Shown in pieces: positions 1-64,000 of a stretch of DNA of 64,000 bases. A program made the translations under genes and the position numbers. Numbering within the stretch: position 1 is the stretch's first letter; each line of letters begins with the position of its first letter. Source of the stretch: Octopus vulgaris (Eukaryota); contig OX597819.1 of NCBI GenBank assembly GCA_951406725.2, forward strand, positions 48,050,001 to 48,114,000, given 5' to 3'. Under the pieces are notes generated by a model that searched no databases, was not told the DNA's origin, and saw only the letters and a list, made by a program, of their open reading frames with translations.

Positions 1-477
1 ATCATCATCACCATCATAAGTGACTGCATGTATGTAGAGTAAAAAGTAGCCTGTTCTAGATTTATTAACAGAGGTCTTGTTTCTGTGCTCTACTTATTGA
101 GCTTTATCTAAAAATTCTTTCTTGAATTCTCTTATCAAGTTACAAAATTCATTATTTGTCGCATTTGTCATTTGATCATCTCTTTTAACTGTGTATTGTC
201 AACTAATTTGCTTGGGTTTATTATTCCACATCTCTGAAATAAGCATGTATTTGACAATAGTTGATGTTGACAAGTGAAAGTGAGGTGGGGGGAAAAAGAA
301 TGAAAGCTCAGGTAATTAGGAAAGTAGATAAAAAAAATGGAATGTCTTTTTATAAATTTTTGATGGAGTAATTATCTCTTGTTTTGCCTAGTGTTCATTT
401 CAACAGCTCTTACAGAGAACTAAGGTATTTTAGAAGTACATGTTTTTGATCAAGATTCAAAGCTTCATTTCTGGTGA

Positions 478-717
478 GTTGTTATTGTTTAGAATCAGGT
501 CTGTCTGGGTCTAACAGACCAAAGATCAAAAGCCTTTCAGCCATGACCATCCCATCATTTTTCAAGTGTTGTGTACCAATTATTCAATGTTTTCTTCTTT
601 AAAAAAAAAAAAAAAAGAAGAAGAAAAAAAAAATGAAGGTAGGATGAGGTTTTGAGGAAGATTTGGCTGCAATTTAACTGGCCAAGCAATCATGTAGACA
701 CTCCCGCATTGGCTCAA
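478..717 (-). mobile_element. Short non-tRNA retroposon 'family C' copy (structured 5' head, AAC-type tail)
   Basis: Reverse complement reads ttgagccaatgcgggagtgtctacatgattgcttggcc...gcagccaaatcttcctc...gatgggatggtcatggctg...tgatc...ctaaacaataacaac. Homologous to about 11 other loci in the window. Confidence 0.8.
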
Positions 718-3251
718 TCTCAGCTAATTTGAATGTCTAGATGTTGTTTATAAGATTGAATCGTATTTTGCCAATTGTAGTTAACCACCTAACCTTTAAA
801 CATGCTGTTAGAGTTCAACAACCATTTATTTCTCAAAACATGTTGTTATGAGTAATTTTTTTCTTTTTATTTCTTCATTATATAATTTTCAATTAATATA
901 ATTGATTGTGCCAAAAAGTTAAAAAAGAAAACAAAAAAAGATAACTTTACGAAAACAACATGATATTTTTAGCCTTCTGCTAAATATTATTGTTATCGAA
1001 TTTTTTATATCCCAGATTTCATCAGTCATGTTTATTTGTTTCATTTTGTTGAAGCCTGGTGAAATGAAACCATTAATAGAAGATGGTGATGTGTGCATTT
1101 TCATTTTTTAAAGAAACAGAAACCTTTTGAGTATGAAGCACTAGAACATCCTTGATCCTTTGTAACCAATTTATGCTTTCAATTCTATAAAGATGTTAGA
1201 GCTTCCCTCTCATTTTACTTTTATAGAAGAACAGGACAGCTAAGGAAATTTAATTTAACACATGTGAGACAGAAACTAGGGATCTGGTTCAAATACTTGC
1301 AATAAAGTTAGTTCCAATAAATCCATCAAAGCACAAGGTGGTCAGTCTCTAAAAGCAATGCAGCTGTAGAGGCAAGTATATGGTAAATCAAGTTAAAATT
1401 GTGAACTTGATTTACTTTCATCTTCTATTAACTGGTCAATAAAAAAAAAGAGAGAAAGAGAGAATCTTAGCTTGAGTTTCATATCATTCTGGAAGGGCCT
1501 TGATAAATTTTTAATAAGGGAGGATTGATTAATAGAAAATGGAATCAAGAGAAAAGAATTTTAACAGTTCAGGCTGTAAACATTCCTTTTTAAGATTATA
1601 TGTATATAGAATGTTTTCTGTTTGTGTGTGTGAGTGCATGCACATTAGTTGATATCAATGATCAAAATCAAACCAGGGAATCTGATCTTTGTTCAGAATA
1701 TCTGACATTTCTCCTGAAGTAAGGTCGTCTGTCTAGATAACTCCTCCACCCAATCATATCAAAATCATATTGCTACTTTAACTAAAACTTCTGGAGCCTC
1801 TCCCTGAAAACATTAAAAAAAAAAAATTAAAAAAAAAAAAAAAAAAAGCTGCAGGGGCAAGTTTTTGATAAAACAAGTCTGCAACCTGAACTTGATTTCC
1901 TGTTCGAGTCAACCATTTCACTACTTGACTGTTGCTTTTCAAACATGTATGACTGCCACAATATCCTACTCCATTATCTTAAATCTGAATCTTCTTGTTT
2001 ATGTAAGAAACAGTATTGTTATTATGAGCGTGATAACAACCACTTTGCTTTAAATTGAATTTGCAACCCAGTTTCAATTCCCAGCCAGAATCATTATTTA
2101 TTTAACTAGAGAAAAAAATACTTCAGCAATGATCATCATCATTATCATCAACACCACCACCAACACCTGTCTGCTTTCTATGCTGGTATAAGTTGGATAG
2201 ATCGTCATGGTGTGAATCAGTTCTTATTTGGAACCATGTCTCACATATCCTGCATACTAAATAGAAATACAGTGGGTTTCACTTATATAGTATAGTGAGT
2301 AAGAAATATTTTGATCAACTGAGGTAATTCATAGTATTAGTAGAAAAAAAAAATTTCCTCCAAGAGTATTTAAAACCAAAAATCTTTTTTTTTTTTGATA
2401 TGCTAGTTAAAGAGATAACTCATTAAGATTAGTCGATCAAAATTGAAGTGAATCCACCCCAGTCTGCATTGTCTTTTTTATTGTTAGATTTTAAGCTCAA
2501 GTTGGAGGATTTTTTTGTTTGTTAATTGCTTAGATAAATTCAGTCAATGTCAATTTTTCAGTATACTGCATTACATTTGTGAGATTCTGCTCTTACAGTT
2601 GATATTTATTTCTAACATTGGTGCCACACCACCAATTTTGTTGATGTACACCATTACATTGACTTCAGTACTTGACTGGTATTGCATTTTTGTTGGCTTC
2701 TGGATGCTCAACTGAGAAAGTCTTAAGAGATGTAACTAAATACACAAAGTATTTTGTCTGATGCTCTATCATTTCTGCTAATTCAACACTCTTAGCATTC
2801 TTGTAGAAAGTTTTGGCATCACAACTCTATATTTCCCTTCCCCTATAAATATGAAGCATCTTGCTTATGTAAAAATTAATTCCCCTTTCCTATAAATTTC
2901 AACTTCTTGCCTCTCTGAGGAATCTAACAAAACCAATTCATTATAAAATTTGCACAGTAGACTCTCTTTCCGTTTACTTTGTTCTGGCTTCTGTTTCAAG
3001 TAATTGAAATATGAGATATTTAGGATAATAAATTTAACTGGCAAAATCTAGAGTGCTGCATATATTTGATTTCATTAAAACAAATATAATGTTTGAATGA
3101 GAAGCACTTCACGTTTTAGACGGAAACCTTATTGTACTGTAAATAGATAGCTGCAACAATAACATGGGGTCAATGGTTCATTTTTTTTTTTTTTTTTTTT
3201 TTGCTGGTTGTACTTTTTAAACTAGTGGAATAAATATTTTCATAGAAAGTA

Positions 3252-3450
3252 GGCAACAGTAGAATTGGTAGTGTATCAAACGAAGTGTTCTGTCTTTGAA
3301 TCTATTCCAGGTCAACTTTGCCTTTCTTACTTGTGAGATCGATGAAGTAAGTTATGGTTTAGAAATACTGGGGTTGGTATAATTGACCATACTTTTGAAA
3401 GAGGCACTCCAGCTTGGTGTTGACCAGTGACTAAAGCTAGTGAAAAGAGG
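3252..3450 (+). mobile_element. Degenerate SINE B-type copy ending in a SINE A-like tail; a SINE A head follows at ~3470-3600
   Basis: aggtcaactttgcctttc...tactggggttggtataattgac core, then ggcactccagc...gactaaagctagtgaaaag. Confidence 0.6.
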
Positions 3451-4663
3451 AATATGTTTCATAACTTAAGGTGCAGATGTGCCTGTATGGTTTTGGGTTC
3501 AGTTCCATTGTGTGGTTCCTTCAGTAAATATATCTTCTATGATAACCCTGGGTCTTGTGAGTGAAATTTGGAAACTATGGAAGCCCATCACATGTGTCTA
3601 TGTGTCAATAGCAAATGTTGAGATTCCTTGGCTTTGCTTGACAGCATTTGAGCAAAATGGTGTTATTTAGATAGAAAGATGACAATAAAGGAAAGTAAGT
3701 TTATTCCTTATTTTCATTTTAAACCCTGAAATTTCATTGGAAAATTTGAATTATAGAGTAAAATGTAAATGAAACCATTGAAGCATGTATAAAGATATAT
3801 AAGCATTGCAAGAATGTGTGCTTGCAATTTGGAATTTTAATTGTTGAGAGAGGTTTCATAGCTTCTACAGTATACTCTATGGTGTACTCTATTAAATGTA
3901 TAACATGTAAGAGATCTTACATCAGTATCTCCACAGCAACCATAATACTGAAACTATGGATTTTACCAAAGTCTTCAGTAGTTTATTGATTGATTTGAAT
4001 ATTACACCCTGCCTATCCTTGCCTCATTGTGCTTCTCTGCATTTGTCCAAATGGATTTGGTATTGGTTATAGTTTACTTCTCATTTCAAATTATTCATTC
4101 CTAAATTAGAGCTTGTTAAAGCTGAAATATTAAATAAATTCATGGTTTTTCTCTAACTTTATTGGCTTTTACTGCCTTCTTATTTCTAAGCTGAAATGGC
4201 AGTATTTCAAGTAAATTACAATGTGTTAAGTGTTATTATTACTAACAGTAACCATGGAGATCCCTTGGTTATTTTGAAAACTTTAACATCATTGCAACTT
4301 TATAGAGAACCATGAAATACATAATTTCTTTTGAAATTATATTCATTCTGTAGTGTCTTGATTCCTGAGATGATGTAGAGTTTCATAAGTAGTATTGAAG
4401 GTGCAGTCTAAAGAGACATCCTTGAAAAACTATATTTCTTTGTTATATACTGGTTGCATTTTCTGCCTGGAATGTTGTTTGTCAAATTTACCCTGACATC
4501 AAAAAGTAAACAAAACTTTAACAAATCTTAATATGCTGTACTACATTCTCAGTTTTGTATTAGAGAAAAGTGCATGAAGCTGGACTTGTATCTACTTGCC
4601 CGGTGAATAAATTACAGTAGCTGTCTCACTGAGCTGTAGATTTTGAGAGAAATATATCAGTAA

Positions 4664-4665
<2 letters not shown>

Positions 4666-4719
<54 letters not shown>
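4666..4719. repeat. (CT)n(CA)n microsatellite
   Basis: Directly visible. Confidence 0.95.
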
Positions 4720-5035
4720 GATTATTTCGCTGATCTTATTTCATATTTTAGTCAAATTACCATACAAACAATATAGATGTACATAACAGATTATCTTTAT
4801 TTTTGTTCCATAGCATTATATACATAGACCATAGTATAAACATGTTATAGATTATTGTTAAGGCAGGGAATTAGATAAATGATGATGATGTTATCGACTC
4901 TTAACTCTCACCAAATTTCTAGCCATGTTCCTATGAAAGAAATTGATATTATATTATTCTGTCTGTGTATATAAAATGCTCTCTCCTGTCTTTTCTGTCT
5001 TTTATTATGCCCATATGGCAGATATAGAAATGATA

Positions 5036-5192
5036 ATTGTTGTTTAACTCGCAGTTCAGACCCCATCTTTTTCCTATGCTCAGTGCACCAGAGACTACAT
5101 TATCCAATGTGGCCTTTGTTTTCTTAAAATGATGAGAGTGTGATTTGAGTGATCAGTAGGTCAAGTTAAGTGACTGCAGACACCTTCAGCTC
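5036..5192 (-). mobile_element. Family C copy (internally deleted)
   Basis: ttgtttaac...cccatctttt...gactacattatccaatgtggcc...gtgtgatttgag matches the family consensus. Confidence 0.7.
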
Positions 5193-5696
5193 AAAAGAAT
5201 TATTGTTGCTAAGATATGCATCATGAAATAATGTTTAGGCTTTTGAAAAATTCAGTCTGCTACATATCTCAGCTTCTGATTGGTATACATTTACTGTATG
5301 TTACTCATATATTTTGAGAAAAGGAAGAAGAATAAAAAAAATACCCTGAACATCACATCTTACTCTGTTCAGTCAAAGCTAATTTACAGGTTCTGAGTGG
5401 CGAGGTCTTTGTTTGTTTCTTTTTTAAATTCTAAAACCCTCTCCTTTGTTTTTAATCAGTGTCCTTCAAGAAATGGAATTGAATATTCCTTGAGATAACA
5501 ATTAAAGAAATTGTCTTCCTGTAACTTGAGTGGCCATTGCTCATCAACACTAATTTTGATTTGATTTTGAAGTGCCTGTTTATAGGGAGCTTGAAAACTT
5601 ACAAAAAATTTATTGTATCAATAATTTGGGGGAACAAATATTTACAAGCAGATGATTAAAAATTTAACTATTATTCCAATGAAAATTAGTTTAGAT

Positions 5697-5980
5697 CAGT
5701 GGTTCTCAATCATTTAAAAATCTATGGACCCTTTTGTTTACTATTTCATTCTGGTGGACCCCCATAGACATTCAATGTTTAAAAATTAATTTTATAGATA
5801 CTTCTTTCAAAATTCCTATTTTGTTATTCACACATTCAGAAACCCAACAGTTTCTTGCAATACATACTTTTAATTCAAAGCTTTCCATGGACCTTAAAAT
5901 ACTGCTGTGGATCCCCAATTTACTAATTTGCTACTGTAGACGCCCAAAAATCTTATATGGACCCCAGTTGAGAATCACTC
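5697..5980. mobile_element. hAT (Charlie-like) MITE, 284 bp
   Basis: TIR cagtggttctcaa / ttgagaatcactc; 8-bp TSD gtttagat/atttagat; repeated subterminal tggaccc motifs. Confidence 0.85.
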
Positions 5981-6789
5981 ATTTAGATAAAAGGACTACA
6001 TTATTTAGTTTGGATAGGTTACATTATTTAGAGCAAGAAATGCCAGTTAGTCAGTAGTGACTAACATTCACTACCTCTCCTCAATCTTTGAGGGATAGCT
6101 TCATCTCAGCCCATTTCTCAACCTATTTGTAACCTCAATTTAGTTTCTATTCCTTTAGGGGTCCAGTCCAAGCAAGATCCCAAGAACCATAGTTGATATA
6201 TCTGTCCAGTACCTACTGATACTGTCTGACAGTATGGACTTGCATTCCCAGGTGGCAAACAGCATACCTGCTGGCTTGTATTGGTTAATCTTTGCTCTTT
6301 TCATGCCCTCAGATTCCTTTAGAAAAGCGATGACCTCCTTCACTCTTTTGGAGTCCAACATTACAATGATTTCTGCATATACCAACTTGATTCTCTTATA
6401 TTCCAGTTTTAACAGAGTACTCCCCTCACACAATAGTGGCCTGAAAGTTAATACATACAGAAGGGTTAAGAATGAACACTCTTGACCAACTGTCAAATGA
6501 TTGTTAGCTCTGTGTTGTTTTTTTTTTAATTCCTCTACAATAAAAAAAAAATCACTTACTTGAAAAATAAATAAAGGTTGGTGACAATAAAATTTCATTC
6601 AACCAATTCCAAGGTTAATTTAAAAGCACCGAGCCAGCAGACAAGTTGTTAACAGAAAATATCACCAAACATCATCAGTTGCAGCTCAATCACAAATGGT
6701 GTGGAGAACATTTTTAGCTGAGCTGCAAACAGTGACATTAGTTCAGCAAAGTTTTTTTTTTTTTCAACATTTACAATGACACACACATG

Positions 6790-6985
6790 TGCATGCACAA
6801 CCCACATACACACACGTTTGCACCCACATATGGCAATCTTCCTTCAGTTTCCTTCTATCAAATTCCCTCACAAGCAATTGGTTAGCTCAGAGTTGTAGTA
6901 GAAGACACATGCACACGGTGCTGTGCAAGGGGACTGAATTTAAATTTACATGGTTGGGGAGCAACTTATTAATCACTCAAATATA
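6790..6985 (-). mobile_element. SINE A 5' half (degenerate)
   Basis: ttcagtttcc...aaattccctcacaag...tagtagaagacac...ggactgaa is the reverse of the SINE A head. Confidence 0.7.
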
Positions 6986-7011
6986 CAATAACCTTCTACT
7001 ACTGCTACAGT

Positions 7012-7312
7012 GGAGGCACATGGCCTAGTGGTTAGAGAAGCAGACTCGCGGTTGAGAGATCGCGAGTTCGAATCTCAGACCGGGCGATGTGTGTGTTTAT
7101 GAACGAAACACCTAAGCTCCACGCGGATCCGGCAGAAGGTAATGGCTAACTTCTGCTGACTCTTTCACCACAACACTCTCTCACTCTTTCCTACTGCATC
7201 TTGTAGCTCACCTGCGATGGACTGGCGTCCCATCCAGGTGGGGAATCTATACGCCAAGGAAACCAGGAAGCCGGCCCTTATGAGCCAGGCATGGCTTGAG
7301 AAGGAAGAAACA
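7012..7312 (+). mobile_element. Full-length tRNA-headed SINE (family D) with a Meta/V-like central domain
   Basis: A box tggcctagtgg, B box gagttcgaatct, domain cctgcgatggactggcgtcccatccagg. ~14-bp TSD actactgctacagt (6998-7011) / actattgctacact (7313-7326). CpGs retained. Confidence 0.88.
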
Positions 7313-7649
7313 ACTATTGCTACACTAACTCAAATCAGTAAATGCGCATGTAATTTTTGGATACCTAGAACAAAGAATGTTTGATGTTTACGAGGCTTAC
7401 TAAAATATCTGACCATTGCATTTAACTAACCTCTTGTATACTATATACTCAAGTAGATATATAATTTCGGGAATTTCCAAACAGTGACTGAGAATCTAAA
7501 TATTTGCTTCTGTCTTATTGGTCACAAGTTCAGAACTCAGCTACAAAGTCTCAGTGAGCTAGTTATGAAATAGAAACAGATTTCATGTTTAAACCATGTT
7601 AGCATGCAAAAACAGGCATAAAATGAAACAAAATAATATATCATTATCA

Positions 7650-8078
7650 ATCATCATCATCATCATCATCATCATCGATTTTTATATCTGTTTTACCATA
7701 TTGTCATTGGGTAAATGAAATGTTATTGAGGCAGATTTTTTATGGCCAGATGGTCTTTCTGTTGCCAAACTCTTTTTTTAAGTAAGCTATTTTTCTCTTC
7801 ACTACTTGTTACATGTCCAGTAATCTACAGACCAATATTGTTCACTGCAGAAAATAAACAATGTTAGATTATGTGAATGACAATATTTTGAATTGACACA
7901 CATGTACATATGCTTGGCAGAGCTTCTTCATAGTTTTTTCCTACCAGTTTCAGTCACAAGGTATTAGTTGGTTCAAAGATATGATACAAGACACCAGACC
8001 ACAGTGCCATGCAATGGAACTGAACTCAGTCATATGGTTACAATGCAAACTTCATAATCACACAGCCATACATGTGCC
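7650..8078 (-). mobile_element. SINE A head with RTE-like (GAT)n tail (degenerate)
   Basis: (CAT)n run, gaggcagattttttatggccagatg, and a reverse SINE A head at ~7925-8078. Confidence 0.6.
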
Positions 8079-8094
8079 TTTAGAGTGTAAGTAC

Positions 8095-8997
8095 CTTGAG
8101 AGAAATGTTGGACCTAAGAAGCATCAGATGTGGTGTGCAAGACAGACGACTGCGCTGGTATGGTCATGTGGCGAGAATGGATGAGGATAGCTGTGTGAAA
8201 AAGTGCCACACCCTAGCAGTTGAGGGAACCTGTGGAAGACCTGGGATGAAGTGGTGAAGCACAACCTTCGAACTTTAGGCCTCACCAAGGAAATGACTAG
8301 TGACCGAGACTTTTGGAAATATGGCTGTGCGTGAGAAAACCCGGCAAGCCAAATGAGACCGTAATCTCGTGGCCTATGCCAGGGGCGTAACCAGCCTACT
8401 TATGTGTACCTTTTCCTTCTTTGGTCGCTAAAACTCTGCTTGTGAAGACCTTTTGAGGCAAGTGAAATCAAAATCAAAATCGATGACTGGCATCCGTGCT
8501 AGCAGGGTGCAAGGAGCACATACAAATGTGATCATTTACAGAGCAGCTAACCGGCTTCTGTGCCAGTGACACTTAAAAGGCACTATTTGAGTGTGATCGT
8601 TACCAGTGTCGCCTTACTGGCACTCGAGCCCCGTGCTAGTAGGGTATTAAGCGCACCATCCGAGTGTGATCATTGCCAGAGCAGCTACCTGGCCTCTATG
8701 CCAGTGGCACGTAAATGACACCATCCGATCCGAGCGTGATCGTTACCAGCATCGTCTTATTGGCACCTATGCCAGTGGCATGTGTAAAAGATTTGAGTGA
8801 GGCTGTTGCCAGTACTGCCTGACTGGCACGTAAAAACACCCACTGCACTCTCAGAGTGGTTGATGTTAGGAAGGGCATCCAGCTGTAGAAACTCTGCCAG
8901 ATCAAGATTGGAGCCTGGTGCAGCCATCTGGTTCACCAGCCCTCAGTCAAATCGTCCAACCCATGGTAGCATGGAAAGCGGACGTTAAACGATGATG

Positions 8998-8999
<2 letters not shown>
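8095..8999 (+). mobile_element. RTE-clade LINE 3' end (ORF C-terminus, 3'UTR, GAT tail)
   Basis: Translates as DLRSIRCGVQDRRLRWYGHVARMDEDSCVKKCHTLAVEGTCG...TWDEVVKHNLRTLGL (RTE RLRWxGHVxRM motif). Ends ggacgttaaacgatgatgat. Confidence 0.9.
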
Positions 9000-10142
<1,143 letters not shown>

Positions 10143-10328
10143 TTCTTTTTTTATATGTATATGGGTGTATAAAATTTTTTAAGCAGTGTTAATATGTGAA
10201 CAGGAAATGTTAAATGTAAATTAAAAATGTAGAAACTTTTCCAAAGATAACTACAGAGATTCTACATACCCCATTCAACTAATCAACATACCAATCCTAA
10301 TGTTTTAAGCACTTCATTGACAAAATTG

Positions 10329-10540
10329 TTAAAGCTAATGAGGGGAGCCTCTATGTAATAACTTAACCTGCTAGAAATAGCAACCAAATTCTCCTCAAAT
10401 CACATTCAACTTCTTAAATTGGCAGTATGCATTCTTTAATACCACTAACGAGATGGGATAATAATAGCTAGGATACCTTTGATCATAGATTTACTCAATC
10501 AAGTTTGACCTGGAATTAAATAACAGCAGTAGCAACAGCA
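10329..10540 (+). mobile_element. Family C copy (sense to EPC)
   Basis: aagctaatgaggggagcctctatgt...cctgctagaaatagcaaccaaattctcctc...tttgatcatag...tgacctggaattaaataacagcag. Confidence 0.85.
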
Positions 10541-13500
10541 AGATGGTCAATTTAAAGATAGATTGGCTTAAACCCAGAAACTGTCTGTATGAAGAAATTA
10601 AATCTAATAAACTTATTGGATTTAATATGAAGTTAATGGTTTGAAGTTTTCTTCTGCTCTCTAATTGATTTGGATTTAGTTCCAGCAAAAGTTGACCTGG
10701 AACTTTCAGTTGTCTTGGTTCATTGAAGTAAGTACTAGTGTTAAATTAGATCAATGGCTTCTAACCCCCTTTTTATAGCTCAGAACCTCCATCCAACATG
10801 TATGTGTGTCTCTTCCCTCTTCTCTTCTTTTTCACCCCCCCCCCCATCTCTGGACCTGTACTTTGTGTCAAATTTTTATTAAATGCAAGGACTTAGGTAA
10901 TAAAATTATCGGACCTTGGTCATATTTTTTCTCACTAATAACACAATACCCTTCCTATTCACATTCTAATTGCAACAAAGATTTTTAAAAAAAAAGTGCT
11001 TAAAAGAGTGATTGTCTTTGAACTCGTGTTCGTCCTCCTCCCTCCACTAATTGGCAGCCAGTGTTGGTTAGTTTATGTTCCTATAACTTAGCAGTTCTGC
11101 TACAGAGTACTACAATTTCTTTGAATAACCCCTTCAAGGTGGTCTAGCAACTGAAACAGGTAGCACACACACAAACACACACACACACACACATTGTATC
11201 TGATTTAAAATATTTTATTTCTAAGAGAAATCAAAAGATCCCAACCCTTCTTAACTCTGAGTGCTCCTTGGCACCCCATTGATATATTTGCCACCTGCTT
11301 TGTGAGGTCACAATGCCCACAAGAAGGTACTATAGTTTAAGAACCACTGAATTAGATGACGGGTCAACATAAAAAATGTATCTTGGGTTTGTAGGTGAAC
11401 ACTAAAATCTAATGTTTATTTGTAGTGTCAAGTTTATCAATTGGTAGCAAGTTTAAGATGAGAACCAAGTATTTGTGGTTTTATCAATCAGAGTTGAGCT
11501 TTGCTAACCAACCAGAGAATAGATAAGACAAGCCAAGTTCTCCTTGTTTTTATTTTATTTTCATGGAAAGCATTTACTTAGCTAATTGTATCTAAGTCTA
11601 TTTTGCTTCTGTATTTTCTGTGTAGTATTATTAAATGTTATCTTTTGATTAAAATGTCAAAATAGTCAATTTGAAGCAGCTGTCTTTTAAAAAGATGTTT
11701 AAGAAGTAATGTTGTTTGTAATAGATATTAGTGCATGATTTTCCTGTCAAGATACGCCACCTACCTACTTAATTATATTCCAATAATGTTGATGATATAA
11801 CAACGACCGTTACCATCTCTATCATGGTCGAACATATTGATGATTTGTAATTGCAAACTGTGTTATCAGCTTAGAAGTAAAGCATACAGAAATTTGTTTA
11901 ATGAAAAATAGATATGAAATTGCCTTTAAGCATTGATGCAAGATTGATTGACAAAACCGATCATTTGAAGAAAGCACTCTATAATGATACTTGTTGCCAA
12001 GCCAACAAGGGTATTCAAATGAGATTTTGCTTTAACTCTTAATATTCTTGAGAAAGCATGAACTAGTTTTTATTCATTCTAAGAACGTGTGCAAGCCTAA
12101 AGCTAAAATTAGCATTCGATAGGCATTTTGCTTGGAAAATGATTTCACTGGTTGTATGGATACAAGCGTCATTCAATATTCACTGACTGGCAAAGGATAA
12201 TTTAAAATTTTTTTTTTCATTGATATTACTTGGTTTAGCTTCCATTATCATGCTGTACATATTTCAACAGCTCTAGATTTATAATTATGTAGCGAATTTG
12301 ATCATTGCTGAATTTCTGTTAGAGTGTGCATGCTGACTATTCTAGCAATGACTGGTATTGGTTGCTGTTATTATTCTTTTCTCTTCTGTAATATCACAGT
12401 AATTCATTCGGTTGAGTTTCTTGGATTGAGATATCACTTAATACACTGACTAGAATTGTCTTCTTAAAACCTCTTCTTATCTGCCTACCTACCTGTTATG
12501 TGTTCTTGTTAAGTAGATGCTGATTAGTTTTTCTCTTGCCTTAAGCATGCTTGAGTATACTGCACTTTGAAGTGAATTGTAGACAATTCTTTTTTATACT
12601 TAACTGAAGAATCTATAATTGCTTATGAATCAGTTTTTCTATTATGTTCCTATTCCCCTTACGTAATATTTTTTAGTCCATATCTACCATCAATGACAGA
12701 CAGCTTGAGTAAGATAGCTAGTCTCTGATTACAATAAACTACATTATTATATTACACAAAGCAATACAAACAGCATAAAATGAGATTTGAACATGGTATG
12801 AATCCTCTTAGCTGTGCTAGCCTTTTGTTGTCTTTAAAATTTGAAATATTGTTTGCAATTCTTAATATTTATGCATAATTCCTTATTCTTTTTCTAATTT
12901 GGATGATACTGGTAATGTTTAAAATCCCTTTAATACATGACTCACTAGATGTGACGTGGGTGTCATAGAAGTTGAATTATTTCAGTAGCTGCTATATAGT
13001 ATATTCATTTAGTTTTCGCTTTTCTTGTTTTTACATCCTCTTATTACTCTATTTCACTTTATTTTAATTATTAAGTAGGTTATAAACTGTATCTAGGTTA
13101 TTTATTGTATCCACATTGTGTTAAATCACCTGCACAAGTCCTGATATCAAACCCTAAGGTATTGAATTGTGTCTCTAGAGAGGATATACTACTTTGTTTA
13201 GTCTAACTTGCTAAACTAGAAGCTATCCACGACACCTCACTGTTGAATAGCAAGCATTAGAATACTTCTCATATATAAAAATAAATATCTATCCGATATA
13301 TTTACATATTGTAGAACCACCTGACTCTTACTAATGTAAGCTTAAGACCTTTGAAAGAAATTTATTGTGTGTGTGTGTAGGAATATAATAGACAAAAAAA
13401 GAAATCATCTGTTCACAGCTTTACTATAAAACTTAGAAACCATTAATCAGTATTGGTCATTGATAGTTGTTCTTTAATTCTTTTGACAAGAAATGTTTTG

Positions 13501-13701
13501 GCCTTATGTGACCTTCTCAGCTAAGACTTCTGTTCTTGCCAAAGTAGTGATGGAAGAATCACATAGTAAATAGGTCTTATATTCATTAGTGAAACACAAA
13601 GCAGTTGACTGCATTGTGCTTTACTAATGTAGTTGAATAAGACAAAAGCTTGGAATTCTTTCTTGTATTTGCTGGAAGAATCAAAATAATATTGTTAGTT
13701 T

Positions 13702-14010
13702 AGGTGCAGGCATGGTTTCAGGTTCAGTCCCACTGTGTGGCATGCTGGGCAAGTATCTTCTACTATAACCTCAGCTGATCAATGTTTTGTGAATGAATTT
13801 GGTAGATGGAAACTGTGGAAGCCCATTGTGTGTGTGTGTATGTGTGTTTGTGCTAGTGTTTGCCCACCCTCCATTGCTTGGCAACCATTGGTTTGTTTTT
13901 GTCCCCATAACTTAGAAGTTTGGCAAAAGACACTGATAGAAAATATACTAGACTTAAAAATAAGCAGTGGGGTTGATTTGCTCTGCTCTTACTGAAACAA
14001 GTAAAAGTTT
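13702..14010 (+). mobile_element. SINE A copy
   Basis: B-box-like ggttcagtcc, gggcaagtatcttctactata, internal (GT)n, tail actgaaacaagtaaaag. Confidence 0.85.
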
Positions 14011-14239
14011 TAAAAAAAAAAGATAATGTTTTTTTCCCCCCTTCAGCTTATAATATTTCTAGTTGGTTTTGTGATGCTCTCTACATTACATTGTTAGCAC
14101 TAAATTTCCGTTTTTTGGGGGGTGGCGGGTGAAACTTCTCGTTTCTCACTGTGTTAGTACATGCACAGTTTGTCAATACCAGCAGATTTCAACAACACTG
14201 ACAATGGTGAAATCTACTCATAACTTCAAGTCACTTTAA

Positions 14240-14470
14240 CCCTAACTAGCCATATCTGGCCCAAATATTCTACCTGTTTTATTTATCCTACAATGCCATT
14301 CTAAAAATAAACAGGTACAGGAGTGGTTGTGTGGTAAGAAGCTTGGTTCCCAGCCTCATGGGTCCGGGTTCAGTTCTACTGCGTGACACCTTGAGTGTTT
14401 TTTACTACAGCCTCGGGCTGACCAAAGCCTTGTGAGTGGATTTGGTAGATGGAAACTGAAAGAAGCCTGT

Positions 14471-14501
<31 letters not shown>

Positions 14502-14814
14502 TTATGTGTGTGTCTGTGTATGCACCCCCCCCCCCACCATTGCTTGACAACCGAGTGTGTTTATGTCCCCGTAACTTAGCGGTTCAGTAAAAGAGACTGA
14601 TAGAATAAGTACCAAGCTTACAAAGAATAAGTCCTGGGGTCAATTCCTTCGACTAAAAGGTGGTGCTGTAGCATGGCCGCAGTCAAATGGCTGAAACAAG
14701 CAAAAGAGTAAGCAATTATCAAAATCATGAAGCTATGAGATAAAGCATAATCAATTCAAAACAATATGAATAAATAGGCATTCCATTTGACAGAGGAATC
14801 TGAACACTAAAGGG
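14240..14814 (+). mobile_element. TTAA-flanked (piggyBac-type) MITE interrupted by a SINE A
   Basis: ttaa|ccct...ctgaacactaaaggg|ttaa. The two halves join to match the intact copy at 51900-52117. Confidence 0.85.
14313..14712 (+). mobile_element. Full-length SINE A (tRNA head, internal microsatellite, tail 1)
   Basis: A box tggttgtgtgg, B box gggttcagttc, (GT)/(TA) linker, tail cagtcaaatggctgaaacaagcaaaagag. Confidence 0.92.
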
Positions 14815-15768
14815 TTAAATCACAAATGATGACAGTGTTAATGATACAAGCAATATTAAAGTACCGGGTTATTTAAAGGAATCATGACTATAATTGTTTA
14901 GGTTTCTCTGTTGAATGTCAAAAGTGAGTTTGGTACTTTAGATCACCTTATTTCAACACCTCTCAAGCAACACTTTGTGATCATGGAAAGAATATGATGA
15001 GGAATATGACTTGGGAAAGTATTTACACAGTTGTTGTTTTTTTTTTAATGCTTTGGTTTGGAGAAAGTTATGGTGTTCATGGCCTTGACAGCACTCAAGA
15101 CAGGTGAAATCAATGCACTAAGAACGCAGGTGGGATAGGTCAAGAAGGCTGGTGTTATGTGGAGGAAGGACTAAGGATGGTTGTTAATGTAGGGCCTGAG
15201 AGGCGGACATAATTCAGGTGATGAGAGAGAAGATGTAAATGATCTAGCAGTGTCTGAGTGGAGGTGATATAAGAGAGCAGAGAGAAAAGATACAATGAGA
15301 AGATAGTGTATCTGAGCTTGAGGTTGAAATGTGTTAGCAAGTTAGCTATCGACTTTGGCTACTTGTCTCCATTACTTTGTGTGTGTGTGTGTGTGTGTGG
15401 CAGGGAGCAACTTTGGTTATCTATGTGTAGTAGCTGCACTGACTTGCATATCATTGCATGTTTCACTTGAGCTTTGTAATGGGGTTAGTGATTGTATGTG
15501 GTGTGGGGACAAGTATTTTCAGTTTCCAAATAAGAATAACAGTGTCTGATTTGGGAATAACTCTCCCAACCCCATCAGTATTGGAGGCTCTGGAAAGAAT
15601 AAACATGCTGTTGATGTCCTATAATTTTTTTTCTTTTTATAAACTTTCAAGAGAACAGGATATAATTCTTGTTTGGAACAGTGAAATCTCCAAATCATAG
15701 AAAGCTATATTAAAAAAAAAAAGCATGTAAATATTGGGGTGAAAAACCCTTTCAGATAGAAAAAGTCA

Positions 15769-15847
15769 GTTACCTGTTGGACTCGAACCCACACCTCATG
15801 TAGACCTGACAGGTATTAGCTGTCCTTCTCACCCTGGCTAAACAGTA
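15769..15847 (-). pseudogene. tRNA-Leu/Ser-like relic (pseudogene or orphan SINE head)
   Basis: Minus strand reads tagccagggtgagaagg (A-box-like), a long variable-arm-like segment, gtgggttcgagtccaac (T arm/B box), then T5. Acceptor and anticodon stems are out of register. Confidence 0.45.
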
Positions 15848-16177
15848 AAAAAATATTCAAATACTAATGTAGACACGTTCTTTGCATGTGAGTATAAGAA
15901 GGAGATTGCTTGATGTGTTGATGATGATGTACAATCAACAGGAGAGATCTTCAGTGATGGTGAGGTTTAGCATTTATAACAATTTTGATATTAGCCCCTA
16001 TAGCAACTACTTTTATATGCTTTCACCAAAACATTACAGCAGCTAGCTGTATTCAAGGTGAATGGTATGGACGGTATTCTGTTGAGAATACACAAAATTT
16101 TAACAGCTACATGCTTAATAGTCATTTTAGCAATACAATTTTTAACTGGCAATTTATTGTCAAGCCATGTTCTTAAT

Positions 16178-16868
16178 CAGGGGTCAGTAAACTACAGTCC
16201 TTGGCCTGGTTTTATCTGGCCGACTTTATTGAATATGTGACATTGCATACAACAGTTCTTTCTTTATCTATCTTTGGTTAGTGAACAGTAAAATCCAGAC
16301 ATCTTATTTTTATTTTTGCAGTGGCCGTAAATGAATTAATGTTTTATATCAATACAAATAATGATGATGATTATTTAACTTGGTAAAAATAATTAATGTT
16401 TCCTCAGGTGTGATATACTTTAAGCAGTAAATGTTTTCACCTTCACAGATGACTGGAATAACAGACTAAAAGCATCTCATGCTGTTGCATTATAATTTAC
16501 ATGAAAACTCAAAAATAAGAATGGTGAGAGAGCTACAAAAAAAAAAGGGGGGGGGTTGCTTGTCCATTGAGGAAAGCAGGTAAACTGGCCAGTACTACGT
16601 TTACTCTGAAGTCACAATCACTTCCATTCACTCTAACTAAAAATATTTTAATTCATCACTGTATGCTGTATCATACACAGTGCAGACTAAATTTTTATGT
16701 CTTTAAATGTGTAGTGATTACTTCAATTACAACAGGTGGTATTAAAAAGAGAAAATAGAAGGAAATAAGTTGTATGATCATGGCTTCATTTGTTTTTATT
16801 CACTTTGGCCTGCAAAACACAAGAACATTTTAAATCCAGTCTACCTCCAAAACAGTTTGTTAACCATA
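16178..16868. mobile_element. Degenerate hAT/Charlie-like non-autonomous element
   Basis: Starts caggggtcagtaaactac...ggcc; decayed right TIR agtttgttaaccata; TSD-like ttcttaat/ctctaaat. Confidence 0.55.
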
Positions 16869-16869
16869 C

Positions 16870-17510
16870 TCTAAATGACAGGCCATGTACATGTCATTTT
16901 GAATTGTACACTTGTATATATGTTTTAGATGCAGAATTATATGTGCTCTAAAGATTTGGCCTGTATATGTTTTAAATGTCATAAATTATGTGCTTCTGCT
17001 CTAAAATGTCAGACTTGTATATGTTTTTAGATGTTAGAGAATGTATATGTGCTCTAAAGATCTGGCTTGTATGTATATGCAGGTTTTTGAGTATATGTTC
17101 TCAATACTAAATATGTGAGGGCACACTGTCTGATGTGTATGTATATGTTTTAAATGCCAGACTTATCTTTAAGTACTCTATATACCAGACTTGTCTGTAT
17201 GTGGCCCATATATGGATGTGTTCTAAATGCCAGATGCCTGTATATGGTTCCTAAATTATTTGTATGTCCTCTCATTGTCAGACTTGTGTGTATGCCCCCC
17301 CCCCACCATGTCTATCGCTCATGTCTTCTAAGTGATAGACATATGTATGTGTTTCCTAAATGTCAGACATGTGTATGCCATCTGAATATGTGATGTATAT
17401 GTATGTCTTCTATATGCCAGACATGCTTGTATGTACTCTATATGTCTGACTTATGTGTATGCTTTCTAAATGTCAGATTTGTATGTAGTTCTTTAAATGT
17501 CAAGCTTGTT
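16870..17510. repeat. Diverged minisatellite, ~25-32 bp unit (ctaaatgtcagacttgtgtatgtg-like), about 20 units
   Basis: Recurring (t)aaatg(t/c)cagac(t/a)tgt motif. Confidence 0.8.
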
Positions 17511-17633
17511 CCCTAAACATTGCAAGCATTTCAACCAGATCTCCATTTTAAGGGGAAGTTTCTACATTGCATCAATATTGAAGGCCCTGTATTGAAGAAA
17601 AACAAAATTGGCAAAGTTTCTCCCTCCCCACAA

Positions 17634-17670
<37 letters not shown>

Positions 17671-20409
17671 TAAGCATTTACTCTCTCTTTCTGTGTGAAA
17701 GAAGTTATTTGGCAAGTGACATCAAATTTTGGTGACTGTGGCATATATCCAGTAAGATCAAATTCGGTTTGTTTCTAATCAATGTTTTAACAGCTCAGAA
17801 AGAATCAAAGCAAAGGTGGGATTTGAGATCAGAACAATAATATTCTAAATATTAACTGCTGCAAAGCATCCATTTTGAATTTTTACTGATTCCATTCTTG
17901 CTATCCTTTATCCTCCAAAGCTCCACTCCCATCATTCATGCATGAAGCTCTCAGAAGTAATCACAGAATGAAGGCTTCAGGTGAATGAATACATAAAACA
18001 CTCTTTCATATATTGAATACACTTCCCTTTGTCTGTATATCCATCCTTTTGTTTGTATAGCCACCCCCATCCCCCCACACTCACATCCATAACACAAACA
18101 CAACCTCAAATCAAACAGGATCTGTTTTCTTTTAAGCCCTGCTGGCTTGCATACGAAAATTATGGAATGATGTTTAATGTATTCCTCTTGTCTGAAATAG
18201 AGCAGTCATGGTATAAATTTTCACAGTAGAGTGATTTTCACAACAGAAATGTCACTCCCCCCTCTCTTTCTCATTTGTATGTGTATCTGCTGTTTACCTC
18301 AATCAAGGCAAAGCAGAACAAAATGATTTCAATTCCAGGTGGAATTGAAATCATTTTGTGAATACTGTTTAATTACATCACTTGTATGCTACTGCCCATC
18401 TAGCTGTGGGTGTTATTTCAAATTTTCACCTGGTTTTCATTATTTTTTTGTTGTTGTTTTTGTTTATCCCTTCATATACATCCTTAGTTGAGGCTTACCA
18501 TACAATTCTGTGCACTCCTTGGAGAACATAGAACCATCGTCAAGAACATACTTACAAAGTTCATATAAAAGCAAATATGCTATTTCCTATATTTAGCTGC
18601 AATTTAAAGCCTCATTTAAATTATAAATTGGATTTAATTTTTATATATATTCTAGTGGGCGACATGTTCAAAAAGAAGCTATGCTCAGCCACTTGGAATA
18701 AAGCATTCATACACAAAACTGAGAGTGAAGCTATTTAATTCATAATCATTAGTCTAACAAAATATATTCTGTTTCGTCTACATGTTTGATGTGTGTGTGT
18801 AGTACATGTATATCTTTATCATAATTTTCAAATCTAAATAAATATTAAATATATAAATATATAGAATAATATTTGATAATGTGCTTTTGTAGCCAAGATG
18901 TTTCAGTTGAAATACATCTGTAAAGATTGCAGTACAATGAACAAAGAACTTGTCTGATAGCTAGACTCCTATTTTGAAAGTCCTATTTCACATGAGGTTC
19001 TTTGTTCTTTCTGACTATGTTTGACTTCTTTGTTGCATTCAATGTCCCAACCAACCATATGTGGTTTATTCTCCAGCAGCTGTGCTAGTTCAAAGTATTA
19101 TCTTTAACCCTTTTGTGAGTATATTTCTTAATGGAGAGAGTGCCTTAAGTGTTTTCAATTGATTTTCAATACAGTGAAGACATTGGTGGGATTTTATTTA
19201 AATATCTGTATCTCCAGATATCAGTTCACTATATTGTTGTCGATGTTGACTAACTGAAAATCTCATTATCATTCGTGTTTTTGGCTTGAGGTTTCAATTT
19301 TAAATGTACACAAATATATATCAGGCAGTCTTGAGGGTTGAAATTAAAAGTTGGTTTAAAGTATTTTATAAATAGATGTATATCACCTCATCACAGAAAA
19401 CAAACAAAAACGAAAAAGATTTTAAGATTTTGTTTGCTTTTTTTGCCTATATTAATACTTTCATATGATATGTAAAAGATGTTTAGTGCAAATTTCATGT
19501 TTGTATTGGATAAGATTAACAAATTTGAAAATTCAGTTTGTTTTTTTTTCTCTTTTTCTTTCTTTCTCTGTTTCTTTCCCAGATTTCATTTTATGTTCAG
19601 AATTCAGATAGATGAAATAGAATGTCTGTTATTCCTGTTCTAGTTTGCTATCCTTGTTTTGTTGTATTTAAATTAATTGGATTTTTTTTTTGTAATAATT
19701 TTAGATTTGCTGTATTATTGAAGTGTGTTTATCCTTTCTGGGGAATATTAGATTTCAGCTGATTTTAGCACGATATTGAGTTTTGCTTTATACATATATT
19801 TGTCTTGTTTCAATATCTGTGTTAGAAATAAACTTTATCTCTAAGGTATTTATGTTTGCATGTGAGAAAGAAAGAAAGAGGGAGAGGTGGAGGGTTAGCA
19901 ATCTACTTATTTTCACCATGAAAGGTATTTTTGCTAGAAGTATGAAACTCAAAGGTTCAGTTTAGAAATTAAATTAGAAATATGGTGACGAATAATAAAT
20001 TAATATTTAAAGCCTTCTAACAGCTATTATATTTGTAGAATAATTCTTGCTACTCTAAATGAACCTTCATTTTTTATTAATTACAGATTAAAATTTCAAG
20101 TGAGTGGAAATTTAGTTATGTTTGTATAGTGAAATGTTTAATTTAGATTCTGGAGAAATACTAATTAGTTGAGGTGAGTAGATAGAATTTTCAAGAGTTG
20201 TAGTTTTGGGGAAGAAAGACAGCACATGTCCTCAAGTGAAAGGACATAAAAAACTAAGACTTAATGATAATGGTGTATATCAAAAAAGATGATAAGACTA
20301 ATGGTTACTTTGGTGTTCAATCATGTCTAGAGGGGAAATTATAATAGCATTAATAGAAATAATCAAAATAAATACTCCAAGAATTGAAACATGTTACTGA
20401 ATAAGGACT

Positions 20410-20590
20410 GATGCTGTTAAGCTCACAGGTTCACCCTGATAAGGCAACCATATGATCAAAAGTATTCCAGCTATGATCATCTTGTTTTTATTCAATTATG
20501 ATATATCTAGGAGAGCATTTCACTATGTGTCCTGCCTTTCTTACGATAGTAGATGCTAGTCTGAGGCAGATATGGCTGCTGTTTCTAGCT
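20410..20590 (-). mobile_element. Family C copy
   Basis: atgatcaaaagtattccagctatgatcatc...tatctagg...ctgaggcagatatggctgctgtttctagc. Confidence 0.75.
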
Positions 20591-20599
20591 ATGTAATTC

Positions 20600-21000
20600 A
20601 TCATCCTCATCATAATTTGTCTTGCCCATTTATTTCTCTGCTGGCATGGTTTAAATGAAACTTGTTCAAGGCAGATTTTCTACAGCTGGATGCTCTTCCT
20701 GTCATCAACTCCTGCCTATTTTTCAAATAAAATATTTTTCATCCCACAGTTCTTGCATTTGTACTGAACTGAATTATCAAACATCTGTTTAGTGGAGAAT
20801 GCACAATGTCACCTTTTTTGCCATGATGATGTAAATGAAAATGTGTAATTAGCATTCACACATATGCTTACACACATGCAATGGGGCTTCAATGTAGTTT
20901 CTGTCTATCAGTTCTATTCACAAGGCATTAGTCAACTTGGGGCTACACTTGTAGACACTTATCTAAGATGCCATGTAGTGGTGACAAACCTAAAACCACA
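20600..21000 (-). mobile_element. SINE A head with RTE-like tail (degenerate)
   Basis: ggcagattttctacagctggatgctcttcctg plus a reverse head at ~20885-21000. Confidence 0.65.
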
Positions 21001-22577
21001 CTCTTTCCTGTACACAAATATAAAAGTTTCCCCGTCAAATTGACAGGGCATTTCTTTGTATATGATCTATGATGCTAATGATTACATTCTGAGCAGCAGT
21101 TGTTTACTACTTAAATATGAGGTAGAGTATGGTTACATACAGAGTGAAGAAGAATTTTCATGACTGATATACTGTTTCAGATATATAAAGAGATGAATTC
21201 AAGAGGAGTAGCCCTAAATTTCTGGTTCATAAAATCTAGGATGTGAAATGCTCTCAGAAGATTAATTATGTAGATTTGTTTAATTAAAATTTATTAATTC
21301 TTCAATACCAGAATAAACGAGAGCATTTTTTACAGGAGAGAGAAAAAGAACAGTTCTTACACCACAGAACCATTACATACATCTAAAAATAAACAATAAC
21401 TGTTAAATTTACTTTTCATTTATTTCTCGAGATGTCAAAATTTATGACACATCATGGTGACCTGGTCATTCTCATAGTTCCATTGTACTTCAAGAAATAA
21501 AAGTGAATTTAATAATTTTTATGTGCTTTTAGATGACTAAAGTGGATTTTCCATAATGTAATTGCTTCAGTTTTAGTCCACAGTCTCGGATCAGTTCACT
21601 TAGTAGACAATCAATGTCAGAAAAGGAGTAAAGAAGACGGATCTTATTACTTAAAATTCTATAAAAGAATATCTGAATTTCAATAAAAACAAAGTAATGT
21701 ATAGATATTCTTGAAGACTCAGTCATTTTCTCTTTCTAACACAAAAATTATGGGGTCAGAAGATCAAGCCCAGTTGTTAAGAGTTAAATTTAAAAGCAAC
21801 ATTACTTCGAAGTAAACATTACTTCATTCATAATGCATATCAGAGGATATGAAAAAATACTATTAGATACAGAGGTTATTTCCATTAAATTTGGAAAATA
21901 ACATTTATTATTAGAGATATGACATGCAGCATGTCATACAACATTCAGTTAGATAGTTATTTAATTTGTATGAGAAGTTGTCAATGAAGTCCTCCTCAGA
22001 CTAATGCATTAATTCACTGAGAGCATATTCTGTTATCCAGGTAATCTGTTTGATAATAGGTCTTAGTGTAAAGTTGATGGAATAAAATTTACAGATGTAT
22101 TGCCTTTGTTCTTGACAAAAGAATCTCTTTTTCACAAATAATAAAACTTTATGATACCTTTGTCAAAAGTGCTATGGTGGATAGCTGTGAAACATAAACA
22201 ACAAAGATGGAAGGAAGACATACAGTGACTGATAATACATATGTATGTTAAACTATGAATGCAGCTCAGAAATTTTGGTCGATGTCCACTGAATAGGCAG
22301 GAGGAAATGAGAGCTCATAAATAACCTGACAAGCTGTGTGTGTGTTGCTGCTGCTACTATTGCTGTAGCGTATGATTGTTGTTGTATGGATCTTTATAAC
22401 AATATGCCAAGATGATAAGGAAGAGGATGTCAAAGTATTTCAATTTTATTTCTGTTATAAGTCAATATAATGACTTCAGATACCATTTCAAATTAAGCCA
22501 TTTCTTTTTTGTTGACTGTATTATGTATAAACAGTGTAAAACTGATAAATCAATAATTTGTTCTGATATCTTAATGT

Positions 22578-25400
22578 CGTTTATTGTTGTTGTTGTTCGG
22601 TAGTCTTATTTTAAATGCGTGCTTTCACTACATCACTAAGCACAGTTGTGTGCACCTGGGTATGTGCAGTGTTTTGTTTTGGTTTTGTATGTTATATTGT
22701 ATTGACAATACTCTAAATGTATACATTGCTTAGTATTAGCTTCTATATGTTATATATATGTGTAAGTCCTGAGGTTGGTTATTTACCTGTCTATATATTT
22801 TTTAACCATTCGTAAGGCACCTGCCTATACTACCACAAGGATTGCTTCTGTTTTTTAATCTCAACATTCTGGTTATGTTTATTTCCAGATCTTCATATTT
22901 GGATAATTTCTTCGTTTCCTTTAGAGATACATTATTGTCTGCTGGAACTATTACTTTCTTTAGGAGGCACTTCTTTTGCTGATGTTCTTTGACAAAAACA
23001 TCCTATTATTATATTTCAGCTTTGATCCCTCTGTCTGTGTAAATTGGCACACCCCAGAGTATGGTTGCTTTGTCATTCTATGAAAAAAAATTTTCAGGTG
23101 TATGATGTTTATGCCACCTCTTTTCTATTGGTATTTTTTAATGTTAGCATAATTTCTTGTTTATGAAAGCCCCAAATCTGTCACGGTTATAAATGTATTC
23201 TCTTTTGGCTGAAGTTCAACAGCCAGAGACAGGTAGGGTTTCTTCCCAACCTCCATGTATTTTGCATTTACCTAATGTGTTTTGTTTCATTACATACTTG
23301 TGTCTGATGGGAAGTCTTTGAGCTGGTGTAGCAAGTTTTTGGTGGGGAATGTTTTGATTCTGTGTAGCAATCAAGTCTCAGCTTTTGAGTCCTGTACATC
23401 ACAGTGCTAAGATATTTCTTTGTCTTTCTCCTCCATACTCAGTCTTTTAGTATGGCATTCTGTAGCCTCATTTTTTTTGCTTAGCTTTTAGTTGTTTCAA
23501 AATTTCTTTTGTTACTTCTTTTTTTTTTTTTACATAGTTGTATATCCCTTCACTCTCTCTGTATTAGTTTTCTAATAATCTTCACTAAATATGTTAGTAG
23601 TCCTACATCACTAAATATGTTAGTAGTCCTACATCATTAACTGATGATGATGAATGAGTATTATTTTATAGTTGTTTTTTTTATGTATAAGTCCTGTCTT
23701 TCTTGGTAAAGATACTTATATCAGATTGCGGGTGGTATATACTAAATAATGTTTTTATTTTATTCTTTTTCTGTCTAGTTTTGCTAATTCTTTTAGCCTT
23801 CAGTTGAGAATATTATAATTGCAATTACATTTATTCTGTTTTAAGTACTAATCTAATGCATTTACAATATCTCCTCCTAGTCATTTCTTCCATTTGCATT
23901 TATTGTACTCTATTTCATTGATTCCTAAGTATTTGTAAACCTCCATTTGGGCTAATTCTCTTTTCTCCGGTTCTTTATCTAAACATGACATTGATATTCT
24001 TAATTGATTCTCCTTGAGGTTACCTTGGTTCATTTTTCTAATCTGAATTTCACCTCAGTTGTTCTAGAGAATCTGTATACTATCTGTAGCAGTGTTTCAA
24101 TTTGTTTATAGTCTATAGCATACAACTTAACATCATCAATGTACAAAAAATGGTTGAATGATCTCCTCTGTATCACATTTATATCCAAGTCTGTCTTAAT
24201 ATATTTGATAAATGCATAAGCATCAAACACAAAAACAATGCATAGAAAGAAATTCCCTTAGATTATTTATCTTCTAACAGAGATGCAGTTAGTTTTAGTA
24301 AATCCTCTTTGTTTTGTGAGGGGTGGGGTATCTATCTCCAGGCTTATGGGTATTATCTTACACATGGCTGATGTTTTCAAGATCCCACATGTAGAGGAAT
24401 ACTGTCGAGAGCCTCTTAACAGTCACCCATGCCAAGCTCAAGCCTTTGTTCCTCCATCTTATAGTCTTTTGTTGATCTTTACAGCCAAAAGGGTCTTTCA
24501 AGCACCCCTTCTGTTTTTCTAGAAGTATGTTGTCCTTTCCTCCCTACTCCAGATATTTTTTTTATCTTCTGCGATATTATTGCAGTGCTATGGCTTTATA
24601 AGCTGTAAGAAGGCAGCTTATGAGTATAATCTTTAGAGTTTGTTATTTCATCAGTCTTAGGTATTAAAAGAGTTTCCCCACTAGTGTGCCAATCAGTTGT
24701 TGTCTCCTGCTCTTTCAACATCTTAATAAACATATCTGCTTACACTGTGTGCCCCTGTTTAAGGCTAACCAGTAGTTTGGGATTTTATAAATTCCTGTTG
24801 CCTTCCAGTTGTTTAGTTTTTGTAACATCTGGCCTACTTCTTCTGTTGATATGGCCACCCACAGTTGTTCAGGTGCTGTGTTTGTTATTTTGAACAAGTA
24901 TGTTCCTGTTGATTTCTTTGCTGTCCATGCTCCTCCCTAGAATTCTTCAATCTCTGTTGTTATATTGATTTCTCTTGGATTTTAACCTACATCTTGATAA
25001 AATTGTTTTACTCTGGAGTCAAGCTATTTCCTTCAAAGAATCATTACTTTTCATTCTGATGAATTCTTTGCCATATAGTGAGAACTTCTTGTTTGAAGAG
25101 GGATTTCTTTGATTTTAGGTGCATTTTTTATGTTCTTTAACACATGTTTTTCTCTTCATTGCTGTCTTTTATTGATTTCAATAAGGATTTAGAGATCTTT
25201 CTTCTTATTTTTCTATCCTTTTCTGCATTTGTTTTCCATGTTGCTTGCTTAGGTATTGCTATTTCTATAGGAGAGAATCTGAAGAAGTAGCAAAATTCCT
25301 TTGTAAGTACTTTTCCCACTGGATATATTATTTTGTTTAACCTGGTGATATTACCTTTCATATCAGTTTTCATTAAGTCTGCAGTGGCCAGGTTTATGGG
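22578..25400 (-). mobile_element. Decayed R4/Dong-type LINE (RT plus restriction-like endonuclease)
   Basis: Minus-strand fragments HFLYIDDVKLYA...FSRTTEVKFRLEK (YMDDLKLY...FGLEKC type), LNNWKATG, and VIVPADNNVSLKETKKLSKYEDLEINITRM (RLE region). (CAA/TAA)n tail at ~22580-22596. Many stops and frameshifts. Confidence 0.85.
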
Positions 25401-25762
25401 AAGGTTTTTTTTTTTGCTACTATTTCATTCGGTTATATCCTTGAGAAGTGCTTTTGTTGATCCTTATGAAGATGTATTGATTATAATAATTTAATTATAT
25501 TTCTACCTTTAGGTTATTATGTTCATACTTTGCATCTTTTGGATTTTCTATTCTGAAACTCTTAGAAGTTTTATTATTTACTTCGTTTTGTATGTGTTAA
25601 GTTTATTTTTATACTTTACAGTTTTATTGTTTATATTTTTGTTTGACTTTGTGTTTGACTATGTATTTTTGTTTTTTAAATGTTCTGCTCCATTTTCTGG
25701 TATTTGTTTGGTTTTTAGAATGTATATTTATAAGTTAGTTAAAGATCCCATGTTACATTTAG

Positions 25763-25945
25763 TTGACCTTCCAGCATTCATACTACATTTCCAAATGTAA
25801 TGCTTATTTATTCAACTTGTTTTAAATCAATCATCCGTTAAATTGTAGCTTTGTGATTTCAATGATGTGAATGTTTATTTTTGAATGACATTGTAGGGTA
25901 AGAGTAAAAGGTTGGATCTGGCCAATTTGAATATAAAACAGGTAA
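25763..25945 (-). mobile_element. Truncated copy of the TTAA MITE family
   Basis: cagcattca...aaatgtaatgcttatttattca...gaatgacattgtagggt...tataaaacaggta. Confidence 0.75.
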
Positions 25946-26512
25946 TCCATCCTGGGCAATGCTGTTATTAGGACAGCACTATTGGATCTGCTGTATAAGC
26001 CAGTAATAAGGAGCAGGGTGGGGGTGGAACTCAAGGTTTGCTATGGGCAGCACACACTTTAGCTACTCCACAGCTGCTCTTTTATTTATGAGACTCAAGG
26101 AGTAAAGTTTAGCCCTTTATTTTAGATTGTCATCATTTTCATTTGATATTGGTTTGTTTGTTTCTAACAGTGTCAAGTTTTACATGCTCCATTTTCACCC
26201 CCCCCCCCCCCATTTTGGTATAAAATTGAAAGTACATATTTCTCTTTTTATCATGGACTGAATGATAAGTTGTTTTTCTTTTTTGCTTATTTGTGCTTCT
26301 TTTTTTTTTAGTGGGGTTAAGTCAGTTTGGTATTAATATGATTCACATTTCATTAGCTTGTTTTTATACCTGGTATCCAATCATCAACCAGTATGTGCAT
26401 TTACATACAATACATTTAATTAAGGATAAGTAAATTTCACTGTTGTATTACTTACACAGTTATCTTCAGCTATTATGTATTTTCTACATGATTTTTGGTA
26501 ATATAGAGTGAG

Positions 26513-27790
26513 GGCAGCAAGCTGGCAGAATCATTAGCATACTGGGCAAAATGCTTAGCGGTATTTCGCCTGCCATTACATTCTGAGTTCAAACTCCGCT
26601 GAGGTTGACTTTACATTTCATCCTTTCGGGGTCAATTAAATAAGTACTAGTTGCACACTGGGGTCAATGTAATCAACTTAATCCTTTTATCTGTCCTTGT
26701 TTGTCTCCTCTATGTTTAGCCCCCTTTGGGTAATAAAGAAATAAATATAGAGTATGTGTTGCATGAATATAATTCAAATAGAACATGTACTATAAAAGTT
26801 GTGCAATTGAGCTGTGAGGGTCTTACACACAGTGCATGTTTGGTTCATGTTCTTTATCATACCAAGTGCATCAAGTATTATTGTATTTACTTCCATATAA
26901 TATATATTACTAATTTCTGTATCAAGATCATAACCACTTTCTCGGTGATGTTTTGGTCAGAATTGATTGAGATGTCTAGAGTACAGATTTTTTTAATTTT
27001 TAGTTCTTAACTGGCCAAGCAAGTCCCAGTTTATTGGAGGGACATATTTATACCATTTCTTCTCAGTTTTCATGTCAAAGTGATGGCATATTGCTCAAAG
27101 GGCATAGTTGCCAACTTACTTATGTCTGTGGATAAACTCTGATTCTGTAAGCACTGGATAGCAAGGATTGATGTAGACAATTATTACTGAAATAATTAGA
27201 GAATACCAGTCATGTATTGGGGTCAATGGTTTTGGCTAACTTCTCCCCTCAAAATTGCAGGCCCTGTGCCAAAATTAGAAAGAATTGTTGTTGTTGTTAC
27301 TGTTATCATCACAGTCATCTAAGCATGGCATGCTGGTAGAATTGTTAGCATACTGGACAAAATGCCTTGTGGCACTTCTTCCAGCTTTACATTCTGAGTT
27401 CAAATTCCACCAAGGTTCACTTCGCCGTTCATCCTTTCAAGTTTGGTAAAATAAGTAAGTACCAGCTGAGTACTGAGTCAATGTGATCAACTATACTCTC
27501 CCCAAAAATCTTAGGCCTTGTGGCTTTTTTATTATTATTATAGGGCGGCGAGCTGAAATGCTTTGTGGTATTTCGTCCGCTGTCTTCATGTTCTGATTTC
27601 AAATTCTGCCGAGGTTGACTTTGCCTTTTATCCTTTCGGGGTCAATTAAATAAGTACCAGTTATACACTGAGGTCAATGTAATTGACTTAATCCCATCTC
27701 CCAAATTTGAGGCCTTGTGCTTCCAGGAGAAAGGATTATCATCATTATTATTATTAGTTGTAGTAGTACTATTACTACTACTATTATTAC
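26513..27790 (+). mobile_element. Cluster of four same-orientation SINE B copies (26513-26745, ~27210-27300, 27325-27540, 27543-27790)
   Basis: Head gctggcagaatc(a/g)ttagca, B box gagttcaaa(t/c)tcc, core gactttgcctttcatcctttcggggtc...taagtaccag, (TTA)/(GTT) tails. Confidence 0.88.
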
Positions 27791-29006
27791 CTGGGGTCTT
27801 GTAGCAATGAAGGAAATATCCTCATCATACTATTTCAGTAGTTCTTGTTTCATAGACATATCATTAACCCTTCTCTGACCAAGGAAACCAGAAGCTGCAA
27901 CATATTTCTCTGTGTCACCTATTCAGACCAAAGCAGCAATTTCCTCCTAATAATTATATATTGACTCTACTATTGATAACAAGAAAGAATGTATGCGACT
28001 GAGGAGAGAAATACATGAAATAAAATCCGAACTAACTGAAGTGTTGTGAACGCTTACTTAGTTTTACAGCAGAGACTTACTGATCTCTACCAAGGAAAGG
28101 GAATTGTATGGCAATTATATTCACTGCAAGCAAGTTAGCAAATAACAGATTTGATCTTTTCACTATAATTCCTGTCAAAAACATTTCTAGGTTTCATATG
28201 TATAATTGTATATGTACGCTTTAGGATTAAGAAGTAGGGGGAAAAAAACAAGTTGCTCAGAAAATTTGTATTTACTTAGAACCAACGTTTTCAAGTCTAG
28301 GTTTCCAGCTTATTGCCAACACAAAATTAACATCTCTTAGAACATGTGAATAAAAGTAATAATTCATTCACGCCATCAACAATATCAAAATATGTAAGTT
28401 GGCGTCTTTTCACATTCTTTTATGTTTAAATATAGATTCAAACTTAGCACTGATTTATTCAATAGCAAACTATAATATAAAGTGATTACAAAATTGTCAT
28501 AACAACATTTGGTTTATGGGTCGATTGTAGGGTATTTATGCTTTCAAGTTGGCAGTCTTAGAATTTCATTTCATGAAATCAGAATAGCATTTTTAATTTA
28601 ATCAAGGTTTTGGAAACAATTGTGCTTTATGCATAGCAGTTTTATGTATGTGCATGAGTATATGCACATTGTCTATTGTGTTCTGTTTTAAATTGTTGTT
28701 CAGATTTTATATGTGCAGTATTAACCAGATTTTAAATTGATCACAGACTATGAAAATCATTCAGAAACTTTATATTCATTTATTAGGAAATTATTAAAAT
28801 AAAAAAAGTAAATGTTTATGAAATTTTTTTTTTTATTAAATATCCTATATTTACTTGTTCTCAAACGAAAATACATAAATTTAAGGAGAAAAAAAGCATT
28901 AAACAAAAAAATATTTGCTATGATATTTTTCATGTATTGATTTTTCTGTTATTTTGTGAAAAATGTTCAATTTGAATTGATAATAAAATTCTGTTGTTGT
29001 TGTTGC

Positions 29007-29007
<1 letters not shown>

Positions 29008-29078
<71 letters not shown>

Positions 29079-29090
29079 CATTATTATTAT
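29008..29090. repeat. (TTA)n microsatellite
   Basis: Directly visible. Confidence 0.97.
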
Positions 29091-29603
29091 GTACTATTTT
29101 TGCTTTAAGTTATTGTTAAAAATAGGTTTTGATAGTTCCGTTAGTTTTATTTGAAAGGATAGTTATTCACATTCTGTATGGGTTTTAGACTATTAATATA
29201 TTTTTAATCAATTTATGAAATGTCTCCTTCAACAGAAGCGAAACAATATTTAAACACTGAACAAAAAGTACTCATGAAAAATGAATGAGCTTACACAGTA
29301 AGTTCATTGAACGGAGATTCTTAAGTATGCACAAAGCTGCAGAACCCCAGTGGGTGTGGAATTTTAAATAATAATTATACAGTATACTGCTTTGTTTCTT
29401 TTCTCTGTTAAATCTTTCAAGTTCACATCTGCTCTTGATACATTTTGTATGTAGGTAACTGCTACATTCCTATTCAAAATTCCAAAAATCTTGTCAATAA
29501 TTCAAATTAGAGCAAAATATGAAGGGAAACAATTTGAACATAAAGATGTAGGCTTTCATATTTCTAACCTAAGACTTTTTTTTTGATTACTGGACATAAC
29601 TAC

Positions 29604-29975
29604 AGGCATGGGTGTGTAGTGAAGAGGTTTGCTTTAAAACCCACATAGTTTTAGGTTTAGCCTCACTACACAACACCTTGGGCAACTGTCCTTTACTACA
29701 GCCCTAAGATGACCGACGCCTTGTGAGTGAATTTGATTGACAAAAACTGCAAAACTATGCTGTGTATGTATGTGTCCATCCCTCAATACTATTTTGTTAA
29801 ATGGCGTTTGTTCATATTCATTTATCTTATGCTTTTGGCAAAAATAAAACCAGCAAAAAAAAACAGTCTGCTAGAATGAGTACCAGTTAATTTGATTGAC
29901 TAAACCTTCCAAGGCCCAACACTTGCCCAAGGCGACCCATCATTGTTGAGGTCCACTGACTGAAACCAGTAAAAC
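29604..29975 (+). mobile_element. Old SINE A copy
   Basis: caccttgggcaac...gccttgtgagtgaattt...gactgaaaccagtaaaa. Confidence 0.75.
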
Positions 29976-30039
29976 AGTTTAGGGATTTGTTTATTTATTT
30001 TTCTGTAAAAGAAAATGGTATTAGTTGGGTGGTTTGAAC

Positions 30040-30096
<57 letters not shown>

Positions 30097-32279
30097 CTGG
30101 TATTTAATAAATTAGAAAGGTAAAATGGTGGGAGAAAGAAAAAGACAACCTTACATGACTTTAAATTAGAAAGGTGCATTACACAATTAGATAGTCTAAT
30201 AAAGCTCTACCTGAAGTGTGTATCACAGTGACCTAGAATGCCTCAGCTTGAACCATCAGCTTCTGATGGAATCTTAAAGGTGTCATCATGATTTATGCTT
30301 GCCCATTTTAAAACTTGATGGAATCCATCTTTCTCAAGGTTTGACCGTGGCTAGAGAGAAAGAGAGCTCATTACTAGACTGGACTGGTATTTATCTGTTG
30401 GTTCCAAAAGGATGAAAGTGAAGTTGATGTTGGCAGAATTTAATTCCTAGAGTGCTAGCAGACAGAACATATGCTACAAGGAATTCTTTCTGACTTTTAA
30501 ACAAAGACATTTTTCTTTTTCGTGAGAAAACTAACTTTTAATGATATTTGACATTATTAGCACTAATTTGAGACAGAAAGAACTATGAGCTCGCTAACAG
30601 CATTTCAACTATGTATGGATTGCTTACTAAGCAACCACATTGCTGATTACACTATAGTACCCAGCCAGTGATATAGCTCAGAATCCTTTTATAGTTCTTC
30701 GCCATCTCAAACAGGTGCATATGCATTCTATAGACTCTAATCTCATTAAAGTTTCTCTTCATTTAGAAATGATTTATTAAGCTTAGAAAATGACTTCTGA
30801 TTTTCAAGAAACAATGAAGCTGTGGTATGAACGGAAATGAAGTTGTTTTTATTTCAGTAGGTTTGAAGGGAGTTAGTCTATGGGTAGAAATAATTAACCA
30901 GGCTTGGAAAAAGGCACAGAAAGACTAAAATTACCATTTGGTAATATGAAGTCAATATATATACATTGTATATGAACATTTTCTTTTCTCACTTGAAAGA
31001 TGAATTATACCTTTAGTTAGAAAGAATGGTTATAGCTTATATATTGCAGACACAGTTTATATGAAGCAGTCTAAGTATTGTAGCTTTATGGAGTTCATAA
31101 CTAACAATAAAAATCTTCATTTGGATATGTTGATAACTTCAATTTTCAGTTGGTATAGGAAGATATCTAAATCTTTTTAGACCAGCTGAATTTGCTGCAT
31201 AATTTCCACCAATGGAAAGGAAAATGATTGCCAACTACTGTGTCTTTTGATTTACAAATTCAATGTGCAGGAACAAGTGTCAAAATAGTTATCTTTAGTT
31301 ATATTATTATTGGTTTGAACAATGTCATAATCAAATAGATACAGTTATCAGATAATCCATTTAAATTATTAATGTGTACAACAAACAAAATGAAGTCAAC
31401 TAAAGAACAAATTCCCAAGACATAAATATCCACTACGTTTTCTGGAACAAGTCAAACATGGCAAATGATTGTGGCAAATGATCATAGCTTTTTGCGAGTA
31501 TTTGGCTGAGAATCTCTAGACAATATATGCCCAATACAGTATTTTACACTTCATACTATTCATACCAGACTAGAACCTATCCAAGTAGTGGGAAAGATGA
31601 AAAAGTGTGTGTGTGTGTGTGTAAATATATGTGTGTATTAGTGTGTTTTACATTTGTAGCAGATATTACAGATAGCTAAAATAGAATAGAACCTCAGAAA
31701 TGAAATTAAAATCATCTTAATATGTAATTGAATTGACAGAATTGAAATCCTTAATTGGGAAAGAAATGAGGAAATTAGGAGTAGTAGGCAGTGCCTGGAG
31801 CAAAAGGGGAAACCATAATATACCACTATAGAATTTTGGTATCTATTTTGGGTTAAATGGCTATAATAGAATCTTTTAGAATCACATATGCAATCATGTA
31901 TACAAGCATGCAGGCTTTAGTCTTGCATGGCTTCCTTCACTGGAATAAGTTAAAATAATTGAAATTCCATAAAGACTGTCAGCTCAATTTTTAGCTGTAC
32001 AAAACAAATACATGCAAGTATATTGACTTATTGGTTTCTGTGTGCAGAAACAGGTGTCAAAGACAGTTGTGAATTTGTTGATAGGGAAAATGTAATATAG
32101 ATAAAACCACAGAATATTAGGTTAAAAGCCTGAACCACTCAATGAATGTTTTATGTCTTAGATAATTGAGTGTGTGAATAACTTTTTTTTTTTTAAACAT
32201 TGATTCAGTTTGTATGCTTGCAGCCATTAATGGAGTGCCTACATTTCTTTCTAACATATAATATTGCTATTCCTTTCAG

Positions 32280-32436
32280 GAGCATCATTTGCAACGAGCT
32301 CTTTCTGCCCAACAAGTCTACGGGACTGCAGAAGCGTTGGTCATCCCTATTCCAGAAGTGGTACAAGTATCAGAAAAATATGAAACCTATTACAAAGAGG
32401 ACTTCAAAACAACCAAACAGTATATTCATGTTCAAG
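32280..32436 (+). CDS. EPC1: Enhancer of polycomb homolog, internal exon (probably coding exon 2): EHHLQRALSAQQVYGTAEALVIPIPEVVQVSEKYETYYKEDFKTTKQYIHVQ
   Basis: Acceptor tcctttcag, donor G|gtaagc; 157 nt, phase 0/1. Matches the EPC N-terminal motif EHHLQRAISAQQVYG...VIPVPE. Confidence 0.96.
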
Positions 32437-32714
32437 GTAAGCAGCAAAGAAATAGATTAAAAAAAAATATATATATGTAATAGATTAAAGCAATAGTAGT
32501 CAGAGAAGAGGAATTATCTGTAACCTCTTCAGGCTCTTCATTGAAAATTATATTAAGAGGCGTAGTTAAATGAAAAGTAAAAAGTAATAAATTATGTATT
32601 TAAAAAAATATCTGCTGCTGCTATTGTTGTTGTTTCCTTTTTACTGTTATTAATTTGTTGGTCAATGCCCTTCCTCAAACTACAATTACTTGTCTACCAG
32701 ATTCACTGAAATAA

Positions 32715-32852
32715 TTCTTTGATGCTTAACTTCAGGTCATCCTTGATCAAAGTAGATTATCTAATGTGTCTTTGTTTTTTTTTAATGATTACAGTGTTAT
32801 ACGAGGGATATATAACTGCTATTTCTCAAAGGCCAAGCACCTCATAGAGGTC
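32715..32852 (-). mobile_element. Family C copy (internally deleted)
   Basis: caggtcatccttgatcaaag...attatctaatgtgtc...gagggatatataactgctatttctc...catagagg. Confidence 0.65.
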
Positions 32853-33477
32853 AAATTGAGGAATAATGTATCATACATTCATGTATAACAGTAATCCAAT
32901 GCTTTAACCAATTCCTAACAATGTATTGAAAATAGTAATGTAATTATGTCATCCACATATAACAATATGTATATTTATTGCCACATTAACGAGATCATTG
33001 AAAGCAGGAGGCTGTCAAGCAACAAGTAAATAGTGAATGATAGTATGACAAAGTAAAATGAAAGTTAGTAGAAGGATGAGGTACTTATCGTACTGCTTGT
33101 TGTGACAAACAGGGAAAGAGTGCTTGAGAGAAAATTCAAATGAGAGTTGGTTGGTAAAGTGTTGTTAAGCAGGACAAGAAATAAGAGCAATCTTAATATA
33201 CTGATAAATAGCAATGGAAAACAAGTAAATTTTTATGGAACTCTTAAATTTTATTATGAATATTCTGATAAAAGAACTTCTGGAATAATGATAATTACAT
33301 GTAAACCATTCTATCTTTTATAAATATAGTAACCATTTTTAATTAGATTTTTTTATAATTTGGCATTAAAACCAATCAATGGCTTAGTATAAAATGTTCT
33401 AAACAGAACTATCACTTTGATGGCACAGATATCTATGTGCTTATATATTGTTGTGCCTCATCAGTTTACCACATTTT

Positions 33478-33805
33478 ATCTTTTATTTGTTCCTGTCATT
33501 GGACTGTGACCATGCTGGGGCACTACTTAGTCAAACAGATTGACCCTAATACTTATTTTTTTAAAGTCTGGTACTTCTATCAACTTCTTTGTTGAACTAC
33601 TATGTAATGAGGGCACATGCACGCACACACACACACTTTCACAAAGTTTCTGTCTACCAAATTCATTTACAAAGACTCTGGTCAGCTCAGAGTTATTGGT
33701 GCTACAATGGTAAGCACTTGCTCTAGTTGCCATGCAGTGGGACTGAACCTGAAGCCACATGGTTGCAAAGCAAGCTTCTTAATCACCCAGCCATGCTTGT
33801 GCATA
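33478..33805 (-). mobile_element. SINE A copy
   Basis: Reverse tail gtcattggactgtgaccatgctgg and reverse head gtgggactgaacctgaagccacatggttg. Confidence 0.8.
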
Positions 33806-34831
33806 CATTTAGAAATTGTTGGTAATATTTTATTATTAAATACAAAGTGCAAAGTCTTTAAGTAAGAAATTTGTCAATAGCCTCACCCATTGTTTTAAGT
33901 AGATGCACCATTTTCTATAATTAATTGAATTGTTAGTCACTTTTGATGAAATAAATACACTAGTTTGTAAGTTCATAATAAACAAGAATGCTGGAAAATG
34001 TAGTCACACAAGCAAATCCATAAACTTGTGGCATTCTAATTCTATCTCCTTTGCGGTTATTCATTCATTTGACATGTTTCTTCATGCTAGCATGGGTTGG
34101 GCAGATATATACAAAGACATTGTTTTACAGCTCTTCCTGTCACTAACAATCAGTTTTTCAAGTAATGGCATTTCCTTTTTTTTTTATTTCATTTATTATT
34201 GAAAACACTGAGCTACAGGAAAATTTGTCAGCAGAGGATGCCAACAAGCATCACCGTTTTTCCTTTAATTTTATTTTCGCACAACACAGTTTAAAGATAC
34301 ACGCATGCACATACGCCAGGCTGCCATACAATTTACATCTATGAATTTCACTCACAGGGCATTGGTTGGCCTAATGCCACAGAAGACACTTCCCTGAAGT
34401 GCCACACAATGGGATAGAACTCAAGACCATTTGGTAGCAAGGCAAATTTGTATCCTTGCAGTTATGCATGCAAGTACAGTTATGCCTGTTATGGCTATGG
34501 AAACTTATCAGTAACTGGTGTAGTGTATTATTGAAATCTGTTCTATAATTAAAACTTGAAGAAGCAATTAAGCATTGTTTCAAGAAAAAAAATATTGTTA
34601 AATTAAGCTTAATTCTTGTCCTGTAAAGTAGAAGATATTTATTGAGATATTTAATTTAATTAATTGAAAGTTCGTTTAAACAGGAAAGAGGAAGAAAAGG
34701 AAAAAAGATAGAGAGAATTTTTGAAGAATGTAATATATTTATGCGTTATAATATATATGATAGCTGAGTATACAAAGTGTTGGATTTCGTTTTTATAGGT
34801 CATGATTTTGAATATTATAATCATTGTGTTG

Positions 34832-35470
34832 TGTTGTTGCTATTGTTTAACCCCAGGTCAGTCCTGATTGAGCAGACCTTATGATCAAAGTAGAATGATA
34901 ACTTTCTAATGTGTCCTTTCGACTTCAAGAATATTATTATTATTATTTTACTTGTTTCAGTCATTTGACTGTGGCCATGCTGGAGCACCATCTTTAGTAG
35001 TTGAACAAATTGACCATAGGGCTTATTCTTTGTAAGCCTAGTACTTATTCTATCGGTCTCTTTTGATGAACTGCTAGGTTACAGAGATGTAAACACACCA
35101 ACATCAGTTGTCAAGCAATGGTGGGAGAACAAACACAGACACACACACGTTTTATAATATATACGATAACTGAGGTCATGATTTCAAATATATTCATTGT
35201 ATTATGTTGTGTTGTTGCTATTGTTTAACCCCAGGTTAAACAATACATATACGATAAGCTTCTTTCAGTTTCCATCTACCAAATCCACTCACAAGACTTT
35301 GGTCGGCCCAAGGCTATAGTAGAAAACACTTACCCAAAGTCCCACACAGTGGCACTGAACCCGGAACTATGTGGTTGGGAAGCATGCTTCTTAGCACACC
35401 GCCACTCCTGCACTTATAAATATTAGGGTATGATTTGAGTAAGATTTGACTGCTATTTCTAGCAGAGCTT
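34832..35470 (-). mobile_element. Family C copy split by a SINE A insertion (34945-35413)
   Basis: Tail half ttgtttaaccccaggtcagtcctgattgagcagacc at 34843-34890; head half gatttgagtaagatttgactgctatttctagcag at 35432-35465; SINE A in between. Confidence 0.85.
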
Positions 35471-35565
35471 GAGAATCAGAATTGGAAACAATTATTGAGC
35501 TGCTGGAATCAGGGTCAGAGCTGGTAGCACTGTATCATATCCAACTAAATGTAAATTGCAATATA

Positions 35566-36132
35566 CACTACCGTCAGAAATTAATTAGCACCCTTGATTT
35601 GCTCACCATGAAGCATGGTGGAAGTGGTCTGATGGTGTGAGGGGCGTTCAGCTACAGCGGTGTTGGGCGGCTCTATGCCGTCGAAGGCAACATCAACGCA
35701 GCAAAGTACGTTGAGATAGTACGGGATACCTCTTTGGTGGCAAGGAGTACGTGCTGGCCAGTCACCTGACCTGAACCCTATTGAGAACCTCTGGAGTCGA
35801 TTGGGTAGGGATTTGAATGTGCAGCAATACAGGAACCGACACGAGCTATTTGGGGCACTTCTTGCTGCATGAGGGGCCATCCCTGCACAGTACCTGCAGG
35901 CACTCATAGACAACATGCCGACCCGCGTAGCAGCTGTCATTGCTGCCAAAGGAGGTGCAACAAGATATTGACTAAATTTCACGATTAATAACAATTATGT
36001 GGTGTGCTGGGATATGTTTTAATAAATTTTTGATTAAAAACGAGTTCGTTTCTGATAATAAGTTAATTAAATTAAGAAAATGTAAGAAAATGTAGAAATT
36101 TGAGAAGTGCTAATTAATTTCCGACGCAAGTG
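35566..36132 (+). mobile_element. Internally deleted Tc1-family transposon (567 bp)
   Basis: TA TSDs; 26-bp TIRs (23/26 identical: cactaccgtcagaaattaattagcac). Relic transposase KHGGSGLMV*GAFSYSGVG...SPDLNPIENLW...MPTRVAAVIAAKGGATRY*. Confidence 0.95.
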
Positions 36133-36492
36133 TAGTGCACTTAAAATTTCCAATTTTACATACACACTCATGCACAATGGACTTCTTATGGTTTCCCTCT
36201 ACCAAATTTACTCAAAGGTATTAACACTTGCTCTAATCAGACCAATTTTAAGAGCTTCTATAAAGAGAGATCTCATAAAAGCAATTCTGTTTCTAAGTAC
36301 ATAATGTTATAAAATTTGGGTTTGGATTTTTGACTTAACTTTTACAGGTACAACATTTCTTTACAGAATTTTATAGGGATAGACTTTTCTGTAATTTACA
36401 ATTTCATTTCATTTGTTTTACATCCATTTCTCCATGTTGACCTGAATTTGAGGAATACTTATTATGGGGACATTATTTTACAGCCAGATAGG

Positions 36493-36690
36493 ACTGTGAG
36501 CTTGCAGAATCATTAGCAGGCCAGGTGAAATGCTTACTGGTATTTCGTCTGCTGCTACATTCTGAGTTCAAATTTGCCTTTCATCCTTTTGGGGTCGATA
36601 AATTAAGTAGCAGTTGAACACTTGGGTTGATGTAATTGACTCATCACCTCCCCCAAAATGGCTACCCTTGTGGCAAAATTTGAAACCATT
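36493..36690 (+). mobile_element. SINE B copy inserted in an RTE-like tail remnant
   Basis: Head, core and tail as in the 26513 cluster; flanked by ttttacagccagata / ttccacaaccagata (TSD-like). Confidence 0.8.
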
Positions 36691-38745
36691 ATTCCACAAC
36701 CAGATACCCTTCCTAGTTCTGACCCTTACCTGTTTGTCAAGTTTGAGAACTCAGAGCAACAGTGTAATTTGTTAATGGGAAATGTCAGCTGACATCACTG
36801 TTTTGCTCAAACAATTTTCTGCAAATTTATAGAAATTCAGCATTTACACACAAATGTGTATGTAACTATTTATATATACTTTTCTTGTCTTGTGTGTCTC
36901 ATCTTCACTGTTTGTCTATTCCCACCAATAAATACTTATCTATATTTCCCTAGTCCTTCTTTGTCTCATTCTTTCTGGATCAATCCTTAACAACCATATT
37001 ATATTTATAGTTGTCATGCAGCTAGCAATATGCAGTACTGTCCTAAGCACAGAAATTGCAATTTTTTTTCTCTGTTTGTCGTTATTTTCTCATTTCATGT
37101 CAATATTTGTCTCTTCCCCCTCTCTTTCTTTCTCCCCCCTCTCTCTCTCATACACACACACTGGGCTTCAATACAGTTTCCATCTACCAATTCTACTCAC
37201 AAGACATTAGTTACCCCTAAGTACCATGCATGCAGATAGAACTCAAAACCATATGGTTACAATGTGAACTATGTATCCACACAACCATGTCTAGAGGAGT
37301 ATTTAACACCAACGCAACTAAAATATCTTCAGAAGTTTCTGTGCCTATTTACTTTGCTCATATTTATTAGATATTAAAATCCATATGTTTCTATAGTTAT
37401 TTGAAAAACATCAAGCAGTACATGTGTCAGTGATTCAGAAGTGGTTTAATTTCACATCAATATTTGCTCAAAATAACTCTGAATTATCTCTTATGAATCA
37501 TTTCAAATATTTCTATTTAGGCTGAATTTAAGCAAGAATTCCCAGAAGTTTATTAATCTAATATAGATTACTGACATTGACACAAGACTAAGCATTTTGT
37601 CGAGGTCAGCTTTGCCTTCTGGGGTCATTAATCAAGTAGTAATCTAAGGCAATAAACAAGTAGACTCATTAAAGAATAGAGCAGGATGTCTTGTGGTATT
37701 TATCCTGGCTCTTTGCATTCTGAAGTTTACATCCTGCCTTGGCCTACTTAAGTGGAAGATGTATTTCGCAAACCAATTTAATAATCCCTTCTAGTTGGTT
37801 GCAAACGTTTGGGCTACGGTTTTGATTTTAGGATATCTTCTCCCCTTACACAAGTCTCAGAGGTTCTGCAAAGGGTCATAGATACTATTTTACCTACTGT
37901 CTAAGATATTAAAAAAACAAACAAACTAGGGAACAGATTATAGTGAAGCAGATTAAAGGCAAAGTTATAGGTAGTGTAAATAATAACTAGATAATGAGCA
38001 AAGATAAGATAAAACAAAAGGGACAAGTTTTAACAAAGGTTGTAAGTTTAATGCTTAAAAGGAAGGGAGAGAGTATTGACCTTTCAGATGTTAGTCCTTC
38101 ATCAGAAAAGAAAAAAAAAAATGATTGAGGAAAATAGAGGAAAAGAAAAGGTGGTGAGAAAGAAAGAGAGAGAACAAAATGTTTAGGGGTAAGGTAAGAA
38201 TGTGGTTCTATGGAGTGCAGTTAGGTAGAGAGGTTCTATGGAGTGCAGTTAGGTAGTGCAGTTAGGTAGAGAGGTGTGTGCATGTATAGGAGGTATTCAT
38301 GTATACAAATGGGCATAGCAGAAGCTTCGTTGGGAGTAAAAATAAGGGAGCAAAGAAGAGTTTGAGGATTAAAAATTCTTCAGAGATTTTAAAGGATAAC
38401 TATCTATTAACTCTCTTGTTTTGGTTATGTAGGTGTTTTTATCTCTTTTGAAATTTTAAAGAAATCAGTTCAAACATTTCCAACGGATCAATCATTGTTA
38501 GTTCTTTTTACTGTGCAGCATCAAAACAACAGTCGGCAGATTCTTCAAAAAACAAGATATTTTATTTGCTGGCACTTATCAACATCGAAAACCATTTGTT
38601 TGAGTGGATTTAGGATTCAAATGAATTTAAATAATCTAAAACATTGTTATGGAGTTGCTTACGTGCAATATTTTCATTTGTTAATTACAAAGTAAAAGTA
38701 GAGGAAATTGCATTATACTTTGATTGTTGTTGTTGTTCATAATTA

Positions 38746-38946
38746 GTTGCTGTTTAATCCCAGGCTATCCTGGCTGAGTGAACCTATGACTAAAGGCATT
38801 CCAGCCATGACCATTTGTTCTTTTTTTTTCTATGACTACATTACTTAGTATGTCCTGCCTTGCATAAGAGAGTAAGATGTTATCTGAGGGATATTTGACT
38901 GTTGTTTGTAGCAGGTAGAGCAACATGAGGTTCCCTTGTTGTCTTG
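38746..38946 (-). mobile_element. Family C copy
   Basis: tgtttaatcccagg...acctatgactaaaggcattccagccatgaccat...gagggatatttgactgttgtttgtagcaggtagagcaacatgaggttcccttgttg. Confidence 0.85.
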
Positions 38947-39749
38947 GTTCATAATTAGCTGGATTGAGATCAAAACATATTTCTGTATTTGTCCCCCTTT
39001 CCAGAAAACATCTTAATAATATTTATTAACAAATAACGAATGAGGGATACAATGAAATGAATCTTATTGGGTAAGGTTACTGTATCCCAGGCTTTTCAGC
39101 TTCGGTTTGTATATCCACTGCAGTATTCATTTGTGCAGTGTTCCTCAACAAGAAACAACTCTTATTTCTGTATGCTTATTTTCCTGTCTAATTGAGAAAG
39201 CATTCACTTAGAATAAGGTAATTTTTATTTCATGTAATATGATCTTGTATGTTATATTTATTCCAATTTTATATTCAAACGATGCTTTAATCTTGAAAAG
39301 GAAATATTATGTATCTAATTGAATTTTTCTCTTTGCTTTTTAACGGTAATTTCTAAGTTGTTGTAGGTGTTTAGTCAGTCTTTTGGTTTTAGCTTTGATG
39401 TAATTTAGATATAGAAACTGGTAAGCAAAGAGGTTTCTGATTTATTTTATAGTATTTTCATACTTTAGTTTATAGTATTTTTATAGTTCTGTTTATATCA
39501 TTTTACTTTCTAGCCTTGTGATAAAGACAGCAATTTTAAAGAAAAATTTTATTTTTAATTTTGTCTTAGGTTTAATTGTTTGTGTATAACTTCTTTCTCC
39601 AATAGATATAAAAATATCACAACAGTATTGCTATAGCCTTTAAAACCCAAACTTTGTGTAAACCTGATTACTTATATAGGCTTTGTATGTTGTGTGAAGA
39701 AATATATGATTAGCCTTAATACAAACAGTGGAGGCTATATCAGTAGTTT

Positions 39750-40110
39750 TGTGTGCTTAAGAAGTTTGCTTCCCAACCACATGGTTTCAGGTTCAGCCCT
39801 TCTGCATGTCACCTTGAGCAGATATCTTCTACTATAGCCTCAGGCCAACTAAAACTTTGCAACTGAATTTGGTAGATAGAAACTGAAAAAAGCCTTGTGT
39901 GTGTGTGTGTGTTAGTGGTCTCCTTGTAAATGAATGTCACCATTATACAAGCAGTGTCATCTCCAATTGTCTGTGAAAACATGCCTAGCAATGGAGAAAT
40001 ATTAGCATGTTTGCAAACAGGAAGGGTATCTGGCCAGAGAAAGTCTGCCTCTACAAATTATGTCTGATTTGTGAGCATGGAAAAGGGGACATCAAAATAA
40101 TGATGATGAT
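39750..40110 (+). mobile_element. SINE A head with RTE-like tail (variant A2)
   Basis: SINE A head plus (GT)n, then aggaagggtatctggcc...gagcatggaaaaggggacatcaaaataatgatgatgat. Confidence 0.85.
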
Positions 40111-40164
40111 TCCACTGCCCCAATTTCCAGCAGTTCAGATAGCTTCTTAAACTCATTGCTATAT

Positions 40165-40378
40165 TTGTTATTGGATAGCAGGTCAACAATGATTAAGCAG
40201 ACCTATGATTACAGATGTTCCAGTCATGACCCCCCCCCTCCTATTTTTTCTTTTTTGTACATCTAGAGCAACATTGTCTTATGTGTCATATCTCCTTTAA
40301 GATAGTGAAGTGTAATTGAAGATAAGACTCAATTCAACTGCTATATCTAGGAGCTTGAGTGTAGAGGCTCACTCATGA
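40165..40378 (-). mobile_element. Family C copy
   Basis: gcagacctatgattacagatgttccagtcatgacc...actgctatatctagg...tgtagaggctcactcat. Confidence 0.75.
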
Positions 40379-41177
40379 GTGTAGGATAAGCTATAACTAT
40401 TTCACACAATGTGTTGGTTGTATCTGGTCGGGCGCCTCTTTTTGCCTCAGGAGAATAGGTAGAAACATTTCTATATGGAAACCAGTTTGAAAGACATGAA
40501 GCTTTCAAGCATTTCTGTTACGCACTCACAGCACATACAAAAATTTAATGGGTTTGCAAGGTGGTACATAAGTAAATATATCTACATGTACAATTTGTGT
40601 ATACTTGTGTCTACGTGTGTTTATGAATCTACAGTTGTATGTATGTAATTTCTTAAGTTATTTTTTTAAATATTTTTTCCTTTGTATCCCTTTTGTATCA
40701 GATTTTAGAATTTCTTTCTTTTATTCCTTTTTCACTGTATTGCTTCCATATTTTCTATGTTAGCTTGAATGGGATGGTTTATTTGCAAATTTAGATATTT
40801 TGTATATTGTTTTTACAATTGGCTGTTTTTACAATTGGCTGTCATTCACTCAACTACAAAGTAAAACTGGGTGTGGAGAAGAATAATAGGTGAAGGATTT
40901 GTTTATGTAAAACCAAATAGGTCTCTTAGAAAATAATCCTTATGTAAAGTTTTATTTCCTTTATTTATATCCTACTTCATGAACAATAGCATCATCAGCT
41001 ACAGGTTTCTAAAGTGCCAATCACAGGTTCATTGCATTGCTGATTGCAAGAATCTCGTGGGAATGTCCTTGTAGTGTTTGGCTTTTCACCGATGTTTATA
41101 TTCTTTGCTGATATACATAGGTAAAAGATATACACATATCTATATCTCTATCTGTCTATAATATGTGTGCGTTTGTT

Positions 41178-41209
<32 letters not shown>

Positions 41210-41214
<5 letters not shown>

Positions 41215-41735
41215 TTGTGTAGTTCAAAAGTTTACTTCTTGGGCATGTGGTTTCAGATTCACTACTGCAGTGTGGCACTGAGGCAAGTGTCTTCTACTGT
41301 GGCCCCAAGCTTATCAAAGTCTTGTGAGTAAATTCAGACAGAAACTGAAAGAAGATTGAGTGTGTATGCACACCTGCTTCCTTGTCTTCACTTCATGTGA
41401 TTGTTTCAAATGAATGTCATTCATTCTCAATCTTCTGCAAAACAGTCATATTACTTTGCTTGGCAACAGAAAGAGCATCTGGCTATAGAAATTCTGCCTC
41501 AGTAAATTCTATCTGACCCATGCAAGCATGGCAAAGTAGACATTCAAATGATGATGATATACATGTGTGTGAGAGAAAGAGAGACAGCTTCCATCTACTT
41601 TCTTCTACTTGCAAGGTGTTAGTCAATTCAAGGATATGCTATATGACACTTGCCCAGTGTGCCACACATTGGAACCAAACGTGGAACTAGATGGTTCCAA
41701 AGCAAACTTTTCAATTGCACAGCCATGTCTGTGCC
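41210..41735. mobile_element. Convergent pair: SINE A2 (+, 41210-41558) and SINE A head (-, ~41585-41735)
   Basis: Same head sequence in opposite orientations, with the copies ~30 bp apart. Confidence 0.75.
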
Positions 41736-42254
41736 TGATTAATAGAATCAGTCTTAGGTTTGGACAAGAATCTATCCATAATTAATCTAATCGCCCATTT
41801 AAACAAGAAATTAATCAACTAATCTGAGATAGACTCTGGTAGCAGACTTAAGATTTTCCTGATATGGAGCATAATTATTAATCTCTGTGATGTTTTCTTG
41901 GTGTGAATCTGTCATTCTACAGTGAGATATGACCTTCATCAATTTGGAAGTGATCGTATTTGAAAGTAGAGTGTGTTTGATCTGTGTTCGGTAATTGTAA
42001 CCTTTGTTGAGTCAATACCAAATGCTGCTTATTCATTTAGACGAATATAATATTCATAGTTAAACAATTTCAAACAAGAACAACAAAACTAATTCTGTTG
42101 TCCTTGTTTGAAATTAAGTGTTGAAAAATGTATTAGGTACATAACTATAAAGAAACCAATGCAGTCAGTACCCATTATGTTTTTTATATTTCTAGACAGG
42201 AAGAGGTCTTTTGGGGTGGGGATAGATAAAGATAACTAGGTGATGGATGTATTA

Positions 42255-42472
42255 GTTATGTTAGGGTTAGTCTCTGAATACAAGCAGCAGTCCTAATTTC
42301 AGCCGTGACCATCTCATCTTTTATTCAGATATAGTATATTTAGGGCTATACAGTGTAATATGTCCATCCCTGTGTTTTGTTTTGTTTTCTTTTTTTTTTC
42401 TTTTTTTGAGACTGTAGGGTGTAATATGAGGGTTGTTTCTAGCCGCATGAACAGTCGTATGAAGGCTTCTTC
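42255..42472 (-). mobile_element. Family C copy
   Basis: cagccgtgaccatctcatctttt...tttagggctata...gtagggtgtaatatgaggg...tttctagc. Confidence 0.7.
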
Positions 42473-43149
42473 CAAGAAAGATTGGAATGTTTAAAATCAA
42501 GTATTGAAATTTTATTTATCTATTTATTGGTGAATATATAAAGAGATGTAGTTCTTTAGTTTTTTAAACTTTCATAGACTGGAGGAGGAGTGAATAGAGA
42601 TAATGAGGTGAGCTTAGTACAATTAATATTCAACTTGAATTTATGTAGGTTAGTGGGTGAAAAGAAGATGAATTCTAGAAGGATGTAGTTTTGGGTTAAG
42701 AAGGATTGAGAAGTGGGGAATTGTAGAAATAATGAGATTGGTTGATCCACCAAGTGGATTGTGTTGGCTTAGAGTTAGTAAGCTTAAAGAGAAAAGATAG
42801 ACTTAGTAGACTTAGAGAAAGACAGTTTAGTTGTAGATCAACTGCATCAGAGTATTGGTGAGAGATAAGGCTTATCTCGCAGGCACACAGCCATTACTAG
42901 ATGCCATCAAGAATGTTTGTGGTGACAGTGTCTATTCTGAATGTAGGATCTCTATTCTAGTGTAGGTTTTATGATAACCAGTTATTAAGGGTTGGAATAT
43001 TGATCTAGCTTAATAGAGAGCCTTTGTAATGTAGCTGTGGCTGTGTGAAGTACATGGATGTCTCCATAAATGTTTGTTGCCCAAGCACTTATAAAGAGCA
43101 CGATGGTTTAAACTGACAGCTGTGCATAAAAAAAAACATTACTGAGCAT

Positions 43150-43365
43150 GTGTAGAATTAGCTTCATATTACCAAACAAAGTAAGGTGGTATTTCTTCTG
43201 ACTCTTTGCTTTCTGAGTTCAGATACCACCAAGGTTAATTTTGCTTTTCATTCTTTCAGGCTTGATAAACAATAAAATAAAGTACCAGTCAAGTACTGAG
43301 GTTGATGATATTGACTAACCCACTTCCTCTCAAAATTGCTGGCCTTGTGCCAAAATTTGAAATTA
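43150..43365 (+). mobile_element. SINE B copy
   Basis: ttctgagttcagat...ttttcattctttcagg...aagtaccagtcaagtactgagg...ggccttgtgccaaaatttgaaa. Confidence 0.8.
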
Positions 43366-45336
43366 CTGACTAGTCAGTTTTCAGTCTTATAGCAGGCAGC
43401 ATTTGTGTGCAATATAAGTTGAAAAATATCTTAGTGTGTTGAAATATAAAAAAAAAATGCTTTTAGCATGAAATATTCTGTGAAGACTTTATTGTGTGGA
43501 TCTAGTCTATTTATTATTTTATCAATTTATTTAGTAGACAAGTAGTTTGTTTAAATAGAAATTATTTTAATAAAACAGAATCTCTAAGGTTAGCATATTT
43601 TTGATATTTTTGGAAGAAACAAATTGCATTTAAGTACTGAATAAATACTCACTGAGCGTCTTTCATAAATACTATCAAACAAAATTGTCTTGAAATATTA
43701 AGGTTACTATGGAGCAGAAAACCAACTAGCTCAGATCAGATACTTTATCTTATTGTATTATGTAAATTATGATTTTTATCTGTGAGATATATTTAAAGTA
43801 AAAATTCTGAACATCTAGCCTTGAAAATCAATACATTTGTTTAAAGAATATTCAGTAGAATGTCTCTAACATTCATGACATGATGGTTGGCTTGAAGTAT
43901 AAGAATTTGAGCAGAGCATTTCTGTTAATCTGTAATGTGTGCTTGCAAATCTAAGAACACATACAACCAATGTGTCATGGCGCTAATGTGATATTTCAGT
44001 ATTTTAAATTTCTTGCGTCATATAATAATAGCTTACTATTAATTATAGATTTTATACTCTTTGTAAATGATGTTTTAGCAACCAAGCTATATTTTAATGT
44101 TCTCTCATGTACAGTGTATCCCTCATGTTATTAAATATAGGTGGGTTTTTTTTTTTCTGTTTCTTTTGTTTTACATTTTGTTTCTCTCGTGTTTTAATTG
44201 TGTTTATTGTGTTCAGAAAATGGTGTTAGTTATTATGACTAAGAACAAGACTAGATACATTATAATCGAATTGCTACCTGCCTTTCTTTGTTCAAACTTT
44301 GCACTTCTCCTCTATTTAATTTACCTTGTGTCAATAACAAATCAGTCATTAATGTCTGTATTCATCTATAAGATGCAGGTATGGCAATCAAAGTGATTCC
44401 AGGTTCTATCTCACTGCACAGCATCTTAGGCAAATGTCCTCAACCATTGCTTTGGAACAAGCTTTGGATTAATACAAGCTTTGTATGTGAAACTGGATAT
44501 GGAAATTATGTGGAAACCTATCAGAAATGCAATTCATCTTGGGTGGTATACTTAATGTGTTGCCTGGTTTAATACCACCATATGGCTCTTCAGTCCATTT
44601 TGTTGTAATTATTCAGTCCTGATCTCTGGCCCGAGGCTATCAAGATCTTCCTTTTCTACTGACAATCTTGGAAGATTTGCAAAAATCTTTTGGGTAGTGA
44701 CTATGCTATGGGGGAGCAGGAAACCAGTAAATACAATTTCTCCCTATGAATCCTTGTAATTAAAGCTGATGAATCAAATACTTAGGAGCAAATTTGCTCA
44801 CCCAAATGAACCCTTGGTGTTGTATGGGGACCAGTATGTCAAAGTATAGTAGTATATGTTGTTTTTTAATATTTTCAGATCCTAGAGAAAAAGGCAGTGC
44901 CTCTTGGGCCTTAGTAAGACCTCTTAGACTTGTGAGATTGATGCCATTAATATCCCCTTCGAACCTTTGTTAGTTAAGAAATGAGGAAACAACTAAGCTG
45001 AGGTGGGTATTCCAGGGAGCCAACATTCTGGAAAACAAGGAACAGGTATAGAGATTTGGGAAGAACTCAAAGGGGGCAAGTGGGATGGGTGTACCTGAGT
45101 AGGTTTAGTGTAAATCCAGTCAGTTCTAAGGAGTAAAAGACATTATAGTAGCAGTAGGAAAGAAAGGGATAAGAAAGAGCACATCTATGGGCCAGAGACC
45201 GGAGCATGTCAATGAGTTATATTTTGACATTACATGTGATCACATTGTATATTCCTTGGTTTTACAGAGTTCCTCCAGTCTACTTAGCAAGTGTACTAAG
45301 ATATTACCTATCATCATGTAGCTTCTTCCTCTTTAA

Positions 45337-45557
45337 CCCTTTTGTTACCGTATTTATTTTAAGATGCTCTGTGTTTCTTTCAATTATTTTAAATATAACA
45401 AAGAATTAAGTAAAATAACTTGATTATCATTAAGCTAGTGTTGGGAACATAAATTGTAACTAAGATTTGGTGGAAGATTTTAATTCAGAACTTTTGAAAA
45501 CAAAACATTTGTACTACAGGGTCACAGCTGGTTTCAGCCGGGTTGGTAACGAAAGGG
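45337..45557. mobile_element. TTAA-flanked (piggyBac-type) MITE, second family, 221 bp
   Basis: TTAA TSDs at 45333-36 and 45558-61; TIR cccttttgttacc / ggtaacgaaaggg (12/13). Confidence 0.9.
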
Positions 45558-45807
45558 TTAAGCCATGATGCAGCTTCTGTACTGCCACTCAAATTCCTAG
45601 AAATAGCAACCAGATACCCTTTGGATAACACCCATCACTCTTTCTTTCTAGGAGTGGGGCAGCAAAGCAACAACATGGACACTTTGGATCAAGTCATTCT
45701 TGCTTGTGAGACCTGAACAATAAAGAAAAAAAGATGAAATTGTCTAGACTGGAACATTTTTGATCAGTCAGCTTGGTCAGAACTGACCTGGGGCTAAACA
45801 ACAGTAA
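45558..45807 (+). mobile_element. Family C copy (sense; the MITE abuts its 5' end)
   Basis: aagccatgatgcagcttctgtac...ctagaaatagcaaccagat...tttgatcag...ctgacctggggctaaacaacag. Confidence 0.75.
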
Positions 45808-45996
45808 CCTATTGCTTTTAGTTTATTGATTTCTTTCAAATTAAAAAAAAAAAAAAGAATTGAGGAAGTCTTTTACAACTGAAATAACTAAATTATCTAA
45901 ATTTAGTCTTGTTGTTTCAGTAGGTCAAAATGTTTCCATTGTTTTTCTTTGTGCAATTGGTAATTTTTTCTTTTCTTTTTTCATTCTCTTTTTCAG

Positions 45997-46142
45997 CTTT
46001 TAATATGGAACAGGAAATCCCTGACTATGATATGGATAGTGAGGATGAAGCCTGGTTAAATGAGCAGGCAAAGAAGATGGAGATAACACCTCTTAAATTT
46101 GAGGAAATGTTAGACCGATTAGAAAAAGGAAGTGGTCAACAG
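45997..46142 (+). CDS. EPC1: EPC exon: (A)FNMEQEIPDYDMDSEDEAWLNEQAKKMEITPLKFEEMLDRLEKGSGQQ
   Basis: Long pyrimidine tract ending tttcag, donor CAG|gtactt; 146 nt, phase 1/0, in frame with the previous exon. Contains the hallmark EPL1/EPcA motifs PDYDxDSEDE and FEEMxDRLEKGSGQQ. Confidence 0.97.
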
Positions 46143-46300
46143 GTACTTGCTGCTTGCTCAGCCATATTAATATTTTCTTTTTACTAGTTAATTATATGTC
46201 ACCTATCTTATTTTTCTTCTGTGCATTTTTCTCCATTTTGTTCAAATTCACTTCTGATTTTTTTTTTTAATCATCATCCAAACACAAAACAGCTGACTTA

Positions 46301-46529
<229 letters not shown>

Positions 46530-47521
46530 TGTTCATTCATCCCAGAAATTTTGGACAGGACCACTAGAGCACTGCATCTGGTAAACTATTTGTGGTGCTG
46601 TTCTAATCTTATCTTCTCAAACTGGAATTCTTCTTGACTGTTTATTTTTTCTTCTGTGTCTGTTTTGATCAGCTTTAAATAATTTTGATGTTGCTGCTCA
46701 GGTGCACATGCACTTCTAGTGTAATCTTTTTCTCTAATTCAAACCACAAAAAAAAAAAAAAAAATCCAGGAACTCTGATTTCAGCTTATGAAACCAAACC
46801 ACAATTAAAGGAATGCTTAAATGGAATTATTTATTAGTCAGACATATAACTAGGAATGTAGCACAAGTGAATGCAAAGACCCAGTCTTTGGTGACACAAT
46901 GGTAATAATAATAATAACAAACAACTACAACAGCAACAATAAAAGAAATCCAAGCTGATGATACTTCCTCAATATTCAAATGAAAGGGAAACATCAACTG
47001 CCATTTGCAATCATTTGCAAACTTGCTGCCTATTCTTCAAAATATCAATTTTTTATCTCATTGATTCAGCCGACATCCTCTCAGAAAAGAGTTATTCCCT
47101 CTGACTTCCTCTCATCCATTAAATACTTTCAGCTCAACTGCTTTGATAAAGATGAATTTTTTATGAAGTTTGAATTTAGAAAACTAAACTTGCACATTAT
47201 TGTGATAATTGGGGGAAATTATATTGTCTCTGTTTTGTGTACATGGAGAGAGAGGTGGGGTGGAGAGAAATAGCCATTAACTAGTTTAATATCACTATCT
47301 GGCCCTTGGGTGGCTTTAGTAGAGTCTTCTCTATTGCAAGCATTTGGACCAAGTTTCTGGAGCCTGAAAATAAATGGACATCTTGGTGCATTGCTTCTTA
47401 TTGTAGCAACCATTAAACCTTTAGCATTCACATTATTCTATCAAATGTAATGCTTATTTATTTACATTGATTTGAATTAATTATGCATTGTCCTATAGTT
47501 TTGAAATTTCACTGATGTCAT

Positions 47522-48432
47522 ATTATCATCATCATCATCATCATCATCATCAAACATCCATTGCCCATGCTGGTATGGGTTGGATGGTTTGACCAGGGCT
47601 GGCAAGCTGGAAGGCTGCACCAGACTCCAGTCCAATTTGGCATGGTTTCTACAGCTGGATTCCCTTCCTAATACCAACCAATCTAAGAGTGTAATGGGTG
47701 CTATTACATGCTACTGGCATGAATGCCATTTGCGTAACACCAGTATTTATCACAAATGTGATTTTACTTGGCTTGATGGGTCTTCTTCTCAAGCACAGGT
47801 CTTGGTCATTCATCATTGCTTCTATGAGGCCCAAAGCTTGAAGATCATGCTTCACCACTTTGTCCCATGTTTTCCTGGGTCTGCTTCTACCACAGATTCC
47901 TTCCACAGCTGTCCTTGTCCATACACATCACATGACCATACCAATGCAGTCATCTCATGCACGCCACATCTGATGCCTCTTATGCCCAACTTTTCTCTCC
48001 TATGAAGGAGAAGCTTTTTGTTGCCAGCAGAGGTAGGAGCTCTCTGAACTTTGCCCAACCTATTCTTATTCTCACAGCTACAGTCTTGGAGCATCTACCT
48101 CTGCTACTAACTTGGTCACCTAAATAACAGAAGCTATCTACTACCTCTAGCTTACCTTCCCCACTTGGCAGTTGATGGAGTCTATTTTATGTACATTTTC
48201 AGTGTTTATTGTACCTGTGCATCTTCCACACACACAAAAGTTATTTTCCCTGTTAACCTTCCTCTGATATTGATGTACCTCTCATGTGTCCATAGCTTAC
48301 ACCTAGGCCATAGTTTCAACCTAGGCTTTTTCCACAGATAGAACAGGGCCATCTACTCAAAAACATTCCTATACATGGCTTGTACAGCTCTCACCAACCA
48401 CTCATCTATCCCCAGTTTCCACATTGACCACA

Positions 48433-48433
<1 letters not shown>
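47522..48433 (-). mobile_element. RTE-clade LINE 3' portion, inserted in a TTAA MITE fragment (47414-47520)
   Basis: Minus strand: WKLGIDEWLVRAVQAMY, KLGIRGIRCGV, EGICGRSRPRKTWDKVVKHDL. Same 3'UTR and (GAT)n tail as the 8095-8999 copy. Confidence 0.88.
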
Positions 48434-48491
<58 letters not shown>

Positions 48492-48797
48492 GTGTAAACA
48501 GAGTTAGCGATTATAATAACCAACTAAGGGATAAGTGTCTGTATGTACTGTCTGTATGTACTCCAGGCATTGGTGTGCAGGCACACTATGCACATAGAGC
48601 ACAGGTAACAACAGGATAAACAAGAGTTTATCAGGAACCAAAATAAACAATTAGAAAATGGAGAAAACTTCAGATTAACAAACACATCGGTTGGACCACA
48701 TTTATAGCTTATTTTTTAAATACAAAAATAAGCTATAAATGTGGTCTAACCAATATGTTTATGTGCTTTTTAATCTGAGGCCTTTCTCTATTTTCTG

Positions 48798-48835
<38 letters not shown>

Positions 48836-49012
48836 CGCACACATACATCTAATCAGAAGGTGAGAGCTAATGATGCTCAATATAGAAAGCTCATAGTAGT
48901 GCTCAGATAATTTGGACCTAAACTGTGAAATCTTTATCAGGGACTAGGTCCATGGGATAAAGAGTGGCAGTAAGAGAAACCCAGGTGAGCTGGTATGGAG
49001 ATAGTGATGCAG

Positions 49013-49055
<43 letters not shown>

Positions 49056-49179
49056 TGTATGTACATGTGTTTTTCTTCTGAATACAGTTATATGAATATA
49101 GTTATATCTATCTATCTATATATCTGTCTGTCTGTCTGTCTATCCATCCATCCTTTCCTCCCTCCCTCCCTCCCTCTGA

Positions 49180-49615
49180 TATGGTGATCCTATCAAGTGC
49201 AGATTTCTAAATGCAGAGGTCAAGGGGTTGGTGGACATATTTGACGCTTCATGGTACATGGTGATGGCAGAACTAATCCCTATCAACTTAGACAAGGTCT
49301 TTTGGGGATCTACATAGTTCTTGAATGTGTATCATCAGCATAGCTTCAGCAAAGGTTGGAAAACTTTACTGCTGCATTTCTACTATGCATGGTCAGGAAT
49401 AAATGCTAAGGTAGTCTTGACAAGATTTAAACTCAGTACTGGAAACTGTTTCAAACTTCAACAACATGATCACTCAAGTATAGTATGTGTAGTGTGTGAT
49501 ACAGAATTACAACCTTACACATAAGAAGCTAGTACCATATTCACTAAGCTGTTGAGACTCTCCAGATTATTGTTTACCAAATCTTAAGTTTGGTTAAAAT
49601 TGAACAATTGACAGC
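49180..49615 (-). mobile_element. Highly decayed LINE RT fragment
   Basis: Minus strand tatgctgatgataca encodes YADDT; composition is coding-like. Clade not determined. Confidence 0.4.
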
Positions 49616-50525
49616 ACATGGATACCGATATGGCTGTGTGGTTAAGAAGTTTACTTCTCAAACATGTGGTTCTCATCCATGTGGCACTGTGGACTTGTAT
49701 ACCACCACAACCTCAGATTGACCAGTAGCCTGCAAGCTTGCAGTAGCCCCTTATAGTATTTTCCGGCATACAAGTCAGTATAATATGTAGTGTAAACAGT
49801 AAAACATCGTCACTTGTCTTTCCAAACCCTGCTGCATTTCACATGGAATTTAGAATCCTCCAAAGTTGTGTAGGTGTGTAAGTCTTTTTTTTTCTCTTCT
49901 TTTTTTTTTGCTCTAAAGAATCTAACTTTTATATTGGAAAATATAGTGTCTGTGTATGTATGTATGTATGTACTTTTTGTTAGCAAAACATGTAAACATC
50001 ATTGAGAAAACCACTTTGGGGCAAAAATACCCTGTGGCATTTGTTCCACTTGTGTTACAGAGACACTCCCTTGCTACTCTTTAAAGTGTAGTGAACTAGT
50101 GATTGTTCCATTGAAAGTCGTGTCACAAATAATACTGTAGCTCACAAACAGTTATATAAAATATTCAGGAAATGCAATATAATTAACATTCCTAATCCTG
50201 TTTCTTACTTTAGTGCATAAATGTTTCCTTTCATTTTTCAAAATGAAGATTATGGGAGATTTAGCAAAAATACCAATGACTTTTTTTTTTCTTTTGTATA
50301 TTTAACATAGCTGATGTTTATGACACTACTATAGATTCTTATGTAAAACTATGATTGAGTAATTTCAGTAAAATTTTGTTGAAAAAATATTAAAAATAGA
50401 AGTTTCATTTTTAATCATTGCTATTATGAAATATTTATTTGCTGGGAGGTTTTCTAGGGAGAGTGGTTGCTTATAGTTTGTATTATTGCTGTTTATTTAT
50501 TTTATTTATTCTTCATTCTGCACAG

Positions 50526-50621
50526 GTTGTTACACTTCAAGAGGCAAAACTATTACTGAAAGAAGATGATGACTTGATTATTGCTGTGTATGATTACTGG
50601 TTAAACAAACGATTACGAACT
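50526..50621 (+). CDS. EPC1: EPC exon: VVTLQEAKLLLKEDDDLIIAVYDYWLNKRLRT
   Basis: Acceptor cacag, donor gtaagt; 96 nt, phase 0/0. Contains the LQEAKLLLKEDD...VYxYW motif. Confidence 0.96.
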
Positions 50622-50679
50622 GTAAGTCGAAATATAGAAATACTTCTTTGTGTTTTGCTTTCTCAAGAAATATTCTTTT

Positions 50680-51004
50680 ATTCTTTTACTTGTTTCAGTC
50701 ATCTGACTGCTGCCATGCTGGAACACTGCCTTTAGTTGAACAAATCGACCCCAGGACTTATTCTTTGTAGGCCTAGTACTTATTCTATTGGTATCTTTTT
50801 GCCGAACCAAGTTATGGGGACATAAACACAGCAACACCGGTTGTCAAGCGATGGGGGTGGGGGGGTCAACAAACACACAAGGCTTTGGTCAGCTGGAGGC
50901 TATAGTAGAAGACACTTGCCCAAGATGTCACACAATGGGACTGGACTGAACATGGAACCATGTGATTGGTAAGCAAGCTACTTACCACACAGCCACTCCT
51001 GCAT
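50680..51004 (-). mobile_element. SINE A copy ~60 bp downstream of an EPC exon
   Basis: ttttacttgtttcagtca...gacttattctttgta...cttaccacacagccactcctgca. Confidence 0.9.
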
Positions 51005-51399
51005 CTGTAAATAGTCTATAAATAAAATTTGAATTTGTGGCTTTTAGGCAATCCATGTAAGTAACTGTGCTTTTCATGTTAACTATTCACATGGAATTGA
51101 CTGAAAAATAGATTTTTAAAGATACTCTTCCATTTTTAATATTAATGATATTAATGTTTTCCTTATGAGCATTAGGGAAATGATTTTTCTCTCACCCCTT
51201 CACTCTCACAGAATTGGTTATGTTGCATTGTGAGATGGATCATTACAGACTGTTTACCTTGTCCTTTTCTTCACAAATGGAGAAGGATTGAGCAAGACTC
51301 TAGCAAACCCTTCTCAAAGAAAAGCTGATATGCTACTCAAACTCTCAAGAGACAGGCCAGTGTGCATAGATACATGGAATGGAAATAAAGAAAAAAGTT

Positions 51400-51586
51400 A
51401 TTCTTAAGCCCCAAGACATCCTTGATTCCAACCTTGGTTATCCTGTCTTTCTCAAGAATTATATATCTAGGGCTACATTATTTAATATGTCCCTTCTTTT
51501 TCAAGATTGTAGGGCGTAATTTGAGGAAAATTTAGGTGCTATTTCTGACAGATTGAATGACTACATAGAAGTTCCTTCATTGGTTT
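51400..51586 (-). mobile_element. Family C copy
   Basis: tatctagggctacattatttaatatgtcc...atttgaggaaaatttaggtgctatttctg...catagaagttccttcattggtt. Confidence 0.8.
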
Positions 51587-51899
51587 ATACATTTCTTTCG
51601 TGTAATTGTTAGAGCTGATGACTAACTCAAAATTAATCACTCAGCTGTGAAATGGGAGTGTGGTATGATATTTCAGTAATGTACTTCATCTTTAACACAG
51701 CATAAAACTTAACAATGAAGTTTCAAACCTGTCCAAGTTGTAATCCAACACCTCATCCACCTTGGTATTCATACCATTATATGTTACAAATAAGGTTATT
51801 GTGTTCGTTTATTTTTCTACCGCCACAAAACAGAGTTTCAGTTGCTGGTAGTTTTCACAGCAATAATCTAATACGAAAGTGACAGATTTAACCCTTTAA

Positions 51900-52117
51900 C
51901 CCTTTAGTGTTTAAACTGGCCATATCCGGCCCAAATATTCTATGTTTCATATTCAAACTGGCCATTTCTAGCCTCTCACACCTAACCTACAATGACATTC
52001 TAAAAATAAACAATCATATCATTGAAACCTCAAAGATATAAGATAATGCATGATTAATTCAAAACAATTTGAGTGAAAAAGTATTACGTTTAACAGAATA
52101 ATCTGAACACTAAAGGG
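51900..52117 (+). mobile_element. Intact TTAA MITE (218 bp) nested in an older, opposite-orientation copy (51892-52760)
   Basis: TIR ccctttagtgtt(t/c)a, TTAA on both sides. The flanks rejoin as ccct-ttaa-cattcaaatt..., the family terminus, which ends aatgctaaagggtcaa at ~52764. Confidence 0.88.
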
Positions 52118-52141
52118 TTAACATTCAAATTACTTTATGAA

Positions 52142-52565
52142 CTTTTACTATCTTTCTCTTTACTCTTTTACTTGTTTCAGTCATTTGACTGCAGCCATGC
52201 TGGAGCATCGCCTTTAATCGAGCAACTCGACCCCGGGACTTATTCTTTTGTAAGCCCAGTACTTATTCTATCGGTCTCTTTTGCCGAACCGCTAAGTAAC
52301 GGGGACATAAACACACCAGCATCGGTTGTCAAGCAATGCTAGAGGGACAAACACAGACACACAAACATACACATACATAGATATATATATATACATATAT
52401 ACGACGGGCTTCTTTTCAGTTTCTGTCTACCAAATCCACTCACAAGGCTTTGGTCGGCCCGAGGCTATAGTAGAAGACACTTGCCCAAGGTGCCATGCAG
52501 TGAGACTGAACCCGGAAACATGTGGTTGGTAAACAAGCTACTTACCACACAGCCACTCCTGCACC
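52142..52565 (-). mobile_element. Young full-length SINE A
   Basis: CpG-rich and near consensus; A box tggctgtgtgg, B box gggttcagtc on the minus strand. Confidence 0.95.
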
Positions 52566-52827
52566 TATTACACTTATTATTTATTCCCATTGTATTGGAT
52601 TAGTCATGTATTACTTTGTAGCTTCATGATTTCAAATGGTGTGATTGTTTACTTTTAGAATGACATTGTAGGCTAGGTGTGAGAGGTCAGATCTGGCTGG
52701 TTTGACCTTAAAACAGGTAGAATATTCTGGCCAGATATAGTCAGTATAAATGCTAAAGGGTCAAACTGAAACAAATTCTATTACATCTATAAGCCATGCA
52801 TGAAGACACATAGGATAGTCATTAGAG

Positions 52828-53006
52828 CAGTGCTTTTCAAACTTTTTGCTGGAGCGGAACCCTAAGGAAACATTCCACTGGCTCGAGGAACCCCTGTTGA
52901 ATAATTTAATAGTCTTATGCACACATATCTGCACAGGAGATTTTAGCATTTTTGTAACTTCTTGCGGAACCCTAAGGTTCCGCGGAACCCTGGTTGAAAA
53001 CTACTG
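52828..53006. mobile_element. hAT-type MITE (179 bp) inserted in the head of a family D-like SINE (52802-53260)
   Basis: Perfect 8-bp TSD cattagag (52820-27, 53007-14); TIR cagtgcttttcaa / ttgaaaactactg; ggaaccc subterminal repeats. The flanks rejoin into a SINE head that aligns with 7012. Confidence 0.92.
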
Positions 53007-54179
53007 CATTAGAGTATTGTACTCAGGTTCACAAGATTGTGATTTCGATTCCTAGACTGGGCAGTTTGTTGTGTTCTTGAGCAAAACACTTCACTTTATT
53101 CTGCTTCAATTCATTCAGCTGTAAAATGAGTTACCTGGTGATGGACTGGTATCCCATTCAGTAGGAATGTTGTGATCTTGGTCACTTATACACCATGGAA
53201 ACCAAGTAACCAGCCCCTTGAGCCCTAGGACTTGAAATAGTAATGTCCAAGGGGTTTACTTTTTCTATAGGCTTTGTGCATTATCTGTCTTGCTCCACAC
53301 ACTCTATTTTGGGTGTCACTTGCCACTTTCAAATTGAACGATTATAAATTGGAAAGTTATCTTATTCGTTTTTTTAAAAAATAAGATAATGAATGGAAAG
53401 GAGGCAGTGACCATAACATTTGTAGGTTAGTGTACAGAAAAATTATCATCATTTTTTATATCTGTTTTTCTATGATGATACAGGTTGAATAAGACTTCTT
53501 GAAGTAATGTTTATGGCCAGAGGCCCTTTCTGGTGCCAACCCTTTTAGTTTCATCTTACTGCACACTGGGATATGGTGTTTTTATTCTAAAACTAGGGTA
53601 CACTCAACGATATCTTGACAGTAAAAATATTTTGAGTCAGAAATACATATGCAAATATAATTTTCAAATACTATCCCACAGACAAAGAAAAATAGATGTG
53701 AAACAAAGCAAAAATAAAATAGGTATAACAATATTTCAGATATGTAATTATAATAAATATTCTACTGTTGTGTTTTGTTCCTGAATTGTATCAAAATTTT
53801 GAATTATAACCTATTAGTTTATAAAGAAAAGTAATGGTGGGAGAAATAGAAATAGAAATAGAAACTTTAAATATATTCTTGTACTTGCACTAAGATCTTT
53901 TAATATTATATTTTATTCTTTTATTGGTTTCACCTACGTGGCCATAATGGAGCACTGCCATGATATTTTTCAAATACAGTGGCACAACATTTCATTTACC
54001 GTTAATTTTTGATACTTTATTGTAAATAGACCCTCTGCTTAGGTTTCCATTTACTGAGATATTTAAGTGCTCCACAAGCTTTGTTGATACATACTTTACA
54101 TCTGACTGTGTAGAGGTGTGCGAAGGAATTTACTTGTTTTATCTAGCTTGCAAACAACCAAGTAATTGTCCCTTCCAAT

Positions 54180-54625
54180 AAAGATGAATTCTGTTTTTCC
54201 AATGTTCACATAAGAGTTCAATGTCTTCTGATACATCCTCCAGATTGTGATGTAAGGTAGTAGCTTCTGCAGTTACTTCTGACATTAATGCTAAGTCATC
54301 AGGGTAATCTGCATTTGTTATTGTTCAGATCTGGAATTTCTAGATTTTTGTGAGGGTGAAACTAAACTCCTTGTAATCTATTGAAGTGCAGGGGACTTCG
54401 TTGAGACAGTATAAAATAAGAAAGGTGTGAGAGTGACTCCCTGTAAAGTAACAAAAATGTTGGGAAAATCTGTTTTCCTATCAGGTCTCTAATTAAAATC
54501 TTAGCTTGTAAAGCATTATTACATTATATTTCTTGAGGGGTGCCTTAGACTGGTAAATTCTGTTTCTCTATGAACTAAAATCAAAAGCTTTTGAGAAGTC
54601 TAAGACTAACAAAATAGCAGGAAGA
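54180..54625 (-). mobile_element. Decayed RTE-like RT fragment
   Basis: Minus strand: FSKAFD...GVTLTPFL...ITNADYPDDLALMS...YVNIGKTEFI. Confidence 0.75.
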
Positions 54626-54702
54626 TTCTAACTTCTTCTACACAGTAGTTGACTATGTTGTTTTATGGCTCTTTCACCTGATGCTCACCAAAAGACTTGA
54701 AT

Positions 54703-55080
54703 AATAAAATAATAATAATGAAATTATTGTATACAGTGCTCAAGTGCACCACAACTTGTCAGACAGTGCATATAAAGCACATGCAGTAATGTACAAATGT
54801 CTGGAAAGCGAACAATGCATGAGTCAGATACATGCTTGTGTGTGTATGGAGGGGAGAAAATCAGGTGTAGTGTTGGCAAATCTCAGGAAGCATGGAAGTT
54901 TTGAAGGATGCAGTGCTCCAACAACTAACAACTGATGCCGGCAGTTTGTTCCATGCTTCAGCAACTCGCAGCGTGAAAAAATGTTTCCTAATGTCATGGG
55001 AGCTGTGCTGTTTTCTGACTTTGTAAATATGTCCACGGGTGTTAGATGGGTGGAGTTTGAAAAGGGTGTTTTCTGACTTA
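54703..55080 (-). mobile_element. CR1-clade LINE 3' end
   Basis: Minus strand: FKLHPSNTRGHIYKVRKQHSSHDIRKHFFTLRVAEAWNKLPASVVSCWSTASFK (CR1 TRGH...FF..RV..WN.LP motif), then 3'UTR and (TTA)n tail. Confidence 0.9.
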
Positions 55081-55094
55081 GTAAATATGAAGTT

Positions 55095-55427
55095 TTGCTA
55101 GACGCCACCTACACATGCATGCTTCAAACTATTTTGAGTTGGTCCTGGAAAGAACACCCTACCAAAGAAATTTTATACAATTAGCTACAAAAATTATTAT
55201 ATATAATTAAATAAAGAAGAGTTTGTTTTGCTGGCCACCGCTGGACATTGGGCAGCTCAACTTGGTTGTAATCACATTGGTCATCCTGCAAACTCACACA
55301 TCAATCAGTTAACCGATAATACTGGATGTCACCAAGAGAAATTATTACATGTCACAGAAGGTAGAGATAGGGAGGGGGGAATCGGGGTCATGAGAACCCA
55401 AGCAAGCTCGACCTAATGATAATGATA
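55095..55427 (+). mobile_element. Decayed RTE-like LINE 3' end
   Basis: Fragments ...TYTCMLQTIL..., FAGHRW, HINQLTDNTGC, DR...VMRTQASST*, then a short gat tail. Confidence 0.6.
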
Positions 55428-55866
55428 TTGTAGATAAATCGCTCTATTACTTAACTAATCCCTTCTCTACCAGTAAAATGTTCAGTAATTGCTTGCATCT
55501 CAGATGTCATCAGTGAATGCGTTTGATAAACTCCCTTAAAATAATTATCTTTCAACTCCGGTAATTAAGAAACCTTTTTGTTATTATTTATGTTCAATAT
55601 TCTTAAAATCCCAGTGTGAATTCTAAAAGATAGATTTATCAATAAATTGAATTTTTTCTTTCATCAATAAAATGATTCTTTTTCACAGATGAACCAAAAC
55701 ATATTAATTCAAATACTCTTTAGATTGCTTTATTATGTAATTTGAAAATTTCTATTCAAATTAATTCATAAATGATTATTTTTGTTTGGTTTTAAATTAT
55801 TTCCCTTCTGGAAATTCAATTTCCTTCAGAATTAACTTCATTTGTATTCAATCCTTGCTTTTACAG

Positions 55867-55974
55867 CAACATCCATTAATACTTCAAGTGAAAACTGAGA
55901 AAAGAGATGGATCAACAACCAATAATCCATATGTAGCTTTTAGACGAAGAACTGAAAAGATGCAAACCCGAAAA
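55867..55974 (+). CDS. EPC1: EPC exon: QHPLILQVKTEKRDGSTTNNPYVAFRRRTEKMQTRK
   Basis: Acceptor ttacag, donor gtaaga; 108 nt, phase 0/0. Contains the conserved PYVAFRRRTEKMQTRK. Confidence 0.97.
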
Positions 55975-56186
55975 GTAAGAGCTAATTTTTCATTTTGGTT
56001 TTCTTTTGTAAATAATAGCCCTTTTTTGTTATTTTTGCAAATATATATTTTATTGATTATTCCCATGAGTAATTACAATATTTGTTCTCAAAATAAAGAA
56101 AAAGGTTTATTGATTGAAAGTATATGTCTCTCCTTTCCCTATTTTAATTATTTTATATTAATTGCATAATTTTTTTCCCCCTCCAG

Positions 56187-56254
56187 AATCGAAAAAACGA
56201 TGAAGCATCTTATGAAAAAATGTTGAAGTTAAGACGTGATCTTTACAGGGCTGT
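56187..56254 (+). CDS. EPC1: EPC exon: NRKNDEASYEKMLKLRRDLYRA(V)
   Basis: Acceptor ttccccctccag, donor GT|gtaagt; 68 nt, phase 0/2. Not in the ORF track, but continues the conserved EPC sequence. Confidence 0.96.
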
Positions 56255-57124
56255 GTAAGTATAGAATTAAATGCCTGAGAAAATTTTGAACTATTCAACT
56301 TTCAAAGGCAGTGAGCCAAAATGGTTGTAGTCTGAAAGTGATTAAACAATAAAAGAATTTAGAAATTAATAATTTTCTAATATTTACATCTACAATGGTC
56401 TTGCTGTTCATGAGAAAAGTGCCATTTGTTTGCAGTGCATTGCAAAAGCATTTCTGGGCTTCTTTACATGTCTTGATATGTTGCATGGTTTTTGTAAACA
56501 AAAGGCTCCTTCACTTGAGATCATTTGTTTCTAGTTCTATGCACAACCATTCCCGGGAGATTATTACCTTGGTTGTATATAGATGAGGTTTCCAGATGTA
56601 GAAAACTCTGTCCCAACATACATTCATCTGACTTATGCAAGTTTGGAAAAGCAGATGTTAAAATGATGATAATTATGAAGCTTATATTTCAATTGACTTG
56701 ATTTGAAATACAGATCTCTATTTTTAAACTAAAGAGAATAATGTACTTGCTACTAATGCACATCTATCTCTGAAGATGACATCAACAATTCTGAAAAAAT
56801 TATCTTAAGTAAAGACTTGTTAAATTTTTTTTTTTTTATTATTCCTATTTCCTTATGAAATAACTCCTATTCCAAAATCTAGTTCAGCATATATAAAATA
56901 TATTAATGAAACTAAAATGCTGTGACTGAAGTTCTTCAGAATCTTTCTCACTTATTCTTCACAAGTGCAAAAACATGGTGATGTTCATTGAAAATGTCCA
57001 CATAGTTAAATTTTTTCCTTGGAGTTAAATTTAGCTTGTCACAATTGTTCGAGCATGCCACCTCACCAATGCAGTGCTGAGCACTTATTCTCACTGTTTG
57101 TTATTAACATACATGTATATATTT

Positions 57125-57516
57125 TGGATCATGTACTGAAGAATGACCTCATGAAGCTGAACCTTTCAAGTGAGATGACAAAGGGCTGAGATACCTGGTG
57201 CCTGGCTATACTCAAGAAGATCCATTCTCCACAACAAAAATATTAGGTCCAATCCTTCTGGTAATATAAAGCACCCATGCAGTGGCATGTAAAAGTGCCC
57301 ATTGGCAACATGTAAAAGCACCTGTGTGGTGTTGTATAAAAGTGCCTGCATGGTGCCACATAAAAGCACCCAGCATACTCTGTAAAATGGTTGGTGTTAA
57401 GCAGGGCATTCAGCCATAGAAACCATGCCAAACCAGGCTGGAGTCAGGTGCATCCCCCACAGTTTAATAGCTTTGGTCACACTGTCCAACCCAATGGACA
57501 TTAAATGATGATGATA
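57125..57516 (+). mobile_element. Old RTE 3' end with ~24-bp tandem units in the 3'UTR
   Basis: DHVLKNDLMKLNLSSEMTK; five taaaag(c/t)(a/g)cc units; ggttggtgttaagcagggcattcagc; tail gacattaaatgatgatgat. Confidence 0.75.
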
Positions 57517-58069
57517 TGTTTCTTGATTAACCCAACATTCAACAGTCTTTCAATGACAGAAAATTGGCAGAATTGTTAGTGTGCTGGATACTATATATTC
57601 AAATTTCCCCTGTGCTCTGAGTTCAATCCCTGCAGAGGTCAACTTTACCTTTCATTCCTTCAGAGCATTGGAGTGATGGAACTGTTAGGGTGTCAGATGG
57701 GATGCCTTGTGGTATCTGTCCTGGTCCCTTGTGTTCTGACAGCATCACTGGTGACAGCACAAGTGCCAAGCTATACTAGCCATAAGATGGCAGCCTTTCC
57801 TTTCGACAATGTTGAAAGCTGGAGAGAAGAAGCTTGCATACATTTGAAAACAAAAATTGTGCTCTGTCTTTGGTGATTGAAATGGAGTGCTAACTTTTCA
57901 AATATATGATATTTGAATAAGGACCTTTTGTAATGACAGCATCCCAACCAAGACCTTTAAACTATTTTATATCAGCTATTGGCTTAACAAAATATTGTTT
58001 CATACTTTGGACCCACCTTGCTGGTGAGATTCCAGGTTAAAAGAATTGAAATTTTCCCAGATAAAGGAT

Positions 58070-58380
58070 TTACTGGTTTCAATCATTGAACTGCGGTCTT
58101 GCCCAGACACCATTCTGAAGGATTTAGTTGATCAAATTGATCTAAATGATTATTCTACCAGTTTCCACTAAATCGAGGGTATGTAAACATGCCAACAGCA
58201 ATTGTCAAGTGGTGAGAGACAAACACAAATGTACACATGTGCACACACACACACACCTGCAATGCCCCCATCATGGCTTGGGCCTATAGTAGAAAACACT
58301 TGTCTAAGATGCTATGCAATGGAACTGAACCTGAAACCATGTAGTTGTGAACTTCTTAAGCACAAGCCATGTCTGTGCCT
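58070..58380 (-). mobile_element. Old SINE A copy
   Basis: tactggtttcaatcattgaactgcgg...cctatagtagaaaacacttg...ggaactgaacctgaaaccatg. Confidence 0.75.
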
Positions 58381-58558
58381 AGGGATGCAGGCATGTCTGT
58401 GTGCTTAAGAAGTTTATAAGTTCATATATATTCAAGTATTTACTTCATGAACCTAACTATTATTTTGTTAAATCTTTCCTGAATATTGAACTCTTTAATT
58501 GTGTGTGTGTGTGTATTTATGTTTATGAAAAGTGCATTTCCTTCTATTTTGTTTGCAG

Positions 58559-58639
58559 GACATTACTTGAAATGATTAAAAGGAGAGAGAAAACGAAAAA
58601 AGAAATGTTACAATTAACTATTGAAATTCTCGAGAAACG
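58559..58639 (+). CDS. EPC1: EPC exon: TLLEMIKRREKTKKEMLQLTIEILEK(R)
   Basis: Acceptor tttgcag, donor CG|gtaaga; 81 nt, phase 2/2. Contains the LEMIKRREK motif. Confidence 0.96.
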
Positions 58640-59094
58640 GTAAGAATTTGTCAGACATTGTGTCACAGTCTGTATACAAAACTGGTTTATACTTTTTCGT
58701 ATTTGTTACGATGTACATAATTAACCTTGCTTTAAACTGGATGGAGAGAAAAACTTAACACTTTGACCAAAATTCTCCCACAAAAAGCATGGGTTGTTTA
58801 GAAATTTCTCCAAATGCACAATAGTGAACATGACAATTGTTTTGAAATGAAGTAACTACAAAAACAATGTTAATTGGACTGAAATTTCTCGAGAAGAGTT
58901 TGTGGAATATCAAATAAATTTAACTGCTGTAAGGTGCAGGAAATCTAACCTCACAGACTCTTAACCCTTTGGCAAACAATAGTAAAAGCCACAATCTTTC
59001 CTTTTGATTTACTGTTGCTGACAAATGTATCTTCAGCAGTTTTCTCAAATTCTAGAATTAGCCCTGGAATTTTTAAATGAGATTGGTGTTTATT

Positions 59095-60495
59095 TAATAT
59101 TTTTGATATCAGTCCATAGGAGACTACCTCTGGTTCTATGATACAAAAATATCTAATTTACAGTGTTTATATTTAAATTGCAATCTCCTATCATAGTTTT
59201 AGTATTATTTAGTTGAGTTATACTTCCAACTGCAGCAGCCTGATAATGGAACAGTAAGTTGTTTGATCAAATTTCTCCAAATTCTTGAGTATTTTACAGA
59301 TGTAATTGAAATATTTCAACAGACATGTGGGCACAAAAGGCTTAAGAAAAATGGTCAACAATTATTTGATAGCAGTATTCAATAACTTAATGCTTTTATT
59401 ATAAGCACTCACCCTACCACCATTAAAATTGTGAATGACTTATTTTATTTACAGAAGAGAAAATGCGATGTATATTTAAAATGGATTTATTTTACTCTTT
59501 AAAACATCTTTAGTGAACAAGAACAGTATTGTGTATAGAATATTTATTTGTTGTTACAGACTAGTAAAAAAAAGCTATTTTTTAATATTTTAAAATGGAG
59601 GTGAATGTTCTAAGATTCATTGTGTCTGCTAATTAGGTGAAAGATAATTTATCTTAATAATGATTTACGTATTTATTCTTAATACGATCCAACAGGTTTG
59701 AACATAGATATGCTAGTCGCTGTTGTGTATGCCACAGGAGAACTTGCCCTTCTTACAATAACAATATGTTCATAACACACTTGGCTCATTGGTGCAAGGG
59801 ATCTTGAGGCACATGTTTTAACATGTGTCTCGTCAGCCAGAAGTACCTGGACCTTTGAGCCCAAATAAGCTATGGCTTTCGTTTATGATTTCAGCAAACA
59901 AACTAAGTTGTTTCCTGACAATTTGTTTACTGAAATTATAAACAGAACCATCAGCTTCTAGATTTAAAGGTCTGGGTACCTTCTAGTTGACAAGACACAT
60001 GTCTAAAACACCAGTGTCCCACAATCCCTTGCACTAATGAGCCAAGTGTGTTATGAACACATTGTTATCATTCAAAGGAAAAGTTGTTTTACTGTGACAT
60101 ACACAACAACTAACATATTTGCATTTGAATCTTGCTGAAATGTATATAGAATAAATATGCAAATCATTGTTTCAGATACCACTATACACAGTGCAAATAA
60201 CAATTTTAAAAAATTTATCCAAAATTCCTGGTGTAGACATGTTTATTTTTAAATCCTTGGTGTCTTCTCCTTTTGAAACTGATGAAGCATTTCTGTTGTA
60301 AACCAATTAGCTCTTTCATTACCACATTTCTTGTGAAATATAATGCTTATACATTTGATGGAGAAATTTAGTAATATAACTGTTTTGGGGGTGTTTGGAA
60401 AAGGACTGAACAAAAAGGTTTAAATAAGAACACTGTAAAACAAGTGGTTTTGTATCATAAAAACCAAGGGTAATCTTGGACAGATTGTCAATGGA
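59095..60495. mobile_element. ~1.4 kb foldback (long inverted repeat) element, probably a non-autonomous DNA transposon
   Basis: Inner arms 59660-59902 / 59922-60168, with a perfect 24-bp match at 59767-59790 vs 60036-60059. Outer arms ~59110-59360 / ~60295-60485. Confidence 0.85.
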
Positions 60496-61439
60496 TCAGG
60501 CATATATAAAAGCAAAGACAAAGCTAATTCTGTTCTTTGCTTGACATTCTTGTCTTCAAAAGAGAAAATGTAAACTGAAGAACAGAATTATAATTCTTAC
60601 CTTTATTCATCCACAAAATACAAATGTTACCTATTTATATTACATGCAAGTTTAACTTACATATTTTGAAACAAATTGTGGTTGTTTTTATTTTTGAAAA
60701 AGCTGACTACTGCAAAAAGCTCCTTTCTGGTTCTGCAAGCAAATAGTAAAATTGTGAAGAGTAGTTGTATATTAGATATAATTAAACAAACTAACATTAA
60801 TGTTCAATTGATGTACTGATTTTTTAAATTAGCTTTTTTATAATTTTATTGTGTGAGAGAGAGAGAGACAGAGAGAGAATGGAATGGAATTGCTGGTGAT
60901 TGATTTGATAGGGATATAGTTTATATCCTGTCCTGGTAATGTGCTGTATTCATGATGAAGACACATAACTCTTGTTAAGCAGTCTACAGAGTTGTAAATC
61001 ATTATTGTTGAATATAGTTCTTTGATTGAGCAGCATGAGTATCAATTAGTTAACAAGATAGCTTGCATTTTAAATCTTCCCATGAATGTGAGTTAGAGGA
61101 GCAGAGACAGACTCCATTTTTCTGACTCATCATAGACACACTACATGACAGAAGTGTTGTCCCTATGAACTGTTGCATTATGTGACTTGCACGTATACAC
61201 AAGTCATTAATTTAAAGGATTTTTATATTAAAATATTAATAGCTATATATACTTATGATTTAGGTAGATAGAAAAACTATCTTGAACATTTGTACCCTGG
61301 TTCTCATATAGCTTTCTGATGGTTTTTAGATAAACTTTACCAATTAAAAGGTATTGTCAGGATTGTTTCTTGTAAAGTAGAAAGGATATGTGTCCTTCAC
61401 GAATGACAGTATTGTTATCAATGTTACATTGCTATTCAG

Positions 61440-61566
61440 ATATCAAATGGAGGACTTCAGTGGTCAGCTTTTAACTGAGGCAGAAGCTCAGAAGTATTCC
61501 AGGCCATCTTACATTTCTCCATATGGTGTTGCTAGGCAAGGAGAATGGGCAGATGGTATCAATGGG
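61440..61566 (+). CDS. EPC1: EPC exon: YQMEDFSGQLLTEAEAQKYSRPSYISPYGVARQGEWADGING
   Basis: Acceptor attcag, donor GGG|gtaagt; 127 nt, phase 2/0. Completes the CG+A Arg codon and resembles RY...D..G of EPC proteins. Confidence 0.9.
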
Positions 61567-62670
61567 GTAAGTTACTTCAGTATGGTACCTTGTGAAATAT
61601 TTCTTTCTGCATCCTGCTCACACTTAATCTATTGGATGCTGTGCTGACTTTTTTTTTTCATTTCATATGTATTGTTTTCACAACATTTCAACATGTTTTT
61701 TTTTTTTTGGTATTTTTTCTTCATATAGTTTGTTTTCTAAATTTATGATTTAGTTGGTAAAAGCAAAAAGTATATTTTTGACCAAACACTTATTGGGGTT
61801 TTTTTCTTATTAAGCTACATATTAAAAAATGTTTTTCCTTTAATATTTTATTTTTTAATATCGCAATAACTAGATAAAATTTAATGGAACATGAATAATT
61901 GCTTTCAAAATGAAAAAAAACAATTTGCTTTTCTTCTCCCTCTTTAAGTTGGTATCTATGTATCTTTATTGCTTCTCTTCTGAGAGAAGAATACAAATAA
62001 AAATCAGGACAGTTCTAGTGATGAAAATTTAACTTCAGTTTATCTATCAAAGTTTCTTGTTAGGATATTGTATAAATCTAAATCAAGAAGTAAAGGGACC
62101 AGGACTATGTGTATTTGTAAACAATATATTTTGATTTCACTTTTATTTATTTATTCATTTCTTCATCTTTTTATTAGACTGTAATTCTATCATATATATA
62201 TTACAACTGCACATTATACCTTCTAAAGACAGTTTAAAACCAGAACTATGTTTAATACTAGATCCTGGCAGCTTAGCTGCGCATATCAAAATAATTTATG
62301 TTTCAAACTTATGCAATCATTTACTGTAGTACAGAACATCTTCAACCTCAGAGCAAAATGTACTTCACTTATGCATGAAATCCTCTAGAAACTACCCTCT
62401 ATTCATGATTTCAGATTATTGTTTAAATCACTATTTCAGAAACCTAAACAATCTGTTGTGTATAGTCAATGATTAAAACTTTTTCTTCTCTCTTTTACAT
62501 TATATTGTAATAGCAAGTTGTGTGCCTGCACTAAAAATACTATGATACTGAACATGGTTTGCCTTCATTTAGTGTTTTTCCTTTGTCTTGTCTTTAGAAT
62601 ATATTTTTCTTTCAATTTCTTTATATATCTTATTTTTTAAAAATTATGTCTAACCTCTTTCTTTATATAG

Positions 62671-62838
62671 GATGAAGGATTACAAAGTAATAAGAAACGT
62701 ATTTATCGGAAACGTAAACACCGTCAAATTGCTCAGCAACAAGGAGCCAGTCTCAGCAGTAACCAAACTCCTCATTTCAATGATGTTGATGTTTTACAAC
62801 CTGATATTTATAGTTCAGAGGAGGAAGGTCTTTCACCT
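62671..62838 (+). CDS. EPC1: EPC exon: DEGLQSNKKRIYRKRKHRQIAQQQGASLSSNQTPHFNDVDVLQPDIYSSEEEGLSP (basic NLS-like patch plus acidic SSEEE)
   Basis: Acceptor ctttatatag, donor gtaagt; 168 nt open, phase 0/0. Parallels the KRKY...SSDEEPLSQ segment of vertebrate EPC. Confidence 0.88.
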
Positions 62839-63366
62839 GTAAGTACAACCTTCCTTCAAATTCACATATTTTACTTTATTTTGTTGGTATATAATGTTTA
62901 CATTTGAGATGACTTTTATTTATTTCAAAATGAAAAAAAAAAATTGAATATAATAAATACCATTTTGCAATTATGCAAGTATGGAGACTTATGTTCAAAT
63001 ACGGACTTATTACCAGTTTCAGATCACAGATTTTTACATATTCAGTGTTATTATAAATTCAACTATTTCATCTTTTAACAATGACTTCTTATACAATCAC
63101 ACAAAGTCTCAGATTTATATGAGATGAATGAGGTAAGCGTGAGTGATGTTAGTAAAGTGGGCAACAACAGTTGATATTTTGGCTGCTGTAACATTTTTGG
63201 AATTTCAAATCAAACTCTCTATGAAATTCAGGGAAGTACATTGCCCCATATGGTAGCCATAAGTGCTACTTAATACAGTTCACTTATCTTTTTAAATTGT
63301 GGGTCTTCCTCTACCCAGAATACCTTTGACTGGTCACCTCCATCATGTAGATCTACTTTTGTAGAG

Positions 63367-63578
63367 TTGAGTTAATGAAGGAACTTCTATGTAATCAGCT
63401 TGCTAGAAATATCAGCCGACTCTCCTTCAAGTCACACTCTGTGATTTTGAAGTAAGAGAAGGACATATTAGATAATGTAGTCTTTGTAATCTTTAAAAAA
63501 AAGATGATGGTCACTGCTCAAATCACTTTTGGTCATAAGTCTGTTCAATCAAAATGATTTGAGGTTAAACAACAACAA
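63367..63578 (+). mobile_element. Family C copy (sense)
   Basis: ttgagttaatgaaggaacttctatgt...tgctagaaatatcagccgactctccttc...ggtcataagtctgttcaatc...gaggttaaacaacaacaa. Confidence 0.85.
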
Positions 63579-64000
63579 ACTTATTCTAAACTAACTGGAG
63601 CTTCTCAATAAGTGACTTTTCATCAGCAACAACAGTAGCCACATCAATAACAGTTAACACTACTCACTGTGTGGCTGGAGAATTTCTGTAAGGAAGCTCA
63701 CTGTGATTACAGATTTCAAATGTTTTTAAAATGGTTATTCAGTTCATCCTGACTTGTTATCATGCACTTAGAGACATTATTCACATGTGCTTGGATATCT
63801 GAGCATGCATACACAATTGCTCCAAATGTTGGGCCTTGTTATCACTGAAGATCTCTCCTAGTGAAAGTACATCGTTAACATAACTGGGACTGCACACCTA
63901 ATGACTGGCTTTTCTCTCCAGAGTCAGGCAATAATTAAGCCCTCAATAATTATTGGTACTACAAAAAAAATAAAAACCTCAGGTTAGGCCCACAATGAAG

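Follow-up and report, generated by a model that had tools for sequence, protein, structure and literature searches.

Ribozyme-headed non-autonomous derivatives of Ingi LINEs are described mainly from trypanosomatids, in numbers ranging from tens to about two thousand copies. NARTc, RIME and SIDER are described as short and non-coding, carry an HDV-like head that starts at C and forms a P1.1 of one base pair, are flanked by target-site duplications (TSDs) of 12 bp, and have no tRNA head, while TSIDER1 resembles its own LINE in the head only. A fixed 12-bp TSD is given as a hallmark particular to ingi-clade retroposons (PMC3820030). R2 SIDEs and the bipartite derivatives of RTE and Vingi LINEs (Bov-A, RTESINE and the Vingi-1_EE derivatives) are described as short, composed of LINE ends and free of a small-RNA head (PMC5786205), and R2 SIDEs are reported to retain an HDV-like ribozyme (PMC3414825). 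Metazoan Ingi-clade LINEs have a single ORF of the type 2A-APE-RT-RNase H (Ingi-1_AC, PMC3708506). Finally, the tRNA-derived cephalopod SINEs (OR2/CORE and Ceph-SINE) are described as short, abundant and dispersed elements of the same kind of genome as the one studied here.

The octopus family analysed in this work combines the traits of NARTc, RIME and SIDER, including the head-only resemblance noted for TSIDER1, and is likely an extinct, RIME/SIDER-like dependent of Ingi. It differs from them in occurring in an animal, in having an (AAC)n rather than a poly(A) tail, in a P1 of six positions, and in copy number (~10^5 against tens to ~2,000). The likeness is one of architecture, in which the CGTG element and the C1 start were compared rather than the full Pr77. 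In contrast to the R2 SIDEs and the RTE/Vingi bipartites, the family is not confined to rDNA, and its tail and TSD point to Ingi; like them, it appears to have been built from the 5' and 3' ends of a LINE. Ingi-like loci examined here share its predicted head architecture and its type of tail (AAC or CAC), but the element has no ORF. It lacks the tRNA head and the A and B boxes of OR2/CORE and Ceph-SINE, a distinction drawn from their descriptions rather than from alignment.

Copies, abundance and age

The features of the window, i.e., the whole stretch of 64,000 nucleotides that was analysed, are as follows.

480..716, minus strand: full-length copy (E 7e-35)
5061..5152, minus strand: partial copy, profile positions 59-146 aligned (E 1e-11)
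10331..10540, plus strand: focal full-length copy with head, body, 3' part and AAC-type tail (match 10333-10527, E 9e-40)
10331..10397, plus strand: decayed HDV-like head of the focal copy, consensus positions 1-66
20410..20590, minus strand: copy without alignable first ~36 nt (E 1e-32)
32753..32851, minus strand: partial copy, profile positions 15-113 (E 1e-11)
34839..35466, minus strand: one copy in two pieces (35413-35466 and 34839-34931), with ~480 bp of different repeats between them
38735..38746, no strand: 12-bp TSD on the tail side, identical to 38947-38958 and not extendable to 13
38747..38946, minus strand: full-length copy with a perfect TSD on either side
38947..38958, no strand: 12-bp TSD on the head side, which sets the element's first base as C
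40166..40377, minus strand: near full-length copy (E 3e-32)
42296..42472, minus strand: copy, profile positions 9-162 (E 1e-17)
45563..45803, plus strand: near full-length copy (E 1e-28)
50520..50615, plus strand: exon of an Enhancer-of-polycomb-homolog-1-like (EPC1-like) host gene, residues 152-183 (E 6e-7)
51397..51584, minus strand: full-length copy in the interval between both EPC1-like exons and antisense to that gene
55876..55989, plus strand: next EPC1-like exon, residues 190-227 (E 3e-11)
63369..63576, plus strand: full-length copy (E 9e-37)

An earlier, sequence-only reading of this DNA had listed about twelve diverged copies of the element. A profile HMM was seeded with 28 of the 30 genomic relatives of the focal copy (L018 and L019 were excluded) and then iterated on its own matches. 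It yielded 13 matches in the window, with E-values from 1.6e-10 to 9e-40, which cover all twelve intervals and bear the claim out; in 800,712 bases, the reversed decoy sequence gave no profile match against 200 in the real sequence. Three window copies lie on the plus strand (those starting at 10331, 45563 and 63369) and nine on the minus strand. Other short repeats, including a duplicated piece of the copy's own tail, occupy 34932-35412 within the split copy, and in the excluded relative L019 the head region of the element is tandemly duplicated at ~1450-1750.

The abundance of the family was estimated from 34 stretches of 10 kb, taken at round-number coordinates of the 2.8-Gb genome. These held 33 profile matches, accounting for 4,616 of 340,000 bases, from which we extrapolate ~2.7x10^5 detectable copies (bootstrap 1.4-4.4x10^5) and a share of ~1.4% of the genome. 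The element is ~215 nt long, with a consensus of 218 nt derived from 119 longer copies. Outside CpG sites, these copies differ from the consensus by a median distance of 0.29 (Jukes-Cantor 0.37); even the closest stands at 0.19, and the 119 thus include no young copy. Given the octopus substitution rate of 0.0036 per My stated in PMC13282606, and provided this rate applies, the family is roughly 100 My old. The insertion at 38747-38946 is also present, flanks included, in contigs of three other organisms, the most distant of which differs at 32 of ~620 bases. The window, at G000:C6:48,050,001-48,114,000, has 33% G+C and is depleted in CpG (observed/expected 0.21).

Hence, the family is a real, old and very abundant element. 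Its amplification would have ceased long ago, and a loss of catalytic activity is predicted for the present copies, which are fossils and for which no current biological role is indicated.

Ends of the element and predicted fold of its head

The sequence-only reading held that several copies begin at a common point, with a T as first letter. The common start is confirmed by 148 aligned heads, whose 5' end is homogeneous, but the T does not belong to the element, whose first base is C. Upstream of this C, the composition of the aligned heads is background-like up to position -1, and their positions 1 and 2 are mixed C/T and G/A, as expected of a decayed CpG. In addition, the perfect 12-bp duplication of the copy at 38747-38946 adjoins the C and is not extendable. 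Both the background-like upstream composition and the abutting duplication thus place the start of the element at C and the T in target DNA.

The 3' tail is (AAC)n. In six of 27 full-length copies, the 12 nt preceding C1 are found again after the tail with at least 9/12 identity, compared with 0.8 expected (permutation, p 0.0005). In a looser set of copies the same threshold gave 6/38 against 1.5 expected, and at least 8/12 identity gave 10 against 6.9 expected, which is not significant; an 8-mer scan for TSDs gave a weak signal (z 1.0 at the boundary). No tRNA was matched in the window, Rfam gave nothing at gathering score in the window and only simple-repeat noise at E<=5 on ten loci, and a regular-expression search with box patterns found no A or B box in the 218-nt consensus. 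The family thus bears no tRNA-related head with A and B boxes, the mark of tRNA-derived SINEs, in agreement with the earlier description of an (AAC)n-tailed element free of these features; neither heterogeneous 5' ends nor a tRNA head was seen.

The CpG-restored consensus head fits an HDV-like descriptor with P1 starting at position 1 of the family. The descriptor was composed from published ranges, though written after the fold had been seen. In the predicted fold, P1 pairs positions 1-6 with 29-34, comprising five pairs and a C.C mismatch at the top, next to P3. P2 pairs 10-15 with 60-65, P3 pairs 16-18 with 26-28 (3 bp: G.U, C-G and C-G), P1.1 is a single U21-A35 pair, and P4 spans 37-52 with a GAAA loop. 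L3 has 7 nt with U19, C23 (CpG-restored) and G24, and J4/2 has CAAA at 54-57, containing the putative catalytic C54, followed by two extra nucleotides; the U, C and G positions of L3 and the CRRA of J4/2 agree with the descriptor as given in PMC6326823. The resulting nested double-pseudoknot order, P1-P2-P3-P1'-P4-P2', is predicted for the consensus only.

The strict HDV descriptor, as PMC6326823 presents it, calls for a P1 of 7 bp that begins with G1.Y, and for CC/GG in P1.1. The P1 of the head departs from it, with six positions, a C1-G start and the C.C mismatch, yet lies within the range of retroelement ribozymes (6-7 bp, mismatches at the top, C1 in the L1Tc type). Trypanosome L1Tc-type ribozymes are described with a C1 start and a single-pair P1.1. 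In R2 ribozymes, P1 has 6 or 7 bp, and mismatches at its top occur in a quarter of them (PMC3774820). The same source lists a C-C mismatch in P1 as a cause that has been postulated for weak ribozyme activity.

None of 20,000 dinucleotide shuffles of the head fits the descriptor, nor does the reverse strand, and a run with a wider descriptor gave 0/5,000 shuffles; the background amounts to three unrelated matches in 1.83 Mb scanned. The consensus head previously assembled by eye with restored CpGs agrees with ours, a 20-letter pattern of it having 24 exact genomic matches against none in the control, and the helix order proposed for the ancestral head is upheld by the descriptor fit and the shuffles. 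The fold of the consensus head is therefore well supported as a prediction.

Several details of the earlier proposal need revision. Its P1 register, TCGAGC/GCTCGA, is off by one, given that the element starts at C and P1 has six positions. That register paired A35 with the upstream T; the C start frees A35 and makes a single-pair P1.1 possible, so that P1.1, formerly reported as absent, is present as one U-A pair. This pair is still formed in 111 of 145 aligned copies, which equals the expectation from column make-up alone. The alternation of G.U and A-U in P3, formerly taken as evidence of pairing, is attributable to decay: the first P3 base is A in 35% of copies, a share within the G>A range of the remaining non-CpG Gs of the 5' part (26-40%). 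The covariation check that had been suggested turned up none among the copies. For the 50 heads that scored best out of 62 near-gapless ones, the score is 0.208 compared with 0.209 for shuffled alignments, and a run on 148 heads was likewise without signal. This is the outcome to be expected of neutral decay from one master, and hence neither supports nor refutes the fold.

No single copy is intact, as the earlier reading had observed: 0/152 copies fit the fold. In the head of the focal copy, pairing is broken in P1 and on the 3' side of P3; P4 occupies 10368-10383, the putative catalytic C is at 10385, and the pairs kept are 2/5 in P1, 4/6 in P2, 1/3 in P3, 1/1 in P1.1 and 5/6 in P4.

Ingi-like LINEs in the genome and in metagenome loci

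Three LINE families, A, B and C, came out of RNase H and protein searches, as 3' ends that bear RNase H along with a CCHC motif and terminate in (AAC)n. A near-complete, decayed LINE of family B, L116 (~3300-7975, i.e., G000:C10 ~3,419,800-3,424,470), shows a 2A-like motif, cysteine-rich repeats, APE, RT, RNase H, CCHC and an AAC tail. Taken together, 2A and RNase H point to Ingi for these LINEs, judging from PMC3708506 and PMC13708176. Seven loci (L138-L140 and L143-L146, ~1400-1800 oriented) hold a young derivative of the L116 LINE, made of ~160 nt of its 5' end and ~70 nt of its 3' end. This bipartite derivative indicates that the genome does make RIME-like, AAC-tailed elements. The head of L116 and its derivative is HDV-like by eye only, with an A where HDV has C in L3. 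In the descriptor runs, it scored in one of 11 segments with the stricter version and in 0/11 with the wider one.

An autonomous Ingi LINE sharing both ends with the element, which the sequence-only reading proposed to look for, was not found among the LINE families, RT loci and metagenome loci examined. The head and tail of the element are not common to families A, B and C, according to a tail comparison and an RT-thumb search in which 5' ends were recovered only for B, and outside the core none of the three is related to it in sequence. A search with the 2A pattern gave three matches and no partner LINE, and no partner was present among 13 of the 150 RT matches listed, 80 metagenome loci, or the 11 tail-only copies of 110 tail matches. 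These searches score the best candidates only, and a partner decayed by ~29% could be missed.

Two candidates were discarded. A repeat upstream of L116, considered as a relative of the head, belongs to an unrelated longer family of which ~30 nt are weakly alike (E 0.14 or worse), and a 21-nt likeness of the element body to the LINE L075 (E 2.2) was taken as chance.

Several loci met in these searches are recorded as separate observations. L117 has a weak match at 7453-7548 to the 3' end of the element only (E 0.035 with the profile, 0.004 with blastn), with no ORF similarity upstream. In L282, at 1465-1780, an inverted piece with 2A and cysteine-rich repeats is joined to the 3' part of a family-C LINE and looks like a 5' inversion, and L082 is an LTR-retroelement-like RNase H/integrase remnant among the RNase H matches. 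L170-L188, and also L113 at 345-480, contain an unrelated abundant repeat of more than 300 nt, the unit start of which recurs downstream, tandem-like, in several loci. The L170-L188 repeat has a short hairpin-like word in common with the P4 of the element; this word resembles the loop of the CRISPR guide-RNA scaffold, presumably by chance.

In the metagenome, six of the 80 loci have a 2A motif, and four of these six (L189, L191, L197 and L199) have heads of the same build as the element's, 198-284 nt upstream of the 2A. The wider descriptor used here was set after these loci had been inspected, and the stricter version gave 0/11 upstream regions; elsewhere, the wider version matched 12 other sites in 825 kb and 20 in 680 kb of DNA from the octopus itself. 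All four heads have a P1 of seven positions, one more than the element, and three of the four start with C. Their P1.1 pair is U-A in L189, as in the element, G-C in L191 and L199, and C-G in L197, and two extra bases follow the CRAA in L189 and L199. L189 also has the same first six L3 bases as the element. The tails of Ingi-like LINEs, in this genome and in the metagenome loci alike, are (AAC)n or (CAC)n.

In terms of primary sequence, the similarity of the element's head to seven Ingi-like heads is not significant (p 0.07-0.71). The lowest value, p 0.03 in one of nine rows, belongs to L202, which has no 2A match and a GAA tail. Hence, the link to the Ingi heads is architectural. The four metagenome heads are natural, apparently intact HDV-like heads in their own right, and that of L190 is alike by eye.

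Origin, alternatives and significance

The affinity to the Ingi type follows from the architecture of the head, the AAC tails, the 12-nt duplications and the presence in the genome of Ingi-like LINEs with a bipartite derivative. Of the earlier proposal of an Ingi-type, RIME-like element, this affinity stands, whereas a LINE sharing both of its ends did not emerge from the loci examined. Several marks of Ingi derivatives are present: the element is short, has no ORF, bears a ribozyme-type head at a fixed 5' end, and is flanked by a 12-bp TSD. We regard it as very probable that the head descends from an Ingi-type ribozyme and as probable that the mobiliser was an Ingi-clade LINE, and the master may, on balance, have cleaved itself out of read-through transcripts.

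In the proposed mechanism, transcription of a host Pol II unit would read through into a copy, and the first 66 nt of the copy's RNA would fold into the double pseudoknot. Self-cleavage immediately 5' of position 1 would then release a short RNA whose 5' end is defined and which requires no Pol III promoter; on its AAC tail the Ingi endonuclease/reverse transcriptase would prime, inserting it with a 12-bp duplication. Such a release role is described for ribozyme-bearing elements in introns in a review (PMC6765202). Given that the present copies are decayed (0/152 fit), the mechanism would apply to the extinct master only.

A different role for an Ingi-derived head is that of an internal Pol II promoter of the Pr77 type, with a ribozyme that was weak or dead already in the master. 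The 77 nt of L1Tc are described as promoter and ribozyme at once, with CGTG at +25 to +28 (PMC4748587), and the consensus has CGTG at +23 to +26. Its P1 is short and has the C.C mismatch, and hundreds of thousands of cutting intronic copies would presumably be costly to the host. However, the consensus retains all five helices as well as the CAAA junction, none of which a promoter alone needs; the CGTG overlaps L3/P3 and is accounted for by the ribozyme core, and the two roles are not exclusive and can coexist. We hence deem a mainly promoter-type head unlikely. It is less likely still that an HDV-headed element was mobilised by another ribozyme-bearing clade, such as RTE, R4/Dong, R1 or LOA. 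Six LINE clades with 5' ribozymes are indeed described, RTE also yields bipartite derivatives (PMC5786205), no Ingi partner was found in the loci examined, and the best, marginal head similarity is that of L202, yet the readable ends of the RT loci (13 of the 150 RT matches listed) are TAGA or ATT repeats rather than AAC, and the 12-bp TSD, C start and single-pair P1.1 fit ingi-type elements.

Most improbable is an ordinary SINE-like repeat whose HDV-like fold is a chance pattern of the consensus. Chance would account for the lack of fitting copies and of covariation, for the lack of an Rfam ribozyme match, and for the success of a descriptor composed post hoc, but it sits poorly with two sets of shuffles of which none fits and with a P1 that starts exactly at the independently fixed 5' boundary. 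Moreover, even the widest descriptor picks up loosely AT-rich chance matches at a rate of just 20 per 680 kb. A ribozyme-headed, Ingi-mobilised, now extinct short retroposon is the best explanation of the family, and a reasonably probable one.

In the full-text literature, a scope that leaves aside Repbase, Dfam and subscription journals, neither the family nor any short cephalopod element with an HDV-like head was found described. Animal examples of Ingi or SINE type may already be included in the work of Ruminski (2011) and Kojima (2011). The sequence of the family has probably been catalogued as an unclassified SINE, 893 recently active families of which are mentioned in PMC13282606, and the ribozyme reading may be new.

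That a promoter-independent, self-cleaving short retroposon reached SINE scale in an animal (~10^5 copies and more than 1% of the genome) is a proposition we put forward tentatively and hold to be rather doubtful. If it were true, introns and intergenic DNA would have been seeded with initially active HDV-like ribozymes, an expansion that would rank with the largest known for ribozymes. Selection against sense intronic copies would then be expected to have left its mark throughout the genome, possibly along with a few exapted copies that still cut. If the master did cleave itself, a strategy free of Pol III can equal the copy number of tRNA SINEs in an animal. The predicted fold would also widen the HDV-like sequence space by its C start, six-position P1 and U-A P1.1.

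What intronic self-cleavage costs could be tested directly on this family, by setting its strand bias against that of tRNA SINEs of similar age. Relative to the plus-strand EPC1-like gene, the copies of the window as a whole are split into three sense and nine antisense, which is not significant (p 0.15). As to the surroundings of the focal copy, a TA-rich microsatellite of ~1.1 kb lies directly upstream of it, at ~9000-10150.
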